DNA of 63,913 bases, filler included, from Folioceros fuciformis (lineage: Eukaryota), in assembly GCA_049999805.1 (NCBI GenBank). It is 5 parts of 5 records of this genome, joined end to end, with 100 filler letters (N's around TTAATTAATTAA, not from the genome) between each part and the next. Parts side by side here need not be neighbours in the genome. Positions count along the whole stretch, not along the records: positions 23,394 to 41,121 come from JBNGIO010005951.1; 4 more parts are not named here. One strand, given 5' to 3'. The notes under the pieces were generated by a model. That model was not told where the DNA came from and did not search any database. It saw only the letters and a program-made list of their open reading frames with translations. Made by a program: the position numbers and the translations under genes. Shown here piece after piece: positions 1-63,913 of this stretch. Within the stretch, counting starts at the first letter, position 1; the number at the start of each line of letters is the position of its first letter.

Positions 1-826
1 TTAATATAGTTATTAATACTTCAAGAACGAGAATCTTGATACCTTTCATCACCCAAATGGCCTTTTTTCTCTATTGTTTTCAAAAAGCTACTTGGGTTTT
101 GTGTTTGCTTTACTGATCCATTCTCCATAGCAGACAGATTAGGTGAGGGGGTTTTGTGTTTGCTATGCTGATCCATTCTCCATGGCAGATTAGGTGGGCT
201 GAAGTTGGTGTGAATGCTGGTAGGTAAGGAAGGTCAGGTGAAGCTTTAATCCTCACAAAGCTTTTTTTTTTTTTCCTTCCATCTCCCTTTTTCTTGGGAC
301 GTGGTGAGGTAGGAGGATATGGAGGCCAATTTGGATCTTCTGAACTCTGGACCAGCTTCACCGTGACCCAACTTCCTTAGTGAACTTTGTTGAGCAATCG
401 TGGGCAGTTATGGGTAACTCGCATGACCAAGAGGGATTCGTCAAAGACGCAAATCCTCTAACAAAACGTTCGAGGCTTAAGTTCAAAGTTTTATTAGAGA
501 GGCCCGTCCAGAAGCATGTTCTCCATTAGGCCTGAAATCATGGAAGCCAGGTGAGCAAGCCGGATTGGATGAGGCGGCTGCAGGAACGAGGGATAAGGTG
601 AGTCATGGCTTCCAAATCAGAGAATTACGAGCAAGCAAGCAAGGTAACAAGAGGATCAAAAGCTTACAGGGAGCTACAGCTACGGCTGCTGCAGCTGGGT
701 CGGGATTGATTGTGCACAGTGTACAAGCCAAGCCAAGGAAAGGCACGGGCAGAGGCAAAGAAAGGAGAAGAGTGACCGGTCAACGCCAAACGGGGGAGGG
801 GGGATGGACGCCGTGGACGCGATAAA

Positions 827-1630
827 CTAGCACTCTAGGCGAACGGTGGAGGCGACGGCCGTTGCCCAGAACTTGAGATGCATCTTCATGTCCACCCCCG
901 GCTGGTTGGGCCCAGGCACCCGCCAATTGAGCAATGGGGAATCTGGCCTGCTGATGAGCCACGCCTGGGCTGCGTAATGCTGCTGTCTTCCACTATCGGT
1001 TGGGGATCCCACCCTCACCACCCTGGGCGACAACGTGTCCTTGCTGCTGGGCCTGAATCCCAAGTCCAAGCATCCCCGCAGCTCATCGATCTCCAGCTCG
1101 GTCAGGCTCCTGGACCCTCTTCCCCGCCTATTGACCCTGCGCCTTCCCAGCTTGCCAGGAGACTTGGTGGCGGTGGGCGATTCCGGCAGCTCCTGCACCA
1201 ACGATTCAGCGACCGGCAACACCGTAACTATCCCAGGGACAGAGACTTCCACAAGCAGCAGCGACGGAGGAATTACCTCGGAGGGAGGATGATGGGTTCC
1301 TACACCAGTGCAAGAACCGTCCTGCTGATGCTGCTGGGCTGGTGGCATCTGCTTGTCGTTGTACTCCGCCTCTTCCTCCACATCGCCCAGAAAGGTTAGC
1401 TTGTCCTGGTCCTGCCACCCCTCCGGAACCTCGATCCGGATGTCCCCAAGTCTGCGCTTAGCCTCCACCAAGAGCAGCGACCGCCGTGGGCTGCTCTGCC
1501 GGGGCCTCAACGACTGCATCAGCTCGATGCTACTGCTGCTGCTGCAACGACGCACTCCAGACACGGGCCGCCTGATGCCGGAGTGAGGGCTCAAGGGCGA
1601 GGCGGATGCGGGAGCTGCAGTGCCAGCCAT
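827..1630 (-). CDS. DUF1685-family plant protein; the 5' end may extend across the N gap to an ATG at 1971
   Basis: Motif RSLTELEIDELRGCLDLGF and C-terminal WRVPGP...DMKMHLKFWATAVASTVR match the DUF1685 signature (SLTDxDLxELKGCxDLGF ... LKFWAQAVA). Confidence 0.8.
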   Translation of the reverse strand: MAGTAAPASASPLSPHSGIRRPVSGVRRCSSSSSIELMQSLRPRQSSPRRSLLLVEAKRRLGDIRIEVPEGWQDQDKLTFLGDVEEEAEYNDKQMPPAQQHQQDGSCTGVGTHHPPSEVIPPSLLLVEVSVPGIVTVLPVAESLVQELPESPTATKSPGKLGRRRVNRRGRGSRSLTELEIDELRGCLDLGFRPSSKDTLSPRVVRVGSPTDSGRQQHYAAQAWLISRPDSPLLNWRVPGPNQPGVDMKMHLKFWATAVASTVRLEC

Positions 1631-2172
1631 CGAGGGCTTCCGCCATTGCACCACATTGCCCCAAAACCAGCACACGTCCAGCAGCCGTTCGACCAGCACG
1701 GCCTGGTGACGCGTCTTCTTCTCCGCCTCATCCTGCTTGCTGTCCCCCGGCCCATGTTCCTCACCTCCNNNNNNNNNNNNNNNNNNNNNNNNNNNNNNNN
1801 NNNNNNNNNNNNNNNNNNNNNNNNNNNNNNNNNNNNNNNNNNNNNNNNNNNNNNNNNNNNNNNNNNNNCTTCCTCCTCCACCTCCTCCCACGCCTTGTGC
1901 AGCTGCTGCTTGTGGCTGCTTGGGAAGGCAGCGTAGGGCGAAAACAGCGCCACCTCCAGCTCATCCGCCATGAGATGGCAGATGGGGCAGGCCGCAGTTG
2001 GGCTATCCGCCGCCGCGGCTGCGGATGCAGCGCTCCTTGCTCGCCTCGGTCATCGTTCTTCTGCAACAACGCTTGCATACAGGCCTCCACGACTTTTAAG
2101 AACAGCCACAGCCATGAATAGCTTTCCAAGCGTATCGAGGAGCAGGAAAGGATCAAGGAACTGAGCCAAAAC

Positions 2173-5100
2173 ATGCAACGCCTGGCTGTCCTCCGGCAGC
2201 TCCGGCTGCTGCACCGGCAGCTTGGTGCGGGGTTGGGGCGCCTGCCCGTGGTTGTGCGTCCTGCCCGAACCCACCGCCCACGACTGCTCTGCTCGGGTTT
2301 CCCGGCTTCTTCTTCAGGCATTGCTGGAATCCGGGGCAGCATCAAGCAGGCCAAGGGGAAGTCGCACTGGGTGTGCGACCAGTGCGGGGAGACCAGCTCG
2401 CAATGGTGGGGGCAGTGCACCGTCTGCCACCAGGCCAACACTTTGAAACGCTTCTTCGAACCTGCCCCTGGGTCTGCAGGGGGAGGAGCTGCCTTGAGGA
2501 CTGTTGACCGCCTGGCTGCTGCGCCTCCCCAGACCTCCTCCCGCTCTTCAGGCTGGATCAATACCAAGCACGTGAACCCACAGCGGGTGCAGGACATCCT
2601 CAACGGCGGCTCCCAGCAACTGCAGAGGATTCTTCTGTGCGGCTCTTGCTCCGTCCCCTTCTCCTGCTGCTGCTGTGAGGTGACAAGAGGGCGGCATGAA
2701 TTGCAAGAATTTGGGACATGAGGGACAATCGGGGGATGGATTTTGCAGACCTGGCCAAACTGGGGAGGAGATTTCCAGGGTGCTGGGAGGTGGATTGGTG
2801 CACGGTATGTGTCCATGTTTGGTTGGTTTGCGTTGGAGATCCTCTTGCGCTTGTCATGAGCCAGCTGTTGGGGTCCAGGATCGTTGCTGCTGGTGGGTGG
2901 GGACCCGGGTGTTGGTAAGAGTACGTTGCTATTACAGGTAACCGAAGTTCTCTACTACGTTCCTACCCCATGTGTAGTTGCGCGTCGATGCTCTGCATAT
3001 GTATGGTTCATTCTTGTCTCCGTGTAATTTCAAATCCCTGCACTTTCGCATTCAGGTTGCAGGACTTCTGGCTGAGGGCTCTGATTCTTCTGGACCAGCG
3101 CCAGTGCTTTATGTGTCAGGGGAGGAGGTATATCGTGTGGTGTTGTTGATGTACCAATACCCTGCTTGAATTTCAGTGTGTGGCAATACTCATCTCACCA
3201 GTTGTTTGCTCTCTTCTTGCTCAGAGCGTGGAGCAAGTTGGTAGCAGAGCAAAACGTCTAAACGTCGCGGCACATGATTTGTTTCTTTACTCCGCCACAG
3301 ATCTCGAGGTGGTCTCCTGCACCAGAATTTTTTTGCGTGCAGATTGGAGAACGTGTTGCTGCTTATGAGATCAGAGCTGATGCTGTGTCCTGTCTGCTGT
3401 TGTAGCTAGTGCTCAAAGCCATCCAGGAGCTGTCGCCAAGGGCAGTCATCGTGGACTCAATACAAACAGTCTACTTGCCAGAAGCTACTGGCAGTGCCGG
3501 AAGCGTGAGTCAGGCAAGTGTTGGTTTTTAGGCTGAACCTCCTCTTGGCTTTAGTTCTTGTTTGTTTCTTGCGTTCGCTTTTCATCTTCTGGTCCTCCAG
3601 CAGCAGAGTAGTAGGCGTTACTGTAGGCTTAACTCTAACGCCATTTCTCTTCATTTGCCATCCTCTGCGGGAACAGGTTAGAGAGTGTGCCACCGCGTTG
3701 CTCAGGTTTGCAAAGCAAACACACACGGCAATATTCCTGGTATGGATTGCATTTCTTATGATCAGTTGCGCTCAGCGGGATTATATCCTCATATTGCCAC
3801 TTTTGAGTTCACTCGTAACCACCTGTGTCTTCTGACCACCTGTGTCTGTACCAGGTGGGCCATGTAACAAAGACGGGAGATATTGCTGGACCCCGAGTTC
3901 TGGAGCATATAGTTGATGTTGTGCTTTATATGGAGGTCTCCTCTCTTCGACAAGTGGCTTAGAAGCATCTGATCGCTAAAGTTTGGATGTTGTGTACTAT
4001 GTTGTTGTGTTGGCGATTGATTGGTCGGGTCAACAGGGGGAAAGACTACAATCTCATCGGCTACTGAGAGTTGTCAAGAACAGATATGGCTCGACCGATG
4101 AGGTGCGTCTTATTGGTTTCCCTTAATGGAAGCCTTCCCATTTTCTCTGCACTATTTAAGTCATGGTCATCCAGTTCTTACGAAAGGGCTGAGTGAAGTC
4201 TTGTGACCACTTCAGGTGGGGGTGTTTGAAATGGTCAAGGGTGGTCTTGTTGCTGTGCCAAATCCCAGCGACATCTTTTTGAGTGATCGAAGATCAGACT
4301 CTACTCGCGCCACATCCTCAGCTGTTGCTGTAACGATGGAAGGGTCTCGTCCTTTATTGCTAGAAGTGCAGGTGCAGATTTAAGTTACTTGCTCTCACTA
4401 TTGCTGCTTCCTGTCTGCCAGCTCTAATTTTGATGTGTTTGAGTTCAGCATAGGCTCTTTGTGCCCCTGTCGCTCAACCTGGTAGGCGCACTGCCAATGG
4501 AGTTGATGCACACCGATTGTTTCTGCTTCTTGCGGTATGTTTTCTTTGAATTGCTGCACACCATAGCATTCTAGTGGTGATTTGCCGACCAGGTTGTGGT
4601 GCTGGATGTGTCGCATTTGAGCCTCTCTATCCTGTCAGGTGCTCTCAAAACAAGCAGGTTTGAAGTTGTCCAATCAGGTGCACTTTCAGCTTAATCGAAT
4701 ACTACATGTAAGCCGCACGATGGGCTGTGCAAAGTCAGTAAGTGTGGGTTTTCTTGCCGGTTAGGACATCTTCATTAATGTGGTGGGAGGAATGAGATTG
4801 CGGGAACCTGCAGCGGATGTAGCCATCGCGGTTGCTGTTGCCAGCAGGTCAGCTTCAATCCGCCCTGTGTATGTACCTTGTTTCTTTGCGACTGGTTGAC
4901 CGTCCTGTAAAATTGTCGTCCCTTGCAGTCTCATGGAAACATCCGTGCCCCGGGACATGGCCTTCATTGGAGAGATTGGACTTGGTGGTGAACTTCGATC
5001 AGTATGTACCGCGGACTGTTGAACATAGGCCGGTCCCTCCTTGTTGTTAGCTGTGGTGACCTCTGCTTTGATTGTTTTGTCGCAGCTCAGTAGCCAACTA

Positions 5101-5275
5101 ATCTGTGACCACGTGGTAGGTTGGACAACTGGAGCGACGGATCATTGAAGCTGGGAAGATGGGGTTCAAATGCTGTGTCGTTCCCAAACACGCAGGGAAT
5201 ACGGTTCTGGACACAGGGATTACTGTACTTCCATGTGTGGACATACAGGAAGTGATTGACAAGATATGTTCTTAG
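2173..5275 (+). CDS. RADA: Organelle-targeted DNA repair protein RadA/Sms (multi-exon)
   Basis: Arg-rich transit-like N-terminus; zinc finger CDQC...WWGQCTVC; Walker [11 protein letters not shown] (~2896-2925); [38 protein letters not shown] motif; Lon-like C-terminus DIFINVVGG and [11 protein letters not shown]. Exons join through GT/GC-AG introns; stop TAG at 5273-5275. Confidence 0.95.
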
Positions 5276-5626
5276 TTGGCTCTGAAGGCTTTTGGGGTAT
5301 ACGTGCAACCTGTGATTGGGGGTCTATGGGCTCCTTGGAGGACTGGAAGGTTTTTGCTGGATATGGAACGAAACTGTAGCAACTGATACGAGAGCAAGCT
5401 TGGCGACATTTTGCTGCAGGTATCTATTCGACAGCTCTCACGGCCCGGCGCGCTGCTGATTTGATTCAGCAAAGGGGAGCCAGCCCAGCCCAAGCAGAAG
5501 TGTTTTGGAGTTCTGCGTCTCTCTACATTATGCGACTTTTCTATGACCAGGACACATCGACTGTAAAAGTGGACCTTTGGTCCAAAATGAATCAATAGAT
5601 GTCGACAAGTCCATGACAGGGAAAGA

Positions 5627-7871
5627 CTACTGGGTATTGGAGAGTTTGCTTATAGCTGAGATGAGCTTTCTTCGGGGTCCAAGTGCATGGATTCCCTTGT
5701 CCTTCAGGCTACTCATGGTCAGCTGCAGCAGACTTGATTCATCAAGCTCGTGGGCTTCGAAAATTGGCACTAACTGTTCTAGACCTTGAGACCTCAAAAA
5801 TGAAATCGTTCCTCCTGCTGCCTTCAGTCCGTTGGTCAGATTCTCAAGTTGTCTGTCCAGAGACAGAGTGGTCTGATTCATCCTGAACGTCGGGTGATGA
5901 GTCGAGACCATGGTGTCCGTGGGAAATCCCTTCTGCGTGTGTTTTTGTGAGTATGCAACCACACCAGGCTGGCACGAGAGAGGCTTATCCCAAAGCCCGA
6001 ACTCAACCCTTGCATCATCCCCACCCTGCTTGAGCCTGGCCAATGACACCGTGCACGTCTGCTCCATCTCCACAGAGGCCATGGATTTAAGGGAGTTCAG
6101 TGGACCTTCATCCACTAGCTCTGTAGAACCAAGTGCTAACTCCTTCTCACCAGAACTTTCAAGACCCCCCGATTGAGAAGATGAATTCCTGTAATCGAAG
6201 AGGCTGTTGTGCCTGACACGCGTCTGGAATGTGTCCAACTGGTTCGACATAGTCTGTGTCATTTGCCTACTTCCCGAGCAGGACATGTCCATGTCAGAAA
6301 CCAGCGTTGCAGTTGAAGGCCCGTCCCATTGACAAGATTCTGGTAAGGCAGGACTTTGCTGAAGTTGTGCTGCAATAGGTGCTGTTGTGTCTTGCACCTC
6401 ATCAGATCCTCCAGATGAGTCGCCAGAAGCAACATCTGCTCTCTCTGGGGCTCTGTTTTGAATGCTAGTAAGCCTTTCAGCTGAAGCTTGTTCCGTGTCC
6501 ACTTCGGACGGATTGGCCTTAGACACACGTCTTCTCCGTTTGTATACTGGCAAATCATAGGCCCCTAGAAGAGGTCCCTTGTGGCTCCGAAGGCTCCTTG
6601 TAATAGACAGTGGAGTTGTCTGTTCCTGTACAGCCGATGCCAATGGGTCTTTCCCATTCGCACCAGTACTGGCTTGAGGAGGGGAACACGGTGAGCCAAC
6701 CGTGTCAGGACCATTGGCTGCAGAAATCACAACAAAGCCACGTTCCAATTCAGCATAGAACAGCACCACAAAATATCCATTCCTGCTGTTCCACACAGCT
6801 TTTCCATCGCAGCCACACAGACTTACTAGCATGACTGGAAGCTGTGTCGTAACAAGATCACGAAATGACTCAATGCCTCAGAAGGTTACCTTGTTTGTGA
6901 TCACTTGTTCCTGGAACGTGACCATCCAGTGCTCCATTTTGCTTAGCCTCAGAAACATCCTCTTTCCACCTTTTCCTTCCTCCAGGAGAGGCACCTGGAA
7001 ACTGTCGTTTCTGTTTCTGCGGAGTGTCACTGGACGAAATTGCTGACCTTCTCTTGGATCCTTTCAAACCCTGTCTGGGTATCCCCTTCTTTGGAGGCTG
7101 TGCAGCTGCCGAATCGCTCGAGGCCTCCGCACAATCTGCATCCCTGGGCACCCTAGAACCACCTTCCAGATGCAAATTGTCCCTGTCGGAAACAGCCGAG
7201 AAATCCACAGGAATTGCATGGGCCAGACCTGTAGGAAGGTCCGAGATAGCCCGCTTTTTCCTTGGATGTTTGCTGGGGGAAGTTTTCTGCGTCCCAGCTC
7301 CATCGTTCTCCGCATTGTCACCATCTCGGGGCACCGTCTCCTTCTTCCAGTCTCCCTGCGTGATCAATTTATCGATGTTTGCCAGCAACGTGCTCACATC
7401 CTGCTTGAGCAGATCAACACCAATCTTCCTCCGTTTGCTGTCCACACTTTCCACCACGGGCTGCTGCTCACCACTCTCATGTTCTACCCTCTCAGATTGC
7501 CCCTGCTCTGCATGTTCCTGCACCTGCTGAGCAGCCTTGACCTCCTGCAGAACCTGTTTCCGCTTCCTTGGCTGCTTGAGAGGTAGTGGAGGTATCTTGA
7601 TGATGACTCTCCGTTTCCTCACTTCCACCTCTGCATCCTCCTCTAGCAATGCACCACCAACGTTTCCTGGCATCGACTTTCTAGTCTGCTGAGCTTTAGA
7701 GGATGCTGTCCCATCGCCTTGCTGTCTGCCAGCCTCCAGATCTGTCCCCTTCCCCCTCTGCTTCTCTCCCTCGATCTGCTTCTGCCCCACCATGCTCTTC
7801 CCATCACTTCTGTCTCCAGCACCTGCCATTGCTGCCAGGGCAGCGAGGTGCTTCCGTTTGGTTTTGGCCAT
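5627..7871 (-). CDS. Low-complexity basic protein with C-terminal SAM (sterile alpha motif) domain; 2 exons (intron 6718-6889)
   Basis: C-terminus FLRSQGLEQLVPIFEAHELDESSLLQLTMSSLKDKGIHALGPRRKLISAI fits a SAM domain. The two 400-aa ORFs join in frame through a GT-AG intron (HKQ|ANGP). ATG at MAKTKRK; several NLS-like basic clusters. Confidence 0.8.
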
Positions 7872-8773
7872 GATTGGACTTGGTAGGATACCCAGCAGCT
7901 GCTCAATTCCCACTCCTTCCGTCGACCAGATGTGCAACCTGCTCTTCACTGTCACTGAAGCACATCTCCGTCTGGGAAACCCGACATCAACCAGCAAAGC
8001 ACCGGGTCTCCAGAGCCGTAGGGCAACCTGGCGGAAGGGGACAGAAGACAAAAGGACGCTCCCAAACACCAATCCTACTTGGATCCAACATCCTGCATCC
8101 TTCTTTACCGAGTCCTGATTTGTCCTATGCCAACGAGAATGACTTCGATATGCTGGAATGAGATGATGATACTATCACTAGACTTACTACTGCCATGAAT
8201 TTGACATCTCGTCTCTCCTACGGGGAAGAAGAGGCAGCGAACATCTACAACTACGCAGACCTGGAACTCTCATCCATGGAACACGATGACAGCTAGTACA
8301 TCTTGTCCTCTGTTGCAAGATGCAAAAGCACGACCGTTGTTCAAACTTCGCACGTGGGTGCCCAACCCTATGCACCCGGCTAGTTCAATGCCTGGGTGTA
8401 GATGCACCTTGTACCTTGAATTTCCAGAATGCCAGCCTACTGACCTCGAGGCAAACCAGTACTTTAAAATTGGCCTTCTCCTTCTTCTACTGCGCCTAGG
8501 CTGTGCACAGATTGGGCAAACGCAGATTTTGTTGATACTGATCGCAGAACAGGAGGGGCTCCCTATTCTGTATGACGGATACAAAAATTGAAAAGATACC
8601 TATCTCGATAGGCATTGTTTCTTAGCGTCTTGTATCGGTCGCCCTGGCCTGGACACAACAGGTTTCACATTCACTTTCATGTTCTCGCATCGTTTGGGGT
8701 GCTAATCCACCGTTCTGACTGTCACAGGGATCGGGATCGGGACTAGGATGCGGTCCTGGCAGTCATGTTTAAG

Positions 8774-8784
8774 CCCTAAACCCT
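8774..8784 (+). promoter_or_regulatory. Telo-box-like motif CCCTAAACCCT just upstream of the MiaB start
   Basis: Plant telomere-like sequence about 35 nt before ATG 8817; one mismatch to AAACCCTA. Confidence 0.35.
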
Positions 8785-8816
8785 GGTTGTGAGTCACATT
8801 GCTGCGCCCAGGCATC

Positions 8817-11129
8817 ATGGCAGCCGCAGTAAAAGCTGCTGTTGTTGAGGGGTCCACGGCCGGAGTAGACAAGGCTTGCTCAGCTGCTGCTGCTGCTTCT
8901 GCTGTGCGTTACTTGCATTTGAGACGACTTCACTTCCTGTCGGAGTCACCTGCTGCGCGTCCAAGCGAAGCTCCGGCAGCTCGGGTGACCGGAGCCTGCC
9001 AACAGCTGTGTGAAAATGGGCGATTTAGAGATTCAAAGGCGATCGATGGGCACCCTCCAGCGGCCCGGAATTGGGGTCGCGGGCTCTGCCACACTTCTGG
9101 TTTGTATCGATTCCAGGCGGGAGAGAAGCGTCTCTCGATTCCTGTTGAAAGACCGGGGCTGCGGGATTTCATGAGACAGGGAGCCTTGGCATCTCCGGAT
9201 TCTGCTATCAGAGATTGCAAGTACGTTTGGCTGGATGTGAAGGAAGTCGATTGAAGAGTGCTTTCTGCTTGAAGGAGTGTAACAGATCTGCGATGCTGGG
9301 ATTTCAGGAGGACCCAGGTGCCTTACCTGGATGAAGAGTTCGAATTTGAGCCCAAGCATCGCGGGCGGATGTATGTGGAAACGTATGGGTGCCAGATGAA
9401 TGTCAACGACATGGAGGTGGTGTTGGCGATCATGAAGGACGCAGGATTCTCTGAAGTAGTGAGTAAACCGGAGGAAGCTGACATTATTTTCATCAACACA
9501 TGCGCGATTAGGGAGAATGCGGAGCACAAAGTCTGGCATCGGCTTGGCTATTTCAAGCATCTCAAGACCAGGTGGAATCGTAACATCGTGATGTCGGGAG
9601 GGCGGCCAGCTTCACCTCCGAAAGTGGCAGTACTAGGGTGCATGGCAGAAAGGCTCAAGGAGAAGCTGATTGAAAGTGATAAATTAGTAGATGTCGTGTG
9701 TGGCCCTGATGCGTACAGGGACCTTCCCAGATTGTTGGCCCAGGTAGATGAGGGTCACAGGGGGGTCAATACGCTGTTATCCTTGGAGGAGACTTATGCA
9801 GATGTTTCTCCAGTAAGGATTTCCAAGTCACCTGTTTCAGCTTTTGTGTCTATAATGAGGGGTTGCAACAACATGTGCTCTTATTGCATTGTTCCCTTCA
9901 CTAGAGGGAGAGAAAGGTCGAGGCCAGTGGATTCCATAGTTAGGGAGGTTGGGGAGCTTTGGGAGCAGGGAGTGAAGGAGGTGATACTGCTGGGCCAGAA
10001 TGTGAACAGTTACAACGACACCTCTGGTAACTCTGTTAAGGATTGGCCCCCAGGACTTGTTACCAGTACAGGCTGTCAGGAGAGAAATATTGGAGACGGT
10101 GTGAATCCCAGTATTGCAGGCAACCCTTCAAAGAAAGGGGAGGTGACCCTGAGTGCTGGCTTTTCTAGCATCTGTAAAATCAAGGATGGGGGATTAAGGT
10201 TTGTAAACCTGTTGGACTGCTTGTCAAATGTGTACCCTCAGATGAGATTTCGATTCACCTCCCCACATCCTAAGGACTTTCCAGACGAGTTGCTGTTCCT
10301 GATGGCAGAGCGCCCCAACATCTGTAACTCGATACATTTACCTGCACAAAGTGGAAGCTCAACAGTGCTGGAAAGAATGCGCAGAGGGTACACGAGGGAA
10401 GCATACCTTGCCCTTGTAAACCGAGTGCGTGATATCGTACCAGATGTGAGCATCAGCAGCGACTTCATCACAGGTCCTTTCTCCTGTCCCTCTTTACACA
10501 AGAAGCGGTTGACACTGCCTTCGTGTGCTGAATTTCAGTTGGTTCGATTTGCAGGATTTTGTGGAGAAACCGAAGAGGAACATAGGGACACACTCAGCTT
10601 AGTCGAAGCTGTCAGCTATGATATGGCCTACATGTTTGCCTACAGTATGAGGGACAAGACTCATGCGCATCGAAACTACTGTGATGACGTGGAGTCCAAT
10701 GTGAAGCAACGACGACTTGCAGAGCTCATCACAACCTTTCGAGCAAGTAGCAAGGACAGATATGCATCACTAGTGGGGTCTACACAACTTGTTCTGGTTG
10801 AAGGACCTAACAAGCGAAATCCAAGGGGGGAGCTCATTGGCCGCAGTGACATGGGGCACAAGGTGGTCTTTCCGAATGTGCCCATATCAGTGCAAGGTAT
10901 GCTGCCACTGTATAGTAGTGTTGTGGATTTTGCCTGAGGAGGCTCCAAGGATGCTGTCTGACCCTTCTGTTGTTCAGATTATTCTGGGCATGCACGCAAT
11001 GCTTCAGGCAAGGCTGGAGATTATGTCGATGTGAGGATCCTGGACACCGGCTTGGCCTCTTTGAAGGGAGAGGCTGTCCTTTTGAAACATGGACTATCAG
11101 TATGTACGCCAGCTCGCCTTTCGATCTAG
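8817..11129 (+). CDS. CDK5RAP1: tRNA methylthiotransferase MiaB / CDK5RAP1-like (radical SAM plus TRAM domain)
   Basis: UPF0004 motifs [28 protein letters not shown]; radical-SAM motif [31 protein letters not shown] tail GDYVDVRI. Probable introns ~9221-9307, ~10474-10554 and ~10897-10977; stop at 11127-11129. Confidence 0.95.
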
Positions 11130-11539
11130 TGTAATGTAACAGCACACGTACATCTATCTGCCCAACAAGCATGCGCATATGTGCACAGCGCACAGGTTTG
11201 CAGCTTGCTAATTTCATGCATTGTCGAACGCGTTGCTTGAGAAGGCCTTTAGTGCCAAGTCATTAGCTGATGGATGTAGGTTTAGCTGAGGGCACGAAAG
11301 GATTGGAAATTCGTTACCGAATGTAACACAACTGTTCTTTTGATGGGTAGTAACAGAATGAAAAATGTAACAGTTGGAATATTCCAGCTGAAGATGTTCC
11401 CGCCAATGTTGCGGTACTACAATGTCGGACAAAAATTCGGTGTCATCATCTATCGAAGTACCTCCCAATCGAAATGGCTCTACTCAGTATGGTGTAGACA
11501 AACGCTATGTACAGTTCTGCAGTGTATGGCCGAAGACGC

Positions 11540-12684
11540 TTAGTGAAACGAGCAAGCGCGGACTCTGTCTTGAATCAATTGTCTCTCCCAATCAGCAACG
11601 TCGGTAAACGCGAAATCGGGGAGATGTTCGAAAGGAGCCTTCCACGGATCATTCTTGGCCAAGTCGTAAGTAGCTCCCCGAATGGCTTCCTTCTTGGGAC
11701 CACACGGCCGCTTCGAGGTCACCATATTGTACGCGGATTCCAGCTGCGCAGGGAACGGATAACAGTACGTCAGACAGAATGCAACCAGTGGCGGGGCAAC
11801 GATGACACGACAGCGTGGGTCCGTGAAACTTACGTCCATGTCTTTGAACCAGAAGAGATAGGCGATGACAACAGCAGGTGCCCTGCCGAGACCAGCTGTG
11901 CAATGCACGTAGACGTTTCGACCTTCAGCGAGCGCCCATTCCAGAGCAGACACAGCCTTGGGCAACTCCTGGCGCAAGGAGTTGGGATCGAAATCTCTGG
12001 CCTGGAGGGGCACAAACCGAAAGTGGTCGGAGTTGAGAAGGGTTTAGGGCGCAAGAAGGAGGGCAAGTGACGGTAGGAGGGGCAGTCTCTAACCGGCTTC
12101 CGCATGTGGAGAATTCCATGATCCTGGCACCTCCGCACGATGGAATTGATGTCGATGCCCCAATACTGGATGTCCTTGTCCTGTTGCAGATTCAATACAG
12201 CCCCCACGTTGTGTTCCAGACGGAGACGGTCAATGTCGGCCGGGCTCTGGGGCTGCGACCCCACAATGATATTGGGGGTAATGAGGGTGAAGTACATGCC
12301 TGATTGCACCACAGCGAAAAAAAAATCAGTCATCAAGAAAATATCGCCTCCCGCCCACCACATGGCAAGGCCAGGCTAGGCAAAAACCGAAAACCAAGTG
12401 CCGCAGCCGCAGGCAGGGGGGAAGCTCTCACCCAATTCGTGATGGTACTCATAGGGATTTCTCATCTGCCGTTGCATAGCCCTGTTGTAATCCTCCGTTT
12501 TCCTCACCAGCTGCTGCTGGTCCGCCATGACGGCCGACACGCGCAGCCGCCGTCCTTCCCGTGAATTCCGAAAAGAAATCCTGGCTGCATGCTTCCCACT
12601 AGAGCAGGCCCCGAAGCTGTCAGCAATCCGAGTATCCAAGTGCAGTGCGCGCGAGGCGCCAACTGTTGCAGCTGTTGACGACAT
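11540..12684 (-). CDS. LSF2: Phosphoglucan phosphatase LSF2 (dual-specificity phosphatase, chloroplast)
   Basis: NPYEYHHELG, VGSQPQ, LNLQQDKDIQYWGID, DFDPNSLR, catalytic HCTAGLGR, and LSF2 C-terminus RPCGPKKEAIRGATYDLAKNDPWK...WERQLIQDRVR. No carbohydrate-binding module; 4 exons. Confidence 0.93.
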
Positions 12685-14309
12685 GACGAACTATCGATAA
12701 CTCCCGCTGCCTCTAGCACCCACTTCGTTTGAAACACAAGCGCACCCAACTCTTAAATCAGCCTGCGCCTGTGATGGCGGCAAAGGACGGAGAGGTTCAG
12801 AAAAGCTGGAGGCGAGGAGGGAAAAGAAGAAACGCTGTCGGATGACAAGTGGGAAGCCAAAGCCCTCGACATAACATATAAAGACCAGGGGCGTGGCTAC
12901 CGACCCTTACCGAGCTTGTTGGACCTGTGAGAGAGGCGGGGAGGAGTCACCGCGTGTGGTAGACAGCGCCGAGGCCTCGTCCTCGGTGGAACGGAGGCAA
13001 AGACCGCTGAGCTGTCCGCGCCTCTGCCACGACCGCGCCCTATATGTAAATACCTTAAGTAATACCTGCTATTTTAATTTGTAAATTGTCGTGGCGGAAA
13101 ACCTCCTTCGCAGCTAGTGGTCCACAGCCGCTCTCGTCTGCGCTGTCCTCGTCAGAATATTCGGCTAATAACCTGGACTTGCGTCCGCTTCACGGATGCT
13201 CCTCCATAACGATCCGCTGCCTGCTTTCTCCTTCCCATTGGCTGCCACAGCATTAGCCGACCACGTCCGGACTCACATGTGTACATACCGTCCCTTTCGA
13301 GCCCACTCCAGGTTTCCCTCCTCGGCCACCACAAGTTACTTGGGAAGATACATACGGCTTTGACAGTGTTGGCTGGGCTAGCCATCTCCCCATTGGTGAC
13401 CTCATCTCGTACAACTGCATCACAGAACCGACAGAATTGTTGCTTCGGGAAGCATATGCGTTATAAGCCCGTTAACTATCTGAACAATCTGACGGTGGGG
13501 CTGTGAGGAATGTCCGATCTGGTCCACACTAGTCTCCTGAGTCCCGAAGTCAAGACGCGGCTCCTCTCAAACCTCACGGAAGATGTTAGCCTGTCCATCT
13601 TCCTAGAAGCTAGGGTTTCGAGTGACGAGCAACGCGGCATGAACATCGTTGTCAGCAATCGGGAATTGCACACTGACCAGCATCCAAGCTTGCTTGCAGC
13701 CACAGCAATAACGTGAGAAGGCGTGCATCAGATTCCAACCGTCTTGCATGTATGAGCAAACTTCCCACATCCACAAGAAGCGCGGCCAAATTTCAAGAGA
13801 CTGAGAAGGGTCTCCGACTCTCAGGACTACGGGCGCGACCAGGCGAGGGCAACACCGCGTTTCCAAGATTTGGCTGCGTAACTGCTTGAAGGATGAATCT
13901 GCGGCCATTCAAGCAAATGCTTTCTTTCCGTTTCGGAACACCGATGAGCAGAGCCTACTCTTCCGCTGAATAATCAGAGAGCAAGGAGGCTGCCATGATC
14001 CTGTTCCTTGCCCTGCCCGAGCTAGGCAAGCGCACAGTGGAGGAGCCGGCTGAGATGGATGCCGGTTATTGCTCATCCCGAATCTGGAGATGGAAACAAC
14101 AAAGCCGTACCCCGTTTGCAGCGCGTGTGAATGCGTGCCACATTAGTTTCAGGAGACTAGGAGCTCTGCACCACGCCACTTGCTATTCGCCGCGGTGGCA
14201 GGCTTCGTTTATAAATTTCGCTGGTTAGGTCACATTCATCTGAGGCTTTTCTTCACTGAAACTTGGTTGGGTGAAGCTTTTCTCTGTTGCCGCTGCCAGT
14301 CCAGTGTCC

Positions 14310-16624
14310 ATGGCCGCACTCGGGTTGCCGCCCTCCTTGCAGCTGGTTGCGGGCAGCAGCAGCGGCCGTAGTGTGGGAAGCACCAGTAGTAGCAGCAGCA
14401 CCAGCAGCATCACCTCTTTCAGCAGTTCACGGCAAGTGCAATTTGACCTAATCATCGGCAAACCCTGCTTCGATCCATGCACTTTGCACGCTCGCAATCA
14501 GCCGGGGCAACCATGGTGTTCTCTGCCCCCGAATCCGGATTCGGGGGGCAAAGATTTTGGGGGCTGGATATTGTCGCACACCCCCCGACTGCCCTTGTTC
14601 TTCAGGCACGCTGTTCCGGGATCCAAGAGCGGAGCCGATAAGCTTGTGGCAGAACAACGGGAGGAGGAGCCGGAGCCGTTTCTGGGCGATACTGGGAATG
14701 GTCGAGGTAACTTCAGGGACAGCAACTTCGGGAACGGGGGCAATGATGGCGGTGGCGGCGGACCAGAAGGGGGAGGCGAAGGAGAAGGACAAGATGAAGA
14801 AAAAGAATTCGGACCCTTACTCAGTGCCGACGAAGTACGCTCTCTAGCTCGAGGAGTACCATTGCCGGCGGACATGGCTAGGATAGCTGAAACCGTGGGC
14901 CTACGAAAGCTCATTCTTCTGCGCTATCTTGAGTTGCAGGTCTCGTCCTTAAACAACCGCCAATGCAACGTGCATTCTGAAAGCCTGCTCTGGGCTGCTC
15001 CTCCTTGCTGTGAAATGTTTGCTGCTGGATAAAGGGCGTTGTCAGACGTCATCTTTCCCAGGCCCACAGGTCTTCGTACGGACTCTGTCTAGTGTTTTCG
15101 TTTCTAACTGCTGCCTCTAGTGCATTGGGATACCTCCTCGATCATCTTCCCCATGCTCTTGCTGGGTCCTTCCTTGTAACGGCTGTTTCCACCTTTTGGC
15201 GCAGGAGAAGGGTTTGTTGGGGGCAGCCATTCGGGGGAGTGCCTTGTTCAGAAATAGAATGCTAGCTGATCCAGCCTTTCTCTTCAAACTCGCCACCGAG
15301 GTAATGCCATCTTTGCTTGCACTGGTTGGTTGGTTTTCTGGCTGTGAGGCCGCCTTTGTTCTCACCCACTGTTTGTCACCGCTCATGTTTCAGGTTGCCA
15401 TAGACTCAGCGTCTGTCACCTTTGCGGAGGTGCAGAAACGTGGCAAAGATTTCTGGGATGAGTTCGAACTCTTCCTGTCCGACCTATTTGTCGGTGTTGT
15501 CCTGGATATCGCTCTTGTTGGTTTGCTGGCACCTTTTGTGCAAATGAGAGCGGCCTCCACACGACGAGGCATAAGGGGTTCGATGTCCCGAGCTATCCAG
15601 GCGTTGCCAAGCAGGTCAGGCTTTAATAGTCTCTGCTTCCAGGACCACCAGTTCTCACAATGCGGGAGTTCTTGCTCATGTTAGTGTTCTGCTTGCTTCC
15701 CTTGTTTGCTCTCCTGACGCAGCATTCCTTGACCACGTCCGCAGTATTTTTGAGGCTCAGGGGCCTGGGCGCAAATTTACTATTCCCCAAAGAGGCATTG
15801 CGTTTGTATACAAGGTTGGCTTGACTGCTTTCATTGGCTCATTTGGAGCAGTTAACTCAGGGTTTTCTAGTGGGCTTTCACGTCCGGGTTTCAGCAGACC
15901 ACGCAGGCAGCAGTCCCAGTGCTTTGAAAGGCGGATGGAATATGCTCTAATCTCTGCCTGTTGTGTTCATCAGGCGGGCCAATATGGATTGATGGGATTC
16001 AGCTGTGGACTTATCGGACAAGGAGTGGCAAGCACTATGATGACTTTGAAACGGTAAGCTTTCCCACGGTTTATAGAGGTAGATTGTTTCTCTTTGGAGT
16101 ATGGAGGATAATAAGATCAAGCTCAAGTCAGTCGCAGGCTCAGTATTTCCTGCTCGGTTCTGAAAAACAAACTGGTCAGAGATCAGAAGTCGCAGTTCTC
16201 CCGACCGTTCTCTTGTCTGTCTCAAGCGGTCAACCTGGGGATTTTGAATGACTGCTTTCCTCACGAACTGCCCGTCCCGTCATTTCAGGAAGGTAAAGAA
16301 GTCTGAAGAAGAGATCGCGGTACCTGATATTTTTCAAAGTGCTCTCCTTTGGGGTAAGATGGTTTCTTCTGATGGATTCAACGTTTGTGATGGTCGCACT
16401 GCAGCTCCTAACGGAATTACATGGTTGCAGGGGGTTTCATGGCCTTCTCCTCGAACACCCGGTACCAGATATTAAATGGACTGGAACGGCTGGTCGAAAG
16501 CTCTGCAGCCGCACACAGGATACCTTCCCTATCGCTGGCCTTCACTGTCGGAATACGTTTCTTAAACAACATTTATGGCGGAATGCAGTTCGTTGATTGG
16601 GCGCGCTTGGCAGGAGTACAGTAG
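14310..16624 (+). CDS. RE: RETICULATA / RER1-like plastid envelope protein (DUF3411)
   Basis: Ser-rich transit peptide, Gly-rich stretch, RMLADPAFLFKL...AEVQKRGKDFWDEFELF, SSNTRYQILNGLERLVE, and ending NNIYGGMQFVDWARLAGVQ*. Confidence 0.9.
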
Positions 16625-16731
16625 AGAAGAGCAGTTGTGTGATCTTACTTTTAATCGACCCTAGTTTTACCAGGAGATAGTATGTTGCCCATTATGCAGG
16701 TCAAACTGCGCAGCGAACGTGTGACGCTCTG

Positions 16732-16990
16732 CAGTTTCTTTTTGACGATGGATATGTTGAGTTCGTCGACAGCATTCCACAGTTTCTTTTAGCCATTGGA
16801 TATATTGAGTGCGTCGACAGCATGCTTTTCTTGATATGGGGATCTCAGGCTGCTCCTTCGGATGCCAACATCAAGTGCGTTGGCCGACAACCAAGTGTGT
16901 GGGGGCAACAATCAAAGTGTGGGGGTAACAATCAAATGTGCGGGCCAACAAGAATTGTGTAGCCTACCAAGAAGGGTGTAGCCTATCATC
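16732..16990. repeat. Short local duplications (two copies of ~48 bp; three copies of ~21 bp) between convergent 3' ends
   Basis: cagtttcttt...tggatatRttgagtKcgtcgacagcat at 16732 and 16780; caatcaaagtgtggggg-like units at ~16888-16950. Confidence 0.6.
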
Positions 16991-17032
16991 ATGTCTGCAG
17001 ATATCCGGCCCGCAGTCTGGAGGCACGTTACC

Positions 17033-20000
17033 TTACTTCACCTTCACACTAGAGAATTGAGAAGCTTTTGTTTCCGCAGCAGTGAGTTCCAACGATAGCT
17101 CCTTCAGTTTCCTCACAATACTGAGGCCCTTATCTGGTAGCCTGTCGATGAGGGCCTGCAAGAAATTTTTGACTTTTAAAACAGGTTCTTAGCAAAATAC
17201 CCACTCAAAGAACAGAAACTTGTCAAGCAGCCAGACCTGATCCTCTAAGGTCCTGGCAAGACGCTTGATGTTGCCCTTGAGATGACCAACTTTATAAGCT
17301 GACTGACGAGCAGCCTCCTGCAATTCAAATTCTTTGGGATCAAGGCTGCGTAGAAACAACGTTGGAGTTAGGGCTCACTGTCATGGGAAGCGAATGTAGC
17401 CAGCTTCAAGTTCTGCAGGTGGTCAACGAACAGATCACTGAAAACAAACGTGAAGAGTCAAGCATGTCAATACGCCGTAGCAAGCGCCGCCCGCAAGCAG
17501 GGTCGAGATTCGCACACTTTCTTTTCAGGCCGAGGAGGTTGTTTTGGAGCTGGAGCCGTCTTGGTAAACAGACGATCATGGTGACTGACACCTGCCATCA
17601 TGGGTAGCTTGTGAAGAAATTGTATCTGCTGCTGGATTTGCTCCGTACTGCATGACGTTCAAAAATTCGTCTCATTACTGTACGTCAGGGCAGGCAACAT
17701 CCAGAATGCAAATAAGCATGCAAATCGCTCATGTCAAGGATGACGATTTAAAAGTGGAGGTCGTTACACGCAATACTGATTATCATGCTCTTCGTGCAGT
17801 TGCTGCTGGGTCAGAGAGATGTCAAACCCACAGCTTGGAACGGAGAAAATTTCGTGGAGGTCCTGCATGCCACGACAATGCTCACTACGAGTTCGACGTA
17901 AAAAGTCAAGTACAGTAAGCTATCGAAAACAGGAGATGAGGAGGCTCATCACCTACTTTCTGTGAAAAATATCGAAACGTTTCCTTCTTCTCCGTTGCAA
18001 CTTTCATGAGTCCTCCTTTGAACACCTGCAGGACAGATGAGGTACTTGTAATTTGAACTCATGCTTCCAAAACCACATGACAACAGAAGTGGATGTGAAG
18101 AAGAAACAACATGCTTCAATTGAACGAAGACAACCCCTTGCCTGCTTTTTGTACACTATCTCTTCGATAGTGCTGCAGGAGATTAGCCGGTACACAAGCA
18201 CATCCTTTGTCTGACCAATCCGATAAGCTCTATCAACACTTTGGTTGTCTACACTGCATGCCACATAAGCACTCAGGATAGTTTTACAACACCGGCCTAC
18301 AGCAGAGAACACAAAGTTGCGCTGTGACTGGAATGGACTTGCCTTGGATTCCAATTCGGGTCTACAATGATGACTCTATTTGCAGCAGTGAGAGTGAGTC
18401 CAAGACCTCCGACTTGTGACGTTAAAAGAAGAACTACTATGCTCGGATCCGACTGAAATTCCTGCAAATCAAACCATTCAATTTAACGATCAGGTTGACG
18501 GAGCTAAAACCTTATATACACTAATAGGACAAAAAAAGAGCAAGTCTCGTCCAAATCTAAGCAAACCACAATGTTTCAGGCATAATCCTTTTCCACAAGT
18601 GTCATGTCAGATCTAAGGAAGAGCCTGTGGGTGTAGATGCAATATTTTGCATCAAGGACCAGGAAAGGCGTGCAACATTTTGCTGCCGCCGTGCCACCAA
18701 CTTACTTGAACGTTCTGCTCTCTATCAGAAGCCTTCATTGTCCCATCTATGCGAAGAAAGCGATAGTGCTTCTGACTTATCTCTTCCTGCATGGTCGTAA
18801 TAGTTTTTAGATATTCAAACCGGCGAGCTGCAGGATTGACATTATCCCTGTACCCCGCGTATCCACAGGTAGCCAGGGAAAATGGCGCTAACCTGGATGA
18901 TGTCAAGCATCTTTCTCGTCTGGCTGAAAACAAGAGTCCGGTGTCCATGTCCAACTAAGTCTTCCTGCCATGAAGAAGCATTCATTTAGCGGTTGGCCAC
19001 AATTGAAGTCACACATCCAAAACCACGGCGTTCATCCAATCCAGGACAAGGATAGCGTCAGAAGTGTGTCAACAGCTAATCTAATGAAAAGAAGTATTCG
19101 AACATTAAAAAAAAGTGTTATACCAAAAGAGAAACGAGGAAATCAATCTTGCAAGAGGACACAATATGACTCCCTCTAGCTCCTTCGTCAAGATCAACAA
19201 GATCTGCCAAGGTCCCAGCCATCTCTTTTGCAGTTGCACGATCTTTACCACTCATCATGTCCTCCAAGCCCTCCGTGATATCATCAGTTGCTCGTTTACT
19301 CAGCAGGAGAGGATGATCACAAATCTTCTTTAAAACCTGCTCTAGTTACAGGGATCACTTAAGCCACATTACATACTTGTGCATAACCAGGCTGAGCCCA
19401 TCAGTGAGAAGAATGTTTGATCTCATCAGGTATCAGCATAACAAATAGATTTGACAAGGCCTGGACTTCCTTCGCCAAAAACCAGAATGTCGGAACAGTT
19501 AGTGGTGAATTCTCAAGACAAGACAGCAAGGTACCGTTATTGCTGCAAGCGCATTACTAGCTCCCTCCAAAGCTGACCGAACTGCCTCGCTCTTGAGAAA
19601 TGCTCTGTACAGTTGTTGCTGTTTTGCGCCAGTGGAGGAGTCAGACCCATTTCAGCATGGCAGACAAAAAGGGCTCGCCATGCAGGATGAAGTACCTGAA
19701 ACTTAGATAATCGAAGCCAAACAATGAGATCGTTCTTTAATGGCAGCTTCCTACTCGTTGCATCTGTATCAGGAAACACTTCACTTTTCATGCGCCTTAG
19801 GAAGAATGGCGCAATTTGTTTCCTGAGATTCTGCAACACAATTCTATCAGTGGATACGCCCCAACTTTGTTTCACTGAGACAGAGAACTCCGCAGAACAG
19901 CACTTGGAAACAACTCAAGTGCTGCCTTGAACCAGATTTTGGATATCGACCATGGACTGACCTCAGCTGCAGCAGTCCCAACTCTTTGCACCCGCTCTGA

Positions 20001-21747
20001 AGCAGTTTTGTCATTTCCATGATGGATTGGGTTTTCATACTGCTGTTTGAACCTGCAACGACCAACAGTTATTAGCTGGCTATATGGCAGATGTGCTTCA
20101 AGACCAGGACCGTTCAATAAATAGGAATCTAGCATCCAGCAGATCAAAAGCATCCCAAAAGGTAATGAGATTACAGATTAGGCAATGAGCACAGGTGCTG
20201 TATTGGAGCCAAGGTACTCACTCTCTCCAATCACCAAAGAGGTGTGGGCAGCAGAAGTCAAAAAGGGCCCACATCTCCTGACCATGTGAACATGAGCTTC
20301 CTACGATAAGCCCCCAGTTGCAGATTTCATAAACCAAGAACTCCAAGTGACAGAGAAGAAGAAAAAATCGCACCCGAAGATTGTTCTGGATAGGTGTCCC
20401 GGAGAGAATAATGCGGTGAGAGCTTGGAATTTCACGTAAGCTTCTAGCACGCTCTGTGTTATGGTTCTTAATGAGATGACCCTGTCACAGACATGACAGC
20501 GCATAGTCAGACCAGCTGGCTACACTAGCTACCACTGTCGACAACTCGAAGGACAAGTTTGATCATGAAAGAAGTGGAAGCGCAGGCAAGAGCGAGGATG
20601 GGATTGTTACCTCATCCAGAATAACATAATCCCAAGAGATGTTAGATTCACATTGACCCTCGCCAGTAGACTCGCCTTTCAGTGTCTTCCAGTTCACTCG
20701 CACAATGTCATAGGTGGTCACGAGAACCCCGCCAAACTGAAGACAGGAGAGGGCAGGCACAAGGTAAGGTAGAAGCCATTCTGCAGAACCATGATTGACA
20801 CAGCACACCTTCTCCTGATTCAGAAAGCATCGAGAACATTAAAACCAATGGACCACAGTTGCCTTCTCCCACCCTTAGCACATGATGCAGTGCAGCGTTT
20901 CGAACAGACAACACAGAGCCAGAGTAGCTGCAGACGAAGATGAACCAGCCTCAGCGGACATCACAAACGAAGGCAGAAGAAGCGAAGCTCAGGTAGCACG
21001 CCACTCACTCTCTGGTTCTTCCGCCGAGGTCAACAGCTGATAGCTCTTTAATCCAGTGTGCAATCAGTGTTTTGGGCGCAACAATCAGCGCACGCTTGAT
21101 CAGCTGAGAGAGGAACAGACCAGCGAGGAATGCTGAAATCTGCAAAGCTCAAGGAGCAGCCAACATGCGAAATTAGGCTGCACGCCGAAACCAAAGAAGT
21201 CCAAACTATCTCAGCCCCGAGCTAAGAACTTCACCTGTCTCGTTTTGCCGAGTCCCATGTCATCCCCCAGAATGCCTCCCGTCCGTCTGACATGCAATTT
21301 CCAGAGCCAGCAGATCCCTTCTCGCTGGTGCGGGTAAAGATTACCTGCGATGTTGACAGGCAGGCAGTAGGCCTGACCTTTATCCTCCAGTGTAATTTCC
21401 CCGTTGGCTGAGACAGCGTTAGTCTCTCGAGACTGGACATGACTTTCAGAGGGCCTTGGCTTGACACTAGAGCTCTGGCCGTGTTCCCGTATGAGGTGAG
21501 TGGATATCTGAACGGCCTGTTTCTCAGTCTCCGGAGCTTTTGCAAATTCAATTGACCATTTCGCAATAGGAGCATGAGGTTCAGGATCGCTCAATTTCAG
21601 CGACCCGATCCTGTTGAGTAGCTCCTCCTGCTGCAGCTCATGTTGCCTTGAAGGAGCTGCTAGTTCGTGGTCTGAGTCGGAATTGGGGGAACCAGTTAGG
21701 TCCACCACGTGCCGCGGCATCAGTACCGGCTTGGAAGGCCGTGACAT
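17033..21747 (-). CDS. CHR24: SNF2-family helicase CHROMATIN REMODELING 24 (ERCC6L/PICH-like), multi-exon
   Basis: LYPHQREG...[99 protein letters not shown]-terminal RLPDKG. Exact ends are less certain. Confidence 0.9.
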
Positions 21748-23084
21748 GTCTACTTCCCCCTCTCCTCTCCTCTACAAGCGCCCCGGATTAAACACTGAGT
21801 TCCACTAGTCCCATAGCCCCCGCGCGGGAAATCAATTTCGAAGGAACACGAAACACTTGCTGGCTGTGCTTTCCTTACGCTACTCCTATTAGTCTGGACA
21901 ATACAAAAAAGGGTTTTAGGGGAAACCTCATTCTCCCTAGACGCTTTTAGAGGTAAACTCCTCCATTGCAATACCGAAGACCAGGGCTAAGGTAGAAAAC
22001 CTAGTTGCTCGTACCTTCCTACCCTTATTTTGTAAGAAAATGAGCACCTTGTACCTTGGACACCCCTATGCCTCTTAGCCCATGTGTAGGGAAATTGAAA
22101 GTTGAATGAAACAAGGAGGGATGGGGGAGGCTTGCAAGAGTGCAGATTGGGCACACTTGTGCCTTCTGCGTCACCTTGAACCCTATTTTGAAACCCTTAG
22201 CTTGAATCCTATCTGATGTGCAAAAGGAAGGAAGGTGAACGATTAGAAGGTGACGTTTTGCTATGAGAGCCTTATCTTTCTTGTGAGGTGGAGAATCGAC
22301 GCTATGGTTTTTCACTTTCAGCACAAAGTATTTATGTGTGAGGCATCCTTGTGCTTTCAAAAAGTTTTGATACCCCTTTTTGTCATCTTTAGTATGCCAT
22401 ATGTAGGATTTTGATGTCTTATGATAGAAAAATTGAAAGTTTGTCTTTACACACATCCAGAAAGATTGATACCTCAAACCATCGTATAGATTTTCAACAA
22501 CAATAATCATATATTTTTATTCAAATATTATCATTTCATATAAAAACAAGATAACACATTCATTGTATAGTATAATCTTTTTTTCTTTTTTTTACTTTGA
22601 AAGAGAGAAGGGAAAGCGTTAAAGCAATGGGGGCTGGAGCAAAAAAAAATAAAAGTAGTAGGTATCTTATAGCTCAAGAGGAAACGGAAGAGAGTGAAAT
22701 CAATAGAGCCATAGTAGAGCTAAATAAATCTAATGTTACCTTGTAGGTGGACAAAAGTAATGCCCCATAGTGCAAAAAGAAAGCAATGGCCTTGGATCTC
22801 GTTTACTCACTCCACAGCGCTCCACTAACAAATCACTCAACTCCCTCTCACACAACCCTAAACCGTAAAGTAGTCCACCATCCACTGACGACTCACAAAC
22901 CACCTCCTTTGGGTGCCGCTCTTCATTCACGATACTTACACAAGAGTCTGGCGATCTATGCCCCACTGGCTACTACCCTTAACTCAATCTAACAAGCTTG
23001 CTCTTCAAGCCCTCCACAGTTATCTCTCAACACCAGACTTCTTACTATTTACCTCAGTGTCTCTCAAGGCCTTTACCCTAGCCT

Positions 23085-23293
23085 TTTTATACTCCGCAGC
23101 TAAGTCACTACTAAAGCAAGGAAATCATACACTTTTTATACTTCGCAGCTAAGTCACTATTAAAGCAGGGAAATCATACACTTTTTATACTCCGCACCTA
23201 AGTCACTACTAAAGCAGGGAAATCATACACTTTTTATACTCCGCACCTAAGTCACTACTAAAGCAGGGAAATCATACACTTTTTATACTCCGC
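23085..23293. repeat. 49-bp tandem repeat (at least 4 copies) running into the contig end
   Basis: taagtcacta recurs at 23101, 23150, 23199 and 23248; unit ttttatactccgcacctaagtcactactaaagcagggaaatcatacact. Confidence 0.95.
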
Positions 23294-23393
23294 NNNNNNN
23301 NNNNNNNNNNNNNNNNNNNNNNNNNNNNNNNNNNNNNTTAATTAATTAANNNNNNNNNNNNNNNNNNNNNNNNNNNNNNNNNNNNNNNNNNNN
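23294..23393. other. Artificial contig linker N44-TTAATTAATTAA-N44
   Basis: The same 100-nt spacer with six-frame stops occurs four times in the window. Confidence 0.97.
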
Positions 23394-23435
23394 TTGGCAA
23401 ATTGCGGGGGCTGTGGCCGGGGTGAGGCAGATCCG

Positions 23436-25233
23436 ATGGACGCTGCGCCGGGCGCCGATGCGGAGTTGGTGTGCAAGACGTTGCAGGTGGAGCACAAGCT
23501 CTTCTACTTCGACTTGAAGGAAAATCCGCGTGGCCGATATCTGAAGATCTCGGAGAAGACCTCGGGCTCGCGCTCCACCATCATCGTGCCTGTGGCTGGA
23601 GTCGTGTGGTTTGTAGATCTCTTCACTTATTATGCTACCGGCGAGGATCCCGAGCCTGCGAGCAAGGAATTGCAGCTCGATACTAAGGTAGGCCTTTCTG
23701 CGGGTTGGGTTTTCGGGAAAGACTTTTGCAAATTGCTGCTGCGTCGATGAGATTGTGGTGTGGAGTTGAGGTTGAGGAATGACAACAATTTCCTCAGGTT
23801 TTGATGTGGAAATGTGGTGCCCGCAATGCCGTGCTTGGCTTACGGGTACTGCTGCCTTTTTTTTCTCTTGGTCTTTCGGCTGCTTCGGTGTTCAGCCGTT
23901 TGCCCTATTTCGTCAGGGTGTGTTGGTGCCCGTGCCCTTTCTGTGATGGCTCTCGGAAGCACGTTTTAAAGAACCGTTGTGAAACCGGGGGAATGGCGGT
24001 CGGCGGTGGTACAGCTTGCAAGTTTGTTTGCTAGCTCGTTAACCATGAATGACGTAGCGTCTTGATAGTGGCTGCTCTCAGACCTTTCAAGGTTCTTTGC
24101 AAGAAAATTTTGTTCGATGGAGTGATAGGGGAGCTCATGTGAAGGTGGTTGTGTGCTCACCGTTGTGCGTGAAGTAGTCTGCTGCTGCTTCTGTGAAGTG
24201 ATTCTTGCTTCGTTGAGTGGTCACCCTCTGTTTACACTCTGGAATGGCAGGTGTTCTACTTCGATGTTGGCGAAAATCCAAGGGGCCGATTCTTGAAGGT
24301 ATTGTTGGTTGTCACATGGTCTAGCTGCTGTGATCTAGCTTTCCTTTGCAGTTGCCATTTCTTACGTGCACCGCCTGAGGGTTGAAAGATCTACTTGCCT
24401 GCATTGTGCAGGTCTCAGAAGCCTCTGTGACGAGGAGTCGTAGTACGATCATTGTCCCTGCTGGCAGTGCAGCAGATGAGGGTTGGGCTGCCTTCCGGGA
24501 TGTTCTCATGGAGATTCAAGAAGCTCTACGGGTTATGCATCCCCCACCTAACGGTTTTCTCCCCTCCCAGGTACTCGAATAGGATACAAACCTTGTGCGT
24601 CTGTTGTCTGCAGGTTGTTATGAGCCAAGCTTGGTTGCTTTTACTGATTGGAGCGTCTTTGAGTATCTAGGTTGCTGGCTTCCTGCGATTGAGACTGTTT
24701 GATGTGTGTGTCATTTAAGACTCCAAGCCCTCAAGAACACCTTGGAAGTCTGTCGGATTCTGTTGGTGCTGGATTTCTGCCAAGTGTGAGTTCACAGGCA
24801 ATGACCTCAAGCAGCATTGGGGATCAGTCAATTCACATATCAGGGCCACCAGGCAGTGATCCCGGTGGTATGACATCCGCGGCCAGGGTCATTAGGGCTG
24901 AACAGAAGAAATTCTTCTTTGATCTTGGAAGCAATGCACGAGGCCAGTACCTTCGAATTTCAGAGGTGTGTTCCATCGCTCGCTTTGTGGAAAGCTGGTC
25001 CTTTCTGGAAAGTCATCCATTAGCCTTTCCTGTGAGTGAATCTCTGAGCGCTTCATGTTGTTCAGGTGATTGGAGCTGATCGATCTGCCATCATTCTGCC
25101 TGCTTCCGCTCTGGAGCAATTTCATGAAGCTTTAGGGCAGTTTGTAGAAATGGTGAAAAGTCAAGGCCTAGTGGGAACGGGAGTTGCAAATGTGCGAACT
25201 ATTGGGCCTCCTAGGAAGCGGTCCGACGTCTAG
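23436..25233 (+). CDS. PURA1: Transcription factor Pur-alpha 1 (three PUR repeats), 5 exons
   Basis: Repeats LVCKTLQVEHKLFYFDLKENPRGRYLKISE, SKELQLDTK|VFYFDVGENPRGRFLK|VSE and IRAEQKKFFFDLGSNARGQYLRISE; RSTIIVP motifs; stop at 25231-25233. Confidence 0.95.
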
Positions 25234-25828
25234 AGTGAGGTTTGCTTTGTTTGCCAGTTGGAGCGCCGGTGGAGTTGATTCCTCAGGTACAGATATGTGC
25301 AACAAGCAAGGTGGCAATCGAGGACCCTCATTAGTTGAGATGATGAGCTCACTGCTGCGTGGGGGCAACTCAGATGATACGGCACTCCGCTGCCTCTGAT
25401 TCGGGCTTTTGGTTTTTGCACTGACTTTCCTGTCTTTGTCGTAGAAGTTGGTGGGATGAAAGAGTTCTAACATCCGCATGGCGGGGTGCAGTAGCAGTTG
25501 AGTTGTCTTCAGTGATGTTGGACTGTTTGCATTGCTGTTACTGGGCTTTGCACAGGAGGCATAGGATGTCACCACCTCCTGCTTTTTTTGATGCGTGCTG
25601 CATGAGTTGCAGTCGCCTTCGGAACTGTTGTAGGGATATAGTCTCAGAAATGGCTCTCGTGTTGAGAGTTTCACTGCTTGAGAGGCTGCTACTCGCTAAT
25701 TTGGTCCTTTGTGCGGCCTACCGGCGATTGCAACTACGACGGTGGCCAGTCACTTTAAATTGACTAAATTTCCTCAGGTACCTAAGATGGTTAATCATCT
25801 GCTCAAAACTTGGAGAGAGGCGATGTCA

Positions 25829-28800
25829 CTAGCCGACGTTCCCCCCGCCACTGAGATACGCGTTCCAGCCCACAGTCTCCAACTTCTGCGCTTTGGACAA
25901 AACCGTGTCCGTCATTTCCTCCTGATACCTCAACAGGCTACAGGAGGCAAGTGAAGACAGACACATGAGATGTCAGCACATGGACGGGACATTTTTCACA
26001 GGGAGGCTCTTGAGGGCTGTTAACAACACTCACCGCTGCTGCAACTTGGGATCGAGCGATCCCAGCATCCGGACAGCAAGCAGTCCAGCATTGGTTGCAT
26101 TCTGTATGGCAACTGTGGCAACCGGCACTCCCCTTGGCATCTGAAAGCAACACAAGTCAGGTTATCATCTACGCTGATTACACCACAAGCCATCGTTGTT
26201 GCCACTTACTTGCACAATCGACAACAGGGAGTCCAAGCCATCGGTTGAGGAAGCCTTCACTGGGACTCCGATCACTGGCAGTGGTGTCAGCGCAGCCACC
26301 ATTCCTGCGGAGGAAAGCAGGAACAACCTCTGAGACAATTCGAAACCTCCATGACACCCCTCTGCTGCGTCATGGCAAATGGAAGTCTGCATGGCCAAGA
26401 ACCGTCCGCGGGCGGAAGTACCAGGAAGGTGTGCTGCACCGCCAGCACCTGCGATGATCAACTTACGACCACGGAGGTGTGCTGTTTTTGCATACTCCAC
26501 CATCCTGTCGGGGGTGCGGTGAGCTGACACGATGGTTAGCTGCAACACCAGGGCAGCTCACTGGTCAGGGCAGGACCGGACTGGACCGGGCCGAACCGGA
26601 CGAGGCACTCATCTACTTGTCCAACATGATCTCTCCGTAGCTAGCAAGCGGAGAACCAGACCACACCAAAACACACAGCTGTGCTACCACGCGAAAGGTG
26701 GCTACCCGCACCTCGTAAGGGATATCGAAACTTTCCAAGATCTCAGCAGCAGCCTTCATTACAGGCAAGTCTGAATCAGACCCCATGATGACGGAAACAA
26801 GGGGGGCAACTGCAGGGAGAGCAGAACCAGGGAATTGAGCAGAGTGAGCCTCACGCGCTTGACTGAGGAGAAACAGGCAGTGGCAAATGGAAGCGAGGAA
26901 GGAAGAATTCTGCAAGCCAGGAAGTTTGCTAACGTGCACTTGCCTGGGGGTTCTGAGGGTTCCGAGACTGCGGTGGAGGTGATGGGAATTAACCGAGCGG
27001 GGTCACCAACCACTGCGTCCACTCGGCTCCTCACCACGGATGCTGATGGGCCAACGACAGTGATATGCCCCATCTTCCGCTGTTTCCGGATCTCTGAGGG
27101 AAATGGAGTGAGAACGACAAGACAATTGGAATGCTCTAACTGGGAAGACGCTAGTCCACGAGTTGCAGTTTCACCACTGCAGATGATCACTTTACCTGGT
27201 TTCTCATACCAATGGACGCTTGCTCCTGGAACTGCCACAGCTCTCCTCATCACCTGATGAGCCACACGAAACCCTGCATCTCCCTGCACCAGAGTGAGTA
27301 GGACGCTAAGCTACTTGATCTACAAACCAAAATGCTGCCTCTGCTGGGTGTATGGGGTCAAACGCAGCAGCTTGGCCGACTTTGAAAACAGAAGGAATTG
27401 AAGGTGGGAAGGACCTCATCCTCTCCAAGCAAGTTGACCATGAATGCCGCAGGCACCTTCATCGATGTGTCACCAAGTGGCAATCCTAGAATTGCACGAA
27501 GATGCTGTTCGTACTGAGAGACGTAACAGGCCTCTATGGTGTAGTGACCGCTGTTATGAGGCCTAGGAGCAACCTCGTTCAAAAGCACCTGCGGTAGTCG
27601 GAATCATACCTTCACGTTCAGGAAGATGTGTGAAACAGAACGATGTGATCCTGTTCTGGAAGTCGATGCACACGGCCCCGACATTCCACAAAAGCAAGCC
27701 ACGATGAGCAATATGCAGGCCAATTACCTCTCCATTGGCAAGTAAAAACAATTCCACGCCGAAGACCCCAGCGCCTTCCAAAGAAGCTACTGCTCGTTGT
27801 GCAATGTCCAGAGCAGCCTCAGCAGCCGCATGAGATATTTGAGCTGGTGCCTCTACTGTATGGCATATACTGTCTCTGAGAAACAGGGAAAGCAAACCCT
27901 CAAACCCCATGGGAGAACATACATACATACATACCACAACTGAGAGACACAACATTCATGACGAGTCTAGTGTTCTCAAACCGAGCATCACCGCAAAGAA
28001 CTCTCACCTATGTGTAGTCTCCACTACTGGAAATGAACGAATGCTCGCATCACGACCTCTTGCAACCATGACTGCCAGCTCCTGACATGTACACTATCTT
28101 ATTGTCACCACAACCCTCATGAAAGACCCTCAGAAATATCTGCCTATAGTTAACGCTCCCAGACCTTCACAAAGGGCGCCCATTTTTCTGCATATAGTCC
28201 TCGCTCGAAGCCACCCAATGCTGCAAGACAGGAACATGGCAGTCAAACATGAGGCCCGAGTTTGCTTCTTCCCACATTTAGAAGGGGGTTTCGAACCTCA
28301 CAATCCACAGCCTTCATCAATTCCTCTTTCGTGCGGGCTACAGCATTGCCCCTTCCGTCGTAAGCAAGCCTTTGGCTCTTGACCATCAAAGGATAACCAA
28401 AACGAGCACCAGCTTCTTCTGCAGTCTCTATATTGTCTATCTGTCACAAGTTCGTCAGTCGATACCAGGCCATCTGCTTGCTGTGCGTTCAGCAGAGCTT
28501 GAATATTGGGCAGGAAGCAAACCCCAGCCCAATATCATACAAGGCCTGGTATGGCGGAGAATAGGAAAACAAATCACCTTCATGAAGGCAGGAACGGGAA
28601 CTCCACGTGAACTGAAGTATTGTTTCTGCAGGTACTTGTCCTGCACCGAAGCACATAATCCGGCATCAGGCAGAGACGAAAGCAGCTGGAAGCAAGGCAA
28701 ACAGGCTGTGCGTGAAACAACATCGAACCTGAATCATGCGGATGGTGAAAGGTTTTGGCTCGATATCCACACCTTCGCTTGCAAGAGAGTCGAGCGTGTC

Positions 28801-29515
28801 GACATCCACATGTTCAATCTCTACAGTCAAAGCACCACACCTGGTTCACAAACCCATCCAGATTTTCAGAAGCCTCCAGATGCACACAAGATCTGCACAC
28901 ATTGGACAGAGGAAGCGTTACCGTTTTGCGAATTCTCGCACAGCATTGGTGTCACGAAAGCTCCCCACTGTGTGCAGAAAGGCGATACCACTGGCTGGGC
29001 AGTCCTCCAGGGGATCCAGTATCGCTATCTTGATCCCCATCTGGGACGCAGCTTGACACAGCATGCGCCCCAGCTGCCCACCACCCAGGACGCCCACCAC
29101 CGTATCGCAAAGGCCCACCACAGAAGTGCACAGGTCATCGCTGCGACAAGGAGCACCCATGTCACACAATGCACCCAGCGAATCAAGCTGGCAGCCCACG
29201 GAACACCACACAAAGACAGAATTGCCTCCTTCTGTACCATTCGGTGAGCCTTGCAGAACCATCGGTCATGACTGCAGACACTGAATTGTCCGCCGCAGCT
29301 GAGCAACCCGATTTCACAAGCTTCCGCCCACCTTCGGGCACGAGCCAGGCCCTGCCTCTTCCAGAAGTCCGCGTCGGCCCCGAGCATTCAAGCCTGAACG
29401 CTGACAGCCTGGGACAGCAGCAGCTCTGCAAATACGAGGATAGACGTCCCCTGAGCCCCTCGCCCGACGACCATGCTAGCCAGTTCGCAGGGTAGGAGTG
29501 GCACAGGGCCCCCAT
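25829..29515 (-). CDS. PUR6: Phosphoribosylaminoimidazole (AIR) carboxylase, PurK-PurE fusion, plastid-targeted
   Basis: PurK motifs [54 protein letters not shown]. PurE motifs [54 protein letters not shown]. The exon-1 ATG (MGALCHSYP...) is inferred. Confidence 0.94.
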
Positions 29516-29659
29516 GTCCCGTATCACCGATTCTTCTTCTCGGATAGCTCCGGAAGCCGGCTTTTAGAAGGATTTGTTCAAGCCTGTCACGAACTACATT
29601 GTTGCTGTTGCTGATAAATTCAAATCTAGGTCTCTTCTCCTTGCAAACAGCTTGAGAGC
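29516..29659. promoter_or_regulatory. Putative shared bidirectional promoter / overlapping 5' UTRs of PUR6 and PUR2
   Basis: Only 144 bp separate the two divergent predicted ATGs. Confidence 0.6.
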
Positions 29660-31729
29660 ATGGCTACGATGGCTGCGATGGCAGCGCCGTGTGCGAATGG
29701 AGTCGACTCCAGGAAGCTGGCTTGCACTGCATTCACGTGTACTGGCACTGGCAGGCCCTGCTGCATTCGTGCATCTTCCGCTGCCTGGAGGTTGCCGAGT
29801 CCGAGCTTGAGGAAAGCGGTGTTGGAGGAAGATGTGGGCAGTCGGCGAGCAGCTACTGGTTGGAAAGCTGAGGAGGAAAGTGCTACTCGCAAGAGCCCGA
29901 AGCCACTTCCAAATCAAGGGGTAAGCATGGACGATGGTTGTTGTAGGGATGCTTTGTCACTCTTGTTTAGATCTTGTTTGTTGAATTTTGGAGTGTCAAG
30001 GATTGTCGTGGGCGATGAATGGCAGGCTGCTGCGGAGCCGGTCCCTGACGGTGCGGGAGGTGTGAACGTGCTTGTGATCGGCGGAGGCGGGAGGGAACAT
30101 GCTCTTTGCCATGCCCTGCGCCTTTCACGTTCCTGCAGCAATGTATTCTGTGCTCCGGGGAATGCTGGGATCTCTGCAGATGGCAGTGCAACGTGTGTGG
30201 AGTGGCTTGACGTATCCAGAAACGATGCCGTACTCTCCTTCTGCGCCAAGTATGGAGTAGGGTTGGTAGTTGTCGGGCCAGAGGCACCGCTTGTGGCAGG
30301 GCTGGTGGACTATCTGACGGAATACGGGATTCCCACATTCGGGCCCTCTCAAAGGGCTGCAGCATTGGAAGGATCTAAGGACTTTATGAAGCGGATCTGT
30401 GACAAGTACGATATCCCTACAGCCAAGGTTGTCCAACCAACACGCCAATCCTGGCAGTGGCAATGCAGTGACGAGATAGATTTGATGGATGCTAGTTGCT
30501 TGTATCCCCGTCCCGTCCCAGTGAGGAGATAGACTTGATGGATGCTAGTTGCTTGAATCCTTCCCTTCCCATCCCTTGAAGATGGATTTGATGGATGTTA
30601 GTTGCTTGAATACCTTGCCCTCCCGCCCCTCCAGCTGTGAGTGTCTGTCTCATGACGGCTCATGTGCATGCAGTATCGATCCTTCTCAGACCCATCAGCT
30701 GCCAAGGCCTACATACAAGAGCAAGGAGTGCCGATTGTCGTCAAGGCTGACGGACTGGCAGCTGGCAAGGGTGTGATAATAGCAGAGACTTTGCAGGATG
30801 CCTTTGATGCTGTGGACTCCATGCTCTTGGCGAAGACTTTTGGCCAGGCGGGAGCAGTGATTGTGGTGGAAGAGTTTTTGGATGGCGAGGAGGCATCCTT
30901 CTTTGCAGTGGTCGATGGTGAGCATGCTGTCCCATTGGCCTCGGCCCAGGATCACAAGCGTGTGGGGGATGGGGATACAGGGCCCAACACCGGAGGAATG
31001 GGGGCCTACTCCCCTGCTCCAGTCTTAACTCCCCGGCTGGAGGCGGTGATCATGGATAGCATTATCTTGCCCACAGTCAAGGGAATGGCAGCCGAAGGAG
31101 CCCCATTCGTAGGCGTTCTCTACGCAGGAGTAATCATCGAAACTAAAACGGGAATGCCCAAGCTCTTGGAATACAACGTCCGTTTTGGAGACCCAGAGTG
31201 TCAGGTATGCTCACCCTATTTAACACGACCAAGTACTTTTTTCCTCCCCTTCCACCCTCCTTCCTTCCCTTACCTTCTTCCCTGCTGTGCACAGGTTCTG
31301 ATGATGCGTCTCAAGTCAGATCTCGTGCAGCTGTTGATGAAAGCTTGCGCAGGGCAACTGGAGGGAGTCCGTTTGGAGTGGGATGAGTCCCCTGCACTGG
31401 TTGTGGTATTGGCTAGCAAAGGTTACCCTGGCTCATATGTCAAGGGCTCCATTATCAGAAACCTCGAGGAGGCTGAGACCCTGGACCAAGGAGTGAAGAT
31501 ATTCCATGCAGGCACAGCCTACGATGACTCACACAACCTGGTTGCAGTCGGGGGCAGGGTACTGGGAGTTGTAGCCCTGGCTCCAGACATTCGAGCTGCC
31601 CAAGAGAAGGCTTACGACGCTGTGGATGTAATAGACTGGCGAGATGGTTTCTGCAGGCGCGACATAGGATGGCGGGCTGTCTCTCGACTGCTAGAAGCAA
31701 GACCACCGAAGTCCAAATTACTTACGTGA
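29660..31729 (+). CDS. PUR2: Phosphoribosylamine--glycine ligase (GAR synthetase, PurD), plastid-targeted; 4 exons
   Basis: [102 protein letters not shown]. Confidence 0.97.
30473..30620. repeat. Three ~54-bp tandem copies within PUR2 intron 2
   Basis: gatRgaYttgatggatgYtagttgcttg at ~30475, ~30528 and ~30581. Confidence 0.85.
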
Positions 31730-32066
31730 CACCAACATGGCTGGCTGGCTGGCTGGGATTAGGTAGGAACGTGACTCACTACTTGCCAGGTGGGTTTGGT
31801 AAACACACCAGATGTAGCTAACTTCACGTAGAGCAGACAATTTTGCTGTCACCTTCCAAGGGTAGCATTCGGCACCTTTCCATCTTTAACGATTCCCTCC
31901 CTTTTCTTGCACTTGGAGGCAAATACCGTGAAGACCTTCTTGTGGAGGGGGGCTTTTTCCCAGTTTCACCAACGCCCCAACGTGCAGTGAACCAAAGACC
32001 CCTTCCCGATTAAACAAACCCGCGTGGAGGTCTTCATTCCGGCCGAGCCAGGGAGGAGGGCTGGCG

Positions 32067-33376
32067 ATGGCACACGCAGCAATGCGGGGCCCCTTGGCTG
32101 CGGCCTCCTCCTCGACCTCGGTGCCGCACGGTGCACCATCTCCATCGCCATCCGTCTGGGGGGCCGCGTGCTCGCCGTCCTCCTCCTTCTCCTGGTCCCA
32201 TGGCGACTTCTCCAGGCGGGCAGAGGCGGGAGCCATGGCGTCGAGCGCCAGTCCGCTGGGACTGGCGAATTCCGTGCGTTCGGGGAGAAATTGCAGGCGG
32301 TTTGATGTTTGGATGGTGAGGTCGGGGTTTTTCGGGTCCTGGGAGGGGAGGAGGTGGCCGTCCCTGTGCTGCTCTTTGATTACAGAACCGCACCAGCGAG
32401 GGAAGCGCCAGGGTTTTCTGCCGGTAGGCGAACGTAGGCCCTGTTTAACCTGGCATTCTCTTGGCTGTGCTACACATGTTAGGTCTATTTGGCCGGATTT
32501 CTTGTTTGTTCCAGGACGAATTGATGCCTCATGGAGGTGGACTGTGTGAGGGAATTCGACTTCCCTAAGCTGCGCAATTCTAAGTTTCGGTGCTGTCCAG
32601 GTTAGAGCCGCTGCCGGACCGAGTGACGGGGTGAGGTGGTGGGAGAAGGAAGCAGGACCGAATGTGCACGATATTCATTCAACGCAGGAGTTTATTGATG
32701 CTCTTTCTAAAGCCGGGGACAAGCTTGTGGTTGTGGAGTTTTTCGCTACCTGGTGTGGCTCGTGCCGCGCTTTGTATCCTAAGGTACGTGCACAATTCGG
32801 ATGCGTAAGCACATGAAGAGAGTGCGAGTTAACATACAGAATCTCTGTTGCGGTGGGGCTAGCGTGACATCGCATGTTGGTCATGGTGTGTAAGCCTGTG
32901 TCTCTTACTAGTTGGTTCTGATCGTGTATGGTTTTTTTTTTGCTTTCTAGTTCTGCAAGCTGGCAGCAGAGCACGAGAATGTGGATTTTCTCAAGGTCAA
33001 CTTCGATGAAAACAAGCCGATGTGCAAGAGCTTAAACATCAAAGTTTTACCTTTTTTTCACTTTTATCGGGGGGCGGATGGGCGTTTGGATGCATTTTCA
33101 TGTTCTTTGTCCAAGGTACGGCTTCTTGCGTTGGCATTTCTGGAAGCACCGAGTTTTTACCTCAATTGCAACCTCCTTGTAGTGGGCGTTTCGGGATTGC
33201 GTTTGGCAAGCGCTGACTAGTTTGGTGCTTTGCAGTTGCAAAAGCTCAAAGATGCAATTGCGACCCACAATACTGATAGGTGTAGTATCGGCCCCCCGCT
33301 TGGGGTTGGAGACATTGACTTCACCGCTCCAGTAAGCACGTCGGACCAACCTGCTGCAGCCGGCACCTCAAGATGA
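32067..33376 (+). CDS. ACHT: Atypical Cys/His-rich (Lilium-type) chloroplast thioredoxin with WCGSC active site
   Basis: WWEKEAGPN...STQEFIDAL...[52 protein letters not shown]...[18 protein letters not shown]. Transit-like exon 1. Confidence 0.92.
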
Positions 33377-33543
33377 TTTGTCACAACACCAGTACAGATA
33401 TTCCATTGTGGATGTGTAAAGTATGTGCAGTTAGTAATCAGCTTGATTATTTCTTTCAGCTTTGTGGTTACAGTGGTAGTCCTCTGTCCTGTGAAGCATG
33501 TGGCACAAGCTCCATGCTAAAGGCTGTTCTGTTCAGTAGTGGT

Positions 33544-34053
33544 TCAGTGTTTTGTACAACCGTGCAGCAGATTGAATAGCTCCGCCATGTTCAATAATCT
33601 GTCTTCCTGCAACTTATCCTGTGAAAAAGCAGGAAGAGTGATTTTGTCGATTGAGCCAAGGATGGTTCTGACCAGCTCTGGTTCAGGTATCTCATCTCGC
33701 TTGTGAAGTAATGTTTCCACGCTTGCCCATGCATCAGCACTCTCATTCCCTACACCTGGTTGCAACTTTCTGACTTGCTCCTTTGGGGCTTTGTACCCTA
33801 CCAGGATCCTCGTACTGTGTGTCCTGAACCGGGACTTTGGAAGCTTTGTGGGTGATGCAGAGACGTTTCTACACGCACGTACAGCAACGTCCCCATCATC
33901 AAGAATGCACGGGGTTCTGGAATTTTGTTGAACGCTGCGGTCGAGTCTCACGTAGACTGGCCGCTTGAAGGGATAGTATGACGGCTTCTTCATGAGAAGG
34001 GGTGGCACTGTATGAAGAGGTGACTTCGATGGCGCTTTCTTGTTCGGTTGTAC
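33544..34053 (-). CDS. Possible terminal exon of an unidentified gene (~169 codons)
   Basis: Open frame begins directly after an acceptor-like tgtcctgcttatatgtag. No recognisable domain. Confidence 0.3.
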   Translation of the reverse strand, partial: VQPNKKAPSKSPLHTVPPLLMKKPSYYPFKRPVYVRLDRSVQQNSRTPCILDDGDVAVRACRNVSASPTKLPKSRFRTHSTRILVGYKAPKEQVRKLQPGVGNESADAWASVETLLHKRDEIPEPELVRTILGSIDKITLPAFSQDKLQEDRLLNMAELFNLLHGCTKH

Positions 34054-36099
34054 CTACATATAAGCAGGACAGACTGGAGAGGAATTTCCTGACAACTTTC
34101 CGACTTATGGATAACCAATGAACGATCTTCCTGCGGAGGTACACAGGGAAGGCAATTTCTTGCCAACCTTCCGACTTATGGATACATCAATGCGGCAGTG
34201 ACCGGGCACAGGTGAAAACGTGAATATTTGTGGTGTAACATTTAAGTTAGCAGACTTGTCTCTGCAACCGAAGGCAGGCTAGCTGCCTCGCGAGCAGTCG
34301 GGCTGGCGGTGGGGTCAGGGCAGACGAGTGATTGGCCTGCCGTGAGGGTGCTGGACATAGTGACAAGTGGGCTGTCCCAATTCGGAACTCGAAGCCAAGC
34401 CAGGCCCGGCCAGGCAGGGCAGGGCAGGCAAACCTCCATGTCTTACATGTATGTATGTACTACACGCAGTAATGGACCATCGCTCGCCGACGGTGGCCGT
34501 GCTGGTGCCAATGGCGACGACTTGTCAAGGCGCCTTTTCACCTCCTTTCTTTGTCTGCAGGTTTATACACCTATCTCTGTATTATATTTGTATCTACGTG
34601 CACTGGATTAGGCCAGGAAAGGGGTGCCGAGAATGTGTAACACTCATCAACGTTGGCACTGGGCATATGCCCTGCTACTCAGATGTAGCTAGGTCTTTGG
34701 ATTTGCTGGATAAGATACTTGATGATTGCCTTGCCCCACGATGCCCCGCTGCACCAGCCAGGCCTGAAGCAGGGAGTCAGCATTCCTGTGCCCGCAGCAG
34801 CAGACTTCGTGGTTCGTCTGCTGCACTCGTCGCTTTAGGGCGACCACGCAGGAGACAGGATTGGGAGAAAGCAGCTCCAAGGAAGCAGGAAGCGTAAAGG
34901 AAATTGCAAATTTCCGAATGGAGTGGGCTGCAGTACATGGCATTTCCTTGAGTTGCATTGGCCTGCCATGCACTGCCGGGTGCCATGTCGGGCCTACAGC
35001 ACATGGTGGGGAGTCAGCAGGAGGGCCGCCGTCCCGGCGTCGTCGACCTTCCGTCTACGTGACTAGCTAATCCGCAGTATTGTATGCGAGGGAATGCAGG
35101 TCAAAGTGAATTCAAGGCCCTGCCTGAAAGGTAGGATACTCGAGCATAGTCTGCGTCAACAAATAACGAGGGGCCAGCTCCGTTTTGCATTTCCCCGCCG
35201 TGAAGCCCTGACATCATCATCGATGTCACCCGGCTTTGGCATGTACCCAGCCCTCAACATGAACAAATTAGGTGGGAGCGCGGTGGGTCCGCCTCTTTAT
35301 CCACCCCTGCTCCAATCAGGGTACGCTGCTCCAGCCCGGTTCGAACCTGGGATCTGACGTTCTTGTCGTTTTGTGATGTAAGTACACAGATGTGTATATG
35401 TAACAGTGCTAGTGTGGCCCCACATGCTGCTGGCCTGTACATGCGTGCAGTACAGTCCTTAGTGTTAACGGAGAGGGGAGTTGGAATTTGGGTTACACAC
35501 CGGCGACCGTTGCGAGATACAAGGGTATCTATGCATCTCTCTCTAGGCGCGACCGGGAGGCCGGTCCAGAAAGTCGGGCCGGAGCAGGAGATAGTTCGGC
35601 CAGATAGTTTTGCCGGGGGGTGGCGTAATGGAGTGTGCTGCCGGGAGGACGTGACCAAACGGAACGGGGTGGCGGTGGGGCATGGCCAGGGGGGGAGGGG
35701 GTGGAGCTGGGGGTTGGCGCCAATGCCACCCCGTGCCCGGGCCCGGCCCTGGGCCCATCTCACCTTTTCCTTTAGGCTTGTTGCTTTTGCTTTGCTTTCC
35801 TTGGCAGCATAGCACGACGAGGCCCCACGGAAGTCCGGGGTGGCCGCTCGGCCATCCCGGGTTTTAACGGGACCAGGCCCAGCCCCGTGCTGCTGCTGGG
35901 CGGCACTTTTTGAGNNNNNNNNNNNNNNNNNNNNNNNNNNNNNNNNNNNNNNNNNNNNNNNNNNNNNNNNNNNNNNNNNNNNNNNNNNNNNNNNNNNNNN
36001 NNNNNNNNNNNNNNCACCCCGCTTTTCTTCTCTGGATTGGATGCACCCGCAGCGTCAGCCGCTTGGTGTGGCAGTGGCATCCGGTCCCAGCATCATCTG

Positions 36100-36320
36100 C
36101 CTTTCCTCCTCCCCTTCCTGCTCCTTCTCCCTCCTCCTCCTTCTCCTCCTCCCCCGCCTTCACTCCCCTCTCCTTCCTCCTCCTCCTTCACTTCCTCCTC
36201 TTCCTTCCTGCTCCTTCTCTTCCTCCTCCTCCCTCCTCCTGTCCTCTCGTGTTTCTCCTCACCTTTCACTGTTCCTCCTCCCTGACCCTCCCCTTCTCCT
36301 CTGCTTGCCTTTGCTGCTTG
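36100..36320 (+). repeat. Polypyrimidine (TCC/CT)n low-complexity tract upstream of the COL gene
   Basis: Almost purely C/T over ~200 nt. Confidence 0.85.
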
Positions 36321-37264
36321 GCTTTCTGCTAGTGTGCTGGGTTGCGTTGTCATCCTCTTCTGCATACTCGTTGACTGCCTGTCGCATACGCCGGCCCTCT
36401 CTCGGCGCCTTGTCCCACTCCACTCAACGCACATTCTCCTGGACAATTAGCTTCCTGCTTTCCCTTCCTTTCCCCATTCCTTGCTCATTTCGGTCCTTCC
36501 TCCCCTGCCCACTTTTTCCTTCTCGGGATGCCGTTTGTCGCTGAGTTATACTCCTTTTCTCTGCTCTGTTCACGGGCTGGTCCGCCCGCGCTTAGTTCAC
36601 CTCAACTCTGCACTCTTGCCTTCTCTGCTCCCAAAGGGCCCTCTTGAATTCGGCTACTGGCCTGCAGGCTTGTAGATCATACCGAGGGGGGTAACTTGCC
36701 AGCCAACTCTACTTCCCATTGTGCTAACTGCGTGGGATGGAAGTACTATCCGGTGGATTCCCGCTGCTAGAGTGGGCAACAGCCTGCTTGCGGAGCTCCG
36801 GATTTGTGGGTGCATGTTGAAAGTGAGGGCCACCTTCGTTGCTAATCCACCTTTTCTTGTGCCCCAGCCAGCTTCCGTACGCGGGAAGCACTGTCGTGTA
36901 GCTTCATTGTACCACCTGCAGCTGCGCGACCGCTCGCCATCCTGCAAGTGATAGGCAGAAGCGGATCGCCGGATTCGGCAGTTCTGGCACTCGGTGGGAG
37001 GCAAGGCGTGGTCTGTGTGCGGGTGAGGTGATACAACGCTTTGGTTGGCCCATTGGCATCGGATCCAGGAAGGATCAACCTCGGAGCGGGAAACTCGGGG
37101 CCAGATTCTGGATATGGGACGGGGGCCCGAATTGGGTGGTTGCAGGGGATGAATGGCTGGACAGGTTGATCAGTGTGGGTAGCTTACTTGCACATCAGGA
37201 GGAGCCGAGCAGGGCAGAGCACATCGTGCCTCAGGTTGCTTGCAGTCCGAGTCTGTTTCCCGCT

Positions 37265-39871
37265 ATGGAGTGTGACTTCTGCGGGGAAGGCCGCTCGACG
37301 GTTTACTGCAGGGCCGATTCTGCGCGTCTGTGCCTTTCTTGCGACAGGCACGTTCACTCAGCGAACGCCTTGTCCAAAAGGCATCAGCGGACGCTTCTGT
37401 GCGATTGCTGCAATGTGAGACCGGCAGCAGTGCGCTGTACCGTTGAGAATATCTCACTTTGCCAGAGTTGCGACTGGGATACGCACGGCAGCAATCCAGC
37501 CACGTCCCAACATAAGCGGCATCCGTTCGAGTGCTTCACGGGATGCCCATCGGCGGCTGAGCTCGCACGTCTGTGGGGTTGTGATCTCGCTGATTCTCCC
37601 TCTCCCACAGTTGCCAACTCCGGTTCTCAGACCAGGCTGTCGTCTCCTGTAGTTGGGGCCAGCAGTTCCAGCCACCAGCTCCGGGATGGCTGGGCCTCTA
37701 GCCCCACTGCCTCTTTGGATGGCTCAGGTGCAGGGCGCAGGACTCAAGCAGGTGATTGGACGAGTCCTTCTACTCCTGTGCAGCAGTCGAGCAGGGACAT
37801 GAGGGTCTCTGGAGGGAGCATGCCCATGTACCCCGGGATGCCTGCAGTTACAGGGCCGCCGCTTATAGCCAAGGTATGCAATGACCCACAATAAGTTTTC
37901 AAGCTTGGCAAGCGGTGTGGAAAGGAGTTCAGAGTTAGCGTCAATTGCATTGCTGGTATTATTGTGCTCGTTGTAGTCACACTCGTCATGGTTCACTTGC
38001 AGGGTCACTTACCCTCCTCTGGCGGAGCTCAGGCCAAGTCTAGACAATCCATCCTCCAGCAACTTCATGTACTTCAGAGGTTGCAACTTTCAGACTCTGC
38101 TCCTGCTAGTCAACAGCCAAAGCAGCATACGTCGCAGTCTCGGTCTATGCCCCCTCCGTCCTCCAAGCAGATGCAACTCCAACAAAGTCAATCACAGCAG
38201 CAACATCAGCAGCCAGCGTATCAAGCACACGAGCAGCAGCAGCAGCAGTTGCACCTTCAGCAGCAACGGCAACCGCACCAGCAACAGAAGGAGCAACAGC
38301 AACAACAGCTGGGGCAACAGCAACCACAGCTGGGGCAACAGCAACCGCAAATGGGNNNNNNNNNNCCGCAAATGGGGCAACAGCAACCACAACTGGGGCA
38401 ACAGCAACCACAACTGGGGCAACAGCAACCACAGCTGGGGCAACAGCAGCAACAGCTGGGACAGCAGCAACAACAGCTGGGACAACAGCAACAACAGCTG
38501 GGGCAACAGCAACAGCACCAAAGGATTATGTTTGAAACACAACTTGAGGTCGAGCCTCGTATTCAACAGACAGAATCAGATAGCCACCTTCAGCAGTCTC
38601 TGGAACAACCAGCTCAATTGATGTGCAGTCCTTTGAGGGAGCAAGAGTCTCATCTTAAGTCAGATGCCCACGTCGAGGGTCTTGCACAAGGGGATTCTTT
38701 CTGGAGGTGTAACAACGGTAGTCCACCAAATCAGGTACGAAGTCGGTCCAAGGATTCTGCTCTCTGTTCTTGCTGTGGTGAGTAGTGAAGGAAGAAGAAT
38801 GAACTGTGGAATGAATGATAGTGATATGGAGTTTAGGCGACTCCCACCTGGCTTGTTTCTGTTCACAGCTGGTTGATGTTCGAAAGCTGCTGTGGTTCTG
38901 CAGTTGTGGAATCCAAACATGCAAGATTTAGGCATATGTGCAGGTGAAGAAGGAGATCCGTGTGAAGCGTTCACAATGGCAGATGTAGATTTGACTTTTG
39001 AGAGCTATGAGGATATCTTTGCCGGCAGCCAGCTGCAGTCGACGACGGCTTTCGACGAGCTGCATGCTGCATGTTCATCGATGGGGAATACCGCTGCTGA
39101 GCCCACTGGACATATGGATAGCATACCTGAGTCAGAGCTTTACAAGCCGCTTGATGTAAGTATCGCTTCTTGTACTTATGGCAGTGCTCCGAAATGACAT
39201 AGTCTTAACCGTGTCCGGTGACATGCAGATGGGTGCAGCGTCTTCCATGAACAGCGGTGGTGTTCCTCCAAGGCCTCGGTCTGATGCCGCAGGACCTGCC
39301 GGTCCTGGACCAGGTCCAGGCCCACCTGAAAATTCAAATCTGAGCAGCTCTGGTGCACTGTCTGGGTCGGGCACATGTTCGACAGGTGGCAAAGTGACTC
39401 TTTCGTATCCTGCAAGACCAACCGGCTCCAGCTTGTCGTTGTCCTTATCAGGACGCAGTGCGGAAAGCAGCGGTCCTGAGTATCACGATTGTGGAGTATC
39501 ACCTGTTTTCCTTGGCAATGGGGACCCTTCATGGGGAGGGGCAAGTGCGGATAGTGGCGCCATGGCCCAGGCCAGGGATTCTGCGATGCTACGCTACAAA
39601 GAGAAGAAAAAGACACGGAAGTAAGTGTTGAGCACGGGATGTGCGTGCAATTGGTCCAGTGATCTCCTGTCACGCGTGCTGTTACTCCATCTCCTCATTT
39701 CCCTCCGTCCTTCTGGGCTTGTTTGTGTTGGGTGATGACAGGTTTGAGAAACGTATTCGATATGCTTCCCGGAAGGCCCGTGCAGACATACGCAAGAGAG
39801 TGAAGGGCAGGTTTGTGAAAGCAGGACAAGCCTACGACTACGACCCACTTTCTGCAACAAGGAGCTTCTGA
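37265..39871 (+). CDS. COL: CONSTANS-like B-box zinc finger / CCT protein (COL9/COL10-like) with a Gln-rich repeat
   Basis: B-box 1 [38 protein letters not shown]; diverged B-box 2; [14 protein letters not shown] domain [52 protein letters not shown]. Confidence 0.95.
38290..38520 (+). repeat. Coding 21-bp minisatellite (LGQQQPQ / LGQQQQQ)n
   Basis: ctggggcaacagcaaccacag-type units, at least 9 copies, with a 10-N gap inside. Confidence 0.9.
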
Positions 39872-40788
39872 GAATGAGCATACTCGGAAGGGGGTGTGTA
39901 TAGATTGCAACCAGGTATCCCTCTCTCCTCGCACCTTCTGCCCCACACCACACTATGTGGGCAAGGAAGGATCCAACAAGGTCTCCACTGAGGGCGGTTG
40001 GATGCCTGGACAGGGCAGAACTAGGCTTTCTGTGTTGTAGTGCACTATTTTTGATGTACATAGCTATTGCAGACAATCCGAGCAGCAGCCTGCTCCACGG
40101 TAGCTTTTGTAACGGTCTTGACTCCTCCCCTGTGAGTGAAATATGCTCATGAGATTAGGCATGCAGAGGGAATTAGTGTGGTATACCCAGAGAGTTCTGC
40201 CCAAGCAAATCCATTCTTGTCACCATGTCCACTGGTTGACAAACAGGAGTTTCACCCAATCCAAGAAAGCAGCTCACGGCCCATTGGCCCTCCTCTGCTT
40301 TTGTGCCTGCCTGTCACGTTGTGCATTCTTGTAGATGCTTGGTGCCGTGCGAGGATTGGCCTCGGGTTCATGTCAGGACAGGCCAGCTCGTGGGACCTCG
40401 TAGAGACGCAACCGAAGCTTCCTCCTGGCCTGCAGCCTGCTCCCATGGACCAATCAAGATCGCAGAACGATTGCGCATCTAACAGCCGCCTGGGGCTAGT
40501 CGTGACCCTCCCGCCCTGCAGCTAAGCTCCCCAGCCGCCTCCCATATTATGGACACAGCGCAGATCGTTCCGACGAACACATTTGCGCACGCCACAACAA
40601 TAAACAAGTGACGGAACGAATTAGGTCGTCTGAAAGTTCTCTTTTCAATGTGCAGAGGCGCGCGGGGCAGGCGGAAGGTTGACCATGACAGCGATCACGA
40701 AAGAGACGAGATGGTCGATCCCTTCCACTGTTCTACATTAACTCCATGCCGGGCTCACGACTGTCACCGGAGTTCGCATTCCGCAACC

Positions 40789-41121
40789 ATGGCTCCATCT
40801 TGCACCTCGAGTCTCACAAACCCTACGCGCTCGCTCTCGCTTGCAGCTCTGGTCCTGTGTGCCTGCCTCTCGTCTGTCCTCCCGCTGGCAGAAGGCAAGC
40901 GCAAAGGCCCAGACCTTAACTTCTTCATCGGCCAGGAGAACGTGATCGCCACCTCGATCATCGTGCCGCCTTTGTCTGGATTCGCCAACAGCAGCCTGTT
41001 CGGAGCAGTCGGCGTGATCGATGAGGCCATTACTGCCGTTCCCAACGACAATTCCACCGAAATCGGGCGAGCCAAAGGGATGCTAGTGTGGGTGGACCCG
41101 GACGCCAGCTCTGGCCAAGGG
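40789..41121 (+). CDS. Dirigent-like secreted protein, 3'-truncated by the contig end
   Basis: Signal peptide (LSLAALVLCACLSSVLPLAEG) and dirigent motifs FGAVGVIDEAIT...STEIGRAKG. Confidence 0.75.
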
Positions 41122-41221
41122 NNNNNNNNNNNNNNNNNNNNNNNNNNNNNNNNNNNNNNNNNNNNTTAATTAATTAANNNNNNNNNNNNNNNNNNNNNNN
41201 NNNNNNNNNNNNNNNNNNNNN
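41122..41221. other. Artificial contig linker
   Basis: N44-TTAATTAATTAA-N44. Confidence 0.97.
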
Positions 41222-44200
41222 GTCGTCCACGTACAAGGTAATGACGACTAACCTACCAGTTTCCTTGAGCACATACACGCTGGGATCGGAAGTGAGTGGC
41301 GAGAAACCACACTTCTTCAGGTACAGGTCGACAGTCTCATTCCATACCTGAGCGGATTGCTTGAGTCCGTAGATTGACTTGAGCAGTTTGCATACCTTGA
41401 GTGGGTCCTTCACGAACCCAGGTGGTTGCATCACATATATGTCTTCGCTCAGAGTACCATATAAAAAGGCGGTTTTGACGTCGACTTGNNNNNNNNNNTC
41501 TTCGCTCAGAGTACCATATAAAAAGGCGGTTTTGACGTCGACTTGGTGTATTTGCAGATGATGATGTGCAGCGAAAGCCAGAAGGATTCTGATTGAGGTT
41601 GACTTCACCACTGGACTGAAAAGCCTGTTTTCTTCGTAGTCGAATCCGAGGACTTGAGTGAAACCACGTGCCACCAATCTTGCCTTATGCCTTGCTATTG
41701 TTCCATCTGGGTTCAGCTTCCTTCTGAAAGTCCATTTGCATGAAATCGGTTTTCTTCCCTCTGGTAAACTCACCAATTTCCAGGTCTTATTGCTTATGAG
41801 GGAGTCGTACTCCGACTAGACGGCAACTGTCCATTCAGGGGAAGTGAGGGCTTCCTCGATGGAAAGAGGTACCCCCTGCATCTCAATGGCTGATAGGGCC
41901 TGATGGGCGGCTTCGTCCAGAGAATCTGAAAGAGGCTGGGGTGTTAACTTTTCCTCTGGTAATGTACGACTGACAAGTGTGTCTCCAGGAACGTAAGGCG
42001 GTTCATTCCACTCGGCTCTCGGAGGTCTGTGTCTGGAAGATCTTCTTAAGGCTTCTGGGGAATCAGGTGAGGCTGGTTGGTCAGGTTGTGCTATCTGAGT
42101 TATTGGTGTTGGTTGTGGCACAGCCTGTGGAAGTTGGGGTGTAGGCTGCGTGAGTTGGGATGTGACCTGCGGCTGGAGGATCTCTTGAGGTTGATTAAGG
42201 TAGCTCTCGCTATCATAGGTGGTGGCCCCCTCAAGCTCAAGAGGGGGAACAGTGGCAGAGTGACCGAAAATGCGAGGTGCCGGAAGAGGAGTAGAAGTGA
42301 CAGAAGAATGAAGGAGGACAGTAAGCAAATGGGATTCATTGAAGTGAACGCTGCGGGAGTGGATTACCTCACGGGAATGAGGATCAAAAAGGCGGTAGGC
42401 CTTGATCTGGTCAGAGTAGCCTATGAAAAGCAACTTGCGGCCCTTGTCGTCCCATTTGCGCCTAGATTCGGCGGCAACATGAGCGAAGGCGGGGCTGCCG
42501 AAGATGCGTAGATGGGAAACCCTGGGTTTGTTGCCGCTCCAGCGCTCAAAGGGTGTGACGTTGGGTAGCTTCTTTGTGGGAAGTCTGTTCTTGAGATAGT
42601 TGGAAGTAGATATGGCTTCGGCCCAGTAGCCTTTAGTAAGTCCAGCAAGCTTAAGCAGAGAGCGTGATATCTCTAGAAGGGAGCGATTCAAGCGCTCGGC
42701 AAAGGAGTTCTGGGCTGGAGTATAAGGTACCGTATACTGTCGTTGAATGCCCTTGGATTTGCAGAAGTCCTGGAAGGCATGACTAATGTACTCGCCTCCG
42801 TTGTCTGTGCGTAGGGTTGCCACCTGAAAACCGGTTTGGCGCTCAGCAGAGAGGAGGAAGTCTTGGAAGCTGGGGAGAGCTTCATCCTTGTGCTTGAGGA
42901 AGTAGACGTGACAGTATCGGCTCCATTCGTCCAGAAAGGTAATAAAGTAGCTGTGGCCGCCGAAAGATTCAGTACTCATGGGCCCGCAGATATCCGAGTG
43001 GATTGTCTCGAGTAAGCGTCTGGCTCGAGTAGGAGAAGGATCATTAAAAGGGAGCTGGTTCAGTTTGGTATACTGACAGACTTCGCAAAAGAAATCCTTG
43101 TGGACTTTGAGCTTAATGGGGTCCTTGTACATTGCAGGATTAGCAAGCATGTTTAGATATCTGGGGTTCATATGACCTGCTCGGCAGTGCCAGAGGAGGG
43201 ACTGATCTGGAGTAGTGGTTGAGTTACTATCGACTAGCAGTGAGGTGGATTGGATATTGAGAAGGTACAGGTCATTGAACAAAAGGCCGTGAGCAAGGGT
43301 GACTTGATGGGGGTCCTTACTATGGTGGACGGTGCAATGATTTCCTGAAAAGGTGATGATGAGATCATGTTCTGTGGCTAGCTTACGGACTGACAAAAGG
43401 TTCTTGGTCATGGCGGGAACGTGGAGGACGCCATTAATTACCAAGAGTTCGCCGGTAGACGGACGGAGTTGAACCTCTCCTGAACCGTGGACGGGAAGAG
43501 AGCTGTCGTCCCCGAGGAGGACATGCTGATCTGAGAGGACTGTGTGATAAGAGGTAAACATATCTCGGCAGCTATATATGTGGGTTGTGGCTCCGGAATC
43601 TAAGAACCAGCGACTTGTATCGGTTCTGGTGAGTGTCAGACACACTGCTAGTATTGAATTTGGTGATGAAGGTTTGACTGTGGTGGTGAGGTAAGACTCA
43701 TTACGTGGTGTGTCCCTTCAAGGCTCTCCTGCGAGTTTCTTGCGGCATTCATGCTCATGGTGCCCAAGAATCTTGCACCAGTTGCATGCTCCCTTACTGA
43801 TGCGTCTGTCGGGTTGTTTGCTCTGCTGAAAATGTCTGTTCGAAGGAGCTGAGGAATTCATGGGAGGCTGGCCTCTTCTGTTGGAGAAACCTCCTCGTCC
43901 GCCACCGCGCCTGTTGCCTCGTCCTCGAGATACGAAGAGGGCATGGCTGATTCCAGAGTTGCTACGAGTGATGCCAACTCTGCTGGATTCTTCCTCGAGT
44001 AGTGCTGCTACTACGTCGGAGAAAGTGTAAGCTGGTGGTGCGTTCGCCCCTGCCACTTGGATGGCTTGTCTCAGTGCAGCGTTTTGTGAGCTAACGAAAT
44101 TCCTGTATGATGCAGGCAGAGAGGTTAGAAGTGCGACTGCTGCCTGAAGCTCGGTGATGACGGTGCCGCTATTGGAGAGCTTCGCTCTTAGGGACCGAAA

Positions 44201-45212
44201 AGCGTTTACGTGTTGTTCAACGCTATCACTGTCCTTCATCTTGAGTGAGTAAAACTGTCTTGTGGCGTTGATAAGGGACATCGAACTCTGTGCCCGGAAC
44301 ATATCGTTGAATGCTTTCCAAACATCATGTGAGGTCGCCTGACCTTGGGTGCGTTGCAGCATTGTCTTGTCAATCGCAGATATTAGAATATTGCGGGCCC
44401 TCTTGTCTTTCTTGTCCCATGCGGCTATCTGGTCAAGGGTAGCTGGCGTGGAAGAAGTGAGGGAAGGCCGTGGCAAAGTCCCGTCTGTGACTGACATCAA
44501 ATCGTGTTCCTCTAGTAGGGCAGTAATTCGAATGTGCCATATGTCGTAATCGCTTCCTGTGAAGCGATCACGGTCCCTGAATTCTACCTCGGTAGTGTTA
44601 ATTACCGTGGAGATGGGATTAGGGGCAGGATTTGCCATGGGTGCACTGACAAGTTTCTTAGGAGGGAGTTTGAAGGTGTGTGAAGAAAGTGGGTCAAATT
44701 TGGGCATAGAATGTTGAGGATCAAGAAAGGGCTTGCCTGACTCACGATTGCCTGTGGGCAGGCATGCGGCTAATCGCGATGTGTAAGGCCTCGAGCTACG
44801 ACTCGATGCAGTTCAACTGAATTCTGAGATAGTCGAGTGTAGTTGGTACCATGGCAGGAATAGGAGCAATGTACGCACATCCGTGTAGATGTGAGAGAAG
44901 CTCCGTGGGCGCACTGGTTGCGCAAGCATCGACGTGACGGATCGGCGGCGGAATGGTGGCCCTTGTGCGTTGATTGTGAAGGCGGTGGTGATGAATAGGC
45001 TGCTTTGCACAATCTGCACAAGGTCTTCTGGCTGGCATAGATGTTTTATCTGCGAAGGGAAGTGACGAGGGAGCGCGCCTCCTCGGCATACTTGCTTCGT
45101 CAAAAATCGCGACTCTCAGCGCCATTGGGTCGACGCCGATTTGTGGCGTCCGATGCTGCAGCGTCGATTTCTCGGTGCAGCTGCAGCGCCATGGCGTCGA
45201 GAAAAACCTGCT

Positions 45213-45224
45213 GCTCTGATACCA
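45213..45224 (-). promoter_or_regulatory. Primer-binding site (tRNA-iMet) of copia A
   Basis: TGGTATCAGAGC on the minus strand, upstream of gag. Confidence 0.92.
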
Positions 45225-45414
45225 TAAAGACGAGCGAGATCATGAAAAGAAAAGTATATATTTGTATGGGTTGAGTGTGAGTTTATACTACTGCGGTTCG
45301 GTTATAACCGCAGCGAAAACAGTTAAACTTCTGCGTAACTTGCCTAACCACTAGTTCTGTAAATAAACTGACTACTTAACGAAACGTGCCCTAAAGTGCT
45401 CCGGACTCGAATCA
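45225..45414 (-). repeat. Putative ~190-bp 5' LTR of copia A (TG...TA)
   Basis: AT-rich block abutting the PBS. The outer boundary is inferred from a TG dinucleotide and a composition change; the second LTR is not in the window. Confidence 0.55.
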
Positions 45415-48400
45415 GCGCTAAGGTTCATTTAGTCTCCAACAAAAGTTGGGGATATTGCTCCAACAAGATTGATCCCCCCAAGATCAGCTGGTTGCTTGCC
45501 CCTCTCTTCCTCCTGGCTGATGTGTGCCCTGATTGTGCCCTCCTCAACTCCCTCTCTATTGCTCTTAGCCCATGCTCCAAGGCTTGTTGTTGCCTCCTTG
45601 CTTGAGCTTGAGCTCCCTCTTCACAGCTGGAGTTGAAATCTTCAGCTCCTATGCAGGGCATCCACCAGCCCCTCCAGCATCCCCTTATCCAACTCCCTAT
45701 CCAAGTTAGTCCCCTCTAAACCCTGACAGCAATGTCACTCCCCAACAACGGCGCCAAAATGTGGAGTGATTCTTACACCCAAGAACCACTAAAAGGCCCA
45801 CATTCCCCCTTATTATCATTGCAGTCCTATGATTCACTCCCAAGGGAGTGAACTAGTGCCAAGGTTACCTACAATTTCCCCACAACGCCCTAATGTGATC
45901 ATATCTATCTACTGGTTCCTAGCCCTGACCATGCTACAACAAAAAATCAGAATCCTTAGCCCTATATTCAACGCCAACCACAGCATTAGCCGGAGGAGAA
46001 CTCCAGCATCATCTTTAGCCCCCACTTCCAGCTCCAAGTATCAGCCACCTCAACAGCTGAGAGGAGGCCCCCGCCCTAGCCTCGGCCTCCACTCTCAACC
46101 CTAAGTGCCAGCCACCTCAGCAGCTGAATGGGAACTTTAGCACCTAAGCTCCTCACCTCAGCACACCAACTCCACACTCCAGCACTTCCACTCTCCGCTC
46201 CAGCACTTCAGTTCTTCAACCCTTCATTCCTTGACTCTCACACTTCACTCCTGGATTTTGGAACACAACAGCCCCTCACTTGCAATCCTTGAGGCAGAGG
46301 TGTGTAGACCCAGGCTGGATAGCCTTCTCGGCTCACGGCCCAGCTGTCCGTCGCCTTGGAAACCCCTTAGGGACATCAAGGTACCCCAACCACCCAACCG
46401 GCATGCAAGAAAGATCAGCTCTTGCGGATCTTGCCACCCAGATCTCAGCAATTTTGGGAGCCGCCACGTTCCCCTAGTGGCATAGGGAATCAAGGTCGAG
46501 GTGCATCTGCACACTCGATCAACCCTCTAACCCAGCAGCCTGCACACAAGGTCAAGGGAGCTTGCACCGAAAAAACCCTCCCCCCTCAATGACAAACCTA
46601 GCCTCTTATACTCCCTTGGCCAGAAATCCCCTGTCATTGCCTAACCAGGTCAGCACACCTCAGACAGAACTCTCCACTTGTCAAAACCCTAAACCTAACT
46701 CTGACCTCATCCTAACTCTAAGCGAACCTTACTTTGACCTAACCTTAATCCACCCTAATCCTAACCCCGACCTCTTAGGAGGGATTGTGCCCCTGGTTAC
46801 TCCTATAAAAAATAATCAACCTCTCAAAACTACCAAAAATCGTCAGTGCCTCTCGACACTCTCTTCCCCTCTTTGATCCTCTCCTTTCCCTCAAATCATC
46901 TGCAATCCTTAAGAGACCCCACCGTCTTCAGATCCTTCCCTCCATTCTGCTGGCCAAGGCCCATGACCCGGCAGAGCTACCCATCTAGTGCCCTTGAGTG
47001 GGCACCTTGTAAGCTTGGCACTGGAAGTGACAACCCACCATCTCTGCCAACTTAACCATCACTTGGCTTCCCACCTGCTACCAGCACGCATGTACTAGGC
47101 TTTCCACCTACAAGCAGCCAGGCATGTTGCTCGTGGATGGAAAGCCAAATGCCACTTATGTCATCTGGCTGACCAAAGGATAGGAGAGATGCATTACTCC
47201 TGACTTCGATACCTGGATGGGGCAGTTTGCAGGTCTCTCAGTTTGCGGGATGCGCCCCCGACCTTTGTCCAGGCCACCGTAGCTTCCCTACCCGAAGCTA
47301 GACTCCAGCTGGAGCCAGACTCAAGTTGCTTTCCCTCCACCTTGTTCTTGAATCCCCAACTTCCAGCCCCGCCCCCTTGATCCAATCTTGGTACCCGGCA
47401 GCTGAGATTGGCCTTTTTTTTCACCTCTGTCAGCTGCCGTCTGCTTGGATCCAACCTGGACCCGGCCTCTACAGCTTGGCTGCTTCTGCCATGATTCAAC
47501 CAGCTCGTCGACCGGCCACAATCCAACCACCCGCCTGGCTGCCTGAGCCCCTCGTTTCTGCTTGGATTCCACTGGCACCCTGCTTGTGACCCTGCCACCG
47601 ACTACCCATCGGCCAGGATACTGATCCAGCTCGCTCGGTGCCGACCCTCATCCTAGTTAGTCATCCATCCTGCTAAACACAACCTAGGCCAGCCTGCAAC
47701 ACGATCCAGGCCAGTCTGCCATTGGCTGGCGATCCGGTTCCGCCTACCTGGTCTCCAGCAGCCAAGCTTGGCCTGGATTCTGCTAGCCTTTGGCTACCTG
47801 CCTGGCCGTCTCCAGTTGTAGGCTGGCTGGCCTCCTGGCTCGCCAAGTCCAATCCGCTAGGTCTGCCTAGACCTAGCTACCTCACCCAGTTGCCTGCTTG
47901 TCCAGGCCCGACTGGGCAAGCCGCCAGTCCGCCAGTCTTTAGCCCCCCGCCAGTCTACCCAGCCTATATCCGATGCCGCCTTGGCCCTGCCTGGGCTGCT
48001 GGCCCACTTACCGTCTGCTTGGCTACAAGGCCACCTCCGGCCGGCCTGCCATCCCGGTTGGATTCGCCCCCTGCAACCTGGCTGCTTCGGCCCGATTCAC
48101 CCAGCCCGCCGATTGGCCATGGCCCAGCCAGTCGGCCTAGCTGCCTAGATCTGCAAGCTTGCCTACCTGCTTTAGCCCCTGCCACCGACTAGCCTGGATC
48201 CGATGCCGCCTCGGGCCTGCTTGCGCTGCTGGCCCACTTGCCGGTTGCTTGGCAGGCAGGATCCGCCTGCAAGGCCACCTCCGGCCGGCCTGCCATCCCG
48301 GACGGATTCGCCCCCTACAGCTTGGCTGCTTCAGCCCGATTCAGCCAGCCCGCCGTCTGGACATGGTCCAGCTAGTCGGCCTGGTTGCCTGGATCCGCAG

Positions 48401-50576
48401 GCCCGCCTCCCTGCTTCAACTCGTGCCGCCGACCAGTGGTCCGCCAAGATCCACCCCAGCCCCACCTAACTAGCTCTGGCTAGCCGACCAGCAAGCCGTT
48501 ACATGCCTAGACTCCACCGCCGTCTGCTATAGCCTCGAGTGCCCTATCTTTGACCTTGGCAGCCACCCGCCTAGCCTACCCGGCTACCTGCCTGCAGCCC
48601 GAGCTGCGCTGCTTGCCTACAGTCGGATGGCGCGATCCACCTTGTCCTCCTTTGCCCTGCGGCCAGTCTGCTTGCTAGGTCCAGACGCCAGTCCTATCCA
48701 CACCCTCCAGGATTCAGCGCCACCCTGGCTTGCTTGCGCTGCTGGTCCGAATCCGGCCAGCCAGCCAGCTGCCAGCCTTCTTGGCCTACTCCTAGCTCCG
48801 CCAACCTCCTACTGCCCAGCCCAGCTGGATCTGCTAGCCCATCTTCCCTTCGCCTGCAGCTAGCCTGCCCACCGACAAGCCAGGCCACCTGCCAGGCTTG
48901 CCACCCAGACGGGCCACCTGCCTTCGCATGGCTGGCCTGCTGCTGCAGCCCAATTTGCTGGGCAGGCTGCTGCTAGCCGATCCACATACTGACGGCCAGG
49001 CTGCCTGCAGCTAGCCAGCCTATCGGATCCGGCCGGGACCCCAGCTCCGATTTGGTGCTAGCCTGCTATTCTTGCAGATCCAGAGCCGCCACCTCCAACT
49101 CGACCAGCCGCAGCTAGCCCTGCTAGCCGATCAGCCAGAGCCTGAATCACCCCGAAGCCCGCAGCCGCCTGGCTTGGATCCGACTACCGCTGGCCTCCTG
49201 CTGACTTCCATATCCAACAATTGCCGAGCTGCTTGTCCGCCACCTAATCTGGCCCCGGCTGCAGCTAGCCTAATGCAGCGCCCCCTGCAGCTCCTCCACC
49301 TCCGACCGGCCTGTCCCCCCCTGGCCTAGCCGTTCGGGCCGCTGGGCCGTCACCTGCTTGCTCAGGCCGATTAGCCAAAGGCCGCTAGCCGACCTCCGGC
49401 CTCCAGATCCAGCCAGGCAGCTAGCCTTCCTAGCCTGGTTGCCTGCTGGAGTCACTCGCCTAGAGGCCAGGCTAGCCTGCCTGGCCACTTGGGCTCCTAC
49501 AGCCAAGCCGGTGCCTGGCTTCTAGATCCACCCTCGGCCGCCTTGGATCCGGCACCGCTTCCAAGCTTGGATGCAGCGCCACCAATGGGCTGCCGTGAAC
49601 CCGCCGCCGACCGCTCCTTAATGCTACCTTGCTGCCTGGTCGGGTCTGCCACTTGCAGCGGCTGCTTACCTGCAGCTAGACAGAACTGCCGGTCACCGAC
49701 CCGCCTGGCTGCTACCTGCCCGGCCAGCCCTGTCTGGCCCATCCTCGACCAACCGGCCGGTCTGCTGGCTGGCTGGATCAGGCCGCAAGGCAGCCGGACC
49801 CGACGACCAGGCCCCTGCCATCCTGCCGCCAATGCAACTAGCTGGTCAGCCCAGGTGGTCGCACTGCCGGGCCAGTGCTGGCCCGGCCACCCTCTAAGCC
49901 ACTTGCCATGCCGACCTGCCCTTCTGGATCCGGCCAGGCAGCCGGTCTAGATAGCCGCCTGCTACCTGCCTGCTACTGGCGAGACCCCTCAGCCAGCCGT
50001 CACCTGCCATCCGCCGACACACAAGCTGCCTGCCTGCATCCTGGCCAGTTCCCATGATGCGAGAGGCTGCCGACTGGCCACAGTCCAGCCAGCCGGCCAG
50101 ACTACTGAGGCCCTCTTAGCCCGCCTCCGCCTCCAGCCTTGACTAGCCGGCCACTGCTGGCTCCAAGCTTCGGCCAGGCAGCCAGCCTGCTCATGAGACC
50201 CAGTCGGCCCCAGCCTGCTATTTGCCTCCAACCGCAACCCGGCCTGCCTGGTCTGGCCATGCTCCAAGCCGCTTGTCGGGCTGCTACTCGCCCGCGATCC
50301 GACCAAATCCAAGCCACCGCCCCGGATGCTGTCAGTCTATTAATCCGACCAGCCTCCCTACCGCGACCCGGCCCGACAGCCTGCCTAGCTACCTGCCGCA
50401 GGCCTCCCTCCTACTACCTCGCCTGGAGCCATCTTGTGCTCACCCTGGCTTGTTGGATCCAGCCGAGGCTTGCAGCCGCCGATCAGCCATCCTGTCGGGA
50501 GCCACCACTGCAACAGGCAAGCCCGTCTGCCGACCAAGATCCGGCCAAGCCTGGCCTTGATCTTGGCCTGTCTAGC
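45415..50576 (-). mobile_element. Ty3/gypsy (Athila/Tat-like) remnant: PBS plus probable long LTR with GC-rich degenerate repeats
   Basis: The minus strand reads CA-TTT-TGGCGCCGTTGTTGGGGA at ~45738-45761, close to the Athila-type PBS TGGCGCCGTTGCCGGGGA. The sequence beyond is non-coding and internally repetitive. Confidence 0.55.
47600..50576. repeat. C-rich degenerate repeat region, including a 230-bp tandem duplication
   Basis: atccgatgccgcc...gctgctggcccactt at 47968 and 48198; dense ggatcc, ccagcc and gctagc motifs. Confidence 0.75.
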
Positions 50577-50676
50577 NNNNNNNNNNNNNNNNNNNNNNNN
50601 NNNNNNNNNNNNNNNNNNNNTTAATTAATTAANNNNNNNNNNNNNNNNNNNNNNNNNNNNNNNNNNNNNNNNNNNN
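50577..50676. other. Artificial contig linker
   Basis: N44-TTAATTAATTAA-N44. Confidence 0.97.
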
Positions 50677-53600
50677 TGGAGGAGACCGGGTTATGTTCGT
50701 CGCCAAAGGACGTCAACAACAGCGTAAGAATTCTACTAAACCTAAAAACATGAACACTTCCCAAGGTTCCGACAAGCCTGCTTCTACCAAGACTCCCAAG
50801 CGACAAGGCATGTGCAATTGGTGCCAAACGCCAGGTCACTGGGAGCGGGAGTGTAGGAAGAAGCAAGCTGGTGAGGCCAAGCGAGAGCACCGTACGGCCA
50901 ACTCGGCTACTGTCTCGACTAAGGCCAAGAATCCTTCTCAACCTGGAATTGCTCTCACTGTTTGTCTTGTAGCATTTGAGCACAGTCAGTCATGGCTGAT
51001 TGATTCTGCTACGTCCGCGCACATCTGTAGTCACAAGAACATGTTCACGACGTATGAGGCGGCTGCTGACATTCAGCGCTTCGTTCTTCTCGGAGATGAC
51101 TCTGGTCTTTCCATTGCGGGGATTGGCTCCGTCGCTTGCACTCTGGCTGACGGCTCCCTCATAGTGCTTTCTCATGTTTTACATTTTCCCCAGATGGCCA
51201 AGAACCTCATCTCTGTTCGACAACTTGTCAAGGACGGCTCCTTTTGCCTCGAGTTTGGTTTTGGCGATTGTCCTCTATATCGGTCATCTAACCCTCGTGT
51301 GGTTGTTGCTAGAGGTTGTCCGCGTCATGACTTGTATGTCTTCACAGGCCAGCCCGTGCTTCCGGCGGCTGCCTCTCTTGTGGTTCCCTCTCACGGCGAC
51401 CAGCCTTCAAGGAGATCCCACCCTGGTGACGCTCTCCTTTGGCATTGTCGGCTTGGACATCTAAATCCAACCAGGCTACTGGCCACGACTCAGTAGGACT
51501 TGTATCGCGATAAGCTTCCACGAATTTTCTCAACACCTCCTCTTTGTGAGGCTTGTGTGCTTTGCAAAATAGAGAAGTTCTCCTTATCCTTCTCTTCTTG
51601 CTAGTCGATCCACTGCGCCTCTTGATCTGGTCCACGTAGACCTATGTGGTCCTCTCCCTGTTGCGTCTTTAGGCGGGGCTAACCACTTTATGACTGTCGT
51701 TGATGACTTCAGTCGATATACGTTTGCGTTTCCCATCCGTCTTAAGAGTGACTCGTTTAATGTGTTCTCACCCTTTGTTGCTATGGCCGAGTTACAGACT
51801 GGCCGTAACTTCGATGTATTCGATTCGACAATGCGGGAGAACTCAACAACCATCAGTTTCGCGACTTTTGCGTGCAACGCAGTATCTTGCATCAGTTCAT
51901 TGTTCCATACACCTCTGAGCAGAATGGCGTGGCCGAGAAGGCTAACGGCGATTTGATGTCCATGGCTCGTGCCATGCTAACTCAGTCTCATCTGCCCAAG
52001 TCCTTCTGGGCTGAGGCTGTGTCTACTGCGGCATACATTAAGAACAGGGTCCTTACTAAGGCGGTTTCGGGCCGTACACCCTACGAGTGCTGGCATGGGA
52101 GCAAGCCTCTGATTTCACATCTTCGTGTTTTTGGCTGCCCTGCCTATGCTCTTGTCCCTTCGCAGCACCGCGCCAAGCTTGATGCTCGTGCTCGGAAGTT
52201 GGTCTTTGTGTGCTATGGTGATGATCGCAAAGCCTACAAGCTCGTGGACATCGCCACTCTGACTCTAATCTATGCGCGCACTGTCACCTTTGATGAAGCC
52301 AAGATAGTGCCTGCTCTCAGGACGTCCTTGGAGCTTCCTCCTGATGTCTCTGATGGTGCTTCCTCTGGCTCGAGCACTCCCCGCTCCCCTGGTGACATCT
52401 CTCTTGAACACATTGTTCAGCCCTTTACTTTTCCGGCTGTTGGTGTTCCTCCTCCTATGGCTTGTATCCCTCAAGCAGGTTCGGTGCCGCTAGTTGTTGG
52501 TCTTGCTCCTCACATGCAGCCCGCTCCTGCGCCCCTTGTTCCTGCTCGAGAGGGGGACATGGAGATAGACCACGAGGCAGTAGCGGAGGACCCTCCTTTG
52601 GAACAAGGTGATGTTGAACATGTTGGTTTTGATCAAGTGGTGCCCCATGATATTCCTCCATCCCCTCCTAGGCCATTGGCTGCTCTCGAGCGTAGATATC
52701 CCACTCGTGTGCGTCAGCCTAGGCATCTCTGGAAGGACCTACCATTTGACATTGAGTTTAATCAAGCTCACTTAACCTATGGTGATTCTATGGATGCTCT
52801 CTGTGCCTTAAGTGTTGCTGTTGCAGAGGGAGATCCTTTAACCTTACAGGAGGCTTACTCCAGACCTGAGGCAGCTGAATGGAAGCTGGCCGTCGATGTT
52901 GAGTATAACTCATTAATCAAAAACAATACCTGGTCTCTTGTCAGCCTGCCCTAGGGTAGAACTACAAATGCAAATGCAAATGGGTTCTTAAGACTAAGTT
53001 CTGGGAAGTTGAGCCTAGAATCCGCTACAAAGCGAGATTAGTGGCTAAGGGGTATAGTTAGAAAGAGGGAGTTGATTATCAGGGCGATAAGGTCTACTCA
53101 CCCGTAGTTAAACCTGCGTCCGTAAGGATGCTCCTTGATTTATGTGCTGAACTAAACTTAGAGATTTATCAGCTAGATGTGTGCACTGCCTTTCTCTATG
53201 GTCATTTACAGGAAGAGATCTACATGGATCAGCCTGAGGACTACGTAGACAAGGCGTGCCCACACAAGGTGTGTAAACTCAATCGATCCATTTATGGACT
53301 CAAGCAGAGCCCACGTTTGTGGTATGAGAGGATGGACTCTTATCTCAAGAAAATAGGGTTTGTCCAAAGTGAAGCTGACACTAACATCTATGTTCTACGC
53401 AAGGATAGCTCTCTTGTGCTAGTTGCTCTCTATGTGGATGACTTGGTCATTCCAGGGAACAACGTAGACCTAGTCAACAAGATCAAGGCTGACCTTAGCA
53501 GAGAATTCAAGATGAAGGACCTGGGAAAGGTTAAGTATATCCTTGGCATGCATATACACAGAGATAGTACAGGTGCTATTTACCTTCACCATGGTAGATA

Positions 53601-54906
53601 CGTAGCTGGTATGCTCAAACGCTTCAACATGGAGAATGCAAGGGCGTCAACCACACCAGGTGCCTTTGGTGTCAAGCTCTCTTCTGCCTCATGTCCACAA
53701 TCTAAAGAAGACAAGAAAGAAATGGAGAATATCTCTTACCGTATGGCCGTAGGTACTCTTATGTTCTTGAGTAATCAAACAAGGCCCGATATCTCCAACA
53801 CTGTAAATGCAATTGCTCAGTTCTCTGAGAACCCAAGAAAGGTTCACTGGATAGCCCTCAAGCGTATCATGAGGTGCCTCAAGGGTACACCCAATTATGG
53901 TCTTTGCTATAAACCCAGCGGGAAGAAGCGTCTGCAACTCACCTGCTACGTAGATGCAGATTGGGCTTCTGACGCTGATACCCGCAAAAGTATATCAACC
54001 TTTTGCTTTCTCGCCAGCTCCTCCGTAGTTAACTGGTCTTGTAGAAAACAAACAGCCATCTTTTTATCTTCCAGAGAGTCAAAGTACAAGGCACTCACCG
54101 AAGCTACAAAGGAGGCTGAATGGGAAAGGAAGCTATGCGAAGACTTGGGTATAAAGCAGGAAGGGCCAACTATTTTGCATTGTGATAACATGTCAGCAAT
54201 TTCTTTGGTTGCTAACCCTGTCTCCCACGCACGCACCAAGCATATAAAGATACAACATCATTATATCAGGGATGCTGCTGAGAGAGGTATCGTCAAGGTT
54301 CAATATATACCTACCGACGACAACATAGCAAATGTGCTGACCAAGTCCTTGCCCAAGTTTAAACACTGTTACCACAAGGAAGGGCTTGGATTGGTGGATT
54401 GTAATAGTTACATGACACTAGATAAGTCACTCATTTGGTAGGACCTTTCACTACACCTATGTTCCGTCACTTGGGTTGGTGTTTCGAAGCAGACGACATG
54501 CTTCTCTACTGGTCTCTGGAGTGGTGTTCTACTTTGAGAGGTCCTGTAGGCTACAGGCTCTGCAAGAGTGAGGACGACTGACTCTTGGTGATAGCCGATT
54601 TGAAGATGTTTGAAGCTTGGCGTCAACGGCGGTGATCTCTGTTTGTATTTAGGAGCTCTCAGTTCATAGCAACCAGCACGTGTCTGACAGGGAGAGTTAG
54701 AATATAAGGCAGACCACGTGGTTCTGTATCACGTTGGTTAGTCTAACTAGACCTAGTTATAAGTGCAGTTAGTTAATTGGCAGGCTAGTTATAGGACGCA
54801 CCCCTTCGTAAACCGCTATTTAAGGCCTACCTTTGTATCCACCTATTTAGTTGCTAATAGATCATCTTTGATGCATCTGCTTCCGCATTAGCAATTCTAA
54901 CTGACA
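50677..54906 (+). mobile_element. Ty1/copia retrotransposon B (degenerate; gag end, PR, IN, RT, RNase H, PPT, ~210-bp 3' LTR)
   Basis: CNWCQTPGHWEREC; WLIDSATS; WHCRLGH; EQNGVAE; YGLKQSPR; YVDDL; YVDADWA; HARTKHI. Stops and frameshifts present; purine tract ~54689-54696; probable LTR ending ...CTGACA at 54906. Confidence 0.93.
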
Positions 54907-56410
54907 TGGCCTCTTGGTAACAAGAGGGCTCCCCACAATCCGTCAGCATGACATAATCAAGAGATGCAACATACCTGTCAGGAGGACGTGAGATCCTTCC
55001 TGACCTACGAAGCAATGGCACCCCGACCGGAGCTGGTTGCACTCTCTCCTCTTCTACAAGTGAAGGAACTTGTTCCTGCACATCACGACGTTTAACCTGC
55101 GCAGGACGGTTAAGTCCATCTTCTTGGAAGACCACCCGTCGCACCTCCACAGTTGGAGTGGGCTTCTTGTGCATCTTGGTCTCATTGAAGAACACGTCAT
55201 TGCTGCGAACCATCCTCTTGGCCTCTGGATCCCATAGACGGTATCCCATCTCACCAGATTCACCATAGCCAAGAAAAATACATTTCTTGGACTTGGGTGC
55301 CAACTTATCCCGAAACTCCTTAGGAACATGGTAGTATGCCTCGCAGCCAAACACTCGTAGATGCTTGTATGACGGCTTCTTTCCAGACCACATCTCCTTT
55401 GGAACCTGTTCATCCACAGCCCTATTACGAGATCTGTTAATAAGATGCACCGCAGTAACCACTGCTTCTGCCCAAAATCCGTTAGTCAATCCAGAGTTTG
55501 ACAACAAACTACGCATCCTCTCCTGGATGGTCCTGTTCATCCGTTTGGCCACACCATTTTGGGGAGGAGTATACGGGGCAGTCAATTCTCTCCGGATTCC
55601 CTTGGAATCACAGAATGACTGGAAAGCCTTCGAAACATACTCTCCTCCATTGTCTGTCCTTAGACTTTTCAGTCGCAGGCCAGACTGATTCTCCACAGGG
55701 GTGACGAACTTTTGAAACACTGTCAGAACATCATCCTTTTTCCTCAAAGGATAAACCCACACCTTGCATGAGAAATCATTTATGAAAGTGACAAAATAGG
55801 ATGCACCGCCTAATGATACAGTGGGCATAGGTCCACAAACGTCACTGTGAACCAACTCAAGAGGTTTACTTTTGTGTTTACCTCTTGCTCCATGTGGTGA
55901 CTTCGTCTGGTTCCCATACAGACAATGCTCACAGACGGAGAAATCGAAGAAGTCAAAAGCAGGAACGTAACCAAAACGAGACAATATCTTCATTCCCTTT
56001 TGAGACATATGTCCTAACCGACTATGCCACAAGGAAATACTTGGCTGTTCCGTTACACAAATCACATGATCCTTGACAGTGGTTACCTGAAGTGAGTACA
56101 AAGTGCCATACTTCGATCCACGAGCTAACACAAGAGAACCTTTGGAGATCTTCCAAGAATGATCTCCAAACCAACAGTGGTAGCCAGCGTCATCCAACTG
56201 CCCTGCACTAATCATGCTCTTAGCCAACTTGGGAACATGCCTAACATCCATCAGTACGAATGAAGATCCATTGTCAAACTTCAACTGCACATCATCAACA
56301 CCTGCAATCTCGCATGCGTAGTTATTTCCCAGCCGTACACATCCTTTCCTAGTAGCATCATACCTGCTAAACCACTCCCTATGCGGAGGAACATTGAAAG
56401 ATGCTCTAGA
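54907..56410 (-). mobile_element. Ty1/copia fragment C (Tnt1/Tork-like protease-integrase region), cut before RT
   Basis: LWHSRLGHMS; LVHSDVCGP; LRTDNGGEY; PQNGVA; LRVFGC; KCIFLGY; RRSGRISRPPDRY; EPSCYQEAM. Confidence 0.92.
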
Positions 56411-58141
56411 GTTTATGGCTTCCCTATGTACCGGAACGGGAGGGGTTCCGGGAGCTGGGTTTATGGCTTCCCTACGTACCGAAACGGGAGGGTTCTAGGA
56501 GCTGGGTTTACGGCTTCCCTATGTACTGGAACGGGAGGGGTTCCGGAGCTGGGTTTACGGCTTCCCTATGTACTAGGTTTACGGCTTCCCTACGTACCGG
56601 AACGGGAGCGGTTCCGGGAGCTGGGCTTACGGCTTCCCTACATACTGGGTTTACGGCTTCCCTACATATCGGAACGAGAGGGGTTCAGGGAGCTAAGTTT
56701 ACGGCTTCCCTACATATCGGAACGGGAGGGGTTCAGGGAGCTAAGTTTACGGCTTCCCTACGTACTGGGTTTACGGCTTCCCTACGTACCGAAACGGGAG
56801 GGGTTCAGGGAGCTGGGTTTACGACTTCCCTACGTATCGAAACTGGAGGGGTTCCGGGAGCTAGGTTTATGGCTTCCCTACGTACCGGAACGGGAGGGGT
56901 TCTGGGAGCTAGGTTTACGGCTTCCCTATGTCCCGGAACGGGAGGGGTTCCAGGAGCTGGGTTTACGGCTGGAACGAGAGCTGGGTTTACGGCTTCCCTA
57001 CGTATCGGAACGGGAGCTGGGTTGGGTTTACGGCTTGAATGGGAGCTGAGTTTACGGCTTCCCTACGTACTGGAACGGGAGCTGGGTTGGGTTTTTGACT
57101 TACGNNNNNNNNNNNNNNNNNNNNNNNNNNNNNNNNNNNNNNNNNNNNNNNNNNNNNNNNNNNNNNNNNNNNNNNNNNNNNNNNNNNNNNNNNNNNNNNN
57201 NNNNAACGGGAGCCCTACGTATCGGAACGGGAGCTGGGTTAGGCTTACATCTGGAACGGGACCTGGGTTGGGTTTATGGCTGCAACGGGAGCCCTACGTA
57301 TCGGAACGGGAGCTGGGTTAGGCTTACATCTGGAACGGGACCTGGGTTGGGTTTATGGCTGCAACGGGAGCTGGGCTTACGGCTTCCGTACGTACCGGAA
57401 CGGGAGCTGGGTTGGGTTTACGGCTGGAACGGGAGCTGGGTTGGGTTTACGGTTGGAACGGGAGCTGGGTTGGATTTACGGCTAGAACGGGAGCTGGGTT
57501 GGGNNNNNNNNNNNNNNNNNNNNNNNNNNNNNNNNNNNNNNNNNNNNNNNNNNNNNNNNNNNNNNNNNNNNNNNNNNNNNNNNNNNNNNNNNNNNNNNNN
57601 NNNGGGTTGGATTTACGGCTAGAACGGGAGCTGGGTTGGGTTTACGGTTGGAACGGGAGCTCGGTTGGGTTTACGGCTGGAACGGGAGCTGGGTTCAAGG
57701 CCTCCCTACGTACCGGAACGGGAGCTGCATTTACGGCTGCCCTACGTACCGGAACGGGAGCTGGGTTTAGAGCTTTCCTACGTACCGGAACGGGAGCTGG
57801 GTTTACAGCTTCCCTACGTACGGGAACAGGAGGTGGGTTTACGGCTTCCCTATGTACCGGAACGGGAGCTGGGTTTACGGCTTGCCTACGTACCGAAACG
57901 GGACCTGGGTTGACGGCTTCCCTACATACCGGAACGGGAGTTGGATTTACGACTTCTGTACGTACCAGAACGAGACTTGGGTTTACAGCTTCTCGGGACG
58001 ACCTGGGTTTACGGCTTCCTGGGACCTAGGTTTACTGCTTCCCGGGACCTGGGTTTACGGCTTCCCGGGACCTAGGTTTACGGCTTCCCTGCGTATGATT
58101 TTCAGGGCCTGGGTTTACGGCTTTCCAAGACTTGGGTTTAC
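56411..58141. repeat. Modular G-rich minisatellite/satellite array (48-bp master unit plus 24-, 29- and 36-bp variants)
   Basis: Unit gggtttacggcttccctacgtaccggaacgggaggggttccgggagct and deletion variants; two 100-N gaps inside. Confidence 0.95.
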
Positions 58142-61100
58142 TGACATGTTCGCATGAGCGTAGAGAAGTGATTAGATTAGATTGAGTGTCACGGGACATG
58201 TCTTGTGGACTTGACTAGGCGACGGTTATTAGTTGTAACCGTCACCTAATCCTCTAACCTTAACCTGAACTAATAAAAGGTAATTAAATATGACCTGTCA
58301 CTCCCACTCAGGTGTAGGGTTAGTGTAGTTCTCGCCTATAAACTTAAAGAAAAAGAAACTTAGAATAAGAAACTTAGAACCCTAATCTAAAGAAGTTCGA
58401 CTCAAAGGGTCGTCTTCATCTTCGTCTTCGTCCTCGCGCGCCGCCATTGCCTTGCCCTTGCCAATTGCTGGATCCGGAGCTGTACTCCACTTCAGGTCCT
58501 TGCCCGACGCGCGGTTCCCGAGCCCAGCTGCGTGTTGGTAGTGCTTCACACGTCCAAGCCCCTTCGTCAAGATATCTGCAGTCATCAGCTCCGTAGGACA
58601 GTATTCCACTCTGACTGTTCCAGCATTCACCACTTCTCTGATGTAGTGGTGCTGGACTTCAACATGTTTGGTGCGCGCGTGGAACCTGGGATTCATAGTC
58701 AGTGCTATCGCACTTTGATTATCACAGAACAGGATCACCGGCAGGGTTTGTGGCACTCCAAGCTCTGTGAGAGCTCCCACTGTCCATGTGACCTCCTTGC
58801 ATGCCTCTGTGAGGCTCTTGTACTCAGCTTCGGTTGAGGACAGCGCAATTGTGGGCTGCCTTCTGCTGCTCCAGCCAATGGCGCCTCCAGCAAGCAAAGT
58901 CACATAGCTGGAGATACTCTTCCTGCTATCAGAGTCTCCGGCCCAGTCTGCATCGCTGTAAGCCACCATTTGCAAAGCTTTGTGTGCTTTTGAACTGTAC
59001 AGGATGCCCCAGTCCACAGTGGCTGCAATATACCGGTACAGCCTCGTCATGAGATCATTATGCTTTGCATTCGGGTTGGAGACGAATCTTGAGGTCAGTC
59101 CACTGCTGAAGGCCAGGTCAGGCCTCGAGCCTATCATTAGATGCATGACTGACCCATTCTTGGAGGGATACTGCTCCACAATTGCTGCTTCCTCCTCATG
59201 TATACTCCCTACCTGAGCCACATATTTCGTGTTTTGTTCTACAGGAGTAGAAATAGGCTTGCATTTAGTCATTCCATAGCGTTCTAATATTTGCATTGCG
59301 TATTTTGTTTGATGCAGGAAGATGGTTCCTGCTTCCCGATCTCGCTGCAACTGCATGCCTAAACAAAAAGTAAGTGCCCCTGCTGCTGTTATCTTAAACT
59401 CGCTGCTCAGCTGACCCTTCAGGATGAAGATCATTCTAGGCGAGTTGCTTAAGATAATAATATCATCTACATAAATGGCTAACGCGAAGAAGGATGCTGC
59501 TTCACGTTTTATGTATACATTCCTATCAGCATTCAAGCTTTCGTACCCCAGATCCTGAAGGTAAGCATCTATCCTTGCAAACCATGCTCTTGGGCTTTGC
59601 TTCAAGCCATATAATGTTTTCTTCAGTTTACAGACTGGATTTGGCAAGGCAGGAGGGACGCTAACTCCATCAGGTACTTGCATGAAAATTTCCTCTTGCA
59701 GGTTTCCATACAGGAAGGCTGTAGTAACATCAAGTTGCTCCAGCTCATAATTATTAACTGCAGCCAGGGCAATGAAGAGCCTGAGTGTGGTCAGCTTGAC
59801 CACAGGACTAAAAGTGTCATCGTAATCCACTCCTGGAATTTGGGAGTGCCCTTTGGCAACTACTCTCGCCTTATACCTCTCAACTGTGCCATCTGCCCGG
59901 AGTTTTACTTTGAACACCCATCTGCTACCAACTGCTTTTCTATTTGGTGGGAGACTGGTCAAGACTCAAGTCTTGTTTTCATATAGGGAGTCCAGCTTCG
60001 AGTTAATGGCTTTCTGCCACAAAGGTGCATCTGGGCACGACAATGCATCCTTGTATGTTGGAGGTTCATAGCATGCAGAGTACGTGGCCAAGCAGTACGT
60101 CAAGTGAGATTTATGGTGCCTGAAGTCTTCAGATTCGTAGAATTCAGGCTGCCTGCGCGTTCTGCTAGATGTCCTAGGCTGCAGGTGTGCATGTTTTAAC
60201 CTTCGGCTTTGCTGTGCAAACAGCTTTGGATGCGAGGGCTCCTCTTCTACCAGATCATGCATTTCAGCTGTATCAATGCTTGGTGACTCATAAAGACTTC
60301 TACTGGTCACCACCCGTCTAGATGTCCTCAACGGAGTGTGCAGGCTTGGTGACTGTGGAGGTGCTTGTAATGGCACCAACACATCTCCAACAAGGATCTC
60401 TTGTTCCTCGTCTTATAACTCGTCATCCGAAGTCTGCCAATCACCAACAGCTGCTCCCACTGTATGCAAAGATTCAGCTCCTTCAACGAACACTACATCT
60501 CGTGAGTGGACAGTTTTCCTAGTTTGCTTGTTGAGAAGTTTGAAGCCTTTCACTCCTTCTGTGAAGCCAACAAAAATGTACGGACTAGATTTAGGCTCAA
60601 ACTTTCTGCGTGTGTCTTTAGGAACCTGTGCATACGCCTTTGAACCGAAGACACGCATATGAGATACACTCGGCTTTCTTCCCGTCCATAGCTCGTATGG
60701 CATGGCGCCAGGTACTGCTTTGTGAGAAATTCGGTTTTGAATGTATGTAGCATAGGCAATTGCCTCAGCCCAGTAGCACTTAGGCAACTGTGCATACTGT
60801 AGCATGCTGGAAGCCATGGTTTCCAGGCTCCAGTTTTTGTGCTCAGCCACCCCATTCTGCTGTGGCGTATGCGGATTGGTATACTGCCTAACAATGCCTC
60901 TCTGCTTGCAGAAGTTGATGAAATCTCCTGCAATATACTCTCCACCATTATCACTCCTAAGGGCCTTCAACTGATGGCCCGTTTGTAGCTCTGCCTAGGT
61001 AACATACTCCAGGAAAGATGCGAAGGTATCTGATTTGTGGAGGAGAAAATAGACCACACAGAAGCGTGTGTAATCGTCTATAAAAGTCAGAAAATATTTG

Positions 61101-61943
61101 TGGCCTCCTAGAGACTTTGGCAGGGGTCCACACAAATCACTGTGAACAAGATCGAGGGGTGCAGTAGCTCGTGTTGGTGGATCAATCGGGAACGAGGACC
61201 GCTTGTGCTTGCCAAGTATGCATGCTTCACACATACGAAAGTCTTTGTGTTCATCCAATGTAAGGCCTTCCACCATGTTCTTCTGATACATTTCAACTAG
61301 CTTCTTGAAATTAACATGGCCAAGGCGGAGATGCCACAGGAAGGTTTTGGACGGCCGTACAGGCGAGCTCACGGCATTAGCCTGTGTTGTCTGGAGGTCC
61401 AGATGGTAGAGGTCATCTGACTCCAGGTGTCCAGTGGCCAAAAGGTTCCCATCCTCTGTCTCAACGACACATTTTCCTCCGCCGAAGCAAACATAGCATC
61501 CAGACTGGTCGATTTTCCGAATGGAGACCAAGTTTTTAGTCAAGCCAGGTACGTAAAGTACATCCGGAATTGCTAAGTGTTGTGCCGGCCGCAGGTCAAG
61601 GCTGATGGTGCCCTGACCTTCTATCTTATGTTTGGTATCGTCTCCGAGGCACACATACTTGACTGGTTCACTCTTATGCATTTCAGTGAAATAGGAAGCA
61701 TGCGGGGTCATATGTTGTGAAGCCCCGCTATCAATGTACCAGGTATGTGTCTTCTGGCTTGCATAACAGGTTACAACGTTGCAACTTGCATTGTAACCTT
61801 GTGTGGAGGTGACACCAGTGGTTGCAGGTGTCACACTTGAGAGGAAAGCTCGACTATATTTATTCATGGTCACCGCCAAATGTCCAGAGGGGCCTGAATG
61901 GTTACGTTCACCTGCAAGTCGTTTTCTGCAGGTTTCCCAAGAG
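58142..61943 (-). mobile_element. Ty1/copia retrotransposon D (gag end, PR, IN, RT, RNase H, PPT, ~159-bp 3' LTR)
   Basis: WYIDSGASQHM; WHLRLGH; HSDLCGP; LRSDNGGEY; YKARVVAKG; YVDDI; YSDADWAG; RTKHVE. One frame with 3 stops. PPT TGAGTGGGAG (58301-58310), then LTR TGACA...TGTCA (58300 to 58142). Confidence 0.94.
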
Positions 61944-62043
61944 NNNNNNNNNNNNNNNNNNNNNNNNNNNNNNNNNNNNNNNNNNNNTTAATTAATTAAN
62001 NNNNNNNNNNNNNNNNNNNNNNNNNNNNNNNNNNNNNNNNNNN
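61944..62043. other. Artificial contig linker
   Basis: N44-TTAATTAATTAA-N44. Confidence 0.97.
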
Positions 62044-62527
62044 CGCACCTCATATTTCAGGAATGCTTTCCTTCGATTCCTTTGGAGAGTAACTCAAGGA
62101 GCAAAGCCAAATTGGGGGTTAATTATGTATGAGGCGTATACCTACCACAGGGAGAAGTTACTCAAGCCAAACGGTAAGGAGGGCGGGAGTGCACGTCCCT
62201 TGCTACCTCTCGACTTACTTAGTGCACTTATGGAAGACAGAAGGGTTGTTAACACAAGAGGAGTTGGAGGAGGCGGAACAACCTTTTGGAGTTGTCCCGT
62301 TGCAGGGGGAGGCTTTTATTTCTAGTGGAGTGTCGACCCCTCTTACGGATGAGGAGTCCCCAGTTGATTCCGAATCAACCATGGCAGCCTATGACGAGTC
62401 TGATGAAGATAACACCCCGTTGATACGGAGACCCAGGGAGTAGCAAAGGGACCTAAGGCTACCATCAATCACCACCCCTGCAGCCCTAGATTCCACCCCA
62501 ACTGAGATGGAGACAGTAAGGGATCCT

Positions 62528-63913
62528 TGAGAACAAAGTGATTAGGGAGCATAGCGATTCTAGGTATAGTTCTCTATGTGTCTTACAATTGAATAATTAA
62601 GTCCAAAATTCACATCAGCGTTTCTGCTTAAATAGCAGTTTATCTGCCTAACTGATTTACCCTCGAACAACCATGCCGTTTTGTCTGTGTTGACCTAGCA
62701 CTTATATTTAAATATAGTTAGGAACACTATATATGCCCTAACACCCCCTCTTAAACTAGACACTAACGGCTTTAGGTTTAGGGCAGGCGCCGCTGTACTC
62801 AGAGTAACTTGGGTGTAGGGCAGGCGCTGCCTCATTCTTCGAGTGCAGGATTGAGGGTTCACTGAGGCGGGAGGTGGAGCTTGTGCTCCGTCTTGGGAGA
62901 TCCGACTTGCGAGTGGCTGACGACTGTATGGCACTCGTAGTGTGCAGCTGGTGCTGCCGAATGGCGCCAGGGCAGTGCTGTTACTGCTCGACCAGGGTCG
63001 CTTTGTGGGCACCTGCCTTTCGGAGCTCGAGGGTCGCGGTTCATGAGGGTCGGTGTGGGGCGCATAGTGTTGCAGTGCCTGTAGAAGAGTGCTCGCGCCG
63101 CGACGCAGCCTCCTTCTTCGCAATCCTACAAGCGGTGGCTTGAGGAACCTGGTTGATGTGTGTTCGGGACGATTGTATTGGCGTTGTAGCTTCATCCGTT
63201 CGGCGAGTGGATGATTGCACTGGTATTCTTGCATGTCCCTTGGCTTCTTTTTGTGGTCTGATGTTCTTCTTTTGTGTAGCTAGCAGGTGCCAGGGTCGCA
63301 TTGTCTTGGCCGGCAAGAGGGAGGTAGGCGTGTTCAGTGCGGGAGTCAACCAGCGGGCAACATTCCGCGTTTCCCCCTCTCGTGAGCCGTATCCTGTCAG
63401 GGTTCAAGATAGGCAGAGAAGTCACCTAGGCCCAGCCCTCTCATGTGCAGGTAGTGAGCATGCTTGGGTAGGCCTTTAGTGAATATGTCCGATGTGTTCG
63501 CCTCTATGCCGGTATAGCTGACCTTGATGATACCCCTGGACACCACATCGCGTATGTAGTGGTGTTGTATCTCTATATGTTTCGTTCTGGCGTGGAAGGT
63601 TGGCCTTGCTACTAGCTCCAGGGCTGAGGTGTTGTCACATAGGATGGGAGTTGGGTTGGTCTGTGGGTGACCAAGGTCTGAAAGAAACCCTCTCTCCCAT
63701 TCTGCCTCTTTGGCTGCTTCCGTTAGTGACTTGTATTTGGCTTCGGTGGAGCTAAGGGCAACTGTGGCTTGTTTCTTGCTGCTCCAGGTGACTGCTGCAG
63801 ATGCAAGCAAGAAGCAATCGGAAGAGATGCTACGTCTAGAGTCAGAGTCGGACGCCCAGTCTGCATCCGAGTATCTAGATAAGTTGAGTTGCTAATTTCC
63901 ACTCCTCTGGTAT
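62528..63913 (-). mobile_element. Ty1/copia retrotransposon E, 3' end (RNase H, ~650-bp 3' region, PPT, ~216-bp LTR)
   Basis: SDADWASD...WSSKKQATVALSSTEAKY...CDN...HARTKHIE...DIFTK. PPT GAGGGGG (62744-62750) is followed by TGTTAG; the outer LTR boundary is inferred. Confidence 0.9.

Follow-up and report, generated by a model that had tools for sequence, protein, structure and literature searches.

A head-to-head pair of the purine biosynthesis genes PUR6 and PUR2 separated by 144 bp in Folioceros fuciformis

Bacteria link purEK and purD in pur clusters, and plant metabolic gene clusters usually hold at least three genes and serve specialised metabolism. In vertebrates, the PPAT-PAICS pair (GPAT-AIRC in chicken and human) is among the closest described systems. 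The accessible part of PMC2871058 tables PPAT/PAICS among potential human bidirectional promoters with a distance of 70, that of PMC2444028 describes the two genes as sharing a bidirectional promoter, and according to these passages the two are jointly bound by Myc. Divergent pairs with starts well below 1 kb apart are common in plants such as rice and maize, according to the accessible parts of PMC4997330, PMC5045660 and PMC4035068.

In Folioceros fuciformis we find PUR6, encoding AIR carboxylase, and PUR2, encoding GAR synthetase, head to head with exactly 144 bp between their ATGs (29515 on the minus strand, 29660 on the plus strand). Pfam, tblastn and transcript contigs agree on this arrangement, which the first-pass annotation of the locus had proposed. 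Coordinates refer to the window, that is, the whole stretch of 63,913 nt that was analysed. The parallel drawn earlier with PPAT-PAICS is real as far as the accessible parts of PMC2871058 and PMC2444028 go: in both cases two non-homologous de novo purine genes diverge from a very short spacer and one of them encodes AIR carboxylase. The vertebrate partner, however, catalyses step 1 (amidophosphoribosyltransferase), whereas the partner here catalyses step 2 (GAR synthetase). The carboxylase here is PurK-PurE, and the animal enzyme is a PurE-SAICAR synthetase fusion. The vertebrate pair is reportedly conserved and its promoter is said to have been dissected functionally, in work by Gavalas and Zalkin in 1995 and Brayton et al. 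in 1994, whereas the plant pair is known from sequence and RNA contigs and from two close relatives. Unlike PUR2-PUR6, most bidirectional pairs of plants do not join successive or other steps of the same pathway, and the 144-bp ATG-to-ATG spacer lies at their short extreme when compared with plants generally. As in bacterial pur operons, homologous enzymes are physically linked, but here the mRNAs are monocistronic, spliced and divergent, and PurK and PurE are fused. As in plant metabolic clusters, a plant nucleus carries adjacent non-homologous genes of the same pathway, but there are only two of them, they belong to primary metabolism and their neighbours are unrelated. A full-text search of the literature retrieved no description of PUR2 and PUR6 paired in a plant.

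Spliced contigs from X3, an independent run from this organism, cover both PUR6 and PUR2, and five of the six are at least 99% alike to the window. The "RNA" label of this run is a guess; we treated the run as cDNA-derived because its contigs lack introns. Twelve introns of PUR6 and intron 3 of PUR2 are spliced out of them. The PUR6 introns concerned read CT..AC on the plus strand, which is GT..AG on the gene strand, with one GC..AG. The features of PUR6 are as follows.

25829-29515, minus strand: PUR6 coding region, PurK-PurE fusion AIR carboxylase, 16 exons, 15 introns, 675 aa (Pfam, tblastn and RNA-contig joints)
25829-25831, minus strand: PUR6 stop codon
29515, minus strand: PUR6 ATG, the first ATG in its own transcript contig
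29516-29567, minus strand: PUR6 5′ leader, minimum under the RNA contig, 52 nt without upstream ATG (X3 record 6 starts at 29567)
25938-26033, 26141-26209, 26305-26421, 26540-26711, 26810-26943 (GC donor), 27094-27195, minus strand: PUR6 introns seen as RNA-contig joints, 1-6 of 12
27284-27414, 27589-27727, 27876-28007, 28082-28164, 28221-28301, 28441-28577, minus strand: PUR6 introns seen as RNA-contig joints, 7-12 of 12
28641-28728, 28841-28921, 29141-29237, minus strand: three PUR6 introns predicted from the RNA-contig size constraint and homology

PurK and PurE lie on one polypeptide, as a single RNA contig (X3 record 6, 3298 nt, first piece 29567..29238) spans exon 1 to the last exon. A Pfam search of exon-sized ORFs detected RS_preATP-grasp (PF22660, E 2.1e-18) in the N-terminal PurK part, ATP-grasp (PF02222, E 1.1e-09 and 2.5e-11) on separate exon ORFs, and AIRC (PF00731) on three exon ORFs of the C-terminal PurE part (E 2.8e-27, 2.6e-12 and 1.2e-09). 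In tblastn, matches to plant PUR6 proteins begin at 29217 and reach 25850. Identity of the model to seven plant orthologues is 68-76% over about aa 95-668, and 52% to a fission-yeast Ade6. In a tree the window's PUR6 groups within the embryophytes, next to one protein, in keeping with vertical descent. Judged by domains and similarity, PUR6 is a plant/fungal PUR6/ADE2-type AIR carboxylase. For introns 13-14, two other models satisfied the size constraint but broke the homology and were rejected.

The features of PUR2 were defined by Pfam, tblastn and a splice-site search.

29660-31729, plus strand: PUR2 coding region, GAR synthetase of the PurD type, 4 exons, 3 introns, 542 aa
29660-29920, 30026-30427, 30674-31204, 31295-31729, plus strand: PUR2 exons
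29660, plus strand: PUR2 ATG, the first ATG in its own transcript contig
29611-29659, plus strand: PUR2 5′ leader, minimum under the RNA contig, 49 nt, CT-rich, without upstream ATG, its start estimated from depth

GARS_N (PF02844, 6.8e-33), GARS_A (PF01071, ATP-grasp, 7.8e-73) and GARS_C (PF02843, 1.2e-29) follow one another in that order in Pfam. Identity to plant orthologues is 68-73% for seven of the eight over about aa 100-535; it is lower for Marchantia P0013 (63%), over the longer span aa 38-532. Domains and similarity thus identify PUR2 as a PurD-type GAR synthetase. The RNA-contig break at 31201/31292 corresponds to intron 3 (31205-31294), and the break at 29919/30025 corresponds to a GT..AG intron 1 of 105 nt, in frame. 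As the latter joint is ambiguous by one G, a 104-nt intron at 29921-30024 was also considered; it is out of frame and was rejected. Intron 1 was set at 29921-30025 because its GT..AG borders are canonical and the ATG at 29660 stays in frame.

Both proteins carry an N-terminal extension of about 100 aa ahead of the conserved domain, with two (PUR6) and one (PUR2) acidic residues within the first 50 aa. The transit-like N-termini of the first-pass annotation thus hold up in composition; by that measure they look like transit peptides and suggest plastid targeting. PUR6 and PUR2 are confirmed as genuine nuclear, intron-bearing, plant-type genes.

The region between the two genes consists of the following.

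29516-29659, no strand: ATG-to-ATG spacer, 144 bp, 46% GC
29568-29610, no strand: stretch under neither transcript contig, presumed shared core promoter, about 43 nt, TATA-less, 42% GC

Like known bidirectional pairs, the genes are head to head with starts less than 1 kb apart (ATGs 144 bp apart, transcript contig ends at 29567 and about 29611), and the spliced X3 contigs show both to be transcribed. The start of the PUR2 contig (X3 record 7) was calculated from depth: 309 of its letters, those outside its listed pieces, are made up of 158 nt in the bin 29518-29768 and 151 nt in the bin 29769-30019. The gap of about 43 nt is approximate, with its PUR2 end taken from depth bins, and the RNA contigs give no true transcript starts or strands. 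The starts of PUR6 and PUR2 are so close that the promoter region must be common to both, in agreement with the divergent arrangement proposed before; the spacer must hold both putative core promoters. A check of 29450-29720 against nine motif patterns (site II, telo-box, E2F, TATA, G-box, CCAAT, GCN4-like, GAGA and ACGT core) gave no match, and no inverted repeat or recognisable common cis-element was found in the spacer region. The sole direct repeat is a 9-nt pair within the PUR2 start region.

DNA contigs from two related organisms bridge the junction between the genes: one of 3086 nt from organism B (27682-30501) and one of 7067 nt from organism D (25054-30509). Both are about 89-91% identical to the window, a figure that counts other letters only. 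X5 record 12 (27682-29936) and X8 record 15 (28571-29779), from these two organisms, cross the 144-bp spacer unbroken. A mis-join, which the first-pass annotation had named as grounds for abandoning its claim, is therefore very unlikely. The contig of organism E (X13) ends at 30602 inside the repeat of PUR2 intron 2 and is uninformative on adjacency.

The earlier annotation had also proposed to look for the pair across plants. PUR2 and PUR6 are neighbours in none of the 21 other embryophytes having both genes listed, which include one moss, four liverworts, one lycophyte, two ferns and two conifers. The count leaves out Malus domestica and M. baccata, as their entries belong to different assemblies. 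The two genes lie on contigs of unequal size in 20 of the 21 species. In 13 of the 21, a single annotation supplies the locus tags of both genes; these differ by about 1,400 to 270,000 units, except in Ceratopteris, where one gene is on chromosome 14 and the other on an unplaced scaffold. In Pistacia atlantica the contigs are of equal size, but the tags differ by about 1,400. Among land plants, the pairing is not ancestral. A further ground named against the claim, adjacency in this assembly or species only, was narrowly escaped rather than clearly passed, as only two organisms of about 90% identity share the pair.

The flanking ORFs are unrelated to purine synthesis and encode a Pur-alpha DNA-binding protein (PF04845), an SNF2 helicase and a product without a family. 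Over the whole window, Rfam gave no match and the tRNA scan no gene. An operon or metabolic cluster would comprise at least three pathway genes or a polycistronic transcript; here only two pathway genes with unrelated flanks give two separate divergent mRNAs. The pair is neither an operon nor a metabolic cluster, the term "operon-like mini-cluster" has to be dropped, and the first-pass interpretation is partly supported overall. Assuming 9-12 purine genes among 15,000-35,000 genes, we expect 0.002-0.009 adjacent purine pairs per genome (0.2-0.9%), a quarter of them divergent. The pairing is thus unlikely for one genome chosen beforehand, yet it was picked post hoc from a very large scan.

We consider it probable that a lineage-specific rearrangement created a compact TATA-less bidirectional promoter pair, by chance at the outset, that was inherited by relatives and has shared basal expression as a by-product. 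PUR6 (step 6) and PUR2 (step 2) would be functional nuclear genes of plastid-type de novo purine synthesis, and the spacer is probably one TATA-less, nucleosome-free bidirectional promoter. The rearrangement would have taken place inside the plant's own lineage, the genes apparently lying on different chromosomes elsewhere in land plants, and at least two close relatives would have inherited the pair. A neutral origin is the most likely one for this pairing of same-pathway genes, and some common basal expression of the housekeeping type would be expected. That the pair is retained only in two organisms of about 90% identity is to be expected of a 144-bp spacer inherited neutrally. The same observations bear on the idea that the pair is a selectively kept, co-regulated two-gene module, conserved throughout the plant's lineage and convergent on PPAT-PAICS, in which one bidirectional promoter keeps GAR synthetase, an early step, in balance with AIR carboxylase, which depends on CO2. 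The extremely tight spacing (144 bp between ATGs, about 43 nt between transcript contigs), the presence of both genes in RNA contigs of one run, retention in two relatives and the vertebrate precedent of a common promoter with joint Myc binding (accessible parts of PMC2871058 and PMC2444028) fit this idea, and the low rate of chance adjacency, 0.2-0.9% of genomes, allows for selection as an explanation. We nevertheless regard it as unlikely: at about 90% DNA identity such a spacer survives without selection, the pairing is absent from the 21 other land plants, no common or palindromic element was found, and the finding was selected post hoc. That AIR carboxylase is paired head to head in vertebrates too may hint at a recurring advantage; its recruitment for a second time, independently of vertebrates, beside an early purine gene, with selection keeping a minimal co-regulated module throughout an ancient land-plant lineage, seems doubtful to us. 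Were selection behind the pairing, the locus would represent a convergent counterpart to the PPAT-PAICS promoter, a rare functional constraint on gene order in primary metabolism of a plant nucleus, and a compact bidirectional promoter of natural origin serving two putatively plastid-targeted housekeeping enzymes, of use as a model of co-regulation and as a small part for two-way expression. As the evidence stands, the main yield of the locus is a clean annotation of two purine genes with RNA support, together with an example of the late origin of same-pathway neighbours within one lineage, a modest lineage-specific curiosity.

The adjacency would be irrelevant to the pathway if PUR2 or PUR6 here were a redundant or decaying duplicate with the working copy elsewhere. 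Several plants do have two copies of either gene, for example two PUR2 entries in Chenopodium quinoa and several PUR6 entries in Salix, and the copy count by tblastn, one of each gene, covers the window. The intact reading frames of 675 and 542 aa, their end-to-end alignment with orthologues and the spliced RNA contigs of both genes make a duplicate highly improbable. An artefactual or foreign adjacency, through a mis-join, bacterial contamination or a recent transfer of a bacterial pur operon fragment, is close to refuted. Bacteria do cluster pur genes, and the independent DNA bridges come from organisms other than the window's own, but those bridges come from two organisms, PUR6 and PUR2 have 15 and 3 spliceosomal introns, PUR6 has the eukaryote-type PurK-PurE fusion, and land-plant orthologues share 63-76% identity with the two genes, all of which bears out the earlier rejection of bacterial contamination. 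A metagenome scan with PUR2 exon 2 yielded 598 pattern-matching stretches, three of which encode a relative. Searching these three purD loci with plant PUR6 in tblastn found nothing, and neither PurK nor PurE is present in their flanks. They are presumably bacterial and uninformative on plant synteny; against a foreign origin, they are intronless, have 68-72% GC and are 35-53% identical.

PUR6, the gene for a PurK–PurE fusion AIR carboxylase, and PUR2, which encodes GAR synthetase, were described in the first-pass annotation as a head-to-head pair with start codons at 29515 (minus strand) and 29660 (plus strand). This arrangement is confirmed by protein domains, gene models, spliced contigs of the public run X3 (same organism as the window) and DNA contigs of two relatives, organisms B and D, that bridge the junction. 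The features of the locus are as follows.

23346–25079, plus strand: gene for a Pur-alpha-type ssDNA/RNA-binding protein, beyond the PUR6 3′ end; PF04845 on two exon ORFs
25829–29515, minus strand: PUR6; exon-sized ORFs with PurK pre-ATP-grasp and ATP-grasp domains and the PurE AIRC domain
26810–26943, minus strand: GC..AG intron of PUR6, a joint of the X3 RNA contig; CT..GC on the plus strand, hence a GC donor
29660–31729, plus strand: PUR2; GARS_N, GARS_A and GARS_C
29921–30025, plus strand: PUR2 intron 1, 105 nt, canonical GT..AG, leaving the ATG at 29660 in frame
30428–30673, plus strand: PUR2 intron 2, delimited by contig ends and by the sole splice pair that keeps both frame and homology
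31205–31294, plus strand: PUR2 intron 3, skipped in another X3 contig
31889–32674, minus strand: 262-aa ORF 3′ of PUR2, within 31729–32674

Contigs from four public runs were placed on 25000–32500. The X3 contigs lack introns and are therefore derived from spliced RNA; the RNA label of this run is a guess, and it comes from another sample and another study. Five of its six placed contigs are at least 99% alike to the window. Plant PUR6 proteins match the whole PUR6 stretch in order (tblastn), and a 3298-nt X3 contig runs from 29567 downward through the gene. Twelve joints are among those listed for this contig, and all bar one have CT..AC ends on the plus strand, i.e., GT..AG on the gene strand. 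The three 5′-most introns are absent among the listed joints and were set by 394 exon letters in 28578–29237, an open frame and homology. The resulting model has 16 exons and encodes 675 aa, with 68–76% identity to seven plant orthologues over approximately residues 95–668. Its introns are short (69–172 nt), and both genes of the pair are compact. In a quick tree the PUR6 protein falls among the embryophytes, beside one unnamed protein (76% identity, blastp) and separate from the moss, liverworts, lycophyte, ferns and seed plants in the sample. This tree position, together with the compact genes and short introns, may point to a hornwort. The PUR6 relative P0121 from ENA (719 aa) carries the PurE part twice in tandem; it matches 26828–25850 of the window by residues 339–513 and also by residues 550–717 (tblastn).

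Within the window, four land-plant PUR2 proteins match the 29660–31729 region only (tblastn). A 712-nt X3 contig of PUR2 places its last 403 letters on 30025–30427. Its first 309 letters were assigned to about 29611–29919 from depth bins, where the arithmetic is exact: 158 nt in 29518–29768 and 151 nt in 29769–30019 account for the 309 unlisted letters. The joint at intron 1 is ambiguous by one G, and the canonical placement was chosen. The predicted product of 542 aa is 68–73% identical to the plant orthologue in seven of eight comparisons; the eighth, with the Marchantia protein P0013, gives 63% over a longer span. Both proteins of the pair have about 100 residues before the conserved core, and acidic residues are scarce among their first 50, a composition that would fit putative transit peptides. 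Intron 2 of PUR2 contains a tandem repeat (30466–30611, 53-nt unit, 2.7 copies, 84% matches), and the contigs of D and of a third relative, organism E, break here, with contig boundaries near 30509 and 30602.

For organism B, a 3086-nt DNA contig spans 27682–29936 and 29978–30501. For organism D, a 7067-nt contig spans 25054–30509 in pieces, with 28571–29779 unbroken. Both differ from the window by ∼9–10%, counted as other letters. As two independent assemblies of related organisms share this junction, an assembly mis-join is virtually ruled out. The contig of organism E stops inside the intron 2 repeat and hence says nothing on adjacency.

The spacer between the two ATGs is 144 bp long (29516–29659) with a GC content of 46%. 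X3 contigs cover leaders of 52 nt for PUR6 and 49 nt for PUR2, neither of which holds an upstream ATG. About 43 nt (29568–29610) lie under no X3 contig, and contigs cannot reveal true transcript starts. At the 3′ side, the PUR6 contig passes the coding end and reaches 25064, so that it covers the final 16 bases of the Pur-alpha ORF (which ends at 25079), and continues with letters not placed on the stretch analysed. It may be that the convergent PUR6 and Pur-alpha transcripts have overlapping 3′ ends or that the PUR6 3′ UTR exceeds 760 nt. Similarly, the contig with the PUR2 3′ exons extends beyond the stop codon as far as 32425, traversing the 31889–32674 ORF, before unplaced letters follow; this ORF may belong to a convergent neighbour that overlaps the PUR2 3′ UTR. 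Unlike this 3′ run-on, the contigs of the two genes remain separate at their 5′ ends, which suggests that the transcribed regions abut, probably without much overlap. Both core promoters must be physically confined to the same few dozen bases, and we infer that the spacer works as one bidirectional promoter. Searches of 29450–29720 for a TATA box and for eight further plant motif patterns gave no match, and no inverted repeat was found in the spacer region.

We compared the location of the two genes in 21 embryophyte species in which both are listed, using names, locus tags and contig sizes from protein searches and a cluster look-up. These were the bryophytes Physcomitrium patens, Marchantia polymorpha, M. 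paleacea, Riccia sorocarpa and R. fluitans; the lycophyte Selaginella moellendorffii and the ferns Adiantum nelumboides and Ceratopteris richardii; the conifers Cryptomeria japonica and Taxus chinensis; and the flowering plants Coptis chinensis, Vanilla planifolia, Acer yangbiense, A. saccharum, Salix suchowensis, Iris pallida, Dioscorea alata, Trifolium repens, Hibiscus syriacus, Chenopodium quinoa and Pistacia atlantica. PUR2 and PUR6 were neighbours in none of them. In 20 species they lie on contigs differing in size, where the size reported is the longest per protein cluster and, for species without locus tags, the comparison may mix assemblies. In 13 species, locus tags from one annotation are widely separated (e.g., R1sor_015665 and R1sor_000805; SUGI_0389370 and SUGI_0116090). 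In Pistacia the contig size is equal, the tags are ∼1,400 apart, and the entry on the PUR6 side comprises only PurE (309 aa). The pair is derived within the window's lineage. A metagenome scan for relatives returned three purD loci, presumably bacterial.

The pair is real, expressed and, in structure, a bidirectional-promoter pair. The first-pass annotation had read it as a co-regulated, operon-like mini-cluster paralleling the vertebrate arrangement, of which the divergent structure and the vertebrate parallel hold. In vertebrate PPAT–PAICS (PMC2871058, PMC2444028), AIR carboxylase is likewise a member of the pair. The partner gene and the type of carboxylase fusion are different. The locus is not operon-like, since the two mRNAs diverge, nor is it a metabolic cluster, because it comprises two genes only, with unrelated neighbours: the nucleic-acid-binding Pur-alpha protein, an SNF2 helicase and an ORF that matches no family. 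Full-text literature searches found no paper on plant PUR2–PUR6 pairing or on a bidirectional purine promoter in plants.

The chance of an adjacent purine pair, for one pathway in one genome, is ∼0.2–0.9%, which is low, but the pair was picked from a very large scan. A co-regulated two-gene module kept by selection seems unlikely to us: B and D are such close relatives that a spacer of 144 bp would stay intact by inheritance, with no need for selection. We consider it probable that the pair has a lineage-specific neutral origin, in which a rearrangement would have brought the genes together and a housekeeping promoter would be shared incidentally. The remaining probability falls to minor alternatives.

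The surroundings have the character of eukaryotic plant nuclear DNA, with ∼52% GC across the window. Intron-split genes occur every few kb up to ∼41 kb. Despite its name, the Pur-alpha gene has no relation to purine synthesis; the 262-aa ORF (31889–32674, minus strand) matched no family in a Pfam search. Beyond ∼41 kb lies a nest of remains from Ty1/copia retrotransposons, whose domains are spread over four or more separate stretches.

41177–61987, both strands: Ty1/copia domains RVT_2, rve, gag_pre-integrs, Retrotran_gag_2, Pol_BBD and SH3_retrovirus

The long ORFs of 46001–50000 matched no Pfam family; in this interval GC is raised (0.56–0.66) and GC skew is strongly negative (−0.22 to −0.30).
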